DNA from: Trichoplax adhaerens
Taxonomy: Eukaryota; Animalia; Placozoa
Length of the DNA: 64,000 bases
Reading direction: 5' to 3'
NCBI RefSeq assembly: GCF_000150275.1
Contig: NW_002060944.1
Location: forward strand, 2,332,152 to 2,396,151
The notes under the pieces: model-generated
What the model was told of the DNA's origin: nothing
What the model saw: only the letters and a program-made list of their open reading frames with translations
Database searches by the model: none
Part shown: positions 1 to 64,000 of the stretch, piece by piece
Layout: each line of letters begins with the position of its first letter
Position numbering within the stretch: position 1 is the stretch's first letter
Made by a program: the position numbers and the translations under genes

Positions 1-1740
1 AAAGAATCTCACTTGTGATATTTCACGTCAAATATACACAGACAAAATTAGGATTCGAGAGTAAAATGATCATATAATATAAACATATTTCTGCTTGCTA
101 AATTCGAGTGCACCACAGTAGATTTAAATACCTCGCAAATACATACAAATATTCTTAAATTTACTCTCGGTATTACCTCTCTATTACAGACTTAAAGATT
201 ATGTACTTGTATACTGGTACTTATGTTACAAGCAATAAACAAGGTTTCTACATAGGTATAAATACGAATGTTGTACCGAATAAACTGATACGCTTTAACA
301 CTGAAAGGAAACGCTACAGAAGTTCCATACAGGCGAAACTGGTGCACACTAGTGAACGCTTAACTAGGATCTCAAGCAAAATATATTTGCCAATTTACGT
401 CTGATTCATTCTATTGTGCCTTCCCAATCAATTTATACTATATCTAATCGTGCAGTAGTAGTCTGCTGATTGAGTTATACGTCCGTTGAATTAATTATTC
501 CTAGTTCCTTATATTGTGCTTCTATATAAAGCTTCTCAAAACTGTGCCAAATAGTAAGCTACCGAATCAGTTTCTGTTCCGTTGTCACTGAATAATAGTC
601 GATTTATATTTGAAAATTAGTAACGAAAAAATAGTAAATCCATCACCATTTTCACTTATCATGCAAAATTAAATCGCTTATAATTAATTTATAATGGCTA
701 TTATTGTAAGTATAGATCTAAAAATTAGTATAAATTTAATTAAAACTAATAAAGAAAATTACTTTCCTTAAAATCACCAGTGTAGAGGGTGCTTCTGGTA
801 ACCGAATTACGTAGTGCTTTATATCGTAATATCATCAGTTCTAAATATTGTTTTCATCGTAGCCATTAGCTCTTATTGTATTTGAGATACTTGACTTCAA
901 TCTACAGCACCACAGTTACTACTAACGAATCTCACCCATGTGTACTGTAAAATGTAGCTTTTGACACACGCTCTTATAGTGTTTAACAGCACTATAGAGT
1001 AGCTGAAGAGCGCTGTCAGTGATGTCTAGTACTGTATTATCGTATCACGTTGATATTGTTAGTTGAAGAATTCTGGATAGCCGCTTACTGTTACCACAGT
1101 GTTCTCACTTTATACTAAAACGTAAAATGTAAGATGGGTATTTATTTACGCGTAGCCGTTATCAGTACCAATAATGAAATCGGAATTTATAGTTCATTGA
1201 GGTAAATATAAATCAAAGAAATATTGTTACACTATAATTCTTACGTTTCAACTTCCTTAAAACATGCTAAGTAAAATGATATACCGTACAGCGTTGCATC
1301 TCGAGTTAAATAAGTTTTATGTGGTACTAACAAGACCGTAAATTAAAAACAATTAGATGGATTCGTCATTGTACTACTTTTTTGGTATTGGCATGTTTAT
1401 TTTATTTTGAATGAGACTTATTTAGGCGGCAATTAATCAGATATGAAAAATTAACAAATAACTTTAGTCAATTAAGGATAACGTAATTTTCTAAACGATC
1501 TACGGCCACTACAATTGCAATAATAATTAAGACAATATTATAATTAAGTATTATCTAATTAAATTATTACGGCCTCCAAATATCTTTCATAAATAAATAA
1601 GCTATAAGTTATTTACTATTACAGTATCATGAATTTCTTAAGATAACCCTGATACTGTCTATTGATGATAAACTGATTATTGTATAGATAATTAGAAAAA
1701 GCTCATATGAGTATAATCAGGGAACTGCTTAAATTTTATA

Positions 1741-2811
1741 TTAGATCAAGGTAGCCATGGAAAATCTTGAAGGTCTAGGTGATAAACTGAGAATTATAAA
1801 ATGGCTATTACCGCCAATACTATTATCTTTTGATAATTTATTCTTACACCTAAACATGTTCAAAAAAACAGATCTAAACCGACTGTAACACACAAAATAA
1901 ATTATTGGATTGCATAATGAATGACCAAATGCTATCCATAAGCTTACGATTGATAACCAAGGCGGTATCGGAATATTATTAACATGCTCACCAGAAAAAA
2001 TATCGTACAGAAATATTAGTATATAATTTGGTGTTATGCATACAAAGAATAATGTTACAATAATAATCATCATACGAATTACCTTACGTTTACATTTGCT
2101 AACTATAATAGACGGTACAGCATTAGGCCTGGACTGATAAACTTTACGTACAATCGACGTATAAAAAAATATTAGCAGTGTAATTGGAATTACGTACAAA
2201 GCAATGAAGAGAGCAATGGAATATGCTCTTCGATTTATATGATTAGGAAAAGGCCAAACTTCGATGCAGTAAAATTTATCAACGGCCTCTGATGCAGGTA
2301 TTAACTCTAATATTCTTATTTGAACAGCATTTAGGCAAATAGACAATATCCAGATTCCCAATATAATGTATGAAATTTGATTTCGAGTAAAACCAATTTT
2401 ACGAGGGGCACATACAATTTTGCGATAGCGATCAAAACTAACAGTAACTAAGGTCAAGGTAACCACACCAATGACTGTACTATGAATAAAATATTGAATC
2501 TTGCACATTATGGGACCGAAGTGATAATAAAAGCGAGAAATAAAGACTGCTGCATTAAGTGGCACGTTAAATGAGACAACCACTAAATCAGATATTGCTA
2601 AATTTAGTAAAAGTATGTTGGTTTTTGTCCTCAAGCTTCTATAACGTAAGAAGCCGATGCAAACTGTAACGTTACCAAATGCTCCCAAAATGAAAATAAT
2701 AGCCGATACTGCGATAATTAATATTGTAGAGGCTGTATGAGTTTCACTAACGGTACTATTTCGAAAATGATAACTTACAATGCTCCCATTAAGATTTTCT
2801 TCCAAGGCCAT
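1741..2811 (-). CDS. Class A (rhodopsin) GPCR, neuropeptide-receptor-like, intronless, 356 aa
   Basis: ATG-initiated single ORF with 7 hydrophobic segments; GN (TM1), NLAISD (TM2), CK (TM3 start), DRY, ECL2 CxExWP, NPIIY (TM7), N-terminal NxS/T sequons. Confidence 0.93.
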   Translation of the reverse strand: MALEENLNGSIVSYHFRNSTVSETHTASTILIIAVSAIIFILGAFGNVTVCIGFLRYRSLRTKTNILLLNLAISDLVVVSFNVPLNAAVFISRFYYHFGPIMCKIQYFIHSTVIGVVTLTLVTVSFDRYRKIVCAPRKIGFTRNQISYIILGIWILSICLNAVQIRILELIPASEAVDKFYCIEVWPFPNHINRRAYSIALFIALYVIPITLLIFFYTSIVRKVYQSRPNAVPSIIVSKCKRKVIRMMIIIVTLFFVCITPNYILIFLYDIFSGEHVNNIPIPPWLSIVSLWIAFGHSLCNPIIYFVCYSRFRSVFLNMFRCKNKLSKDNSIGGNSHFIILSLSPRPSRFSMATLI

Positions 2812-5669
2812 AAGGACGTAATTCGTATTTCTTTTCTAAGTGATCAATGTTTCTAATATTTAAACTTCCTTGTTCAATATATGAGAGCTTCTCTAAATTA
2901 ATAAGATGCTAAATATAAATATAGTTTTCTAAGATTTTTCCGCTAAGAACAAACTTGTTACGTTTGCTTATAAATCCTGCTCTAAAATAAAGTTAACCTT
3001 AAATGTCAAAAATAGTAATTTTATTAGTGACGTCGCTTGGTTTTCGGCGTCATTTCCTAATACTTATAAGATCATTAATTGTAAAGGATTAAATTCAACC
3101 TTACTATTATTAAGCAATTTTTTTATGAATTATTCTGGTATTTAATAACAGAACTTTTGTATCGCTATAAACAACAATACAGATTGTACGTCGTCATTAA
3201 TGAATACTAAAAAAGATATTGGTAAAGTAATTATGTTGCAAGAATGAAACAATACCGCTATTTATGTTAAGTAAATAGATTGTATAAGTTATAGTGTAGA
3301 GACTGTAGACTATTTACTGATATACTGTAAATTAACAGTTAATAATTTAAAAAAGTTTAAATTTTCTTCGCCAGTTAGTTTTACGAAATTTTAATCCATA
3401 ATCATAAACATTACCTTCTTTTAAATACGGTAATTTATAAGCCGGTGATATTCATTTAATACGTATGAAAGTTCATACTTTACTACGATTAGGGTGGATC
3501 TAACGGTAATATTAATGATTAGTATATGATATTTTGAAAGCAATATTATTTACAAAAGAATCGCTATTTTTTATTTAGTGAGCAGAATCTAGATCATATC
3601 GTAACCGTCAATTCACTAGTACCCATACATTTGCAACCGAATCAATCAAACTGTGAAATATTAGCTCATCTTGGGCTTAACTAAGAGCTGTAATGTCACT
3701 AACAGAGATAAATTTATAAATGGATATTAGATCATACTTCAGACCTTTTCGAAAATTTATGATAGTCAAATCACTCCTTGATTTGAAAGTCAAGAAACTA
3801 TATTATTATTGCAATAGTTCTTTATATTCAATCTCGTTTTAAGTTTTGTCTTCTGATGAAAGATGGTCCTTTTAAGATAACTTTTATCCATATATTCTTT
3901 TTTTGATGAAAATGTAAGTACTTGTGCAAATTTCGAATTTTAATCAATGCGAAATATTTATCGCATACAGAATCTCTGAAGCAATTATTGAAACACTAAT
4001 CATTAGATTGATCATGATATTTACAGCAATCTATAACCTTTTAATAAACGAACAATTATGTAACTAATACAGAGGGGGTATTAAAGGTATAAATGCTTTC
4101 CGAAAAGTATATTAGCCCAAGTTCAATGATTCTAGTAGAACTAGATTTGATTATAAATCTTCAAGTAGTAATATGAAATGAAATAATATTTAATGAAAGA
4201 AATACCTATGATTATATTACGAAGGAAATAGAGGCGACTCGATTCATAGCGTATATAAGAAGTACTATTTTCGTAGTAATATAAAACTTAATATGGAAAT
4301 TGCGGTTAATTACAATTATGTTAAATACGTACTAGAAATTAAGCAGGATTTGAATACCAAGTAAATGTTTACTAAAGCCCTCACTGAATGATTAATACTT
4401 CAGTTCTCAAAACTGCAGCCACTCAGCAGAACACGTATAGTAGAAAGTATTGAGAACTAGCTAATTTTAAGTCTTTCACAACAAGGTTGTCACACTACTA
4501 TTCACGCTATTAATAATGATGAAGTAACAAGGATAGTTACGATTTTTATAGAATGCACTTATTAATGGGTGTAATATAAGACATAATTAATGCTTGGTTA
4601 CGAATATTTTATGTGTATATTGTACCATATTACAAATGGAATGCGAAGACAAGCGATTGGCTGCCTTGATTACCAGTCCTTAATATCTTTTGTTTTAAAA
4701 ATTACAAGCGCTATAGTAGGCGTAGCAGTTAAATAATTTTATTAATACAATAATCGTTATAAATCTAGAACCACGTTTGATATTAACGAATCTAAATATG
4801 TGCCCGTGTAGCGAAATACTTTAAGAAAGATTTTTGCAGAAAGTCATAAATTTAGACTGTTTGAATGGAATTAATTAAAATACCACATAAATGATTTAGT
4901 AGATGAATCATAAATTAATAACTGTTGTAACTAACGTCATTGTAAGATTTTACTTACGGCTAAAAACTGTTTAACTGCTCAATAAAATTTTTTCGTAGTA
5001 GCAAATTGTATGAAACCCAACACAAGTGCTATTGAATAGTATTTGAAAATTTTTTAAAAGTTCCGTAAGTTGCAATAGATTATGAAAACTTTGGAATTGT
5101 AACTGGTGTATATATAATATATACGATTTAAAAATCTTTCAATATATATTATATCACGATGGACTTAATGAACATAATATTGGCGATGCAGAATTGTTCT
5201 TAGATTCTACTTTATAGTGCTTCATACGGTATTAAGTGTATTGGTTACTGATGCTGGTTTCATGTAAAATATTTTATATTTCAATATTGTCGTTTATAGT
5301 GAATGGTTCTTTTCATATGTTACCTATCAATTTATTAATGTTAATGTCAGGTGTTATAGTTTTTTGTAGTATCAGCACAGACAAAATCTAAGTGAGGCAA
5401 ATTTTATACTTTAATTTTAAATTTAAACCTAGCAATGAATAAGCATTGTAGTATGCTCTCGAACTCTTATGATAGCTAGTATTTACTACATAGCATCCAA
5501 TATTTCTTATTTTAACTGCTAGAAATACTATCAAAATGCACCGTACTATATACAGAATTAAGCTAGAAAGTACTGGAAATATGGAAATTTCTCAATTTGG
5601 TGCACAGTATAAAGGGTAAGTATCGTATTATTTTTTATGAAATTCTTTTGATTTAATCGTACTTGATTT

Positions 5670-6641
5670 TTATCTTTGACTTTTGTTAAACCGATTTTCT
5701 ATTAGTAAGATGATTATCGGATTGATGCAAGAACCAAGGGTTGCAAAAATAATAACTGTTAACTTGGACCAATACGGTAATGGAGTAAAGATAGAGTGAA
5801 TAGTAACCCATAAATAATAAGGAGTTTTTGTGACGAAATAGGTCAACACTATGATAATTTCAATTTTAGCAAATTTACGCTGAGGAAGCCATCTGTTGAA
5901 GGATCCTAAAATGATAGCCACAGCTGGTCTAAATCGCATAAACTTGAAGAATATATAAGAGTAGCAAAATATAAAAAAGAGCAACGGAAGTATAAAAAAG
6001 AGAGCAATTTGTAGTCCGTAAAATCCTGTTTTAAGAGATAGAGATGGCCAGGCTTCATCGCAACCGAATTCTGTTACAGTTAAATTATCGTTTAATTTTC
6101 GAACATTAGTTGAAAATACTAAATAGATCAAATTGTAGAACATAACCATGATCCAGACCATAATTATCATAACTAAACTCTGAGTCCGGTAGAAGTATTC
6201 CCTTTCTTGACTCAAGTCATGAATACGTCTCGAACTAATTTGATAAAAATATTTACTGCATATGCGATATCGGTTGTAAGTTATAAAAGAAATCGCCAAA
6301 ATTTCAGTTTGAAGCGAAACATTTAATAAATAAGTATTAAATTTACACCCTATACTTCCAGATGTTCCGTAAATACTAATGAAAACTCCAATAGCCGTGT
6401 TTACCAAGATTAGCAATAGATCTGATATAGTTAAATTAAAATAAAATAAGTCTCTTTTCCAAAATGATTTTTTCTTTAACCAAAAACTTTTGCATACTAA
6501 GAAACAACAGAAGGTTCCGTGGAAGAAAGTAAATGCATATATGAGGCAAAATATCATTATGATCATTGGATTTTTGAATATGCAACCTTCTGCATATGGT
6601 AAGGATAATCGACTACAAAATGACTGTGATATCGAATTCAT
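5670..6641 (-). CDS. Divergent class A GPCR, intronless, 323 aa
   Basis: NLTISD (TM2), GCK, NRY in place of DRY, CDEAWP in ECL2, FFILP (TM5), NPIII in place of NPxxY; same strand and general architecture as the neighbouring GPCR. Confidence 0.85.
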   Translation of the reverse strand: MNSISQSFCSRLSLPYAEGCIFKNPMIIMIFCLIYAFTFFHGTFCCFLVCKSFWLKKKSFWKRDLFYFNLTISDLLLILVNTAIGVFISIYGTSGSIGCKFNTYLLNVSLQTEILAISFITYNRYRICSKYFYQISSRRIHDLSQEREYFYRTQSLVMIIMVWIMVMFYNLIYLVFSTNVRKLNDNLTVTEFGCDEAWPSLSLKTGFYGLQIALFFILPLLFFIFCYSYIFFKFMRFRPAVAIILGSFNRWLPQRKFAKIEIIIVLTYFVTKTPYYLWVTIHSIFTPLPYWSKLTVIIFATLGSCINPIIILLIENRFNKSQR

Positions 6642-8025
6642 TGTGCATTAAATGATCTGTTAATGGTTACCAAATTCGTTGCTCGCGTGATAAACTATTT
6701 TATAAGGCCTCTATAGATAAGCCAAGGCAATTTTCCTAGTGGATGATTAAAGTTTTAAAAAGAACTGATGTTCGTCGTATTTCATTAATTTAATCCTTGC
6801 TCGTTCGAAGACAGCGCTTATTGTGCCGAAAATCTATTTTAGTATCTTCATTCTATGTTGCTAGGTTGTTAGTAAGAGCTTTATGTAACGTTAAGGACTA
6901 TTATTAAATCTTAAATATCCATACGGCAAATTATCTCACTGCAAAGGGATTAATAGCATTTATCAATTGAGTAATAAAACGATACTGCATCGACCTGTTA
7001 ATTAATGATTAATACCATTGCATATTTTATGTATTCTCCTTATAAAGATTAGTATATTACTACCCGCTCATTCCATCGCAATACTTAAATTAATTATTTA
7101 ATGCCATATGGCTGAATGAGAGATTAAATCGTTACTATTTCACAAAGATTATAATTTTTGAAAGAGGATGTATAGTGTTAGTAAGAGGAATAATAGAACT
7201 CTGGCCGTACAAATAGGTTGCATTTAGTTCAGGCGCTGTTGGAGGATTTTTCAGTTTAATATGTAACATTGTAAGGTCGTATACTGTATGGCTACCGATG
7301 CAGTTGATACAGTACAAGATTTAGCAAAGATATCAGATAGAGATCTTTATTAAGGATACAAGGGGATTAGCTTGAGAGCACAATCTTTGGATTTAATGCT
7401 ACAAATAGTTACAATGCTAAACATACTGTACCTTACAGGACTTTCGTTATGTTATAAATTTGTAAATAATGCTGAATAATCTAACTAATACTAGTTGAAG
7501 ATATAGTTAGAAGAAAGGGTTACATTGCAAGAAGACGTTCATTTGGTTTTAATTCCATACATGTTAGTATCTCATATTAAGACATGTTCACTTCAGATAT
7601 GAGAAGAATAACTTTGGACTATACGATGCTTGTATTCATTTCCACAAAATTTGGTTTATCGTGATCACTAAGATAAAGCAATCTAAAAGATCACCATTTC
7701 GATTCAAATGGACGCAAAAATCGTGTATAGCTAAGTAGTGTAGCCCCCAAATAAGCTTAAGACTAAGATTGTACGCTAGATTGTAAGTGTCTACAGTAAT
7801 AATTAGAATCATTGGGGAAGATGTTCACAGTAAGTATTGTAGTAATTCTGTTGAGATGCTTATGTAGATTAAGATTCTGAGATAATAATAGATTGCGCTA
7901 AGTATGTTAGTGCTGTTGGATTTGTATTATGACACTTTAATTGGAAGCACGAACCCTTATGAATTGATAGCGCAATAGTAAATCTACTGTATTGTAGATA
8001 TGATCTTATGACTTAATTCATGATC

Positions 8026-8783
8026 TACAGTACAGTACTGTACAGTACAGTATATTGTACTATACAGTACTGTACTGTAGCACAGCGTAGTTACGTACAG
8101 TACAGTACTGTACTGTACAGTACTGTACTGTAGCTCAGCGTAGTTACGTACCGTACTGTACTGTACTGTACTGTACAGTACAGTCAGTACAGTACAGTAC
8201 AGTACAGTAAAGTATGGACTACTGGTGCATCTTGTACTACAGTACAGTACAGTACTGTACAAGACTATTACAAAGTCACGCGTTTATCACGCGGAATCCT
8301 TTCTTTTTAGTAATAATAATAAATAATAATTATGTAATTATTGCATTTATATATGAATAAATAAAAAATTTTAAAGATTGTAGATTAGATTTTAATTTTA
8401 AATTTAATTTTATATAGCCAGGTTTTTTAAGCATTATCCTCTCATTTGTATTGCGGTCTAATAAAAGAATCCGCTAATACACTGCTGTGGATTGATATTT
8501 TTGTATCACATAAAATCTTGACTTTTTAAGTCAAATTCCCCTGCAAAATGTACTGTTAGGCATCATAATTCGAGATATAAAACATTATAGTAAATTGTAA
8601 CAGAAAAAATCCCACCCTCTAATAAAACTGTTATTGTTCAAGGGCTGTAAGTGTAAGTACCGTACAGTGTACAGTACAGTACTGGTACTGCGCTGTACTG
8701 TACTGTACTGTACTATCCACGCAATTCACTGCTGTACGCGCTATGCGTCATCTGAATATCTACGGTACTATACGTACAGTACA
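8026..8783. repeat. ACAGT/ACTGT pentamer arrays (8026-8260 and 8655-8783) upstream of the SLC15 gene
   Basis: Runs of tacag/ctgta units in both orientations; includes a duplicated ~35 bp unit (tacagtactgtactgtagcwcagcgtagttacgtac). Confidence 0.9.
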
Positions 8784-8886
8784 CATGAGTCAATGACCAT
8801 CACCTTACTTTCATACTATCACCAGAATTAGTCATTAAATTACAGTAGCGGTTGAAGACTTGCTATCGCTGTCAAGGCAACAAGAA

Positions 8887-11800
8887 ATGTCGGAAGAAAC
8901 TGTGACCGAGCAAACGCATCTCTTAAAAGATGGTGCGATACCGTACTCTGATGAGAATAAGAACAGCATCAGTGACAACGACTTTACTACTCGTTCTAGT
9001 AGCAACAATACTGTTCCGTTCAGGATCAAAGTTATCGTTTTATGCATTTTGTTAACGGAATTATGTGAACGGCTGACCTATTATAGCGTTTCTGCTAATC
9101 TCGTACTTTTTGCAAATACCCACCTTGGTTTTACTAATCCTGAGGCTGCCTCCATAAATTTTATCTTCACTGGTACAGGCTATGCCATACCTATAATTAG
9201 CGGATACATCGCAGATTCCTTTATTGGGCAATATAATACTATTTTCGGCAGCAGTTTAATTTATATTGTTGGTTCTGTGGCACTGGTGTTAGTTGCAGCC
9301 CCGTATGATTTACCGTTTTCCACTAGTGCTCAATCAGCTTTTTATATAGGCGGTCTCGCATTTATTGCAATTGGCACTGGAGGTACGATTCTGTTTGTAT
9401 CATACTTATATTGCATTACTTAGCACGATAATGCCGATATGTTAAATGGTGCTGTTAACAGACTTAATTAATTTTACACAAGTATCGCATGAGGTGCTTT
9501 AACTAGCTATCAGACAATTACAGTACATTGTCATTCTTTATCAAGAATAAATTGTTATTAACAACTGTATTAGAAAGATACAGATTAATTTTCGACCTTA
9601 GGTCATACTGTACAATGCCAAATTGAAACTGTTTTAAATGTGAAAGTTAATTATATCATTGTAATTATGTATCATACACAGCACAGTATATGACATCATT
9701 TGGTAACATTTTTAAGGCCTATTTATTAACTATAAGTGAAGATGCTGCACTACGTTAATTTTACCAGTGTCTGGAAGGTGATATTTCCCCGATATCATTA
9801 CCTGAATTTGCAAGAATTGTTTTTGCGCTATTATTATTAAAACTATAGATTGCATAGTAGTATCCTACGGGTAGAGGATTATTACAGTTATCTGCACGGT
9901 TTTTAAAGTCATACAACGTATGAATATCTAGAACTTACGTAAGATACAACCATGACTAGCTTTGCTAAGCAACATTAGATAGAATTTTTAAAATGGGTGA
10001 TTATTGAATCTTGCGAATATCACTGTAAACGCTATATTTAAACAATGTTATATCCTATTCAAAAACACTAAAAGTTATCGGTTTTTATGTGCTTACAGGA
10101 ATCAAATCTAATGTTTCTCCTTTTGGTGCCGATCAATTGAAAGATTCTGGTCCTCTTCTTATTCAGCGTTTTTTTTCGTGGTTCTACTTCTTTATTAACG
10201 TAGGATCGTTGGTATCGTTTACTGCTGTCGCTTACATTCAGCAGAATGTCAGCTTCTTTTATGGATATATGATCCCTGCTATTTCTATGGCATTAGCTAT
10301 CATAATATTTATTTCTGCCCGAAGTTATTATGTAGTACGCTCTCCGAGTATGTGTTCAAAAAATTAGTATCTGGTAGTAGTAGATCAACTTCATGAAAGT
10401 ACTCTTTTATTTGTTGCATTGCACAGTACAATAATCATACACATGTAACTGTAGCACAGTGTAATAAATTTTGGACCTTGATTCAATATTGAATGTTGTG
10501 GTATAGACACATTGAAGTCAAATACTCTTAAACTAAATTTTTAGAGGGATCATTGTTGATTGACGCCGTTCGTATGATGTGGCAAGGTCTCAGGGTTAAA
10601 CTATGCTGTAGAAATGCTGGAGCTAGGAACGGGAGGATTACTAGCATTTTCGATTATGCAAAACAAGAAAACGGTGGAAGTTTCGAATCTAGTCAAGTTG
10701 AGAAGATAAAGCCCTTGGGACGTGTGATTCCTGTATTTATTTTAATCATTCTATACTGGACGGTTTATTTTCAGGTAAGAATGATGATATTAATAATGAA
10801 ACAGTCAATTGTTAAATTTTCTTAGATCTTGTGACTTTCATGAGATAATGGGTCTCAAAAACATTGCTTACTGTTACTGCCCTATGAAACTTAAAATATT
10901 GTAAGAAATTTTCGCATGTACTTTGGATGCTAATAGGCGTTACGTTATTTAGATAAATATTGATATAATTGGACGCAATTTAGATACTAGAAGAATATAT
11001 GGTTCGAATTATACTATCTGTTGAGATCAAAGTTTATAATGCGTTGTTGCATGGCATAACTGTAAAATTCCTAATTTAGATGCAGACAACATGGTTTATA
11101 CAAGGGGAATCCATGAACCTAAAACTGGGAAGTTTTAAGTTACCTGCAGCAGCGTTATCTTCATTTGATACTGTCTCCGTCCTTGTCTTTATACCTATAA
11201 TAAACTATGGTGTATATCCGCTCTATAAAAAAATCTTTGGTAGGTCACTTACCCAACTTCAAAGAATAGGTGAGATTTTGTCTAGTAAAAGTATGTGCAC
11301 TTGAATTATTTGTTTACAAAGAGAGTTTATTAATATTTAATTAATATGCAAAAATTATGAATGTAATATTTAGGTATTGGAATGATATTTGCCTCACTAG
11401 CAATGTTAGCTGCTGGTATTTTAGAAGGATATAGATTAATAGATGTGCATGAAAATCCATTACCCCAAGTTGTTGCTGGATCAACATTTAACGCATCTGG
11501 AAACATTAGTGTTTTGGCACAGATACCTCAGTTCGCTTTAATTGGACTTAGCGAAGTTTTTACGAGCATCACTGGTACTGCTAAATCTCACTATGTAACT
11601 GTTTCATAAATAAATTGTAAAAAAAATTCGTAAATTCATATGCCTTGCATTGTTGTTTCGTAAATTTTGAAAAAGGGTTGGAGTATGCATATTCGGAGGC
11701 TCCAGAAGAGCTTAAAGGATTGATCATGGGATTATATTTACTTACATCTGGGCTTGGAAGCTATCTTGGATCACTGATAATAGTCATTGTAAATGCTGCA

Positions 11801-12151
11801 TCTCGTAACCCGAAAGTTCAAAATTCGGAGTGGATTCCAAAGGATATAAACAATGGACATCTCGATTATTACTGTTACTTTTTGGCAGGTATGAACATAT
11901 GCATAGCATAGCCGATTATGGCTATCGAATCTAGTATCGCACAGAAAAGAATTACTAATTTATTGCGTTTCTCTTTTACCTATGCAGTTTTTATGGCTGC
12001 AAATTTTATTATCTATGTTCTCATGACAACATTCTGGTATAAAGGAGAGGGTACTGAAAGTGAAGATAATGTGAGAATCGTAACATCAGCGCATGAGCCG
12101 ACAGCACCTGATTTAGTTCATACTCATTCAAAAAATAATTATGATGTATAA
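8887..12151 (+). CDS. SLC15A4: Proton-coupled oligopeptide transporter (POT/PTR2), SLC15A4/A3-like; exons 8887-9382, 10099-10347, 10545-10774, 11080-11269, 11374-11574, 11676-11888, 11988-12151
   Basis: ELCERLTYY (ExxER motif), GYIADS, GTGG|IKSNVSPFGADQ, FYFFINVGS, QIPQFALIGLSE, EYAYSEAP; exons join in frame at GT-AG sites; N-terminal acidic dileucine EQTHLL. Confidence 0.92.
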
Positions 12152-14045
12152 CGGGTTAAATGCATATTTTTGTAGTTCTTTAGCTTACTATTTTAAATTA
12201 GAAACAAATCTAGCTATAATTGCAAAGTAATATTTCGTAAATAAGTAATAAATGCGAGAGTATCATACAAAACTAATGATATTATGTTTTGCACATTATT
12301 GGCATTTATCACTGTATAAAGGCTCGAAATTGTTTTCCACATTTATGATTTTACGAAATGTTATAACTAGTATATTTTTAAACGATAGATCATAAATAAT
12401 AATTAGTGTAAGTCAGTGTACTCATGCAGATATATGCATTAAATTGTGAAAGTATTGATATTCTTAAGAATGGTAATGTTTAAAATTGTAAATTTTGATC
12501 CTTAAGAATCATAGATATTTCTAATTGAAACCCTGAATTTTGTATAATTCTTTAATAAGAGTATAGAAGCCTACGAAATCAGATTTATTTTTTAATTACA
12601 GAAACTACGATTAGGATGCATATGTTACATATAAATTTATATTGCACACCTATGATAAATTTTTCAAAATCAATTGGATGATAACAACTTATCTATCTAC
12701 TAAATTATAATATAACAAAATTTTTTATCGTACTTTATATACAGTATATGAGTATATATATAATGACAACTAAAAGGTGGGCGACTATCTTGATGTTAGC
12801 GAGTATTTTTTTGTTCAATTTCTGTATTTTATTTTAATCTTAAGTTCTCAATATACAAGGTTTTATTGCTGTGAATAAGTAGCTGTAATGCTGTATTATG
12901 CTTGAGAGTAAATCTAAATAAATCTACCCACTGTCACAAAATTATTAATGGACCAAAAACTACGATGAAAAAGGTCTTAGATTTTCTAATTTATCAAAAA
13001 TCATATAACTTTTTCATACTCATTAGTACCTGTTTTTAAGATTCTCTCGTTATGTAAAGTGCGTTGACTAAAACAGATTCTCTTCAAAATATACACATAA
13101 TTCCTGATTAAGAAATTTGGTGTTGGTAATTCTGACATCAAGCGATCAAAATGACGTGACCTTAAGCTATGTAATAGTATTTTAAATTCAGCTTCAAATC
13201 CTAGAACTTTACCGCCTGTCAACACAACACCAGTAGATAGGATCTACATCTTAACAGTTAATAGCTATACCAAACAAATTCTTTTTAATGGATAAAAATT
13301 AACAAATAGCAAGACTTGATTGAGTTGTGTCCATTATACGTATATTTGCAACGCGCGTATATGTAGTGTGACTATAAACTGAAAGTCTAATGTATTCACT
13401 CGCAGTTAAATATTTTTCTTTCAGTAAAATCGTAGTAGTGATTCCTAAAAAATTGGGTAATTAACTTGCGTAATAAATTTCCGTTACTATGTCGAGTGGT
13501 AGATTGAAGAAAGTGTTAGTTTAGGATTTAAACGTTAATTATTGCATGTATTTAAACTAAGTATAGTTAGAAAAATAAAATGCTCGAATGATATTATTAA
13601 TGGTCTTTATTAACTCATGTATTTATTACAGTAAATAATATTAACAGTTAACAGATAGAAAAATAGCTACGTTAATTGACCGATTTAGAAAATTCTCGAA
13701 AATTAAAATTATTGCGTGTTATGGCCGCGAGGATGCTGTAACGATCTCTTAAAGGAAGTACTGACAGAGAATAAAAAATTGGCCTCATCCTTGAAAGAAA
13801 ATGATCAATATATTGCACTAAAGAACGAATTGTATCGAGCTTACAGGAATTTTTTGAGAGGCGGCAAGATTTAAGTTTCAATAGCTATTTCTATGGTTGA
13901 TTTAATTAAGTATCTTGAAGTAATTAGCATTTAATTTTATTGCTCATAATCTATTAAGATAGATTCATGAAGTATGACATGGGTCCAGAATTTTTGCATT
14001 CTCTGAACTTGTAAACATGCTTCACCAAATATAGCTTTCATACAT

Positions 14046-16595
14046 TTACACCTTTACACTGTCTGATTCTTCGATAGTACCGTAAGTTTGAGGGGTGCCA
14101 AAAATAGGAGATTGTTCAGTTCTATTAAGGCAGACCTTAAATTCAAATTTACAACTTTTAAACTCCTTGTAGAAGCTTGTGATAAAAAGCAAGAAGGTTA
14201 AAGCAACTATCCATTCGCTTATAGTGCTGCATATATGGTTTACATAACCCTAGAAATATAATAACAATCATAGCAGTTTTAATTAATATACATTTGGATA
14301 GCAATTAAATAGCCAGAAAATGGCTTATATACTAGGATTAATTGGCATTTATACTTGCAATATCGTTTACTACAAAATTATAGTAGTATTTTAGCCTTTC
14401 GCATTTAAAATTAGTACTGTACATGTAATTACATCAACTGAGATATACAGCAACTACGACTATAATCCTTCTGGGATTAATAGTACACGCTATATCACCA
14501 TACAATTGTAATAAATATAAAATATAAGTTATGTAACTCTTATTTAATTATTGAAATATTGATTTACGAAAGTAGCACTCACATACATTTAAATATCACT
14601 ACGATAGTTTGAGGTGTTCTATTCTGTGTTTATAAATTACATTAGTGCGATATATTAACGCCAGTACAGTAGAATAATATCATGCACTTATGACAATGTC
14701 TACTATTTAACGACTTTAATGTAGCAAATAGAATCATAAATTTTCCTTACATCATCTCCTGGTACCCAATGCAAGTGGTTCACACCATCTGCAAATATAT
14801 ACGATGTTGCATAGTTTGCTAGCACTGTGGTGTGTGTTAAGGGATATAAGTATTCCTACGTATTGCAAGTAATAGTAATACATACAGGCTAAAAATAACT
14901 AATGTACGTAATATCTAAACTACTGTGCAATCATATTATTTCTAAAAAGATTCGAGGATAATTAGGATACTATAAATAAACGCAATTAGGGCAACGATTC
15001 CACAAAAAAAACGAAGTACGACCATTTTGCCGTTGTTGAAATTTTCTGATAATTTGCTCGTTAAATATGTTTGCATGAAAATATAAACAGTACCACCTCC
15101 GAAAGCTAACGCTGCACCTGTAAAATGCACTTGATATACTGCAGTTTCCTATCGTAAAATAGTAGTTAAATTAAAGAAACAGCAGTTTGCAAGCTTTCAG
15201 GTGGAATAGGTAAAATTTAGTAAACATGTATTAACAACTTGTCGTGCTTGCTTATCTCTGGCTACCTGAAAAGCAGAAACCATTACCATTCCGATACTTG
15301 CCAGGAGACCTACTAAGAATGCTAAGTCATTAACGACTTTACAGCATCCATCTCCTTTTAATGTAAGATGAACTTGTTTAAATCGAACATAAAAAACAGC
15401 TGCAGCTATATATTAGCCAAAAAAAATGTAATTAGTACCATGCATATAACTCAAATGTTTTATTACGATATACCCATAAAGCCAGTCCAAGCTAGAAAGA
15501 AGCCGAATACGCAGCTTTCTGGTCTTGTCGTTCCAGTGTCACTGACGTGAATACAAGACATAATAAAATATTGTAAAATGTTTATGGAAGAAAATCTTTA
15601 TCACATAAAGCCTATTATAACCTTCACCTGATATAAGGCCAAAACGGATATACATGCCCAAGAGCAATGGCAACGATGTAACTGCAGAAAAAAATAATAC
15701 CGCGTTATAAAATGAAGGCATTTGATAATTAATTCAAGGCAGTTTTTAAGTGCATAATTGTAATTAATCTATGCAAAGCATAAATGGTATTGGACCCTGC
15801 CAGTTTATGAAAAGCTCATAGAATACATAGCTGAAATTATCGTACTGAAGCATTATTATATACTACTAAACACTTCTATATGAAAAATTTTGGAAATTAA
15901 TTTCGCAACATTTAATTGTAACTGTAAAGCGTAAATGCAAGTGAAATAAATAAAATCTTTAATGCGTTCTGAGTATTTCGGTCTTCGGTACATGCGTGAT
16001 TTTTTGGCAGGTACGGGTATCACTATAGTTACAGTACTGTATTAGGTTGCTATATCTAAGATAATTATTAGCCAGCGTCCTGTTTACTGTACTTCTATAA
16101 CTGATCAAATCGGTGCAGTACAGTTACTACTGTAGTTCATAATTTAATAAGTTACACTACGCGTATATAGTATTTAGTATAGATGAAAATAGAATTTGGC
16201 ATTTCTTTACAGCCACTATTCATTGCAGGTATCTCATTTTAAGGGCATCAAAGACATCGATCTGAGGCGATATCATTACTTTGAATATAATTTATGCTAC
16301 AGTCTCATACCGTTTAAGCTAATGCGATAGAATTTGCAAAACTATTTACAGCACACATACAATGTACGGTAAAAATAAAATATGTACATGACTGTACGTT
16401 TTGTGGTTATGAGCAAAATAATTTACTGAGATATACGCGTATTAACCCATCGACACAGTAATAATCATAATTGTTAATTAATATATGAAATTACGAAGGA
16501 ATAAATGCAGCGAAAGCTAGTATCACCACAGCCAAAGGTAACACTGCAAGCCCAAAGCCAGTTTCAGATAAGACAGATGGTCTTTCAGCATCCAT
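14046..16595 (-). CDS. DRAM: DRAM/TMEM150 (Frag1/DRAM/Sfk1 family) membrane protein; exons 16595-16495, 15681-15628, 15541-15474, 15405-15266, 15148-14971, 14824-14751, 14249-14046
   Basis: Spliced translation: [51 protein letters not shown]...YVRFKQV...SAFQET...VHFTGAALAFGGG...LHWVPGDD|GYVNHICSTISEW...FYKEFK; C-terminal YGTI sorting motif. Confidence 0.9.
14825..14970 (-). other. Probable U12-type (minor spliceosome) GT-AG intron in DRAM
   Basis: 5' splice site GTATCCT; branch site TCCCTTAAC about 12 nt before the CAG acceptor; no polypyrimidine tract. Confidence 0.8.
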
Positions 16596-16799
16596 TCTCT
16601 CTGGTTAGAGAATATGAAAGTTTGGGGTTAAAAAACCTTTATTGTTCATGCACTTGTGCCGGACAATTTGGAATAAACCTTTACGGCAGAACTGGTGAAA
16701 TGTAATGTAATTGTAATCTACGGTAGCATTGTATTAATATTAATGTACTGAAACCAATGTTGCTAACGGTAAACTGTAATTTGACTGTTTGCTTCTCTA

Positions 16800-17167
16800 C
16801 TGTCTCTCTCTACAGCACTGTATCTGTTTCATAGCACAGTTACGTCATGGATCGCTACTGAGTACTGTAATGTACTGTACTGGTCTCGATGATTACGTCA
16901 CGTTTGACTACTGTACAGTGTACTGTACTGTACTGTACTGTACTGTACAGTGTACAGTACTGTACATTGAGTGTACAATGTACTGTACGTACTGTAATGC
17001 GATGGAAAAAATGTAACTAAAACTAATGTGCGAATACAGTAGTTTATACCGATATATAGCAATAAATTAAATTTTATTCATACTTTTTACTAAAATATCT
17101 GATACGAAAATAACATTACTGTACAGTGTACAGTACTGTACATCCAAGGACTACAGTACAGTACAGT
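16800..17167. repeat. ACAGT pentamer arrays between divergently transcribed DRAM and MAPEG-1
   Basis: tactg/tacag runs at 16860-16995 and 17117-17167. Confidence 0.85.
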
Positions 17168-18290
17168 CCTATCTAAATTAGTCGTTATGAACGTTTTCGC
17201 ATAGCTCGCATCTTGAAATTTACAGTATAATTCGCTAAATTCGCTAATTACTGCTGTCATGAAATTCAGAACGTACATGATACCCAGTAATACAGTGATG
17301 AATACATGGATGAACGTTACTTATTGAGAAAAACGTTTTACATTATATATCATATTATCAAAATGCGGGTGAAGCTAATAATGAAGAATAGTAATGATAG
17401 TAATTTTATTTTAGCAATAACCTTTAATAAGCATGACTAAATAAATATTACAATATTCTCAGTATCCATCAAATAGTTTTGCAAAGAGAGCTCAAAAATT
17501 TCGAAAGTAAACAAATACTACCGAATGACACGTATTTGTATTATCAAGATAACATTGTGACACGTACGAATACTGGGACTCGAGATAGGATCAGAGTTCA
17601 GATATGGACATGAAGTTGTTCCACCGCTAGGAAATTATCGCAAGTTATTGATACAGTATGAATTCGTAGATAAACGAATAGACACCTTTAGTTTTATCCA
17701 AAGTGGAAAGATAAAATGAAAATTCCCGTAGCCTTACAGAAAGTTTTGAAATCTTAAGGCATGCTGCATATTGGTAAATGAAGCGCATAAAAGACGCAAA
17801 TAGTTTTAAATCAATTAAATTTACAATTAATGATTCAGAAGATTAGCTAGCTTTATCTCATAAATAATGAAACAATCTAACATTAGTAGAAATCGATCTT
17901 ACATTAGATTTCTATAATGGCATAAATGCCACTCTATCTGTATTTACCCACCATGCGGGCGGGTGAACGCGCAAGGGACACTGGATCACCCTCCTGAATT
18001 TAATTAAGAAGCGACAATAACTTATCTATCCTAATCGCTCTAGACTAAATTGTATAATTCAAAGAGTTAAAAAATTTGATCACAGCATGTCATCACTAAG
18101 AATCAAAGTTCGTTTTATAAGTTTATAAGTGCTAGATTGTACTTTGGACATCGCTATTCGAATGACTCTGCTATCCAATATCCGGTAAATTATAACTGCC
18201 AGCGACCGCAACGAAATTTTTATCTTCTATCAGTTGGCATCAAGTCAATTTAATCTTCATAGCAAGTCTTTAACGAAAAAAGTTGTCACA

Positions 18291-19417
18291 ATGGTTGTAG
18301 CTTCGAAATTAGTCTTCGATAATCCAGTATTTTCTATGTTTGCTTTTCATTCGAGTGTGCTTGTTGCTAAAATGCTATTGGTGACTCTGAGAACATCACT
18401 AGCTCGAATTGCATCTAAGGTTAGGAGAAATGATCATTATTTGATATATCTCCCTATACTGCAGTAGGTTAGGGTAGATTAGTCACTAATAGCTATAAAT
18501 AAAAAAGATTTTAAGCATTTGCGATATTGATCAGATAAAAATTCTATCTATAATTAAACTCTAAGCATCGAGTTTTCCTTTCTTTATTTATTGATATTTT
18601 ATTTTAAGTATTATATCGAGAGTATTCAAAATTAGATATAGGGTACGAATCTGAAATATACCTGTACATATATGAGCAAATATTTTAAATTCAAAATATC
18701 TCTCATTTTTTAGTCATTAGGAAGCAAGACATTGACAAATATATTAAATTCTAAATAAAATCTTAATTTTAGTGCTTCTCAAATGACGAAGATATACAAG
18801 CTTTTACGGATGGAAATAATACTAAAGCCGTAGGACATGGCTCTGGAGATGAATTTGTGGAAAGATGTAGAAGGTCATAAATTATTTAAAAAGAAATTAT
18901 TATGCTCTTACTTATATATTTTGCTGTAGTCACTGCATTCCATATGATAATATATCTATAGACAGAGTTCTTCATCAAGATATTAAACTATACTTATTTG
19001 CATGAAAGTGAATTAGAAGTTAGATAGTTTACCGTACCTCAGGCCATACCATATTTAGGTTATTAGAATATAACTAAAACAATTTAAGGCTATTTTTGTC
19101 CATTAAAATTTCAGTCCATAATATTCAATTCTAACAACTTTAGCATACGTGTATTTCGATTAAATAGGGCCCATTTGAACGATCTGGAGAACATTCTTCC
19201 TTTCTTGGCCGTAGGTTTGCTTTACGTCCTTACCAACCCGACGCCAAAAGCTGCAGGTTGTCATTTTCGCATCTTCACTGCGGTCCGTGTTTTACACAGT
19301 ATCGTCTATATTGGTGCGTGGCCTCAACCAAGCCGAACATTTCTTTTCTACATTGGATTGATAACATTGGCTTCTATGCTTCTATCAGTTGTTAATAGTT
19401 GCCCTTTTATGTGGTAA
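18291..19417 (+). CDS. MGST1: MAPEG family microsomal glutathione S-transferase 1-like (copy 1); exons 18291-18419, 18773-18873, 19168-19417
   Basis: FDNPVF...KML...CFSNDED...VERCRRAHLNDLENILPF...RVLHSIVY...PQPSR; three-exon structure with canonical splice sites. Confidence 0.9.
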
Positions 19418-20915
19418 AGCGAAATTTTTATGACGTATATATAAAAGTGGTTAATTAGCATTGAACTAGCACACACTATACTGAATTAATATCGTTTCAT
19501 ATATCGTTATAGTAAGCTTGATTACTATGATACCATCTGTATGTTATCAATTTCTGGATGGAAAATTTGATATCTCTGTTTTAATCCAGTAACTAATCTT
19601 AATAATTTGTTACTATTAGGTAAGCGAAATGATGGCGTTTTTCTCTCTAATTATATTATGCTTGCCTGAAGTAGAACTTACGATCGTTCATTTTGTACGA
19701 GGTCTTAATTGCACAAAATAAGCTTTTTGGCAGAATTATTATATACTTCTTTACTGAGTGATCGAAGGTTTATTGATTGTATCGGCGTCACTAAATCAAA
19801 TTCTATCTAGTTATCGCCTTTATTTGTACCCTATGTACATTATCTGACATGCGCTTCTTGAAGGCAAGTATTATTAGAGGCTGATTTTCAATAAAATTTA
19901 AGAGAATTTATACTAATTAATATGAAACTGCAATAAATTCAATTACCCGAGATCAAACAGCAACTAATAGTTGTATACGTGTATTAATAAAACGTAGGGA
20001 TATCAGAATTCTGTTCTATAGGATGGCTAACATTTTAAATGATACAATAACTGTATAACTCTACTAAGTTACATTTGAAAGGATAATATCTTAACTTGAA
20101 GTTTTTCGGAAGTCGAGGTCATTCTTTCAGTTTTTTCAGCCCTTAGCGCATAGTAACGAATACAGGAGCTCAATACCTGATACAGGCAAATGCTTGATAG
20201 AAATATTTTACGAAATGGAGTCCATCATATAGGCCTTAATCCTAATTTTAGATCATTTACTCCAATGAGCAGGCTGTGCTACACATTCAGTGTATAGTTA
20301 TCTATCCTAAGATATTCTGCGCAATATAAAGTAACCGCAAATATTAATGCCCTAACGATGTTTGAGCAACTATACGTAGCATATCGTCAATGTATCACGC
20401 GTGATTTATACACAAATAGCATTGTATACAAGATTGCAAGTATTCTTGTATTCTCAATGACAATAAGCTTAGATAGACTAGCGACTCCCGGAAATAATAC
20501 ACCACAAGCACGCTCCATGAATATCTTCTCTTTGTACTGTACAGTATAATGGAACTAAGATATTCAATTGAAGGGGTAGTTTTCAGCAATATCTGTAACA
20601 GGGTAAAACAACAATAATGGCCTTTATTGCCAATGTAAGGCCATTTGAAGAGTATCAGCCGCTCGCTGTACTTAACGATTTAGTGTAACCTACAACATAC
20701 TCATACAGTTGTTTACTATACGAGTATTACTATTAAGTTAGTAAACAAAGATTTATTTCTAGAGTAGAATCCACAATGATTATGTTATAATCATACATTA
20801 ATCACGGATCGATGGGTTTTTTCGATTTAGATATAAGGCTGTTGTCCGGTTCTGTATAACACTTTATCGTTGATTAATTATATTCATTGGAATGTCATAA
20901 GATCTTTATCTGAAT

Positions 20916-22231
20916 CTAGGCTATCCAGCTCATTATAATTGATAAAGTGACATAAATTGTGATGAATAATCCTATCAAAAATGATAATGATCTTAATGGA
21001 GATCGTTCAAGTAAATAAGCCATCGTATGGATAATTCTAGCTGTAGTAAAGGCTATGATTGATATAGTAGGTATCATTACAGAAAGATTTGTAATTACAT
21101 ATAGAAGCCCAACAATAAGGAACACTGGGACGTTCTCCAGGTCGTTTCCGTGCGCTCTAAAGTAATTATAAAAAAACGTTACTGCGCGACTTTTCACTAT
21201 TAAAACTTCTATACTTACTTTATGTTGTAACTTATGAGGAATAATTCATTAAACTGGATTTTACATTAATTATATTATCGGTAACAGTAGAGAAACTATT
21301 TAGCAAGTGAGCGAGAAGCATTTTATTAAGTGTGAAATATGCCGTACATAGGATTGCAAATATAACATAAATATAAATTCAAAATATACTTTGAAAGTCT
21401 TATCTCATTACAGCTTAATTGTTATTCACATAAAATCAAGTGGAGCTATGAATCCATGATACAATACTACAGCAATAATGCTTTGGTTAAGATTGAATAC
21501 AGACCTTCTTATACGCTCAATTTTTTTCATTATTGGAGTTATTTTTCGGCTTTCGTCAGAAACTAAAAGCATATGCCTGTAAACACCAGAGACGTTATAT
21601 ACAGTAGTTAAACTATAAGATTGTAGGAACTAAAAGCTTTAGATTACCCTTGCTTCCTATCATATAAAGATTAACCACGAATATAATGCTCGTTACACTA
21701 TAACGACCCAAATTCACCATGCTATAGCCATAGTTTACATAGCTGCTGATTCCTATACGGAGCCGATACAGAGCTAATTACTGTATAAAGAAATTCGTTA
21801 TTTGTAAACAGTGGTACTAATTTCTAACTGTGATACTGTGATGTATACTTGTCTTACATTAATGGCAGTAGTAAACACATACAGAACTATATCGTACCAT
21901 ACTAACTATTTTTTAGTAACTAATCATTACTAAAAATGGCCTCAGAGTAAATTTACAAGGTAGTCGAACAAGAAACGAGGAATAATTAGCATACTATGGG
22001 TTTTACTATAGTGATTTTTTAATGATACACAGTATCTACAATATATTACAGTTCGAAACAGGAATATTGTACCTATAGTACAGCATAGTGAAAATCTTTT
22101 AGTCATACAATTAAAAGAAGTCCAAAGGCTAATGAAGATCATCTTGAATATTAAGATGCATGAACAAAGTGCATACGTAGTGAATACTGTACATGATTTT
22201 CCATGGACAATAAATCTTGAACGTTGGTCAT
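20916..22231 (-). pseudogene. MAPEG/MGST1-like copy 2, probably pseudogenised: exon 1 from ATG 22231 frameshifted at 22185-22189; exon 2 21576-21505; exon 3 21156-20916
   Basis: Exon 3 is intact (RAHGNDLENVPVF...RIIHTMAY...PLRS) and exon 2 ends IERIRR. Exon 1 reads MTNVQDLLSMENHV, then shifts frame before FTTYALCSCILIFKM. No GT at the paralogues' exon-1 donor position, and the exon 2 start phase differs from the paralogues. Confidence 0.75.
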
Positions 22232-22239
22232 TATTAGGG

Positions 22240-22272
<33 letters not shown>
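22240..22272. repeat. (ATT)11 microsatellite
   Basis: Perfect trinucleotide run just upstream of the MAPEG-2 ATG. Confidence 0.9.
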
Positions 22273-22275
<3 letters not shown>

Positions 22276-22391
22276 TTTTCACTTCTCCAAGCAGATCGAG
22301 GAAAAATTTAAATTTACCATAGAGTTCCAACCAAAACATCGGATGCTACATACAGGTTGGTGAAAGCCGAAAATGCACACTGAAAATCTCG

Positions 22392-22693
22392 TAGTACTGT
22401 ACTGTACCTGTAATTTACTGTACTGTACAGTATAATACACACAGTAGATACAGTACATTGTATTATGACTCAGTACAGCAGCCCTAACCATTTTACATAA
22501 ATCACTTTCAACTAGTGTATAGTACAGTACACTGTAGACATTCACAGGCTCAGCTGCTGTATCGTACTGTACAGTACTGTACGCTAGTACAGTACACCTG
22601 TCCCCCCGCTCGAACTTACGCGTACAGTATTATACTGTACAGTACAGTACAGTATGTTACGCTAATTCTTACAAGTGTCCATGTACTGTACAG
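22392..22693. repeat. ACAGT pentamer array in the divergent MAPEG-2/MAPEG-3 promoter region
   Basis: Multiple gtact/gtaca units between two head-to-head ATGs 508 bp apart. Confidence 0.85.
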
Positions 22694-22738
22694 TAAAAAA
22701 GTAACCAGAAGCAACTAAGCAGTTTAGCAACAGCAAGC

Positions 22739-24145
22739 ATGGAAATGAAACCGGAGTTGCTCACCTTCAATAATCCAGTTTTATATCTATATGTCAGTTC
22801 AACCTGCATCCTAATACTAAAGATGCTGTCGTTAGGAATTATAATACCTCTTATCCGTACAATAAAGAAGGTAAGAGGAAGGGTTGCACTATATTGTATT
22901 GTTAAAGTTGATTCAATAAGTATTATGGATCAAGTCCTATAATTATACAGTAATTGATCTGTTGAATACTGTAAACTGACCAACGATAGTTACATAATAC
23001 TACTGTGCTGTAATCATTCTCAGCTTACAACTAGTTTTAAGCGTATACTATAAATTAAAAGTACGGTATTTCAGTATAACTTGCTGGATTAATAACTTAT
23101 GTGAACATTATTAATTAAGCAGTATAAATCAGCATAGAAATATCTTTTGATTAATTAATAAAAATGTTGGACCAGCGTTCAATAAAGATATTGCAGTATT
23201 GCAGTATGAGTATCGTATTATTAAGCAGTATAAATCAGAATAGAAATAATCTTTTCATTAACCAGGAATACTGGACCAGCGTCCAGTAAAAATGCTTAGA
23301 TTTTGGGCATTTTTTCTCAGTATATCCTTGAAAATTTTTTCTTGCATACTGTACAATCTCTAAATAATGTATAAGACACTAGCTTAATAGTTATCACTCA
23401 TCAGCTGACTTATCAGCTAGTAGCACTGATAACTGTATGGACTCGCGGCCAATCACTAATTATTTCATTGTATAGATTCCTGGATCACCTGAAGATGCTA
23501 AATTTCTTCAAGCTAACATGAAAGACATTGATACGAGAAAGGAATATTTGGAACGAGTAAGAAGGTACGAGATAAATTTTAGATATTCTCTGGACTCTGG
23601 GATTAACGGGTCGTAGCTATTACAGTATTGACTTTGTAAGTTCTGTAAAATAATATTAATTTCGATTATTTGCTACTCTTTATGGTGATCCTATGTTGTA
23701 TTAATACGTAAACACGTATACTGTACTTAGAATACTGTGCATATTTCTGTTAGTTCTATTAAAAAACTAGATACTACGTAAATAAAAGGTTAAATTGGGT
23801 TATAATTTATCAATCGATAAGATCAATTAAAGACGCTTAACTATGATGACGTATTAAAAATCTTTTTCAATATCGTTCTGTTCTCTCTATACTATGGCTA
23901 GGTCACATTACAATGATCTTGAGAATATACCCTTCTTCCTCCTGATTGGACTGGTTTATGTGTTAACGGATCCGCCAGCTGGCCCCGCTAAGATTTTATT
24001 CCGCGTCTATGCTGCTGCTAGAGTGATTCATACTGCCGCTTATATTACTAAAGTAAGGCAACCAGTCCGTGCCTTATCATTTCTGTCAAGTCTCATTGTT
24101 ATCCTAATAATGGTTATTTCTATTCTTGTTCATAGCACCCTATAA
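22739..24145 (+). CDS. MAPEG/MGST1-like copy 3; exons 22739-22870, 23476-23564, 23902-24145
   Basis: LLTFNNPVL...KML...IPGSPEDA...LERVRRSHYNDLENIPFF...RVIHTAAY...RQPVR; in-frame GT-AG joins. Confidence 0.9.
23108..23292. repeat. Imperfect ~80 bp direct duplication in MAPEG-3 intron 1
   Basis: ttaagcagtataaatcagmatagaaata...tggaccagcgt occurs twice about 105 bp apart. Confidence 0.8.
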
Positions 24146-25671
24146 TTACTACATGAGAAAAGTGATTGACATTGTTATAGTACAATATTATATTCTAATA
24201 TGGGTAGTGGTTTTAAATTGCACCTCAAAAGTAGGGAACTGCATAATTTAAAATTCTTTGCGCTCAACCAGGTTGATGCTATGATGGACACACATTAGTA
24301 CGCTAAAAATTTGAAGTATTATAAACGATATTAATTCTCAGTGATCGTCCACATTGTGCGACACATGTGAGTCTGTTCATGTTTTAATCAAAAACGGAGG
24401 CGATCTTGTGATAATTGATTTTATCTGATAGATTACATTTATAGTCCAATCGAAAAATTATGGAATCTTTACATTTTTGTAAATTTTAGGCAATTTTCTA
24501 AATGCTCAGCAGAAGTACGATAACGATAAATAGCAACTTTATTAGTAGAGGTGTACGAGTGTATATGTTATGGATGCTAATTAAGGTACTAGAGACAATA
24601 AAATGAGCATGGTATACTGCACTTAAGCTAATGGTGTAAGGCTTGTTTTCTTAGTTGATGTATGTGGTTACTACGTAGTTAAGCGGATATCGTCATATTT
24701 CGTATCAATGATACTGTGAAGCAATGATACTAACGGTCATAAAACCAATTAGTGATTCTCCTGTAGTTGCTGTAAGGAACAATTGACGCTGAAAGCTACT
24801 AATTTCTTCAGGACTATTATACGCGTGTTACTATATATTTGGCGTGAGTGCCAATATGGGCATTTCGTTGAGGTACTCCTCTATTTGATTGATTTTGCTT
24901 TATCAAATTAAAGATCTTGCAGTATTTATCCTATATTATAATTAATTATTGACGTTTAGAGAATCGTAGCATTTCGAAAGCTTTCTATATCAATATCCAT
25001 TATCGAACTACAGATTGTGCTCATTCAATTCAACATGAGCCTTCAAAATAGATGTCTTCAAATTTTTTTTTAATAGGGGCTGATTAAACTGATTGTTTGC
25101 TGATTATTTAGGCAAAGTAGTTTAAGATTATGAAGCATATAAGTATCCTTTATATAATCATATATTCCAATGATCATTTTTACAAATGAGGTATAGATTT
25201 AAGGTATCTCATGGTACTGTACCTTCAATATTTTAAAAAACTGAACGAAACGTTGGTAATTGCGTTATCATGTGCACTTGCCGTCCAACGGCGTTGCGTG
25301 TCAATTGCAGGGTGCAACTGCCTCACATTGCTTATTAATTATCTTCTCTTTTGGTTAACATACAAGAGGACAGAGCTAGTACAAATAGTTACTATCAAAA
25401 GAAACTAATATTCTATCTACATAGCCATAGTAAAAAATTTATAGCCACTATGAATTGCCAAAAATTTAACTAAAATTGAGATTGTATAAATTATAAAGAA
25501 TCTCATTCCACATTGACAGTTACACACGTTGGGGTAATTTTTTTTGGTAAATCCTTTCTGCTTTAATTACATAGCCGCCATATACAAAACCCTCTTTTAT
25601 TTTATAGTATAATGGATTCTAGCATATCGTAATTTATTGAAATTCTTACTATGTATAACGTATTTTAATAA

Positions 25672-26547
25672 CTACAAGTATACAGATGCTTGGCTAATAA
25701 CTGTAACAGTCATAGCAATAATTAAGAGTAAGCTAATAGTATGAGCAATTGCCCGGGCTGGCTGAGGTATAGCATTTAGGTATATTATTGTATGAAGAAT
25801 ACGAACTGCAGTAAATGCTCTAAAGTACTTTTGCGCCGTATCAAAGGGCGGATCGGTAAGGATATACAATAATCCAGCGAATAAGAAGAGTGGGATATTT
25901 TCTAGATCATTTAGGTGCACCCTATACACAAAGAAGTCTAATTATTTGCAAGATAGACAGCTATACACTCAGTATACAGTATATCGGTCTTCTTTCGTAA
26001 ATTTTGCTATCAAATTTTAATTACAAGGAAAAAAATGTCACCTTCTAGTCCGTTCCACAGTTACGTTCGTTTTGGTAGAGGAAGTGGAATCATCAACGGT
26101 AATTGACGGCTCTGATATCTATTAAAGAAAATAAGTATAAAGTCATGAATAAGAATGCAGCAAAGTAGTCCGTTTTTAATATTTTTAATTTAAGGTTCGA
26201 TCTTTTAATAAATGTATTACCACTATGCATCTACTTATACTATTTATTATTATTAATAGAAGAGTTTGAAATATTTCATGCAGGCATTGCACTCAGCTCC
26301 TCTAGTAACATAGCGTTTATTTATTATTATTGTTAATGCTTCATAGGTATGGTAGGATATTTTATTCGCATAATGATGATATGATGTGAGTATTTCAGTC
26401 GTTGGGGTCCTTGTAGCTCCCCAGCGATCCTACCTTATGACTTAGGATAGTAGCAAATGCTACAAAGAACATTTTTAAGATCAAAATGCTAGCATAGAAT
26501 GCATAGCATGAAAATACTGGATTATCATAAGAAAATCTTGCGGTCAT
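25672..26547 (-). CDS. MAPEG/MGST1-like copy 4; exons 26547-26434, 26118-26042, 25921-25672
   Basis: FSYDNPVFSCYAFYASILILKM...VERTRRVHLNDLENIPLF...RILHTIIY...PQPAR; exon 2 lacks the NPED motif. Confidence 0.88.
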
Positions 26548-26599
26548 AATGACTTCTTCCAAGCCAGATTTGATTTGATGAGATTCGAGATTTAGTAGC

Positions 26600-27985
26600 G
26601 TACTGTACTGTACACTCAGTGTACAGCTGGGCCACCGTAGCTGAGCCACTGAGCCAGAAGCACAGCGCAGTCTAGAAAGTGTGGTAAGTGTACGGCTGTA
26701 CGGCAGCTACGGCTCTTATAGTTCAGTACAGTAGTTTCGTGTACAGCTGCTATCGGGTAGTAGCCTGCTAGGCTGCTACTACCGTACGGCAGCTAGAAGC
26801 CACTGACTCTTGTTATAGGCACGGATCGGACTGGGCCGTTCTAGCATTTGTACGCATCTCTGTAACGGCTAGAAAAAATGAATCATATACGCTACGGTAC
26901 AGTATATTATGGTATAAAGTATACCATTTGTACAGTACAGTACAGTACTGTACGTTAGTTTCAGCAATATTTTTTCCTCTTTGTACTGTACTGTACACTG
27001 TACTACCGTAAGGCCGTAACGTAACGATGGCCCAAAATGTACACAGTGATAACTTTGCTTTAATACTGTAGTACAGTAATGTACTGTACTGTACAGTACA
27101 CTAGTTTCATTTCGTTTTGTCAGGCCGGGGGTGGGGGTGGGGCCGGGGGTTTGTGTACAGTATACAGTACTGTACTGTTCTGTACTGTACGGTACTGTAC
27201 TGTACTGTACGGCAACTTGTCTTTTTTACTGTACTGTACTGTACTGTACACTGTACAGTACAGTAACACACCCACAAACCTACAGTACAAGGTACTAGTA
27301 CTGTAGAAAGCTTTTTTGAAAATACTGTACTGTAGTGTACAGTACAGTACAGTGTACAGTACACTGTACTGCACTGTACTAGATTCCAAAACTTGAATTC
27401 GAGGGTGGTGGAGGTAAGCATTTTGATGTTGTTTGATTTTTCTTCGATTTTTAAAGAGACTCACTTTGTAATATACCTTCGCAATTTGTTTATGTTGATC
27501 CTTTGCTTTTACCAATTAGGCCCCTATTAATCGATTCATGTAATATTATTAGCCATTCACTATACAGCATGCGTTAGACTACTTACCATACTAAGGGTTA
27601 ACGGTGTACAGTAGACCCTGGTATTTCCAGTCACTAAAAAGCACATACTGTACTGTACACTGTACAGTGTACAGTGCTGTACAATAATGAGTGCACATAC
27701 TGTACTGTACTGTACATTACAGTACAGTTCTGTACTTAGTAGGCCTAGACTAAGATACTGTATAGATATACGTACAGTACTATATGTACTGGAGGCTGTA
27801 AGACTGTGATATACGCAACGTAGACGTTCCGCATACAGTACAGTACAGTATAAAGGGAGAGGGAACAGGAAATGGCTTTTTTTTAATAAAAATAGTCTCT
27901 ACTGTACTGTGCACTGTACAGTACTTACTGTTCAACGCATAGTACCTGAAGGATGGTAGTACTGTACGATACTACAGTACGATGT
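26600..27985. repeat. Large ACAGT pentamer region between divergent MAPEG-4 and ASS1
   Basis: Dense tactg/tacag runs at 26925-27380 and 27645-27985. Confidence 0.88.
27127..27149 (+). other. G-quadruplex-forming motif G5-T-G5-T-G4-CC-G5
   Basis: Four G-runs of 4-5 nt with 1-2 nt loops, in an otherwise AT-rich window. Confidence 0.7.
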
Positions 27986-29287
27986 GTAGCCAACCTCTTG
28001 TACCGTCGATGATAGCGACGTTTTTTTTTGCTAGACTCTTCACTGAAAGGAGAAAAATAAAAGTCCCTTCACTAGCACTGTTCGTATTCGAGGCCAAGGC
28101 CTTGTTACATAGTCAGTCGTCGATGTCACTGCTGTGCACTGCCTAGTAAACGTAAAATTGTAGCTGAAATGAATTTATAATTGCGGTGTAATTTATTTAT
28201 GAATTAAAACTAGCATTCAGATTTTAAGAATCAACGTACTATATATATAGTACATGTAATTGTTACAAACAAGTGCACAACATTCGCTACACAATTTTTT
28301 AATAAGTATGCGTATACGGGACTGTATAGGTGATGCAAGATGGCGGGTGGATAATATGAGCGAATTAAAGTACTGTATTAAAGCTGTAAGAAGTATGTCT
28401 GCAATTGTATTAGCTCTGAATTTCTTGAGATCTCATTAACAGTACGTTTTTCTGTATGTGGCAAGCTCCATTAGCAGGTTAAAACATGACAAATAAATAA
28501 ACTTCAAAGACTAGATCTAGATATACAGCTGCAGGGTACCGTCTACGGCTCCTTTTAAGGGCAGTTGCAGTATAGGTGTTAATTAAAGCCAAATTGGAGA
28601 TGATACTGCACCATTAAATTTAATTACTAAAATTATAATTACCTGATAATTTAGGAATTCACCAATAAACAAACAGCTCATTTATTACTGTACAGTAAAA
28701 ACGTCCAACAGCTGCTATGATCGTACATTTTACTGATGTCGGTTTTGCTGCTAAATCGGGATCGTAACACTTTAAGCAATTAAGAAGTAATCATAAAAGT
28801 GCAGCACAAAAAGGGCTTTTTGTAACTCTGACCGTGTGCCTAGCGGTATCATGAAAGGATAATATTTAAAGGATCATAGCACTGTCTTGTATTTGTATTG
28901 TTCACGATATAAAGATGTCTTATGCTTCGATGGATCTACCCGAATTTAAGCTAGAATTCGGGAAATATCAATCGGAGTAGTAGATACTGACTAGCAATGT
29001 TTAAAAGAGACCGTAATTAGATAGGGAAATTAAGACCTTTCGCCGTTGATTGCCTAAAATTATAGCGATCCTAATTTATAATTTAGATATGGTAACTCAT
29101 TATTCGGTACTTTTTATGATATCTCTCTATATATATTGCAATGTCATGGTATATTGACAGTCCAGCGTTGTCTATCCCTGATTCCTGATTCTTGGCGGAA
29201 ATTAGTAAGTACCGTGTATTCTTTCTATGAGTTATAAACCCAAATACGGTATCTACTATGTAAGAACAGTTGTAAGTACTTAGCAGT

Positions 29288-29470
29288 AAATTACTACAAG
29301 CTATCTGTATCTTTACCGTCTAGACTGAAGTATTATAGTAAGAGTTCTAGTTTCAGCTCGAATAAAAACACTAAACATAAATTACTACAAGCTATATGTA
29401 TCTTTACCGTCTTGAATGAAGTATTATAGTAAGAGTTTCAGTTTCAGTTCCGATAAAAAACACTAAACAT
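29288..29470. repeat. Tandem duplication, two ~91 bp units
   Basis: aaattactacaagctat...cactaaacat begins at 29288 and again at 29379, with a few substitutions. Confidence 0.9.
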
Positions 29471-29669
29471 AAAAACGAGAATAAGCTATTATAACATACT
29501 CGACAAGCTTACCAATCTCTAATTATACCTCAAATAATATCCGACTAGTCTGAAGATATGTGTATAATAATGCAATCGTTTGTAATGGTTTATTTCCGAT
29601 GATCAATTTATACCATATGCAATAGTTTTCTATCAACAATTATCATTGTGGTCGCGTACTATTTCAAGC

Positions 29670-32600
29670 ATGAGTGACGAAAAAGAAACCGTAGTATTGG
29701 CATACAGTGGCGGGCTCGATACTTCGTGTATCCTCGTTTGGTTGCAAGAGCAAGGTTTTAACGTTATAGCTTACATGGTATGTAGTAGCATGGTAAAGTG
29801 TGTAATCTTGGTATAAACAAGCACTTTTTCGATGTTCGAACAACCATTGCAGTTATCTTTTAACTCTATACAGTATAAGTTTGATATTTAGTCGTGCAAA
29901 CGTACGCACGACATCCAGTATATGATGCTGCGACCGTTAAATATGACCGTAATTGTCATACTGTACAGTATACTTTTAAATGATTTAAATGAGTAACTCA
30001 ATGAGACCATTTTACACATTGTAATAGATGGTTAAGATTAAATTTTTATTTACCGTATATTACAAAATGAATGTAATCTATATTAAAAATTAACTATAAA
30101 TTACATTGCACATTACTGTACAGTACATCTAATAGGCACGATAAACTGCATAGTTTACGCATAATTATCGAAATTAATCAGCTTTCTATGGAACTCTTTG
30201 ATATACTGTATTATATGAATCCTACGAAGCAAATGTTTGGTGAAGAATGATCTCTACCATAGTATGCGGTAGTAGTCGTAACTGGAATGGTTACAATTAT
30301 AATTATTGAATTTTATTCATTACTTATGAATATTAATTCGTTCAGATTAAAATTATTATAATATTTACATTTAAGGATTTCTGATATCCTGTGCCGTTAG
30401 CAGAAGGGTTACAGTCTTAGTGATAAATGATTGCAATTAATTTAAACGCGCTTATAGATAGATACCCTTTGGCCTAAAGGGTCTCATTTCAGTCTGCGGT
30501 AATAATTATTTAATTATTTTATATAGTATTTAAGCATACATAATGGTTAAGTTAATGCAACGTTTATTAGAAGAATCTTATATGGATAATATTTCCCTAA
30601 TATTTTATTGCGCCTCTAATATAGTTTTGTATTACATATATTCTGGATAAGTTATATTGTGAACTAGAGAGACAAAGAACACCTGTGTAAAGGATTTGCT
30701 ATCTGATATGATTTTTTTATAAGATTATCTAATGGCCAGTTTACTTTAGGCTGATGTTGGCCAGGAAGAAGATATGGAAGGTGCTAAAGCGAAGGCCAAA
30801 AAACTTGGTGCTACAAAAGTTAGTAAATTGAAATATTTTTACGATTAATAGTAAATAATAAAATTCAGAGGTGTGCTATTTCGTAACGATTATTTTATTA
30901 ACCTTTATGAACAAACTAAATATAGGCGTATACTGATCAGTTCCTATTTAATGGATGTGATTGCATTTGTTAAGGTTTTCTTAGAAGATTTAAGACAACA
31001 ATTTGTTGAAGAATTTGTTTTTGCCGCTATTAAATCTAATGCTGCTTATGAAGATCGCTACTTAATGGGGACAGGTATGGTACATTTATAAATAAGCTAA
31101 CAGTTTAAATGAGAATGAATTGATGCCAAAGTGCTTGTTACAACTGCTATTGTAGCACAAACGACTATCGAATACTACAAGATCGATCACTAATAAAATT
31201 CCTCAATCGTCCCACTGATTGAGTCAAGCACTAATGTAGTTAACTAAGTACTTGATCGTCTCCATGACTAGTATCCCAAGTCTCGCACAGAATAGCCATA
31301 GCCGTGTACGGTAATTAAATTTTATTACTAAGCAGGCATGAACGTTCTCATCAAAATGCAAACCGAATTTCATATTTATAGAAATCTTTAGATCAAGATA
31401 ACTTAAACCAGTTTGGATGAGTTATCCAATCACACGATGACAATCCATCCAAAAAGTTTCAAACACGACTCTACTTAACCTTAGTCAAAGCAGTTAATTA
31501 CTTAATACTTAAATAATATAAGCATTAAAAAATAGCGGAAGGAAAGTATAATAAGCCTTTAGAATGTAATATATAGGCATTCTCACGGTCAAAGCTTGAC
31601 TGTGACAGTGCTATAGTAGAATGGTTGTTAGACTGATGTCTCACGTCAAATATCAAGCATGACCTTGGTAAATAATGCCATGTTTTTTAAGATTAAAGCA
31701 TTGAAAAGTAAGGCATGTTGTGGATTACGGTTTGTTAAAGTGGTATTGAAACATAGTAAAATGCGACTACATTACAATTTAGTGTGCTTATTTTAAATCT
31801 TTAATAACTGATATATCATGTTCGATTACGGTTTGTCATTATTTGGTAAATGCTAGAGGCCTCTTAACGAATTTTATCATGCGCTAGTGCCCAAAATTAT
31901 GAATTGGCACTAGCTCTGCTTAGTTATGCGTGCCATATCTTTTAATCTTGAATACCCTATATCTATGCAATATGACCAGCAGTTTTGATTTGAATTTATG
32001 GGAATAAATGGTCAACTGATAAATGATTCTTATTCTGATGAATGTATTACGATTTTCAGTCGCTGCTTATATTTCAGTAATTGGGTCAACACGATATCGG
32101 TGATTTTTAGACGCTACAGAATTAGTCTACATGACCTAGAAATATTTGGACTAGATTAGGTAGTTTCTTTGCTTCTGACAGAGGTATTACTGAATTATGA
32201 ATTATTGTCACAAATATTCTAATTGGAATCTTAAATCATGATAGTTTATAAAATCAAGTACGAGCATTTAAAATAGTATCAATATCTTCAGAACTCACAC
32301 TCTTTAATTCTATGTGCCAATATGATGGTTTGTATAATTTAATGACTATGACGTCATTATAGTTATTGACTGGCTTGCTTTAATCTTAAAATAATTACTC
32401 GTATGTTGAAGCTCTTAGGAAAATGGAACATGCTAAATAATTTTGCATCATTGATCGGCGGCAACTTGATATTTAAATCTTTGTTATCGTTACAGCTTTC
32501 GCCCGTCCATGCATCGCGCGTCGTCAGGTCGAGATTGCTTTGCAAGAAAATGCCCGCTACTTATCTCATGGAGCCACTGGCAAAGTGAGCTTGTATAGCT

Positions 32601-35415
32601 ATCGCAGTTTAAAGAGATTACTAAATTGTTCATAGAGATTGCTTTTTCCGCAAATTACTTTATGCTAGTTAGATAATAGACATAACTGCTTACATTTATC
32701 CAAATTTTAGGGCAACGATCAAGTTCGATTTGAACTAACGTACTATGCTCTATATCCTGAGGCTAAAGTGAGATATGTGCTTGTTTTAAGTCAATTCTAA
32801 TTCAGGAATGTTTATTTTTAGCATCTATGATTGCATATACTTAAGCTGAAGGGTTCTAATAGTAATAAGTTTGTTACCATTATATTGATTTTTTAAAATC
32901 ATTTACTTCTAGGTTATTGCACCATGGAGACTACCTGAGTTCTACAATCGTTTTAAAGGAAGAACCGATCTGTTTGAATATGCTAAGGTATAATATCGTA
33001 AAGTCACTCACAAATATAGCGAACGATTATGTAAAAATCATAGATTGAACATACGGATAGAGATATAAGGAATGTAACATTAGATTTAGAATCATAACGA
33101 AATGATTCTAGCTAGAGTCTTTAAATGTATAGGCCCACGACATCCCTTTACCCGTAACTCCAAAGAAACCGTGGAGTATCGACGAGAATATGATGCATGT
33201 GAGGTAAAAGAAACTTTTATAACAAAAGCAGTAATAGTTATTATGATGCTTTGAAAAATGTTGATCGATTACTGAATGGTAAAAGTTAAAATGTAAGCAT
33301 TGCGTAAAGGTAGAAATGGCGTTAAGAGTCTCCTCAAGTTATTATATCGAGCTATTGGGACATTTTTGCTATATTTATGCAGCTACATTTTCTAAGGTAA
33401 TATATTAAAACTTATTCACCTTCATATTTTATATGTATGAAGTTACGAAGCTGGGTTACTAGAGAATCCATGGGTAAGCATAGAGTGATTTAATTTTTGG
33501 TTCATATAGAGTAAGAATGACTTCATACCTACAGCAAAATTTTGAAGGGCTATTTTAATTACCTTCATTTGTTGCAGGAAATCGCTCCGGATGATTTATA
33601 CAAGACGACAGTTGACCCGAAAGATGCTCCCAATGAAGTTTGTTAATTTAGATTTTTAAATAGTATAGTGTAATTCGCTATTTATCATAAAATTTCATGA
33701 ATAATTAACAGTTAGAATCATATCTCCTGTGCTGTATAGTACATACTGTAATTCTTGATCATAGTATTCAATTTCTTCCATTATTATATACATTCTTTAG
33801 CCTGACGTTCTGGATATTGAGTTTAAAGCTGGTAATTTCTCTTTAAATATTGTTACTATATGTACATTTGTTAATTTGGCAATACAGTATTTTTAAAAAG
33901 GCTGATTGTTTATTTTACTGTATTACCTAACGGAATTTTCTGAAATTAAACATTGACTTCAAGGGATTCCGATCTCTGTGAAAAATGTTAATTCTGGAGA
34001 TGTTTATTCAAATCCTATGCAGCTATTCCTTTACTTAAACACGATCGGGTAAACTGCTATAGTGATAAAAGTAATAACAATTATATACTGTATTATCAAT
34101 ATGGTTTGCAAAATTGTGTCGCTTTTTGGTGGATACTGAACAATTTTTCGTCTTCTCGTATGGCTATAATATTAGCGCAATTTTCTATTTCCTTCTAGAA
34201 CTCGCCATGGAATTGGAAGAATAGATATTGTGGAAAATCGTTTTATTGGAATGAAATCGAGGGGAATTTACGAAACGCGAGCCGCAACAATTCTACATGT
34301 TGCACATCTTGATATTGAAGCAATTTGTTTGGATAAGGTAAGCAGTAATTATTATAATAATCAGGTATCTTATCAAAGATCATATACCGGAAGCGTAAGA
34401 GTTTGGTATTTATTTCTGCAATGAAATTCCAATTTAATTTCAGGAGTTAAGAAAAATCAAGCAAGGTTTGAGTATCAAGTTATCTGAACAAGTTTATCAT
34501 GGTAAAAATTTAACCTTGTATCAGATTGCAGGTGCAGTAAATGTAATGGATCTTTTTTATTTTTATGATGAATTTCTGATGTAGGTCTGTGGTGGAGTCC
34601 AGAATGCATTTTTACGAGGTCTGCTAAATACACTACCTGTACTCGTATATTACACAAAAAGGCTTAATTATTTATGCCTTGGAATCAATATTCGCCTTGC
34701 TTAAATACGTACTACGTAGTTATTTGATTTTCTAATAAGGATTTAGACTCGCTAAATTTTTGAAAACTGTTACTTTTTCAGATTTTGCATTGATAAAAGT
34801 CAAGAATGCGTGGCTGGAACTGTACGTGTTTCAGTTTTTAAAGGACAGGTAATACCGCAGATTTCTGGTTATATGATATAACTATTGTTACTTATGCAAT
34901 ATTTCGGTAATCATAATTTTAACAATATGTAACAAAGCTATTGAAAGTTGCGATATATTGTAAGTTTCGAGATAAAAAACTGAACCTAAGCTATCACGGT
35001 ATTGATATTCGTTGCACTTTGTCTAATAATAACAGGTATACATTAAATGTCGTCGAGGTGATATGTCATTATATAATGAAGAACTAGTAAGGTGAGCAGT
35101 CATACCGGAGCAGTGTTATCATGTATTTCAGATTATACACTGGTTTACATTTACGAGTAAACGTTAACATTCTACCTTGAGTTAAAAATCTTTTATCTAT
35201 TTGTACCTACTACGTCAGTATGGATGTTTCTGGAAGTTATGATCCACAAGATGCCGGAGGTTTTATCAAAATTAATGGATTGAGGTAAATTCTTTCGATC
35301 TTACTCTATCATTGGTGGCTCAGAAATAAACTTGCGCGTGATACTCATTATTGCGTTATGTATTTTTAGATTGCAGGAACATGCCCGGCTGCGCAAAACT
35401 CAGTCAAAATCTTAG
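29670..35415 (+). CDS. ASS1: Argininosuccinate synthase, 18 coding exons (first 29670-29777, last ending at TAG 35415)
   Basis: [34 protein letters not shown]|[71 protein letters not shown]. Confidence 0.97.
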
Positions 35416-35713
35416 GCGCAAAGTCTTCTCGTTTAGCTACTGCATAATGATATATATTATTTATCTATCGTCACGCAGCTTGCAACCTTACGAGTATATA
35501 AGTAGGGATTCTACATTTACTGCTAGTACCGTCTAGAACTATTACTTAATCCACTGTCTTATTAAATTTTTAAATTAATAGAAATTTGATAGATTCATCA
35601 AATTTTCATTGGTAGTAAGCAATACATAGTTTTAGCCCAAACTTGCTATAAATTTTACTTTATTAAGAATCGGCTTGCTTTTTACGAATAAAGTAGCAAC
35701 TTAAAAGGTACAT

Positions 35714-38700
35714 TCACACAGAACGGTCTCGCATTCTTTTGTGTCTCTTAGAAAAGAACGCCTGAATAGCTGCTTTTGTCTTTCTTTTTTTCGGAGCAGC
35801 CGCTTTTATATTATCGTCAGTATCTGGAGCTAAATCTTGAATAGATGCAATAGAGTCCCAGGAAAGTACTATTAATATTATTATCAAGCCATAAAGTTAC
35901 CAGAAATGAAAGCAAAATATTAAACGTTAATAACCTGTTGCCGGCAGTTTCTCGCTTGCAAGATTATCCTCCACCGAGTTGTCCATATTCTTAAGACCTT
36001 TCATTCCTGCTAAAGATCTCGCACTACAACGTTCATATTCACTTTAGTAACGCTCGAGAGTATATGAGATACCCGCTGATGATATTAATGGCTTAACAAT
36101 TACCGGTGAGCTTCCTTTTTCAACTTTTTATTTAATAGGTTCTGTTCCTGCTGGTTACGTCGCTCAAGTTTCAATTTCCTAGAATAATTAGATTGTATGA
36201 TTTCATATTCTGGTAATCTGCTGAGGCGAACTTTAATAGAACATAAAAATTACTTTTTCCCTTCCAATTTCGATTTTATTGCATCAATTTCAAATTTGGT
36301 TTTCGTAACTGATAATGTAATCCATTATGATAATATGCATTAGATTAGACCTGATTAGATAAGTCATTAACTTTACGGATTCAGGGAATTAATATTACGC
36401 GTATAACGCAACTAACCATATTGGTGATACAAGACGTTCCCAGTGCACACCCCCTCTTCAATCTTAATTAGATTAAAAGTCATTCGAGGTCCTAGCTAAA
36501 TAGCATTTAGTACAGATTTATTTTCGAAGTCAACGTAATAATTAATATATTATATTATACATTACGATATGAAACCTCGGTTAAACGGATAGCGCTCTGC
36601 TGAGATTTGATATTTCCTCTACCAGAAATGGCCTGCGGTAAGGTAACATGGGACTCAGGACCTGCATCATCCATTTCACTTTCACTACCGTAACCATTTC
36701 TATTTTAAAACATACGCAGATAACAAAAATTTCGGTTATTACTGATACTGCTAGTACAAAATGATCAAAAATTCGTTAGAGAACTTCGTTATCATGCCTT
36801 GCAAAATAGTCACTAATGTCATTCAGTTCGCTCAAATTCGGAATTTTTTGTTTCAGTAACTTTCTAAGGTTTTTACTGATACCGACCGGGGCGGCATGGA
36901 TATTGCTGAATTTTAAATCAAATTTAATTTCTTAAAAATCCATACAAATATACTAAATGAAAGATATATAGTAGGTTACGTACTAATGTCGAAAATCAAT
37001 TGTATTCTTTCCGTGATTAAAGTTTATAAGTACACATCTTCTGATATTTACTAGTTGGACCTTGAAAATCATAATTTGTCGAAAAATTTGAACCATTAGA
37101 GAATGCAATCTATAGCTGTAATGGAGAATAATTCTCCACGAAAATCGAGTAAAATGCTTTAAATTTTGTTAAATATAGTTTACAATACCTTTTCCACATT
37201 TATAGAAGAAAACATATTCTGAAACATAGTTACAGTCAGGGTATGCGATAAATTGTCTGGTTTAAATCCACTCAATACCAACTAATGGCAAAAACGGGAA
37301 AGTTTAGGAATATTAGGCAATACAGTCATAACACCTTGACATACACGTATTTATGAAAGCTGCTTCATCAATACCAGTGGATGATGCTTATACTGGATTT
37401 TTTCAGTCTTTGGCTTTGATAGATATGAGATAATATCTCTAGCATGGGTGTACTAAAATTTCGTACAAACCAGATATAGAATGAATGTTTACATTAATAG
37501 CAGGTTGTTGTAATTTCTGGTATAATAAGGGTGTATGACAATACAAATGCTTATCATATTGTAATATCTACAGCCTGCACATGACACGCATTCCGGGATC
37601 GAAACATACCGAATCCACACGAAAAGTGATCGTTGGTCCTTGCGGTAATTTAGCGATTTTCTGGATATAAAGATAAATCTTGTCAAACAAGGTTTGATAT
37701 TAAATATATGTTTAAATACCATTTACATAGGTAAAATAAACGACATTTACTATCGTTATACTTTTACTTAAATTCTAATTTTAATTGACGCATAACATTT
37801 ACTATCGCTGTTGCGTTAACGGTTAGTATGCGAGCATATATAGCGATGTAATTACAAAACTTTATCACAGGTGAGTGAATAAATTTGTTTCCGACAGTTT
37901 ACTTTCCAGGCTTTTGCTAGCAACAAACATACCAAGTAAGTACCCTTATCAGTCCTAGATATGATTAAGAAATGAGTCACTCCAAGCGGACCTGCAGCAT
38001 GAATGAAATCTTTTAATGAATTCTTATGTTGAACCTAGCGCAACAAAGGAAAAACAGTTAATAAATCACGTCAATTCGTATCTACTAATTCTATTCTTGA
38101 TACAGTAAAAGTGTATAAATACGCAGATAAATCGATTAGTAATATATAGTTGGTTAATTCACACACCGAAAGGAGATCTAAGAATCCAAATTAAAAATAG
38201 GAGTAACAGACAGTATAGGAACGCACTAAGATACTGTATACGTAAGCAATTAAGTGTAAATAACGTCGATTGCTTGCGATTCTCTGGTACATGCTATGTC
38301 GCTTATAGCCATGGGAAATTTAATGATATACGCAAATTACATTCAAATTTCGATAAATTAGGGTATTTGAATCATTGATTCGGCGGTTTGAGTGTAAAAT
38401 GAGTTAAAAAAGGAAAATTACTATCACTAATAGTTACATCTAATGGAATACGGATACTAATTTTAAGTATTGCATTAAATTAGGAAATTTTACTAAGAAT
38501 AACATAATACATGCGTACTGCACTGCACGATCAGTAATAACATTATACACTAAGTCTACTTTTACTACAAAATTTGATTCTATAATAAAACATATTGCAT
38601 GGCAAAAACACTGCTTAACGTAGACTATTTAGAGAGTTTCTAATACAAGTTTGTTTTTAGGCTAGAGCTATAGTATTTCTTGGTTTAATTCAATATTTTT

Positions 38701-39347
38701 TATTGCATTTTAATTTGGCGTGGATTTTCCAAATCTTGAGGCAGTTTGAAACCAGACCAATACGTTTTGACTAAATCGTAGGTAATCATTTTAATTTCTC
38801 CTGAAATTTAAGACTATGGTACCTTCAATCGCCTAGCGGTGTAGGGCTCCATGACCATTCTTAAATCTTTCATTAACCTAAGACCACTGCTGCCTATCTT
38901 ACCATTTTGTAAAACAAATGTTCGAGGGGTTTTTAAATCACCAGAATTCTCATTACCAGCGTGAACTCTCTGAAATCGTGTAAGTGAAATACTTGTTAAC
39001 AGGCAAGCTATCACTAGTGCAGCTAAAAATATGTATCATTTAATGCACACCATTCTCGATGATTACATTAACTGGATAAATTAAATCCATAGCTGAATCG
39101 GTTGTATTATTAGTAACTGACAGAATAAAATTATTCTAACTTTTAAGAATTGTAATCGTCAAGAATCGAAATATCTCACCACACTTTAGGTTTATTAATG
39201 CAATGGAGTGCAAGGTGCACAAGAACTTTAGTACAGTATATGAAAATGCTCACAAAATCGGCCTTAGAGACATGAAAGTGCAATGCTACTTCACTTTAGA
39301 GCATACTTCGAGCAAAGCATTCAATTGCTTACCTTCTTTCTTCCCAT
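35714..39347 (-). CDS. PPAN: Peter pan / Ssf1 Brix-domain ribosome biogenesis protein (multi-exon; first exon MGRKK 39347-39333)
   Basis: PRTFV...MKDLRMVMEPYTARRLK, NSLKDFIHAAGPLGVTHF, KLPQGPTITF, SAIRLTE|LGPRMTFNLIKIEEG; basic C-terminus; stop at 35714-35716. Confidence 0.9.
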
Positions 39348-39409
39348 ATTGGTAAATATGTGATATTACTCAGGGAGATGTGGGAAAATTCGATAGCTAC
39401 TTAGCGTAA

Positions 39410-39640
39410 GTACTGTACAGTTGTAGAATAGTTGTAGACTTGTAGTACTGTACACCGTATAGTATTTTGCACTCAGAGGCAGAGGAAATCTTTATGGTTT
39501 CTTATCCGGTAATACAGTACAATGTACCTTGCACTGTACTACTGTACAGTATATTACACCGTAAATGAGTAGACAGTACAGTACTGTACTGTACTGTACC
39601 TACAATACAGTACAGTATACCTTGCACTGTACTGTACATT
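39410..39640. repeat. ACAGT pentamer array in the bidirectional PPAN/MAPEG-5 promoter
   Basis: tactg/tacag runs between head-to-head ATGs 320 bp apart. Confidence 0.85.
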
Positions 39641-39666
39641 TCACAACTGTGGATAAGATCAGAAAG

Positions 39667-40860
39667 ATGGATGAGCAAAATCAGTTATTATCATTTTCCA
39701 ATCCGGTTTTCAATGCTTACGCATTTTATGCTGTTATCATCGTCCTAAAGGTCCTGACAATGGCAGTTAATACAGGCCGTCTCAGGCAAAAGAATACCGT
39801 AAGTAGCTACGTAATCCCAGCAATTAACGAATTCCTTTAGTTAATCTAGCGCAGTGTACGAATTCAAGAGAAATCTCTGCATACACAGTACTCTACTTAT
39901 TAAAGTTGAAGAACAGTATTCAGTATTCAACCGCCACCTACTTACATATTTCAGAGGCCTATGTAACATTCTGTACAATGCACATTGCACATACTCAAAA
40001 TGGCAACATGTAGGGTTTACATATTGATGAATTCCTTTAATATTCTCTGACGAACTAGGCCTTCTCAAATCCAGAAGATGCCATCTTATTTGGTATAGAA
40101 CCATCCAAAAAAAATGTCAACGTCAAACATCCAGATGTAGAACGCTTTGTGAGGTTTGCAAAAATTTTCGTAAAACGTAGTACTGTACTCTACCTGTAAT
40201 TGCAGCCTCTACATATTCGAAAAACATTACCATTTTTATTGTACTGGTGTGTATAGTATAATCATCTGGAGTCATCGTAGGCTTCTCATCCTTCTAAAAG
40301 AGCAGTTTATTATTATTACTTGTAGCAGGTCATCATGCCCAGTACTGTAATTATATTATAATGTACATTACAATACACATTTATACTTGTATCACTTGTG
40401 TTCTTGTGATCACTTCAGTATAATGCACAACTTGTGATTTCGCTTACCAAAGTACTCCAGCTAGATTTACTCAAAGATGCTTAATCTGCACATACTACCG
40501 CACACATACATCGTATCAATTACGAAGTGGATTTGATCCAAACTCGAGGAATATCTGCTGCTGAAATGAAAGTTTAATATGCTATAATGTACTAATTACT
40601 CTATCATTTATTGTAGGGCCCATAGAAATGATTTAGAAAACATCATTTCTTTCCTATTTGTTGGATTTTTATATGTTTTAACGGATCCACCGTATGATAT
40701 AAGTATATACTGCTTCCGAATATTTACTTTAGCTCGTATTATTCATTCAGTATCGAGCGTGAAAGGTTATTTATTCGGAAAGTACTGCAGCTTTGGAGTA
40801 GGGCTTCTTACTACCATATTCATGATTTATAAAGTTTTAATTACTTCTAAATATTACTAA
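39667..40860 (+). CDS. MAPEG copy 5 (MGST1/PTGES-like); exons 39667-39798, 40059-40153, 40617-40860
   Basis: LLSFSNPVFNAYAFYAVIIVLK...TGRLR...AFSNPEDA...HPDVERFVRAHRNDLENII...ARIIHS; in-frame GT-AG joins. Confidence 0.9.
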
Positions 40861-42602
40861 AATAGCTTGTATTTTATATATAGTATAATACAATTTATAG
40901 TGTATAATATAGCCATTTTACTGTCTGTAGAGCGACTGACAAAATTCTACCTGCTTTGTATTTTGATGCGGTACTTTTTGAGGAAAGTGCGGCCTTGGTA
41001 CTTTACTATCTACTGTACTGTGAACTTTATATTGTTCCGGTAGCGTGACATTGTAAGACAGTCACAATGATTTATGATTGTGATTCATGATTCGATATTT
41101 GTGCCTGGAATGGAATTTCATATTATGATTTTTATAGTTATTAAGCATTGCTCTGTGAACTTTTTTTCGTATATAATACGGTAACTGATAGCTATAAGCA
41201 GTACTCCCAACTCACTTTTCATATTTATCACGTAGCTTGTTGTATCCAGTGCTTGACAGTAGTAGGATGAAGCTTTAGAAATTTGTATACCATGTATAAT
41301 TTTTGCAGTAATTTATGTGGTGCAGTACGTAAATGGTACCTGTCTGTTAATAAAGCTCTAAATTTTAGCTAGTAAAGTCTGTTGTGGTGAAATGTCAGAT
41401 TATTTTCTGATTAGTGTGTACTATGTACAAGAGTACAGACGCATTATATTAATACTGTATGTTTTCGGCAAATTTTTTGAAAGAGAATTACTTAATTAAT
41501 TAAATGTGCATCCAGCGCTCTATGCGAGACACTGCAAGTAGTATTGCCAAGGTATCTCATAATAGTAGTACTTTGTGTTCTGCACAGTGCAGTACGTTTT
41601 ATCATATTTTAAACTTAACGGCATTTATATACAGTAAATACATTACTAAGATATGCAGCAGCAATTCCCGGCATGGAATAGAAATACTTGGAAGTCCTAT
41701 TTCTACGAATACTGGCAGCCAACTTACAATGAATAAAAGTGAAGTTGTAGTACCATAGGTGGTTTTTACATATAACTATGTTTCAGTGAAGGTCGACGAA
41801 GACACAGCGACATACAATTTAAAAAAAGTAGATCAGATATAATAATAATGTATACGAGTCGTGTGTAGAGTTTGCCTGAAGTCAATATCATTTTGACGTG
41901 GTATGAGCGTCATAAACGATGAAAAAACGAAATGATCCAATGCATTAAACATGAATCCAAACTTTAGTACGCGTTCGTCTATAGTTACTTATGCTATATT
42001 TACGAGTTAAACTGTCATAGTGCTGCTAGTAAAAGTTCTGGCGACCGAATTCACTGATGATTTGTCAGGGTAGAAGACTGCGAGCGAAGCATAATGCGTT
42101 GTTATTGATTATATAATTATGCATAGTTTTAGTAAAGTAGAAACACAAATTAGTAAGGCATTCAGATAATTGCGCGTACCTGGAGACTTTCAATATTTGC
42201 AAAATCCATTTTATTACAATAATTGGAAAATGATGTAGTTATACTGTATCGAACTTTTGTTAAATAATAACGGCAGAACCACAGTAGTTGTTACATAGAT
42301 TGTATTTACAACGTTTATTTCTCATACATTCATTTGTGTGATGATACATTATTTAAATCAGTCAATATCAACAGATTTTATCAAAAGTTTATTCCTTTGA
42401 GGTGAAATATAATATGCCCATGAACACAATTCCTTATCAAACATCTTTATTCTTCATTTCTTGGATCTTAAAGTAGATAAATTTGATCCAGACAAATCAA
42501 AACTGTGGAACATTATTGATAGCAGCGACCATAACTTCAGCATTCATATAGCAAAATAAAATATTTGACACAGCGTCTTTACCTGGAGGGTACGGCTCCT
42601 GA

Positions 42603-45600
42603 CTAATTTCTGTTAGTTTCATCCACCGTTCCAATCAAGTGATTAATTTTATCAAGTAACATTTGAAATTTATCCAAATATTGTTGAAAATACTGTCTAG
42701 TTATAAAGGTCAAATGTTAATCAACAGAACCTTGCTTACATTGAATTGTGGCAGTTTAGTTGTTTGCATGATTGATACTTACCTGGTCTTGATATCATCA
42801 TATAGGTCAACTATTTCATCTACAGAAATATTGTTAAATTCTTCATTGTAAGCCTAATGTGAGATTTAATTGTTTTTATCATTCAGTATATTTGTTCTTA
42901 TATGTATATCAATAATAAAAAAACTTAATCTAGCATAACTTGCCAATGTTGTATAGGCAAGAAGAGCTTTCTGCAATTCTTTAAAAATTTCCCTTTTGAC
43001 TTCTTTTGTACAACTATCATTTACGTTTCGAACTCTAAGTATAGGAGATAGTATACAAATGGATTAAATAACTCAATGGGCAGCATATCCGCAAGTGTTA
43101 TGTCATTGCATCAGACATACTGTATACCTGATAAGTGCCCTAATAAGCGAATGAAGACGATCAATTATCTGCCTTGTGTAAAGCGTTGCTCCCAAAGAAG
43201 TACCATTAAAAGGAGTTTCAGAAATTTCTCTATTCACATCGATAACTTTCAGTTGCGATGAAAGAAGATTACTATCAATAATTAAATAACTGGTCAACAC
43301 ACATCGCTATTGAATAAAAATAGCTTGAGGAAACACTACGGAAACGTTAAAATAAATACATAGCATCTCTAATCAATTTAAGGAAAGATTACCATAAGTT
43401 ATTAGCACTATCCCAAATCTGGTAAAATATAATCCTAGTTTTACTAGTTTCATGATTAAAGCCGGGAAATCCTGTAGTTTGGGCATCCGGAATTAAGAAA
43501 TCATTGCAACTTTGTGCGAGTAACGACGAGTTGTAATCATCAGTATATTGATTACTATTCTCTACAACCATCTTTTCTTGTAAGAGTTTTATAACTTTTA
43601 TGCCTTTTTGCGATATAGTCATATACTCCGGTCGGCAGTTAATATACTTCATTAGTTCCATACATGATACTAATATATCTTTGGTATCGGAACTACCTAT
43701 ATCTAGTCCTAAAGTGGATATTGTTAACCAATGATGAAAAATTATAATAATTAAAAGCATGTAAAAATACAGATTAATAGTAATTAATGTATTACAACAA
43801 TTATATGCTCATTGCTTCAACCGTAGCAAAGTTGAAAGCGAGAAATAGAAAGGAAATTTTTACTATAAAATATTCTTCTGACGTATAGGTGATACAACTA
43901 GCAACGGCAATAATTATAGATTAACTTCAGCTGCTTGGCTACAGACAAAGATGCTCGTACTACACTGTATACAACTAGAGAATGTAACAAAGGAAGTCGT
44001 CTGTATGATGAATGTGATAATAACCTAGGGTTACTGATGTAAGAGATACTTACCGTTATTCCTAAATTTCTGTTGCAATAAATCAATGAATTGCTTGGAA
44101 TCTCTTGAAAGAACATTTCCAAAAACAGCTATCCAGTGCTTTTGTAATAAATATAGCAACTCATAACAATTCCATGGCGGTTTAACAGCGACAATATCCA
44201 TCCATGTATCATCGAATACTCTTCTAAATTCACTGGTTACAAATTCTGGTACTACTTCCTCAATTACGCTACGGACGTTATCAACAACTGCATGCCAACT
44301 GATTGTATGGTCTTCAGTTTGACACTACAATAAAATTAATCAAGCACAGTAATATATGAGTTAAACTATTTATGCATTTTCATTTATAAACTTTAATATA
44401 TTGTTATCATAGTTCTAGGTGATATACGAGTATAACCATGGCCAGCGTACACTAGAAGTCCTCATACACGTATTAGCATCGTTAGGAAATTCGCCAACTT
44501 CCAACATTTCGATACTGTGTACATCTTGCATGGTAAGGGTATCAATTTCTTCAATCTGAAACACATTAATTCCAAGATATACCAGCTCCAATATTGTCTT
44601 GCTATTAAATGTTTTTATCCCATTGATTAAGGCTTTAGTACAAAGATTTTTATCATTTGAAAATAAAACGACCGTGTTCTTTTTAGAAGAAGCTTCCATA
44701 GGATTATTAACTAAAGAAAGTCGTAAGACGTTAGTGATGAATTAAATTAGCTTTATAATATACAGTAATCAGAATCCCTCACTTTTTCCACGATAGAACA
44801 AACAACATTGCAGGATGTAATCGTCATTGGTGGACGCAGCAAATAGTGTCTTCTGTTCTTGAATCTGCGTTGGAAAGCGTAAAATGTAGCAAAAATTAGG
44901 TATTTGTCGATAAAGTATCTCAAAATAATACAACAAGAACTTCAATCCCCTGTAAAACTGCACATTATTACATAAGTTGGCTCATCTTCTAAATTACCGA
45001 AGACTGTCTGTCTTCATTCCACATCCTACAACCGTCTAACTTCTTACATAGTAAACGACTATTTACGAGATTTACAGTACAATTTGTATAGGAAGCATAC
45101 ACACTTATAGCAAACAGAAGCTTAATTTGATCAAATATAAATCCAGTGATAACTGAATTAAATTTTAATTATTGCACGAGTATTATTTTACGTCTATGCA
45201 CTACAGCATGCATACCTCATCTAGAGTTTGACCATGAATTCTGGGATGGTTTAAGGCGAAAGATTTGTAGAGAAAGTTTATAGCGGTCCTCGCATGTGTC
45301 TCTAGACTTAATTCGCAGCTCTTGTCCTTTCCTTTCGAAAATTTTTGGGTCGTATTTCTTCGTAAAGTTTTCAACGCGTCTAATTCTTCCACAACAATCC
45401 AAGGAATGACTAACACTGGGTATCCATAACCTAGATAATGGATCAAATCAATTTAAAATACGTTACTAACGTAGTGCTGTACATGCACTGCCAGCGCCTG
45501 CACCTACGCATATCTTGCTATACGCGTACGGCGTTCATGTATGGCGAATTAATTAATTCAGAATTACTGTAAATGTCATTCCGAACTACGAAAGAAGTTT

Positions 45601-45901
45601 CTAAGCTTAACCTAAAGCATAGTACTGTATCATGCCTTGTGGTCCGTGAATGTATGATGTACCGTATACCGTCAGTGTTACCTTTGATTTGTTTGTCTTT
45701 TAACAAGGTTACCATTTCTAAATGAGATAACAAAATATTCGTATCCACTATGATGAATAATTTGTAATTTTTGTCTCCTTCCGTAGCAGATAAGGTATCA
45801 TTTAAAATTTCTTCACGCTGTCCACTAGCCATTTTTGATTCACTATCAGCATCTGCATCGATTTCCATGTCTACCCCGAGCTCATCATCTTGTTCGTCCA
45901 T
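42603..45901 (-). CDS. SWT1: SWT1 PIN-domain RNA endoribonuclease (multi-exon; 3' end and possible upstream exons approximate)
   Basis: PIN motifs IIVDTNILL, VIPWIVVEELDALK, NDDYILQCC, LFSNDKNLCTKALINGI, followed by a helical region with KPPWNCYE. Confidence 0.85.
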
Positions 45902-47644
45902 TTTGATTTACTGTTAATGGTGCTGTGGATTACCGCGAAATGCGGAGTACTTGAAGATTTGTCTACTGCGATGTATTGTGTACTTCTATGCATTTACGAG
46001 CATTCAATTGCCACCTAGAAGAATTCAAGCGATGGCTGAATGCACACTGTCACTACCAATACCCTCGGAATGCACTACTACCAAATGCATCAGCACTACA
46101 GTACAGTATAAAATAAATAAATAAATTAAATTTTGATTTGTTACAGTTATCAGGGTTCAAAAATATAGTACTGCATCTGCGCATCAGTAAAGACGGCAAT
46201 GTCGAATACTTTACACACTTTTTCTTGGTCATTGTAAATACAGTAAATAAAACAGTACTGTACGGCACTTTCATTATTACTGTCCAATAGTGTCCATACT
46301 GTACTCCATAGTGTTTGACGAAGCTTGGAAATAGTACATACAGTACAGCGGCCATCACAATATTAGTAGTAGTAAAAAAGACCCATTTGCATGATGGACT
46401 ACAGTAATATACTAACTGTAACTTAATAGATCTATGCTACAGGTCTACAGCATCACAGATCTATCGATATCAGTATCGTATCTCTATGATCTACTGACAG
46501 TATTCATTTTTTTCTTTTTATACTCGTATAATCCAGTCAAGTAGTCAACTTTACCTTCATATTAAAGTAAGATAAATGACTCAAACAATTCACTACGTTA
46601 CCAAACTTATAGTAACATCTGCCACAAGGAGTTCTTACGTACTTACAGTACTGTAGTTTAGTGTCTGTGATTTACTGTTAAAGTAGAAGTCACTTGTACA
46701 GTACATATCTACACTCTACATGTGCCACTATTGGATTCTACGCTATATCGATTTATAAATAATGCAGGAATCATGGGTAACGCAACAGAGTCCAATACGA
46801 AGGTACGAAGATTTTGCATGGCGTTAGACTTAGGGCTATTTCCTAAATTGATGAAGTACAAGTACCGTATAAAACCAGTCATCAACGTAGCTGGTATTTT
46901 GACTAGTTATTGCACCTACTTTAAGAATAATTTAATCAATGTAAATTCATTCATTTATATGGGCGTGCGACTGAAAGTTACTGTACCGTATAATTTACTT
47001 TACAAGATCACAAACCAATTAGTTTACATAAATGTAGAATGGCTAGAACATGTGTAAAAAAGAGAAGGCTCCAGGTACACTGCGCTTAGCACATTGTCAG
47101 TTATTATGGTATAGGCCACACAATTTATGAATCGTATGATATGAATTTTTTTAAATTTGTATTTAACATTTCAATTATTGATGTACTTTAAGAGATAACC
47201 AAGATATTATCAAATCTTTATGAAAATTATAAACATCATGCAGATCAAAAATTATGAGAATATTTAAATACAATAATAATCTAACAATGGAAGCAAGACC
47301 AATGTTACTATATGGATATGTTTAAAGCCAAGCCGCTTAGTAGATAGCTGAATTATTTCTTGTTACTACGAGTTTATATAACCGAAGCTGAATAGACAGC
47401 CACACTACAAGCTAGTCTCGTAACACAAAGGATGTCTTAATACTTATTTCAATCCAGAGAGCTGCACGTTTTGAGCTCTCGGTTTAGATAATAGTAAAAC
47501 GATTTAGTGTTCATCTACCTTATGTTAGTACATTGTTAGTCAAATAGAAGAGTCTTGCATAAGCAATAATGCACTTATACGAATTGTAAATATCTAATAT
47601 TTTTATCTAGTGAACCTTGGTGCTTATTGAACACGCGAAGTGTT

Positions 47645-49061
47645 TTAATTTATGCGATAATTTTCATGTAATTCTGGTTTGATATCGTAGAGCAAGGATA
47701 GGACGCGATCTATTACTTTATTTTTATTTGCAGCAGCGAGACGATTTTGATCATTGATTTTTTGATGGGTCTGATCTTTAATTTTGATGGCAAAATCATC
47801 CTTTGATCCGGAACTCTGGAATGCAAATAATATAATTATAATGACAATGTAACTCCTCAATACTCATCTTTATCTTCATGTCTCAACTGTGTAAATGGCA
47901 ATATATATTCTAATAACGATATAACCATCAACGAGAACTAGCGTGTAACTTTAAATAGGAAAACATGACAGAGTTGAACATAAAAATATCTATTCTAAAT
48001 TGGACTGAGCGCTATGCAAGAGAAATGCATGAAACTGCAAAGCAGTTAATTTATGATTTTAATATTTGCAACGAAAGCGTAAATCGTAAATGTTAGAGTT
48101 TGCGAATTTTATCTCTATATTTGCCATTTTCTAATGTGACACTAGTAACTTAGTTAATAATTATAAGCAGACAATATTGCGATAAACACCCGTTTAAAAT
48201 ATTATATTTAAAATATGTTAATGCTAATAATTCTTATTACTAACAGCCTAAAGGTGAGTTATACTTTATTTGTTAAACAATCATTACTTTCAAATACATG
48301 AAACTGGATGATGCATTTATTATTCAACCCGCAGTAAAGTATTCATAAGTTATTCTCATCAGTGAAGTTGTTAGAGTGAGTAATCTTGGGCTTCAATTAT
48401 ACTGCAGGAGCTAGAGAGATGTGATGCACTAAGCGTAACAAATGTTTCTATAGCATTATCAAAATCCGATATTATCAGGAAATAGAACCAAAGTTTGATA
48501 ATGCTGGTGGCCTATTTAAATATTAGGCTTAATTCACGCTTAAAACAGCGGAATACTTGGTTTTCTGATGTTATAGTGCTCAAGAACTCACCTCTTTCAC
48601 TTTAGCTTGAAATTCTTGCTCACGTTGAACTTTAAATTTTTCTATTTCAGATTGTGCTTCCTCTTTCGCCTGCTTTAATCTTCTCGTCTTTCCTAAAGGT
48701 TGACATCAACAAAGAAAGCACTACCATTATTTAAAATAAATTGCCACACTATCGATTTCATAAGCTTAATAATAAATTTACGATTTAATAGATATCTAGC
48801 CTAGTAATTTGGTAACACGAGTTCTACAAACGACATAATATATACGCGTATAAAGTATATCGAAGTCCATGATTTGACATATGCCTTATTTTGCCTCGAA
48901 AATTTTAAACTTAACCATTCCAGCATTTTAGTACTTGGGCATAATAAAACCTTAAAGGTGTACCTGTTTAGTTACTTACGTTTCTTTGCGTCATTTACAA
49001 GTTCACTAGCCTTTTTTTCAGCTTGTAAAAGTTGCTGAATCCCTTCACTTTTAGACGCCAT
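47645..49061 (-). CDS. ATP6V1G: V-type ATPase subunit G, 117 aa; exons 49061-48980, 48692-48592, 47815-47645
   Basis: MASKSEGIQQLLQAEKKASELVNDAKKR|KTRRLKQAKEEAQSEIEKFKVQREQEF...|SSGS...YDIKPELHENYRIN. Confidence 0.96.
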
Positions 49062-49129
49062 ATTGCCAGTAATGCAATAATTACGAATGTGACTTCGAAA
49101 GGGATTCGACTGCCTTTTGCGATGGATTT

Positions 49130-49725
49130 ATACGGTACTGTACCGTACCGAACAGTTATTGCATTGGTTATTACATTTTTCTCGACATCTGTTATAGTTT
49201 ACAAATTCATACTACCGTACTAGACTGTATTACTGTATTACTGTATCGACGCAACAGATAGATATACCGCAAGACTAATCGATTATACAGTACTAGTAAA
49301 CGTCCTGTGACTTAGTGTGTAAAGGCACGTGACAATCGATGTCATAACATATTTCATACTGTACTGTACAGTACAGTACATTGTACACAGATACTGTACA
49401 CTGTAGTGCTGTACTGTACTGTACAGTACACTTCGCCGTCTGAGTCTTCTGTACTACTGTACTGTACAGTACAGGGTACATTGTACAGTACAGTACAGTA
49501 CTAAGAGAAAACCTCGTGAGTGAGCTGCATACAGTACTGTACAGTACAGTACAGTATTGTACACTGTACAGTACTAAGAGAAAACCTTGTGAGTGAGCTG
49601 CATATCAGTACAGTACAGTACAGTACTGTACAGTACACACTGTACGGTAAAATTAGTTGTACTGTACAGTACAGTGTACAGTACAGTACTGTTATTGATA
49701 CTGTACAGTTATGCTCAGTACAGCA
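49130..49725. promoter_or_regulatory. ACAGT pentamer array; probable bidirectional promoter for ATP6V1G and the snoRNA host gene
   Basis: One of the densest pentamer blocks in the window; contains a duplicated ~40 bp unit (gtactaagagaaaaccTYgtgagtgagctgcata) near 49498 and 49571. Promoter role inferred from position. Confidence 0.65.
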
Positions 49726-50150
49726 ATGACATCTGCGATCATATGACCTCTTGACAGAGCATGGTCAAAGCTTGGTCACTAATTTTAAAAGTACGCGTGC
49801 TTCCAAACTAAACTGTCATTCAGCGTCTTCAAAATTAATCGAAATTGCGAGAATTCTCTCCGGCAATGCATCGTGCGATATCGGTCGTTATAAATCCTCA
49901 TCAAATCTATACGATGCTAATGCATTATACGTAAAAAGGTAATCTGTCAGTATTATACAATTTTTATTAAGTATGCAAACTTTTACGTAACTATTTTAGC
50001 TGCTTCCTGGAGTAGGGTATCCGTTCAATTTGAACGAGGTCCTTCTTTGGTTTACCACTTTAGATAAATTCTTGTAAATTCTTTAATTTTTTTGTTTTTC
50101 ATTTATCATGATTAGTCGTATTTGCAGTATACAGTATTATACTGATGTAG

Positions 50151-50278
50151 AGCGTAAATGATGATGGAAATGTTACAACTGAATATCAGTACGTGCTTGT
50201 AACTTGTACAATGTACACTGTAATGTCTTGATGATAGTTGTGTACAATGTCAATCTTTCGCTCCTATCTGAAAACGTT
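50151..50278 (+). ncRNA. SNORD80: Box C/D snoRNA, U80/snR60-like (28S G in the AUAGGGGCGAAAGA helix)
   Basis: C box ATGATGA 50158, D' CTGA 50179, C' TGATGA 50229, D CTGA 50268. Guide TCTTTCGCTCCTAT-CTGA is the same as the recalled human U80 3' guide. Confidence 0.85.
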
Positions 50279-50519
50279 TATCTTTAGCTCATCAGTTTCT
50301 TGTTAATCATGTAATAATGAGAATAGCCGTATTTAAAAACGGATTATTTTGGTATTCTAATTTGAAAATATTTCTTGCTAGCCTAAGCAGAATGAGCTGG
50401 CGTGATCTTTGGTCTTTGCACTTTTAATTTGGTAGACGTGATGGGACCGTGCCGGTAATAAACTTTCTGAAATCTCTTAATTTGATTGAATCGATTGAAA
50501 ATAGTAAGATAGTTATGGA

Positions 50520-50596
50520 AAAGAATGATGACAGCATATTTGCTACTCATGATGGCTCAGATGACGAAATCATTAGCCACCAAGATCTCTGAACCT
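50520..50596 (+). ncRNA. SNORD76: Box C/D snoRNA, U76/U24-like double guide (28S AGAUCUUGGUGGUAGUAGCAAAUAU)
   Basis: C box ATGATGA 50525; guide ATATTTGCTACT before D' ATGA 50549; C' ATGACGA 50561; guide GCCACCAAGATCT before D CTGA 50589. Confidence 0.9.
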
Positions 50597-51122
50597 AAAA
50601 TGAAAATCTTCGAAATTTTCTTTGCAACCGCATGCGCCTTTTTCACTATTCTTGAGTGTAGCAAGAATTGTTAAGGCTAATTACAGTATCGCAATGCAAA
50701 TTACCATAAAATTCAATTTTTGGGGAAGGACTGCTTTATGATTGCAAATCTCTAGATATGCTTCGTACAAGTTTATTATGCATACTGTATTGCATGATTA
50801 AGCCTGATAAATTTTTTTTTTCAGTTAATAATGTTGCCGAGTTAATACAACCAGTTGCATTGACGTTACTACTGCATCGTGTAATTAAACGTCCATTATA
50901 ATATTTTTATTTTGGGTTATACTGACTCATGATTATTATACGTGTAACATTTATTTATCTAGTGAGCCATTTATGAATCCACCTCTAGCTGGTCACATTT
51001 GAAATTCTCGAAACATCAAGAGAAAGCGCTAAAAATGAAGACCTATAAATCATGATGAGAATTATGAACAGGTAACTTACTCACGCGTCTAGTCAGTACT
51101 TAGATACGAAATTTTATAGAGG

Positions 51123-51215
51123 TAGAAAAGTCAAAATGATGATAATTTTGAAGGCATAGTTCAATCTGAGTTTTATAGTGACAGAGAATTTCACTCCACT
51201 CTGACTTCTTTTCTA
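51123..51215 (+). ncRNA. SNORD77: Box C/D snoRNA, U77/snR60-like (28S UGAACUAUGCC)
   Basis: C box ATGATGA 51136; guide GGCATAGTTCA before D' CTGA 51166; D CTGA 51201; terminal stem tagaaaag/cttttcta. Confidence 0.85.
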
Positions 51216-51407
51216 TATTAAATTAAGTTTACTAGTTAGGCAGTTGATGTATTGGAGTTAATTTGAAAATATTGATCTAGCACATTATATATTGATACTC
51301 CTGCTACCATGGAACTGGACCTATTCAAGCATGGTCAATTCCCAGCAAAACAGGTATCACTGCTTATAGTTACTTTTTGAATACGGTACAGCAAGAATCT
51401 GATCTAT

Positions 51408-51498
51408 ACAATCACAGGATGATAATATCATGATGGGAATCTCTCAGAATTATTTAACGTGAAGATAATTATTTTCTTCGAAACTGAATTGTGATTGT
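51408..51498 (+). ncRNA. SNORD79: Box C/D snoRNA, U79-like (28S GAGAUUCCCA)
   Basis: Variant C box AGGATGA 51416; guide GATGGGAATCTCT (as in recalled human U79) before D' CAGA 51445; C' GTGAAGA 51459; D CTGA 51484; perfect 9 bp terminal stem acaatcaca/tgtgattgt. Confidence 0.85.
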
Positions 51499-51736
51499 CA
51501 TTTTAGCTTCTAGTCTTTATTTATGTCTAGATTCGCTAACTTCTAAACATAAGTGAAGTAAATTTTACGCTTTACGTGAGCTATGATCTTTTATCTCCAT
51601 TATTATATGCACTTAGGTCTATCAACAATTGGAAGGAGAACTTAATTGTACGGTACCTACTGCGGCAAAGCCAATTTAGACAAGCAAGGTATTAATGCAA
51701 TCGATGAATAAGACTAGCTTGTTACAATTATTTAGA

Positions 51737-51827
51737 TGCACAAGATGAAAAAGATTAGGGACATCTGAATATGTATAAATATTATACATAAATCATGAAT
51801 GTTTTGGAAATCGATAGGCCTGACGCA
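51737..51827 (+). ncRNA. SNORD74: Box C/D snoRNA, U74/snR64-like (28S UGUCCCUA)
   Basis: Variant C box AAGATGA 51742; TAGGGACAT-CTGA (D' 51765) as in recalled human U74; internal hairpin tatgtata/tatacata; D CTGA 51820. Confidence 0.72.
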
Positions 51828-52132
51828 CTAATTATATAATTATTTTCTGACTGCTACGGTTAGAATATAAAATAATTTAATGCAAATTCTGTAACTATTT
51901 TATTTTGGTCAAGAATTTCATTAGAGCAAGAGACTGCTTTTAATGCAGTCAGATATGGTCTCCCTTTTTGTCTTCGCTGTCAAGATTGATTATTTTTGAA
52001 CTGTTAAGTTGGACTCCTCGATTTTCCTAATTAGATGTAATAAGGTAATTTCGTTACGAGTAACTCTCGTGACTCCTGTTGTGCTAAGTGTGTACGATGA
52101 AACTCCCGCTTAGTTATTCTATATGTAATCGC

Positions 52133-52216
52133 TATTATCAATGATGACGAAGATTGCTATAGTTATCCCTGTCAGAATATGACTAAATGTTGATATCACG
52201 TCAGTCTGAGACAATA
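52133..52216 (+). ncRNA. SNORD1: Box C/D snoRNA, snR38/SNORD1-like (28S ACAGGGAUAACU)
   Basis: C box ATGATGA 52141; guide TAGTTATCCCTGT before D' CAGA 52173; D CTGA 52206; terminal stem tattatc/gacaata. Confidence 0.87.
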
Positions 52217-54788
52217 AATGTCTTATTTATAATCATACCTTTCAAGGATTTTGTATTCTCCTAAACTTTACGTAAACGTATTTTGTCTTAGGTTTACCTG
52301 GCATGGTAGCGTAAAATTTCATGATTGCATTTATTTGGTATCGTTACGTCTGTCTAAGGATTGAAATGTATGTACAGTACTACTGATTAACCTTGGCATA
52401 ATATACAAGATTTATTAGAAATACTGCAGCTCCCGATTGTTTGTAAATTATCATGAGTACAGTATATAAGTTGAGGCTACTACCATAACTAGTTTTTAGA
52501 TATATTTTACCTATTAATTTTCCCTATATTTTAGATATAACCAAATCATTTATACTCTGCAGGAATTGGTATGGTATAGGTGACGATAGAACTCCTTATG
52601 CTGCCTAGAACCTTTCACTGTTCAGATTCCAGTCTGAACATGTCTAATTCTGCCTTGGCAATGATCGCTTTCTGATAATATATCAACGTTAAAAAGTTCT
52701 GAATAATATTTCGCAGTAAATATACAGTATTGTACTAAATCAGTTATAAATAATAAAGTCATCAATTTAATTGCGTAATGATGTAAACTTTGTTTCAAAA
52801 TCTTTAAACGGCGTTAGTGATGCCATGTTATGCTGTGTACATGTTACCTATATACGCGTATTGCGTATAATCATGAGTATGGCAGCAGTCTTGGTTAACC
52901 GGGCGACTGCATTGAATAAATAAGATCTTGAGCCGCACATCGAATGTTATAAAGCGTGTACGTATTAGTATTGCGTTAGAATAGATTAAGGATATAAATA
53001 TTATTGTACTATTCTCATACACCGACGTTAGAGTGTACTACAGCCCATTATGTGAATATACAGTATGATTACACGATATTTTGGTGTATTCATTAGTTGG
53101 TGGAGTTAACGGACGGGCGTTCGATTGTTTAATTATTAAGCTTAGTTACTGTGAACATAACCTCTAACACAGGCGCTTCAGTGTCTTCAGTCGTACATGA
53201 TGAGTATGTGCTATTTCTATAATTACATATTTCACCGTATGCTTGCGACTTATAAAGTCTCGTTTGCACACTCAATAGGTTGTTAGCGTTTGCCATAGTC
53301 CTTTGGTCAACATAATTTTACTGTACTGTATACTGTAATTCCTTTACGCCTTATCAGCGAGCTCTGTAAAATTTTTACTCCGAAGTAAAATTCAGGCGTT
53401 GAAGGATAATTCAGTTTAGTATATTTTATACATGTAAATACATGTAAACCGTGTGAAAGGGAGTTTTCATGTCTCTGTGGTTAAGTGAATTAACTGCATT
53501 ACTGTGATGCAACAACTGAAGTAAGTGGTCATGATTCTGTAAACAGTAGAGCAGGCTGCCTGTCTATACAATTTTACAAAGTACCTAGAACTACAGTGAA
53601 GTTCTGTATCCGAACTTTTCTTGCATGCTGTGGATTTCCATAGTAAAATGGTCTGTATTTATCTTACACTACCATACGCATGTTAATTCATCTAATTTTT
53701 ATGAAAGCCTGCTCTTGATGGCAGTTTTTCTCTAAATTTCGATTTTTAGATTCTCGTCCCCTATTTCTAGGCGTATTTGAGCGTTACTTGTACTTAGCCA
53801 CAATAATGTTATAATTTTGTCATTAGAGTAAACGATAAGATAAACTGAGATTAGACTATCGTAGAGAATTGAAGAGATGATGTCGGAGTTTCATGGCAAT
53901 AAACGTATGATTACGAACGTACTGTAATTTACCGTATATCTTCTGCGCTGAGATACGGTAATGGCAACGTCTACCATCGCTTCTCCGATAGTACTGAAGT
54001 CAAGTGCTTACGTAGAGTACAGTACATCGTCATCACGATAAGAAAGACCGAAATAAATTTATAAAGATAGTACTGTAATAAGAAATGCAGCTAAATAAAA
54101 GGTCATCATGGACTACTAAATCTTGGCGTAGAAGATTTTAGTTCTCCATGGTCAATTGGTCATGCTTTAAACTGTATACTTAGTTGTATGCATGTCTGAG
54201 AAACAATATTGTACGTACTGTATATCGGAGCGTAAAAGATAGTGAATGACGAACTCCCAATATCTTATACGTACGTGTACTGTACTGTACAGTGTACACT
54301 GTGTTACGGTCAATCCCGGGAATCGGTCATAGTGCGATGCAAAGCAGTACGCAATATATTAAACCGTCTGGATAAGATGCCCAGTGTACGACCGCAGTAC
54401 AGTACAGTCAATCTGCAAGTCTTTCTGAAAATATTTTATACCTTTAGATTCATGTTTCATTTACCGTTCTTCACGGCTTTGGCAACTTCTGAAACAAACG
54501 GTTTCTCTAATCAAATCCAGACCGTGCACATTTCATACGTTCGATGTTTCCGATACTAAACTACTGCTTTTAATTGTTTTATCTGTAATGATAAAATTAT
54601 TACGTGGCTCTTTAACTTCTGAATGTCTAGTGTTTTATCTAATATTCTAGCTGACGGTACACTCCGTTCGTAAGCTGGTACATGTGATTGTGACATACCA
54701 GAATGCTGTATCAGACTACATAAAAAGAGCATACTCACACGGCTTACAAAAATTTTATATTGCAGAGCTCTCGATGCAGCATTAACTT

Positions 54789-54838
54789 TCTGGAGTCTGC
54801 AATAAAAGTGTCTCTGGAGTCTATAATAAAAATGTCTC
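54789..54838. repeat. Two-copy ~24 bp tandem repeat
   Basis: tctggagtctgcaataaaagtgtc followed by tctggagtctataataaaaatgtc. Confidence 0.75.
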
Positions 54839-56243
54839 ACAATAACTATCTTATCCAAATCGTATTTTCTAAAAGGCTTTTATTACAATGTTTCGTTTTA
54901 AGAATAGTAGAGCAATAATTAATTACTACGAGAATCTAGTCTAAAATCTGAAGTATTCCGAGCTCAAACGCGGTGTAGTCTCTTCTCTCCCGTGAACTCA
55001 TCTCTGTAGTTCTTGTATACATTTCGTTAAATCTGCTTATGACAACTTGATTAACCTACAATCAGACATGAGTCATCAAACAAAATACTTTTCTTAAATA
55101 GTACATCATTATCTTCTACAATCTAAATCATTCTACTTAAGATGTAACTACTCTTCTATTAACGTCTAGCCCCTTTCTCCGAAGGGCATCTTAACATCTG
55201 CAGTGTTTCTAGCCATATAAATCTTGTACCATAATTTGTCAACTGGCTAATTTTAGTCATCAATAATTTCTAATATAGTAGTTAGCAATCATCTAATATT
55301 AGCTTCTCGATAATATCTGTTCAGAGTTACCTAACTATATCAAATATAGCTATCCTTATAATCAAATATGGGTGCATCACTACAGAATCCGAGCGATTAC
55401 GTATTGTTCTCGATAAAAATAAATCAAAATTTATTAACCTTGATTTACTAGCAGTACAAACGGAGTGACTAAAAGGAGATATTACACGATTTATGCCCAA
55501 TCTACTATCCTGGTACAGTAATAGTACAGTACAAAATAGAATAATAACAGAATTGAGTGTGCCACGGTAAATTACTCGTTTTGACTGCGGTTTATATTTG
55601 TTTCCGCAATTCACTACTGTATTCTGTATTTAATACAACTTAATTATACTTGAATTTGGCCCTTATTTAGATTATGCTTCTACGCTCACTAATTTTATTA
55701 TGGTCTTGAGCCTTGATAACTCTTTATTCGTAAAAGTGTAGTACAGGTTACACTGTTAAAAGATTAAAACATTCATGAAATTTATTGCCTTGTAAACATT
55801 TACTTCGGTCTTTACCATATATCGCTTGTATGAGTCATGCAGTTTCATGATTCATCTGTCATCAGTAATGCCTTTATAAATTACCTCTGAAGCCATAGTG
55901 CATAAATTTGTTATATTCGTACCAGCGTGTACGGCATATATATCGTTGAACCTCCTATAGATTTCCTTACATCAATAAGAGCTATGTTATTATTGTAAAT
56001 TCGTTTTACACGTAAAAATAAACAAATTCCTTGGCGTGGCCGATAACTTGGGTCAAAGGTCTAATCCGATTATTACGATAAGATTAAACTATTTACGGGA
56101 TTAATTCATTACAACCCTTTTCTTCTGAAAAGGTATCATAGACTAGAAAAAAAAAAAATTAGAAATATCTCCATTTGTAAAGACTTTAATTAGACTACAT
56201 CTCTACTATTGATCTTTTCCTCGTTTCTTAACCGTCATTCGCG

Positions 56244-59200
56244 ATGTTTCTGACACTGGGCTTTCTCCAAAGTTTCACTTGTGTGATTTCCTTGCTTTCC
56301 TGCGCATTTTTAGCCTATTTTCAAATTCAGGGCAACGTTAAAGATTTCTTTAGTTGTCTTGAAGTTCCAGAATGGCTAGTTTATGGTAACATCATAGCGC
56401 CTGGAGTCCTTGGATTCCTAGTAAGTATTTTTAAACGCCAAGAATTCATTTGTTTTGCACTACAGTATATCATACTTGTATATGCGTACATCTCAATTTT
56501 TTTTCTAATTTTCTGCTCTAATAATTCTAATGCGCGCGTAAATGATATCGTCTTATCAATTTAATTACGGGGTAAATATATAAGAGATTTATCAATATGA
56601 AAATATTGTATGTGATTGCGAACTGATAATTATATAGCAAGAATTATCAATTTAGAAAGATAAACTTATTATACGCCATGATAAATTCTTTTCATCGTTG
56701 TATTGCACATTACTTCCTATACATTATAGAAGAACATTTCATTATGCGATTTTTTTAATCTCAGGTCAATCCTTGTCACATTGTATCTAATCGGAGGTGA
56801 ATTAAGACATCGTTAAATCTATGAGTTTAAATGATAACGTATGAAAATTTTTATGACTATCAAGGAGATTACTACTTGCTTTACCTAGCATAACTCATGT
56901 ACCCTGGTAATCATTCACGCATATCTACTTTATGAGGGTCACACTTTGTATTATTTCGTAGTACAGTAACCAAAAAATTGTAGAACATCATAACCCCAAT
57001 CAATGAAATGAGAAGGATCCATTAACCATCGTATCGTAAAATCTTAAGCCGATCATACATGATAATCCGGTTTATAACCAATCGTTTACGGTAATTACTG
57101 ATATACGAGGATATGAAGGTTCAGTACCGTATGTAATATTAAGATACTATATAATTGCGTCGTACAGCAACTAGTATAGCGCTTATTTTCGATTGCTAAG
57201 GCAGACTACCGGGTTATGACCAAATGCAATATAATTATGTAGTAAATTTACCGTGCAATTAAAATTTTTGTACTTATTTCATTTGTCGCAACTCATTACG
57301 ATATTCTTTAAGAATAGTATATCTTGGCAAATCTACGTACAGCATGGACACTTTTTTCAATGACTAAGCCTTTTCTGTACTTGTATTCTTTAAATTACTG
57401 CCATTTTCTTTCATAACACAATATTAGATTTTTATCAATACTAATTTTCAGTATTAGTGAAACGTCAAGAAAAAATCTTCTATAGTGTTCCTGCTGTTAT
57501 CTAAGAATACGGTACTGAAAAAGCTCCTAGTAATGCCTATTAGATTAAATTATCAAGTTTAGAACTTTTCTTGGAACTATGGAAGGATACTGTATAAAAA
57601 AAGATGATTTTGCATCACTCAATAGGTACTGGCTTGTTCGTGGAGATCTCAATGATTGATTGATTCCCTATTTGCTTAGGCTAATAATTACAACAGTGAC
57701 GTTTTTGTTCAATTTTCAGCTACTGCATCTGGATACTTTTCAATAACGATGACAAAAAAGCGAACTTTGTCATCCGTGTGAACATTACGTTACGATCATA
57801 ATTTCAAGAAATACGAAAATTTTAAAGTAATTAATTAATTTGTATATAGAATTTGTACTATTATAATAAACGTACCAGTAATTATCATACCAAACAGATA
57901 CGTACAGTATTATCAGGGTAAAAAATGTGACTATCTATACCGAAGTCCGTAGTCTATAATTAAATATATAATTAATTGACTCTTACATGATAACATCTGC
58001 TGATAGCAAAGTTATAAGTATTTTTTATATGACCATCGCTACATAAATAATTATAATTAATCAGTTAATAATTTGTTTGCTACTCACAAACTATACATCC
58101 AGCTGCGAATAACTTGTATAATTATATTGTCATTATTTTAAGTGTTATTATTAGCATGGTAATTATTCGTTCATTGCGTCATAAAGCCTCATGGAAAGGG
58201 TTATATATTGTACAATGCTGAATCGCTTACGCATATTACATTTCATCCATCTAAAGAGTCTGTCTGTTTTATCCTAGATAACTGCAGTCATTTTGACAAA
58301 TAGAATAAGTGTTTACGTAGTCTTATTGTCCACACGTGCCTTGTATAACTATTGCAGACTATACGGTGTAATTACCCGTAATACATATTACCTTATACGC
58401 ATATTTCGGTATGATTTCAACTACTGTATATCCGGGTCGGTTACCGTATATAATGTAAATAACTTACTAATTTTTTAAACTATATCCCATTCTTTCAGCA
58501 AATATTAGCCAAACGTAGATGCACAAGATTTTTAAGTCAATTCGATTAAAATCAAGTGGAAATTGTGAAATTATTACAAGCCACTCAAATTTTACAGTAA
58601 CACTATAAGACGGATTCGGGCAGAGGCTGATGTTAACATTTACCCTCAATTCTCATTCCTCAGTGCTGTATAATAGCAGCAGTTGCGACAGCTCTGACGT
58701 AGCTGTAAATGTGTTGTAGACTTGATTATTCCATACGCAAAGACATTTACGGCTATTTTGCATACTACAGTATATATAATATGAGGTTAGAAGCTATGGC
58801 TATGCCAGTTTGTCATAGTTAAGAGATCATAGATGTATCCTTAATGTGCTGTATATAGTTAAAAATATAACAGTAGTACATGATATAACGGGAAATGTGT
58901 GCTGCTATGACAAATCCTTCTTTGTATGCTGATTAACAGATAGCCTACAACAATAGTCAACGTTTTATGTCAACGTCTTATCTACGGTAGATCTATAAAA
59001 TTACTATTTCATACGCATGGTATTTGTATAGCCTTCATATTAATCATCGTAAATAGGTTGAAAGTAATATTATAATCATAATTTAATATATTCCTTCATA
59101 GTACTCGTATATTGTAATAATATCATTCACTAATTATGTTATACACGGTATGATACATTGGTTGATAGAGTCAGCTAAGTTTATTTCTATTTATAAAAAT

Positions 59201-60191
59201 CTAAATTATAATTTATTGGGTACGCAGAGTGCTGGTGATGAAGCCTTTGTTGCAACTGTAAGGTTATGATAGCTCGACTATGCTTTAGTCGCTGTTATAA
59301 ATAACATATTTGCAGCATATGAATTTCTGATTTACCATACTATTTTAGGGCACATTTTAGTTTAGGTTCATATGAGTATTAACAACTCCACTGAGTGAAA
59401 TTAAAATTCTTATCAGAAATTAGGATAATAGATTGGATAAAAATTTATCGTATTTCGCTTTAGAATCCATGTATTTCATTAATTGTGTTAAATTACAACG
59501 ATTCTAGTCCATGAAACGTTATTCTTTTCCTCTATTTAGTTACTTATGACTTCCATATTTAGCTGTTTGCGAAGTAGGAACAATGAAAAAGTTTATGTAA
59601 GTGAAATTCTGTAAATCTCTTAAGATGGTGTATGTGTATATAACTTTGAAGAGAACTTACCTTTAGCATTTCCATAGATTATATATATCCAAATTTGATA
59701 CCTAAGATTTTTGATTAATTTTAATTTTTGAATCGCTCTTTACGTATGATGAGCACTGTAGTTAGTAATGTTCCTTAGCACATGGCTAAAATATGATTGT
59801 GGACGGTCACTTGTAAAACTGCTAAGATGATCATATAGATATTTAGATAGGTGCATAGGTATTTAAAGAATTACAGTAATTATACGAAATTTGAGATCGC
59901 TAATTGAGATTAATCTTTATGAATTAGGAAATCATTAATTGGACATGCAACACGTTATCATTGATAGTTTGCGCTGCAACTATGGCGGCAGGTGTTTATA
60001 TTACGGTCTTGTATCTAAACAAGTATGATGCGACATCTCATAAGAGCTCTTGTGATGCATTTGTATTTGTACCCTATATTATTATTCAAGTCACAAGCAT
60101 GTGTTCTGGAATATTTGGTCTTGTCCATTGTTTGACTTTGTGTGGGACTTGTAGCTTCTTCGAAAGTGATTACGAAGATGACAAATTGTAA
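56244..60191 (+). CDS. Small four-transmembrane protein, possibly CD20/MS4A/TMEM212-like; probable exons 56244-~56424, ~57719-57776, 59928-60191
   Basis: Exon 1 encodes two hydrophobic helices. A tentative middle exon encodes TASGYFSITMTKKRTLSS. The last exon encodes two helices, a Cys-rich segment and an acidic tail. Internal exon structure is uncertain. Confidence 0.55.
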
Positions 60192-61764
60192 AGAAACGAC
60201 GCAATATAAGAATGATGTATGCTTCCTGTATCTGTATGGCACATGGATTAAAATTTTAAGGCCTTGTTTTTGCTTTGGATATACGTAATTGTTATTCTGA
60301 AATTATCATAATCTACAATATGGTCATAATATTCTATCTTTGTATCGGTGATATCAATTAACATAAGTTTTGCTATAACCCAAATAAATTGTTCTCATAG
60401 GGTGTGGTCGCACTATACCTAAGTAGAAATTAATCATGATGCCCTTCCTTCACGTTTTAGTATTAGGTCGATTGCAGAAAAGTTTTCTATAGCTAGCGTA
60501 CATTGTAGAAGACTTTTAAGGTAACACTAACCTTGATACAATTACTAACTTTACGAGTAAATTGTGATTCTAAAAGCTATCGCTTTGTAAAGGTTGAAAT
60601 TAATCACTGTTAATTTTCAAAAAATTGTGAATCCGTGGCGGTTATTTGACGAGACTTTTCAGTCTTCAAGCTAATGGATTTAAAATAATAGCTTAAATGT
60701 TAGGCGTCTTGTAGTAATTTAGTACTAAATATATAAGACTTAAATCTGAAACTACTTCGCGTATAAGTTTACATCTATCCAGGCGTTAATCTATAAGGAA
60801 CGCTAACTTAAATAGTAACAAACTCTGATTTTAGTAGTATTGACATGAACGGGTACTGCCATTGATTCTTGCAGGATGATATTATTCAGCAAATATTCTT
60901 TGAGATGACTTATATACTTCATCTGTAGCTTTATTGGTGCTGGATACCTAAAAGTTAATGTTTTCATAACTACTAATTGACAATTTTGTATTCGTTGGCA
61001 ATGCAGCTTTATCTACAATAAAATTTATAAATTCTTACCGTCTGAGAATACAATGAACTACTAAAGTCACTAAGTGTAAGTATCTACAATTAAACGGATT
61101 TTAGTGTCACATCTTGCTTCGAGAGAATTAATCTCTGATCAATATTAGACTACAGTAAATCTGGAGGACATTACACTCTCGTAGTAGTAGCAAAATTATC
61201 GGGTACTATATTTTCGTTAGTATAAGGTAAGAGATTAAGTAATTATTGCTACTACAGCATGTTTATAGAAATACTGTACGTGTTATGCTATGATAAGTAA
61301 TTGTGCAGATCCAGATTATCTTATTTGCTGTAATAGGCTTTGCCACCTTGCATTGAAGAAATTTCTAAAATTTCAAGTATCAGACCCTCCTGAGAACATG
61401 CTTATAATCCAGGAATTAAGTGTAAAATTAATTCATAATCAATTTAGAAATGGAAACTAATTTGTCTTGATTTTATTATTAAATGTGGGTTATAAATTAA
61501 ATGAGCAGAAATATGTACTATATTTAAGAGATGTACAATAGATGCTCTCAAAACTTAATAAAATTGTACCATTGCTATTGTGCGGGCATTGTATTGTACA
61601 TCTTATATTCAAGGCGCTATCTTTTATATCACGATGCATATAGATTAGTTTTTGTGTCAATTATCCAGTTTCATATATTAATCGCTAATACCATCAATTT
61701 AATGATTTTAGATAGTAGCTTCAAGGAACATAAATTCGGATCGTGATGCATGCGTAACCATCAA

Positions 61765-64000
61765 TCATCTTAGTTCTAACGCTTGTAATGCTGGTAGTAT
61801 GCAGGAAATTCTGTTACACCAAAAGTTGGCACATCCAGAGTGATACTTCCTTCCACCGTAGGTAATAATGTTCTCAGACGTTAGATCTGTCTTATTTACA
61901 TTAAGCAAGCATACTCCGCAAGCGATATGATTGCAATTTGTAGCTAATTCACCAGCAGTTAAGCATTGGGACTTGAAATTAAAATCGCTAGACAGCTATA
62001 TAAGAAATATAATATTAACAAGATAATTCAGAAGTTGAAAATCAAGATAGTACGGTACATACCTCTTCAGAATACTTGTCAATATTTTGAACAAGTTGAA
62101 CCCATTTTAGTTTGATAGTTGAAACTGTATCTTTGACATCAAGCAAATCAATATCTAAATCCAATCGAAACATATCCACTCTGTAATTAATAAAATCATA
62201 TCTCTGCGTATTGATAGCGTAAAGAATTACCTGAGCGGGAAGCAGCAGCATCAATTCGACAAACAACTTTAAATATCTCTAATAAAGCTATTGATAGAAA
62301 GGAGATAATTTAGGATCCTTGTGGAAAAATCAAGTGGTTGGATATGGCTAAGTACCTCTAATGAACAATAATCCTTTATTGCACTGGACGATTTCTTGTA
62401 ATATTTCATATTTTTTCGTCGACAGCAGGACATCAATTCCATTTTGTACATCTTGTAAAGCTTTTTCAAGGCAGCTATGCCATTTATTGAAAATAGTGTC
62501 TGTGGGCTATCAGATACAAGAAAGTTAAATTCTGAGTAGTTCTATATACATATATCATTTAAAAAAACATTAAATCAGAATAGCTAAGAAGTTCACCATA
62601 CATGTTTACTTTTTACCTCAGCATCTATGGATAACGCTCGATATCGATCAATATCATAGCTAGTTTCAATACAGACATCACTAGTCTTCCCTGCAGCCGT
62701 TATTAGGGTTTGACTCTGAAATTTCTGAGTGTCAGCAGTCGATCCGGGCTGCAAGATATCAAGGACACTATCAGAACCAATTTCATTTAAATCTCCGCCA
62801 ACGTCTGGAAGGTTACTTGTAAACTACATAGAAGTATAAGCAACATCGTAACTTCCGTGTAAATTCATTTATGATTTAAATCCAAAAGGAGTTACATTAC
62901 GATTGAAATACCGTATAATCGCCAAGGTTATTGGAATCTAAATGTTTGAGGTTGAAAGTATTTTCTTCTTCTAGAGATTGAAAATTACGGACAAAGTTAC
63001 TACAGTCCATATATTTTAATCTGATCTTGTCCCAAATACTAGCATTGCCAGCACTAATGCTGCTACTATTTATTATTTTACACTCATTACCGAAATGGTT
63101 TACATTCTTGAATTTGCCATCCTTCGCAAGATCAACGCTAGTTACGGTAAATGTAGAAAAATCTGACCATTCCTCCGACTGTTTATCTGGTTTCGTAGTT
63201 TCTTGATTTTGATTTAAGGAATTTGACACAGAACTTGCCTTAAAATTATCTTTGGCCTTTTCCGACATAGCAGTAAATTCTTTATTAGATTTGATATTGG
63301 TTGGAAGGTTCGCATTAAATGAAGCTGTAGTAGCTGAATTGAACTCTCCAAAATCATCAAATTCATTCGTATCGGTAACTGGGACATTCTTAGGGTTTTT
63401 AAGGCTATCTTCTTTACTAGGCGACTGTTCATTTACATGCTTAAGAATAGCATAAGGATCATATGATAAAGCTGCAGATTTCTTGGTTTCGATCTTATTA
63501 GGATCATATAAGAGTTCATTGTGGATTTGATTAGATTTCGAGCTCTCAGTGGTAACTTGCCAATCAGAGATAGATGCATCGATTGCACTAAAATTACTAA
63601 TTCCAAGTATAGGTTGCTTGTCCGGTGCAGGAGTAGGCTTGAAATTGTCTTGGTGTTCCTGATTAACACTGTTAGATAGTAAAGGAAGAAATACCGGTAT
63701 TAATAGTTATAATCTTCTCATTGTTCTAAAGATTACATACCTAGAATCACTCATCAAATTATATTCTCCTTGATTCTTAGGTGTTAATGATGGATCGTTG
63801 TCAAAGTGTTTGAAGGCACCATAATCATCATCTATATCCTCAGATGTAGGTTCTTGGAAAGTAAACTGGGATTTATTATCAGGTTTCACAGTTATTTCTC
63901 GAAAGATACTGTATTTATCGTTCGCTGTAGTTGAGGATTCGCTAGGCTGCGATTGGAAATCAGATATAGGTGTCGAAAAGGCTTGCCAATTCTTAGTTTC
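61765..64000 (-). CDS. SYNRG: Synergin gamma (AP-1 gamma-ear binding protein), 3' part; the gene continues beyond the window
   Basis: C-terminal CGICLLNVN...TYGGRKYHSGCANFWCN; upstream acidic gamma-ear motifs DDFGEF, DDYGAF, EWSDF; stop at 61765-61767. Confidence 0.88.

What the first reader, a model, noticed from the sequence alone, without database searches (positions are those of the whole stretch)
49730..52775. GAS5-like non-coding host gene with six intronic box C/D snoRNAs in an early-branching animal
Seen in sequence: a 3 kb ORF-less region with short exons and six C/D-box units, one per intron. Each carries an 8-14 nt element complementary to conserved 28S rRNA just upstream of a D or D' box; where an acceptor is clear, the D box sits about 70-80 nt upstream of it. 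From recalled sequences: five guides match snoRNAs that vertebrates encode together in GAS5 (U80, U76, U77, U79, U74), and the sixth matches snR38/SNORD1. Inference: five GAS5-type snoRNAs in a single non-coding host suggests a GAS5 orthologue predating the bilaterian-placozoan split, recognisable only by its intronic cargo. A protein-centred annotation would leave this region blank. Single snoRNAs here may already be catalogued; the host-level equivalence is the claim.
Basis: partly seen in the sequence, partly recalled or inferred. Interest (0 to 1): 0.92.

Follow-up and report, generated by a model that had tools for sequence, protein, structure and literature searches.

The report
Placozoan non-coding host of six snoRNAs
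A spliced, non-coding gene in a Trichoplax-sized genome carries one rRNA-methylation guide snoRNA in each of six introns; most of its cargo matches that of the vertebrate GAS5 gene, so GAS5-type host genes may be very old, but that is not proven.

Summary
On the + strand, six box C/D snoRNAs sit one per intron in an 8-exon spliced transcript (about 49796-52930). It has no ORF over 56 aa. GT..AG splice junctions appear in contigs of three runs from three studies.

Rfam places two units above its gathering score: SNORD24 and snoR38. Guides pair with the genome's own 28S over 10-14 bp (8 bp for one), in the register needed to methylate known conserved sites.

The GAS5-orthologue reading is partly supported. 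"Five GAS5 snoRNAs" reduces to three ancient families:
- snR60/U80, duplicated independently here.
- U24/U76. This single gene is Rfam SNORD24 and was already published as Trichoplax "U76".
- U74 plus U79, which form one double-guide snoRNA in plant-type contigs.

The sixth unit, snR38, is not GAS5 cargo by recall. New support:
- Roquin and DARS2, which flank mouse Gas5, lie on the same 9.7-Mb scaffold, 1.4 and 2.1 Mb away.
- A second Trichoplax locus groups SNHG1-type guides (U25, U27, U29-type).

Intermediate lineages could not be searched. I put common descent with GAS5 at about 0.5. An earlier scan note on other DNA of this genome (s1-759550) described the SNHG1-like locus.

The parts
49796..49938 (+). 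Exon 1. The 5' end is the start of the spliced contig; the true TSS is not mapped. A short CTTCC tract lies at 49800-49804.
   Evidence: X5 record 10 starts at 49796 and continues into exons 2-4. Donor AAAAAG|GTAATC.
49939..50381 (+). Intron 1 (443 nt, GT..AG), holding u1.
   Evidence: Inferred: the 400-nt X5 contig equals E1+E2+E3+E4, and the left side of the 50454|50963 joint is 74 nt. Splice consensus.
50151..50278 (+). u1, a snR60/Z15 (U80-type) box C/D snoRNA. C box 50158-50164, D' box 50179-50182 (its guide has decayed), C' box 50229-50234, D guide 50254-50267, D box 50268-50271. Terminal stem AGCGU/ACGUU. Predicted target Gm1006 of the LSU.
   Evidence: Rfam snosnR60_Z15, 22.1 bits, with an identical UCUUUCGCUCCUAUCUGA. 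14-bp duplex with LSU 1002-1015.
50382..50454 (+). Exon 2 (73 nt).
   Evidence: Joint 50454|50963 in X5 and X6.
50455..50962 (+). Intron 2 (508 nt), holding u2. Its 3' part is long: 370 nt lie between the D box and the acceptor.
   Evidence: GT..AG joint skipping 508 nt in X5 and X6. Also present unspliced in X5 and X7 contigs covering 50441-50988.
50522..50596 (+). u2, a SNORD24 (U24/U76-type) snoRNA. C box 50525-50531, D' guide 50536-50547, D' box ATGA 50549-50552, D guide 50576-50588, D box 50589-50592. Predicted targets Cm1535 and Am1547.
   Evidence: Rfam SNORD24, 48.0 bits, above the gathering score of 41. 13-bp and 12-bp duplexes. It is the only SNORD24 hit in the genome. It corresponds to the published Trichoplax 'U76', target 28S A1549 (PMC2655684).
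50963..51071 (+). Exon 3 (109 nt).
   Evidence: Joints on both sides.
51072..51280 (+). Intron 3 (209 nt), holding u3.
   Evidence: GT..AG joint in X5, X6 and X7.
51125..51213 (+). u3, a snR60/Z15 (U77-like use) snoRNA. Stem GAAAAG/CUUUUC, C box 51136-51142, D' guide 51152-51163, D' box 51166-51169, D box 51201-51204. The D guide is a decayed copy of the u1 D guide. Predicted target Am914.
   Evidence: Rfam snosnR60_Z15, 32.8 bits, the best hit for that family in the genome. 12-bp duplex with LSU 912-923.
51281..51353 (+). Exon 4 (73 nt).
   Evidence: Joints.
51354..51616 (+). Intron 4 (263 nt), holding u4.
   Evidence: GT..AG joint in X5, X6 and X7.
51410..51496 (+). u4, a SNORD79-type snoRNA. 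7-bp stem AAUCACA/UGUGAUU, C box AUGAUAA 51419-51425, D' guide 51434-51443, D' box CAGA 51445-51448, C' box 51460-51466, D box 51484-51487. Predicted target Am2431.
   Evidence: Rfam SNORD79, 24.2 bits, below the gathering score of 47. The guide GAUGGGAAUCUCUC is identical to the family consensus. 10-bp duplex with LSU 2428-2437.
51617..51688 (+). Exon 5 (72 nt).
   Evidence: Joints.
51689..51913 (+). Intron 5 (225 nt), holding u5.
   Evidence: GT..AG joint in X5, X6 and X7.
51737..51827 (+). u5, a SNORD74-type snoRNA. C box AAGAUGA 51742-51748, D' guide 51756-51763, D' box 51765-51768, C' box 51795-51801, D guide 51810-51819, D box 51820-51823. The terminal stem is only 3 bp. Predicted targets Cm2442 (weak) and Am2860.
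   Evidence: Rfam SNORD74, 18.6 bits (E 0.038 in 119 nt), sharing UAGGGACAUCUGA with the consensus. 8 bp plus 3 bp with LSU 2439-2449, and 10 bp with LSU 2856-2865. The D guide weakly resembles Drosophila snoMe28S-A3420.
51914..52044 (+). Exon 6 (131 nt).
   Evidence: X7 record 28 and X6 record 21.
52045..52291 (+). Intron 6 (247 nt), holding u6.
   Evidence: Inferred from the lengths of X7 record 28 and X5 record 15, plus GTAATT..AG.
52133..52216 (+). u6, a snoR38/snR38 (SNORD1-type) snoRNA. Stem UAUUAUC/GACAAUA, C box 52141-52147, D' guide 52160-52172, D' box CAGA 52173-52176, D box 52206-52209. Predicted target Gm2917.
   Evidence: Rfam snoR38, 48.9 bits, above the gathering score of 45. 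13-bp duplex with LSU 2913-2925.
52292..52367 (+). Exon 7. The donor is probably GTATGT at 52368; the alternative is GTATCG at 52338.
   Evidence: The spliced contigs of X5, X6 and X7 still cover 52342 (table 3)..
52368..52562 (+). Intron 7, with no snoRNA found.
   Evidence: No Rfam hit of note and no box-adjacent rRNA duplex. The acceptor at 52562|52563 comes from X5 record 15 and X6 record 23.
52563..52930 (+). Exon 8, the last exon. AATAAA at 52752 and 52915; contigs end at 52928-52932.

Best explanation
This is a non-coding snoRNA host gene that works like vertebrate GAS5.

Mechanism. A + strand transcript of about 3.1 kb is spliced into a roughly 1-kb RNA with no meaningful ORF; this is shown. 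Each of its first six introns carries one box C/D snoRNA; this is shown. The following steps are inferred from established snoRNA biology. After splicing, the intron is debranched and trimmed by exonucleases down to the snoRNA, which is protected by the core proteins on its C/D kink-turn. The snoRNPs then guide fibrillarin to 2'-O-methylate 28S rRNA.

Predicted target sites, counted from base 1 of the LSU match in L001:
- A914 and G1006 (snR60 sites).
- C1535 and A1547 (U24/U76 sites).
- A2431 (U79 site).
- C2442 (U74 site, weak duplex).
- A2860.
- G2917 (snR38 site).

The exons are carriers only. In the variants listed, they vary between placozoan samples about as fast as intron spacer.

Evolutionary reading (inference, about 0.5). 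The linkage of snR60/U80-type, U24/U76-type and U74/U79-type guides in one non-coding host is inherited from the host that became vertebrate GAS5. Cargo was later lost, gained and duplicated on both sides.
For: Mechanism:
- Two Rfam hits reach the gathering score. For the other four units, the best or second-best family shares the diagnostic guide.
- Guide-rRNA duplexes lie in the fifth-nucleotide register on the genome's own 28S.
- There are six such duplexes against 0.27 expected by chance, all on one strand.
- GT..AG joints appear in contigs of three runs from three studies. The spliced contigs are deeper than the intronic ones: 78 against 4-15 in X5.
- The longest ORF is 56 aa, and exons 2, 3, 6 and 8 have stops in all three frames.
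- Listed variants per kb: exons 9.6, intron spacer 9.8, snoRNAs 5.4. None falls in a guide or a box.

Descent:
- Three of the four ancient families here also have members in GAS5. My estimate for this by chance is 0.001-0.01 before allowing for choice among about 10 human hosts.
- The single Roquin gene (C1413, 3.77 Mb) and the DARS2-type AspRS (C1413, 4.50 Mb) share the 9.74-Mb scaffold with the host at 2.38 Mb. That scaffold is 9.2% of the genome.
- The mouse gene order is Rc3h1-Serpinc1-Zbtb37-Gas5-Dars2 (PMC13264541). Human GAS5 lies between DARS2 and ZBTB37 (PMC6789762).
- A second Trichoplax locus groups U27, U25/snR56 and U29-type guides, which by recall are SNHG1 cargo in humans. The sorting of guides into multi-snoRNA hosts therefore looks conserved in two separate cases.
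Against: - Four of the six units are below Rfam gathering scores.
- The u5 D' duplex has only 8 contiguous bp.
- The C boxes of u4 (AUGAUAA) and u5 (AAGAUGA) are imperfect.
- Mature snoRNAs, the TSS and the methylations were not observed. Only contigs were available.

Against descent:
- snoRNAs move between hosts. U24 is in RPL5 in sponges and in RPL7A in humans.
- Only 3 of about 8 GAS5 families are present, and the order differs.
- By recall, snR38 belongs to another human host.
- Synteny is at the megabase scale only.
- Two other markers of the mammalian neighbourhood lie on other contigs: Ribosomal_S14/MRPS14 and Torsin.
- gas5 microsynteny is not kept even between fish and mammals.
- One 3.2-kb metagenome contig with a SNORD79-like gene shows no partner guides.
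Confidence: 0.55

Rival explanations
1. Lineage-specific host. The gene is a real non-coding snoRNA host that works as described, but placozoans assembled it independently by intragenic duplication and snoRNA transposition. The overlap with GAS5 cargo is chance, or reflects a general tendency to group LSU guides.
For: - The u1/u3 duplication is clearly local and independent (PMC2653536).
- U74 and U79 could also have split independently from a double-guide ancestor like plant snoR44/J54.
- gas5-like hosts are described as hotspots of snoRNA gain.
- U24 has different hosts in sponge and human.
- Under conservative counting (two independent shared units, about 50 ancient families), the chance of the overlap is about 0.1.
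- Hertel et al. found no conserved hosts for the Trichoplax snoRNAs they identified.
Against: - Three ancient families are shared with one human host.
- The host lies on the same scaffold as two flanking genes of mammalian Gas5.
- A parallel SNHG1-like grouping exists elsewhere in the genome.
Confidence: 0.4
2. The exons encode a small protein, so the gene is a coding host whose product was missed.
For: ORFs of 56 and 51 aa exist in the spliced model. They were not searched, because they cross exon joins.
Against: - Exons 2, 3, 6 and 8 have stops in every frame.
- The first ATG opens a short ORF.
- Exons vary as fast as introns between samples.
Confidence: 0.03
3. The snoRNAs are made from their own promoters or from a polycistronic precursor cut by an RNase III-type enzyme, as in plants and yeast. 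They are not released from spliced introns.
For: Plant-type contigs show tandem polycistronic clusters of related snoRNAs. No small-RNA data were available here.
Against: - There is strictly one snoRNA per intron.
- Every unit lies between mapped or consensus GT..AG sites.
- Five of the six D boxes lie 76-129 nt from the acceptor.
- The host is demonstrably spliced.
Confidence: 0.02

Closest known systems
Vertebrate GAS5, a multi-snoRNA non-coding host (U74-U81, U44, U47)
   Same: - Short exons with no coding potential and one box C/D snoRNA per intron.
- Cargo includes U80/U77-type, U79-type, U74-type and U76-like guides.
- It lies on the same scaffold as the orthologues of Rc3h1 and Dars2, which flank mouse Gas5.
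   Different: - Six snoRNAs rather than ten.
- No U44-, U47-, U75-, U78- or U81-type unit was recognised.
- It carries a snR38-type unit.
- The order differs.
- u2 is a full U24-type double guide.
- There is no microsynteny.
- Exon similarity was not compared, and TOP start and NMD behaviour were not testable.
Chicken gas5-like host gene (Shao et al. 2009, PMC2653536)
   Same: It was recognised by payload and gene structure rather than by exon sequence. Two U80-family copies sit in separate introns.
   Different: The chicken gene keeps nine human cognates in the same order and has a clear TATA box and TOP start. Here only three families are shared and the order is not kept.
Trichoplax 'U76' of Hertel et al. 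2009 (PMC2655684)
   Same: By its target it is almost certainly u2: 28S A1549 in their numbering, A1547 in mine.
   Different: That paper listed it as a lone snoRNA and called host homology with GAS5 'virtually impossible to determine'. The other five units and the spliced host are not in that paper.
SNHG1/UHG and the SNHG1-like Trichoplax cluster at L131
   Same: The same design: clustered box C/D guides that in humans share one non-coding host.
   Different: Different cargo (U25, U27 and U29 types, targeting SSU and LSU) on another contig. Splicing at L131 was not examined.
Plant snoR44/J54/Z268 polycistronic clusters (Rfam clan CL00069)
   Same: They carry the same two guides: the U74-type AGGGACAU and the U79-type GGGAAUCUCU.
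   Different: In the plant-type contigs both guides sit in one snoRNA (D' and D). The genes are tandem and polycistronic with Z267 and snoR122, not one per intron.

Membership tests
Box C/D snoRNA (methylation guide) | C box (RUGAUGA) near the 5' end and D box (CUGA) near the 3' end, brought together by a terminal stem. | tested here: met
   All six units have a CUGA D box. The C box is perfect in u1, u2, u3 and u6, and differs at one position in u4 (AUGAUAA) and u5 (AAGAUGA). Terminal stems are 5-7 bp in u1, u3, u4 and u6, but only 2-3 bp in u2 and u5.
Box C/D snoRNA (methylation guide) | A guide of at least 10 nt complementary to rRNA, ending at a D or D' box so that the fifth nucleotide pairs with the target. 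| tested here: met
   Duplexes of 10-14 bp in u1, u2 (two), u3, u4, u5 (D guide) and u6. The u5 D' guide has only 8 bp plus 3 bp. Six observed against 0.27 expected by chance.
Box C/D snoRNA (methylation guide) | Accumulation as a stable small RNA, and methylation of the target. | not testable with these tools
   Only Logan contigs were available. No small-RNA or RiboMeth data.
Rfam SNORD24 / snoR38 | Score at or above the curated gathering score. | tested here: met
   48.0 bits against 41, and 48.9 bits against 45.
Rfam snosnR60_Z15, SNORD79, SNORD74 | Score at or above the curated gathering score. | tested here: not met
   32.8 and 22.1 bits against 41; 24.2 against 47; 18.6 against 41. The named family scores highest for u1, u3 and u4. 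For u5, SNORD74 has the best E-value while snoR22, a plant family with the same guide, scores 0.7 bits more. The diagnostic guides match the consensus, so functional equivalence is likely while formal membership is not shown.
   No SNORD76 hit at E up to 10 in a 481-nt search. The D' guide and the ATGA box do place the target at the A assigned to U76.
GAS5 orthologue | Non-coding, multi-exon, one box C/D snoRNA per intron. | tested here: met
GAS5 orthologue | Cargo set U74, U75, U76, U77, U44, U78, U79, U80, U47, U81 (list recalled; chicken counterparts). | tested here: inconclusive
   U80/U77-type (two copies), U79-type, U74-type and a U24/U76-type unit are present. No U44, U47, U75, U78 or U81 match appears in the window at gathering, in the gene at E up to 10, or within 70 kb either side at gathering. 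There is an extra snR38 unit.
GAS5 orthologue | Conserved neighbourhood (DARS2-GAS5-ZBTB37 in mammals). | tested here: inconclusive
   There is no microsynteny; the neighbours are a PIN_4 gene and unnamed genes. DARS2-type AspRS and Roquin are on the same 9.74-Mb scaffold, 2.1 and 1.4 Mb away. The S14 and Torsin probes fall elsewhere.
GAS5 orthologue | 5'-TOP transcription start. | not testable with these tools
   Contigs cannot map a TSS. Only a short CTTCC tract lies at the apparent 5' end.
GAS5 orthologue | The same host in intermediate lineages. | not testable with these tools
   No eukaryote genome collection was available. One metagenome scan gave plant-type clusters and short unplaced contigs. 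No paper in the held library reports GAS5 outside vertebrates.

The most novel reading that the evidence does not exclude
GAS5-type and SNHG1-type multi-snoRNA non-coding host genes both predate the placozoan-bilaterian split. That would make them among the oldest traceable lncRNA loci in animals. They would be recognisable only by which guide families travel together and by their linkage group, because the exons have turned over completely.
Probability: 0.4. Interest if true: 0.8.

Novelty: new member of a known kind. Interest (0 to 1): 0.6.

Why it matters
The only systematic ncRNA annotation of Trichoplax listed five box C/D RNAs (U3 plus four guide snoRNAs). It stated that host homology with GAS5 could not be judged. 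This locus adds five guide snoRNAs and a spliced non-coding host with RNA support.

If the cargo linkage is inherited, lncRNA host genes known only as "conserved across gnathostomes" would be several hundred million years older. Guide co-hosting could then serve as a marker for tracing non-coding genes whose exons do not align.

The locus also shows twice how a double-guide snoRNA duplicates and splits its two jobs: u1 and u3 here, and U74 and U79 compared with plant snoR44/J54. This mirrors U77 and U80 in mammals.

Tried and rejected
- Metagenome scan for the U79-type guide plus box. Most of the 120 loci were chance matches. Eight sites on seven loci had a C-box-like motif upstream, and six of those loci went to Rfam. 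L088 and L091 are plant-type snoR44/J54-Z267-snoR122 clusters. L014, L033, L066 and L126 are short unplaced contigs without partner guides. This says little about animals.
- Drosophila as an intermediate. The 2024 Drosophila map has no held supplements. Huang et al. 2005 is not held. Searches for Me28S-A2634, C2645 and G1083 found nothing.
- Synteny probes that failed or were negative. Siah-Interact_N (CACYBP) and CENP-L were not detected. Ribosomal_S14 and Torsin fall on other contigs.
- The upstream PIN_4 gene could not be shown to be SWT1.
- The other genome hits for snR60/Z15 (L128-L130) carry no snR60 guides.
- The SNORD29 model found nothing convincing genome-wide.
- A seventh box-adjacent duplex, at 50973 in exon 3, was rejected as chance because it has no exact 10-mer match.
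- A C/D-like remnant in intron 2 (about 50738-50807; 11 bp with 2 G-U to LSU 2077) was left as unproven.
- The miRNA hits at 49350-49710 are artefacts of a palindromic TACAGTAC repeat.
- The joined spliced model was used only in a local script to measure ORF lengths. It was not sent to any search, so its 56- and 51-aa ORFs remain unsearched.

Full report
**Source.** The genome has 105.6 Mb in 1414 contigs. The window is C1413:2,332,152-2,396,151. That size matches the published Trichoplax adhaerens assembly, and u2 matches the Trichoplax "U76" of Hertel et al. by its target.

- SNORD24 at 50522-50596 (48.0 bits).
- snoR38 at 52133-52216 (48.9 bits).

A permissive scan adds four further hits:
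- snR60/Z15 at 51131-51212 (32.8 bits).
- snR60/Z15 at 50149-50280 (22.1 bits).
- SNORD79 at 51413-51488 (24.2 bits).
- SNORD74 at 51731-51779 (18.6 bits).

These four are below threshold, but the alignments show the diagnostic guide plus box preserved:
- UCUUUCGCUCCUAUCUGA in u1.
- GCAUAGUUCA in u3.
- GAUGGGAAUCUCUC in u4.
- UAGGGACAUCUGA in u5.

I took the genome's own rRNA genes and searched for antiparallel duplexes ending at a D or D' box.
- u1 pairs over 14 bp, predicting Gm1006.
- u2 pairs over 13 bp (Cm1535) and 12 bp (Am1547, with ATGA as D' box).
- u3 pairs over 12 bp (Am914).
- u4 pairs over 10 bp (Am2431).
- u5 pairs over 10 bp (Am2860), and over 8 bp plus 3 bp (Cm2442).
- u6 pairs over 13 bp (Gm2917).

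The offsets to recalled yeast sites are constant. They are 97-98 for A817, G908, C1437 and A1449, and 102 for G2815, which fits homologous positions. Six box-adjacent duplexes of at least 12 bp lie on the + strand of the gene. Shuffles give 0.27 on average, and the - strand has none.

**The host transcript.** Contigs of four runs were laid on 48700-54600.
- X1 covers everything evenly and looks like DNA.
- X5, X6 and X7 come from three studies, and X7 is on record as RNA-Seq. They show GT..AG joints on the + strand at 50454|50963, 51071|51281, 51353|51617 and 51688|51914.
- Spliced contigs are deeper than intron-containing ones (78 against 4-15 in X5).

Contig lengths and consensus sites fix the remaining introns. 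The model has eight exons:
- 49796-49938
- 50382-50454
- 50963-51071
- 51281-51353
- 51617-51688
- 51914-52044
- 52292-52367 (or -52337)
- 52563 to about 52930, with AATAAA at 52915

Each of introns 1-6 holds one snoRNA. Intron 7 holds none. The D box lies 110, 370, 76, 129, 90 and 82 nt from the acceptor in introns 1-6. The spliced model is about 1.0 kb. Its longest ATG ORF is 56 aa, and exons 2, 3, 6 and 8 have stops in all frames. The joined model was examined only locally and was not searched against any database.

Among the variants listed between samples, exons (9.6 per kb) vary like intron spacer (9.8 per kb). The snoRNAs vary less (5.4 per kb), with no variant in a guide or a box. The numbers are small and the list is incomplete.

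**What each unit is.**
- u1 and u3 are paralogues of the snR60/Z15 double guide. u1 keeps the D guide and has a decayed D' guide with a 4-nt deletion and a 37-nt insert. u3 keeps the D' guide, and its D guide is a mutated copy of u1's. Shao et al. concluded that mammalian U77 arose from U80 within vertebrates. This duplication and division of labour is therefore a parallel event, not shared ancestry of "U77" and "U80".
- u2 is the only SNORD24-type gene the genome search found. It gives no SNORD76 hit. It carries the U24 D guide and a D' guide whose ATGA box places the methyl group on the A assigned to U76, so it is the undivided ancestor type. Hertel et al. already listed it as Trichoplax U76. 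The same family sits in RPL5 in sponges and in RPL7A in humans.
- u4 and u5 belong to one Rfam clan (CL00069). In plant-type metagenome contigs a single snoR44/J54 snoRNA carries the U74-type guide at D' and the U79-type guide at D. U74 and U79 are therefore daughters of one double guide.
- u5 has a second guide, which weakly resembles Drosophila snoMe28S-A3420.
- u6 is a clear snR38/SNORD1 type. By recall, that family belongs to another human host.

**Is it a GAS5 orthologue?** The independent cargo overlap is 3 of 4 ancient families. With 50-100 ancient C/D families and 8 in GAS5, the chance of at least 3 in 4 is roughly 0.01-0.001. Allowing for about ten candidate human hosts weakens this tenfold. 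If U24 is discounted and only two units are counted, the chance approaches 0.1.

I added two tests. The first is synteny.
- Mouse Gas5 lies in the order Rc3h1-Serpinc1-Zbtb37-Gas5-Dars2-Cenpl. Human GAS5 lies between DARS2 and ZBTB37.
- In this genome the single Roquin ROQ_II match is at C1413:3,765,882.
- The bacterial-type AspRS (DARS2 type) is at C1413:4.496-4.499 Mb.
- Both are on the host's scaffold, which is 9.74 Mb, or 9.2% of the genome.
- Ribosomal_S14 and Torsin probes fall elsewhere. CACYBP and CENP-L were not detected.
- This is macrosynteny at 1.4-2.1 Mb, not microsynteny. gas5 microsynteny is already lost between fish and mammals.

The second test followed an earlier scan note (s1-759550).
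- I found SNORD27 (40.7 bits) at C1411:5,611,446.
- A snR56/U25-clan hit lies 180 nt upstream of it.
- The same 1.2 kb also holds a 13-bp guide to LSU 3116, which I recall as the U29 site, and a fourth unit with an 11-bp guide to SSU 1313.
- By recall, U25, U27 and U29 share SNHG1 in humans.

Two Trichoplax clusters thus each mirror a different human non-coding host, with no mixing between them. That is hard to get from random assortment.

**Against orthology.**
- snoRNA mobility is well documented.
- Only a minority of GAS5 cargo is present, and the order differs.
- No other Rfam-level snoRNA lies within 70 kb on either side.
- No intermediate lineage could be checked.
- In the held library GAS5 is traced only across gnathostomes. 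No paper reports it outside vertebrates.

**Verdict.** Descent from the same ancestral host as GAS5 is plausible, at about 0.5. The rival is independent assembly, at about 0.4. The locus is a new member of a known kind. One of its six snoRNAs was already published.

Noticed in passing
L131:780-1930 (G000:C1411:5,610,700-5,611,900, + strand): A second snoRNA cluster. It holds a unit with a 13-bp guide to LSU 3116 (U29-type by recall), a snR56/U25-clan hit at 1244-1320 (31 bits; 12-bp guide to SSU 1412), SNORD27 at 1501-1575 (40.7 bits; 12-bp guide to SSU 28), and a fourth C/D-like unit near 1850-1930 with an 11-bp guide to SSU 1313. The cargo resembles human SNHG1. Splicing was not examined.
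   Followed up: partly
window:49350-49710: Palindromic TACAGTAC-type repeat blocks lie just upstream of the host gene. Depth is very high in X1 (up to about 47,000), with many chimeric joints, so this is a highly dispersed repeat. It produces spurious Rfam miRNA hits on both strands.
   Followed up: no
window:44415-45901 (- strand): A PIN_4-domain gene is transcribed divergently from the host, with about 3.9 kb between the starts. It may be SWT1-like, which would be a further 1q25-region marker by recall, but the family could not be resolved beyond the PIN domain.
   Followed up: partly
L088:10485-11331 and L091:576-1868 (metagenome contigs): Plant-type polycistronic clusters of Z267, snoR44/J54 (two copies) and snoR122. 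In L091, one snoR44/J54 gene carries both the U74-type (AGGGACAUCAGA) and U79-type (GGGAAUCUCUCUGA) guides.
   Followed up: partly
window:51810-51823: The D guide of u5 predicts Am2860 in GGCCUA*UCGAU. I do not know this as a yeast or human site. It weakly resembles the D guide of Drosophila snoMe28S-A3420 (16.6 bits).
   Followed up: partly
window:50597-50962: The 3' part of intron 2 is unusually long. It contains a possible alternative acceptor (T-run then CAG at about 50813-50824) and a degenerate C/D-like remnant at about 50738-50807. An unspliced contig spans the whole intron in X5 and X7.
   Followed up: no
window:1741-2811 and 5670-6641 (- strand): Two intronless rhodopsin-family GPCR ORFs (7tm_1, E 1.8e-44 and 4.6e-20) lie in tandem. 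A POT-family fragment is at 8860-9423.
   Followed up: no
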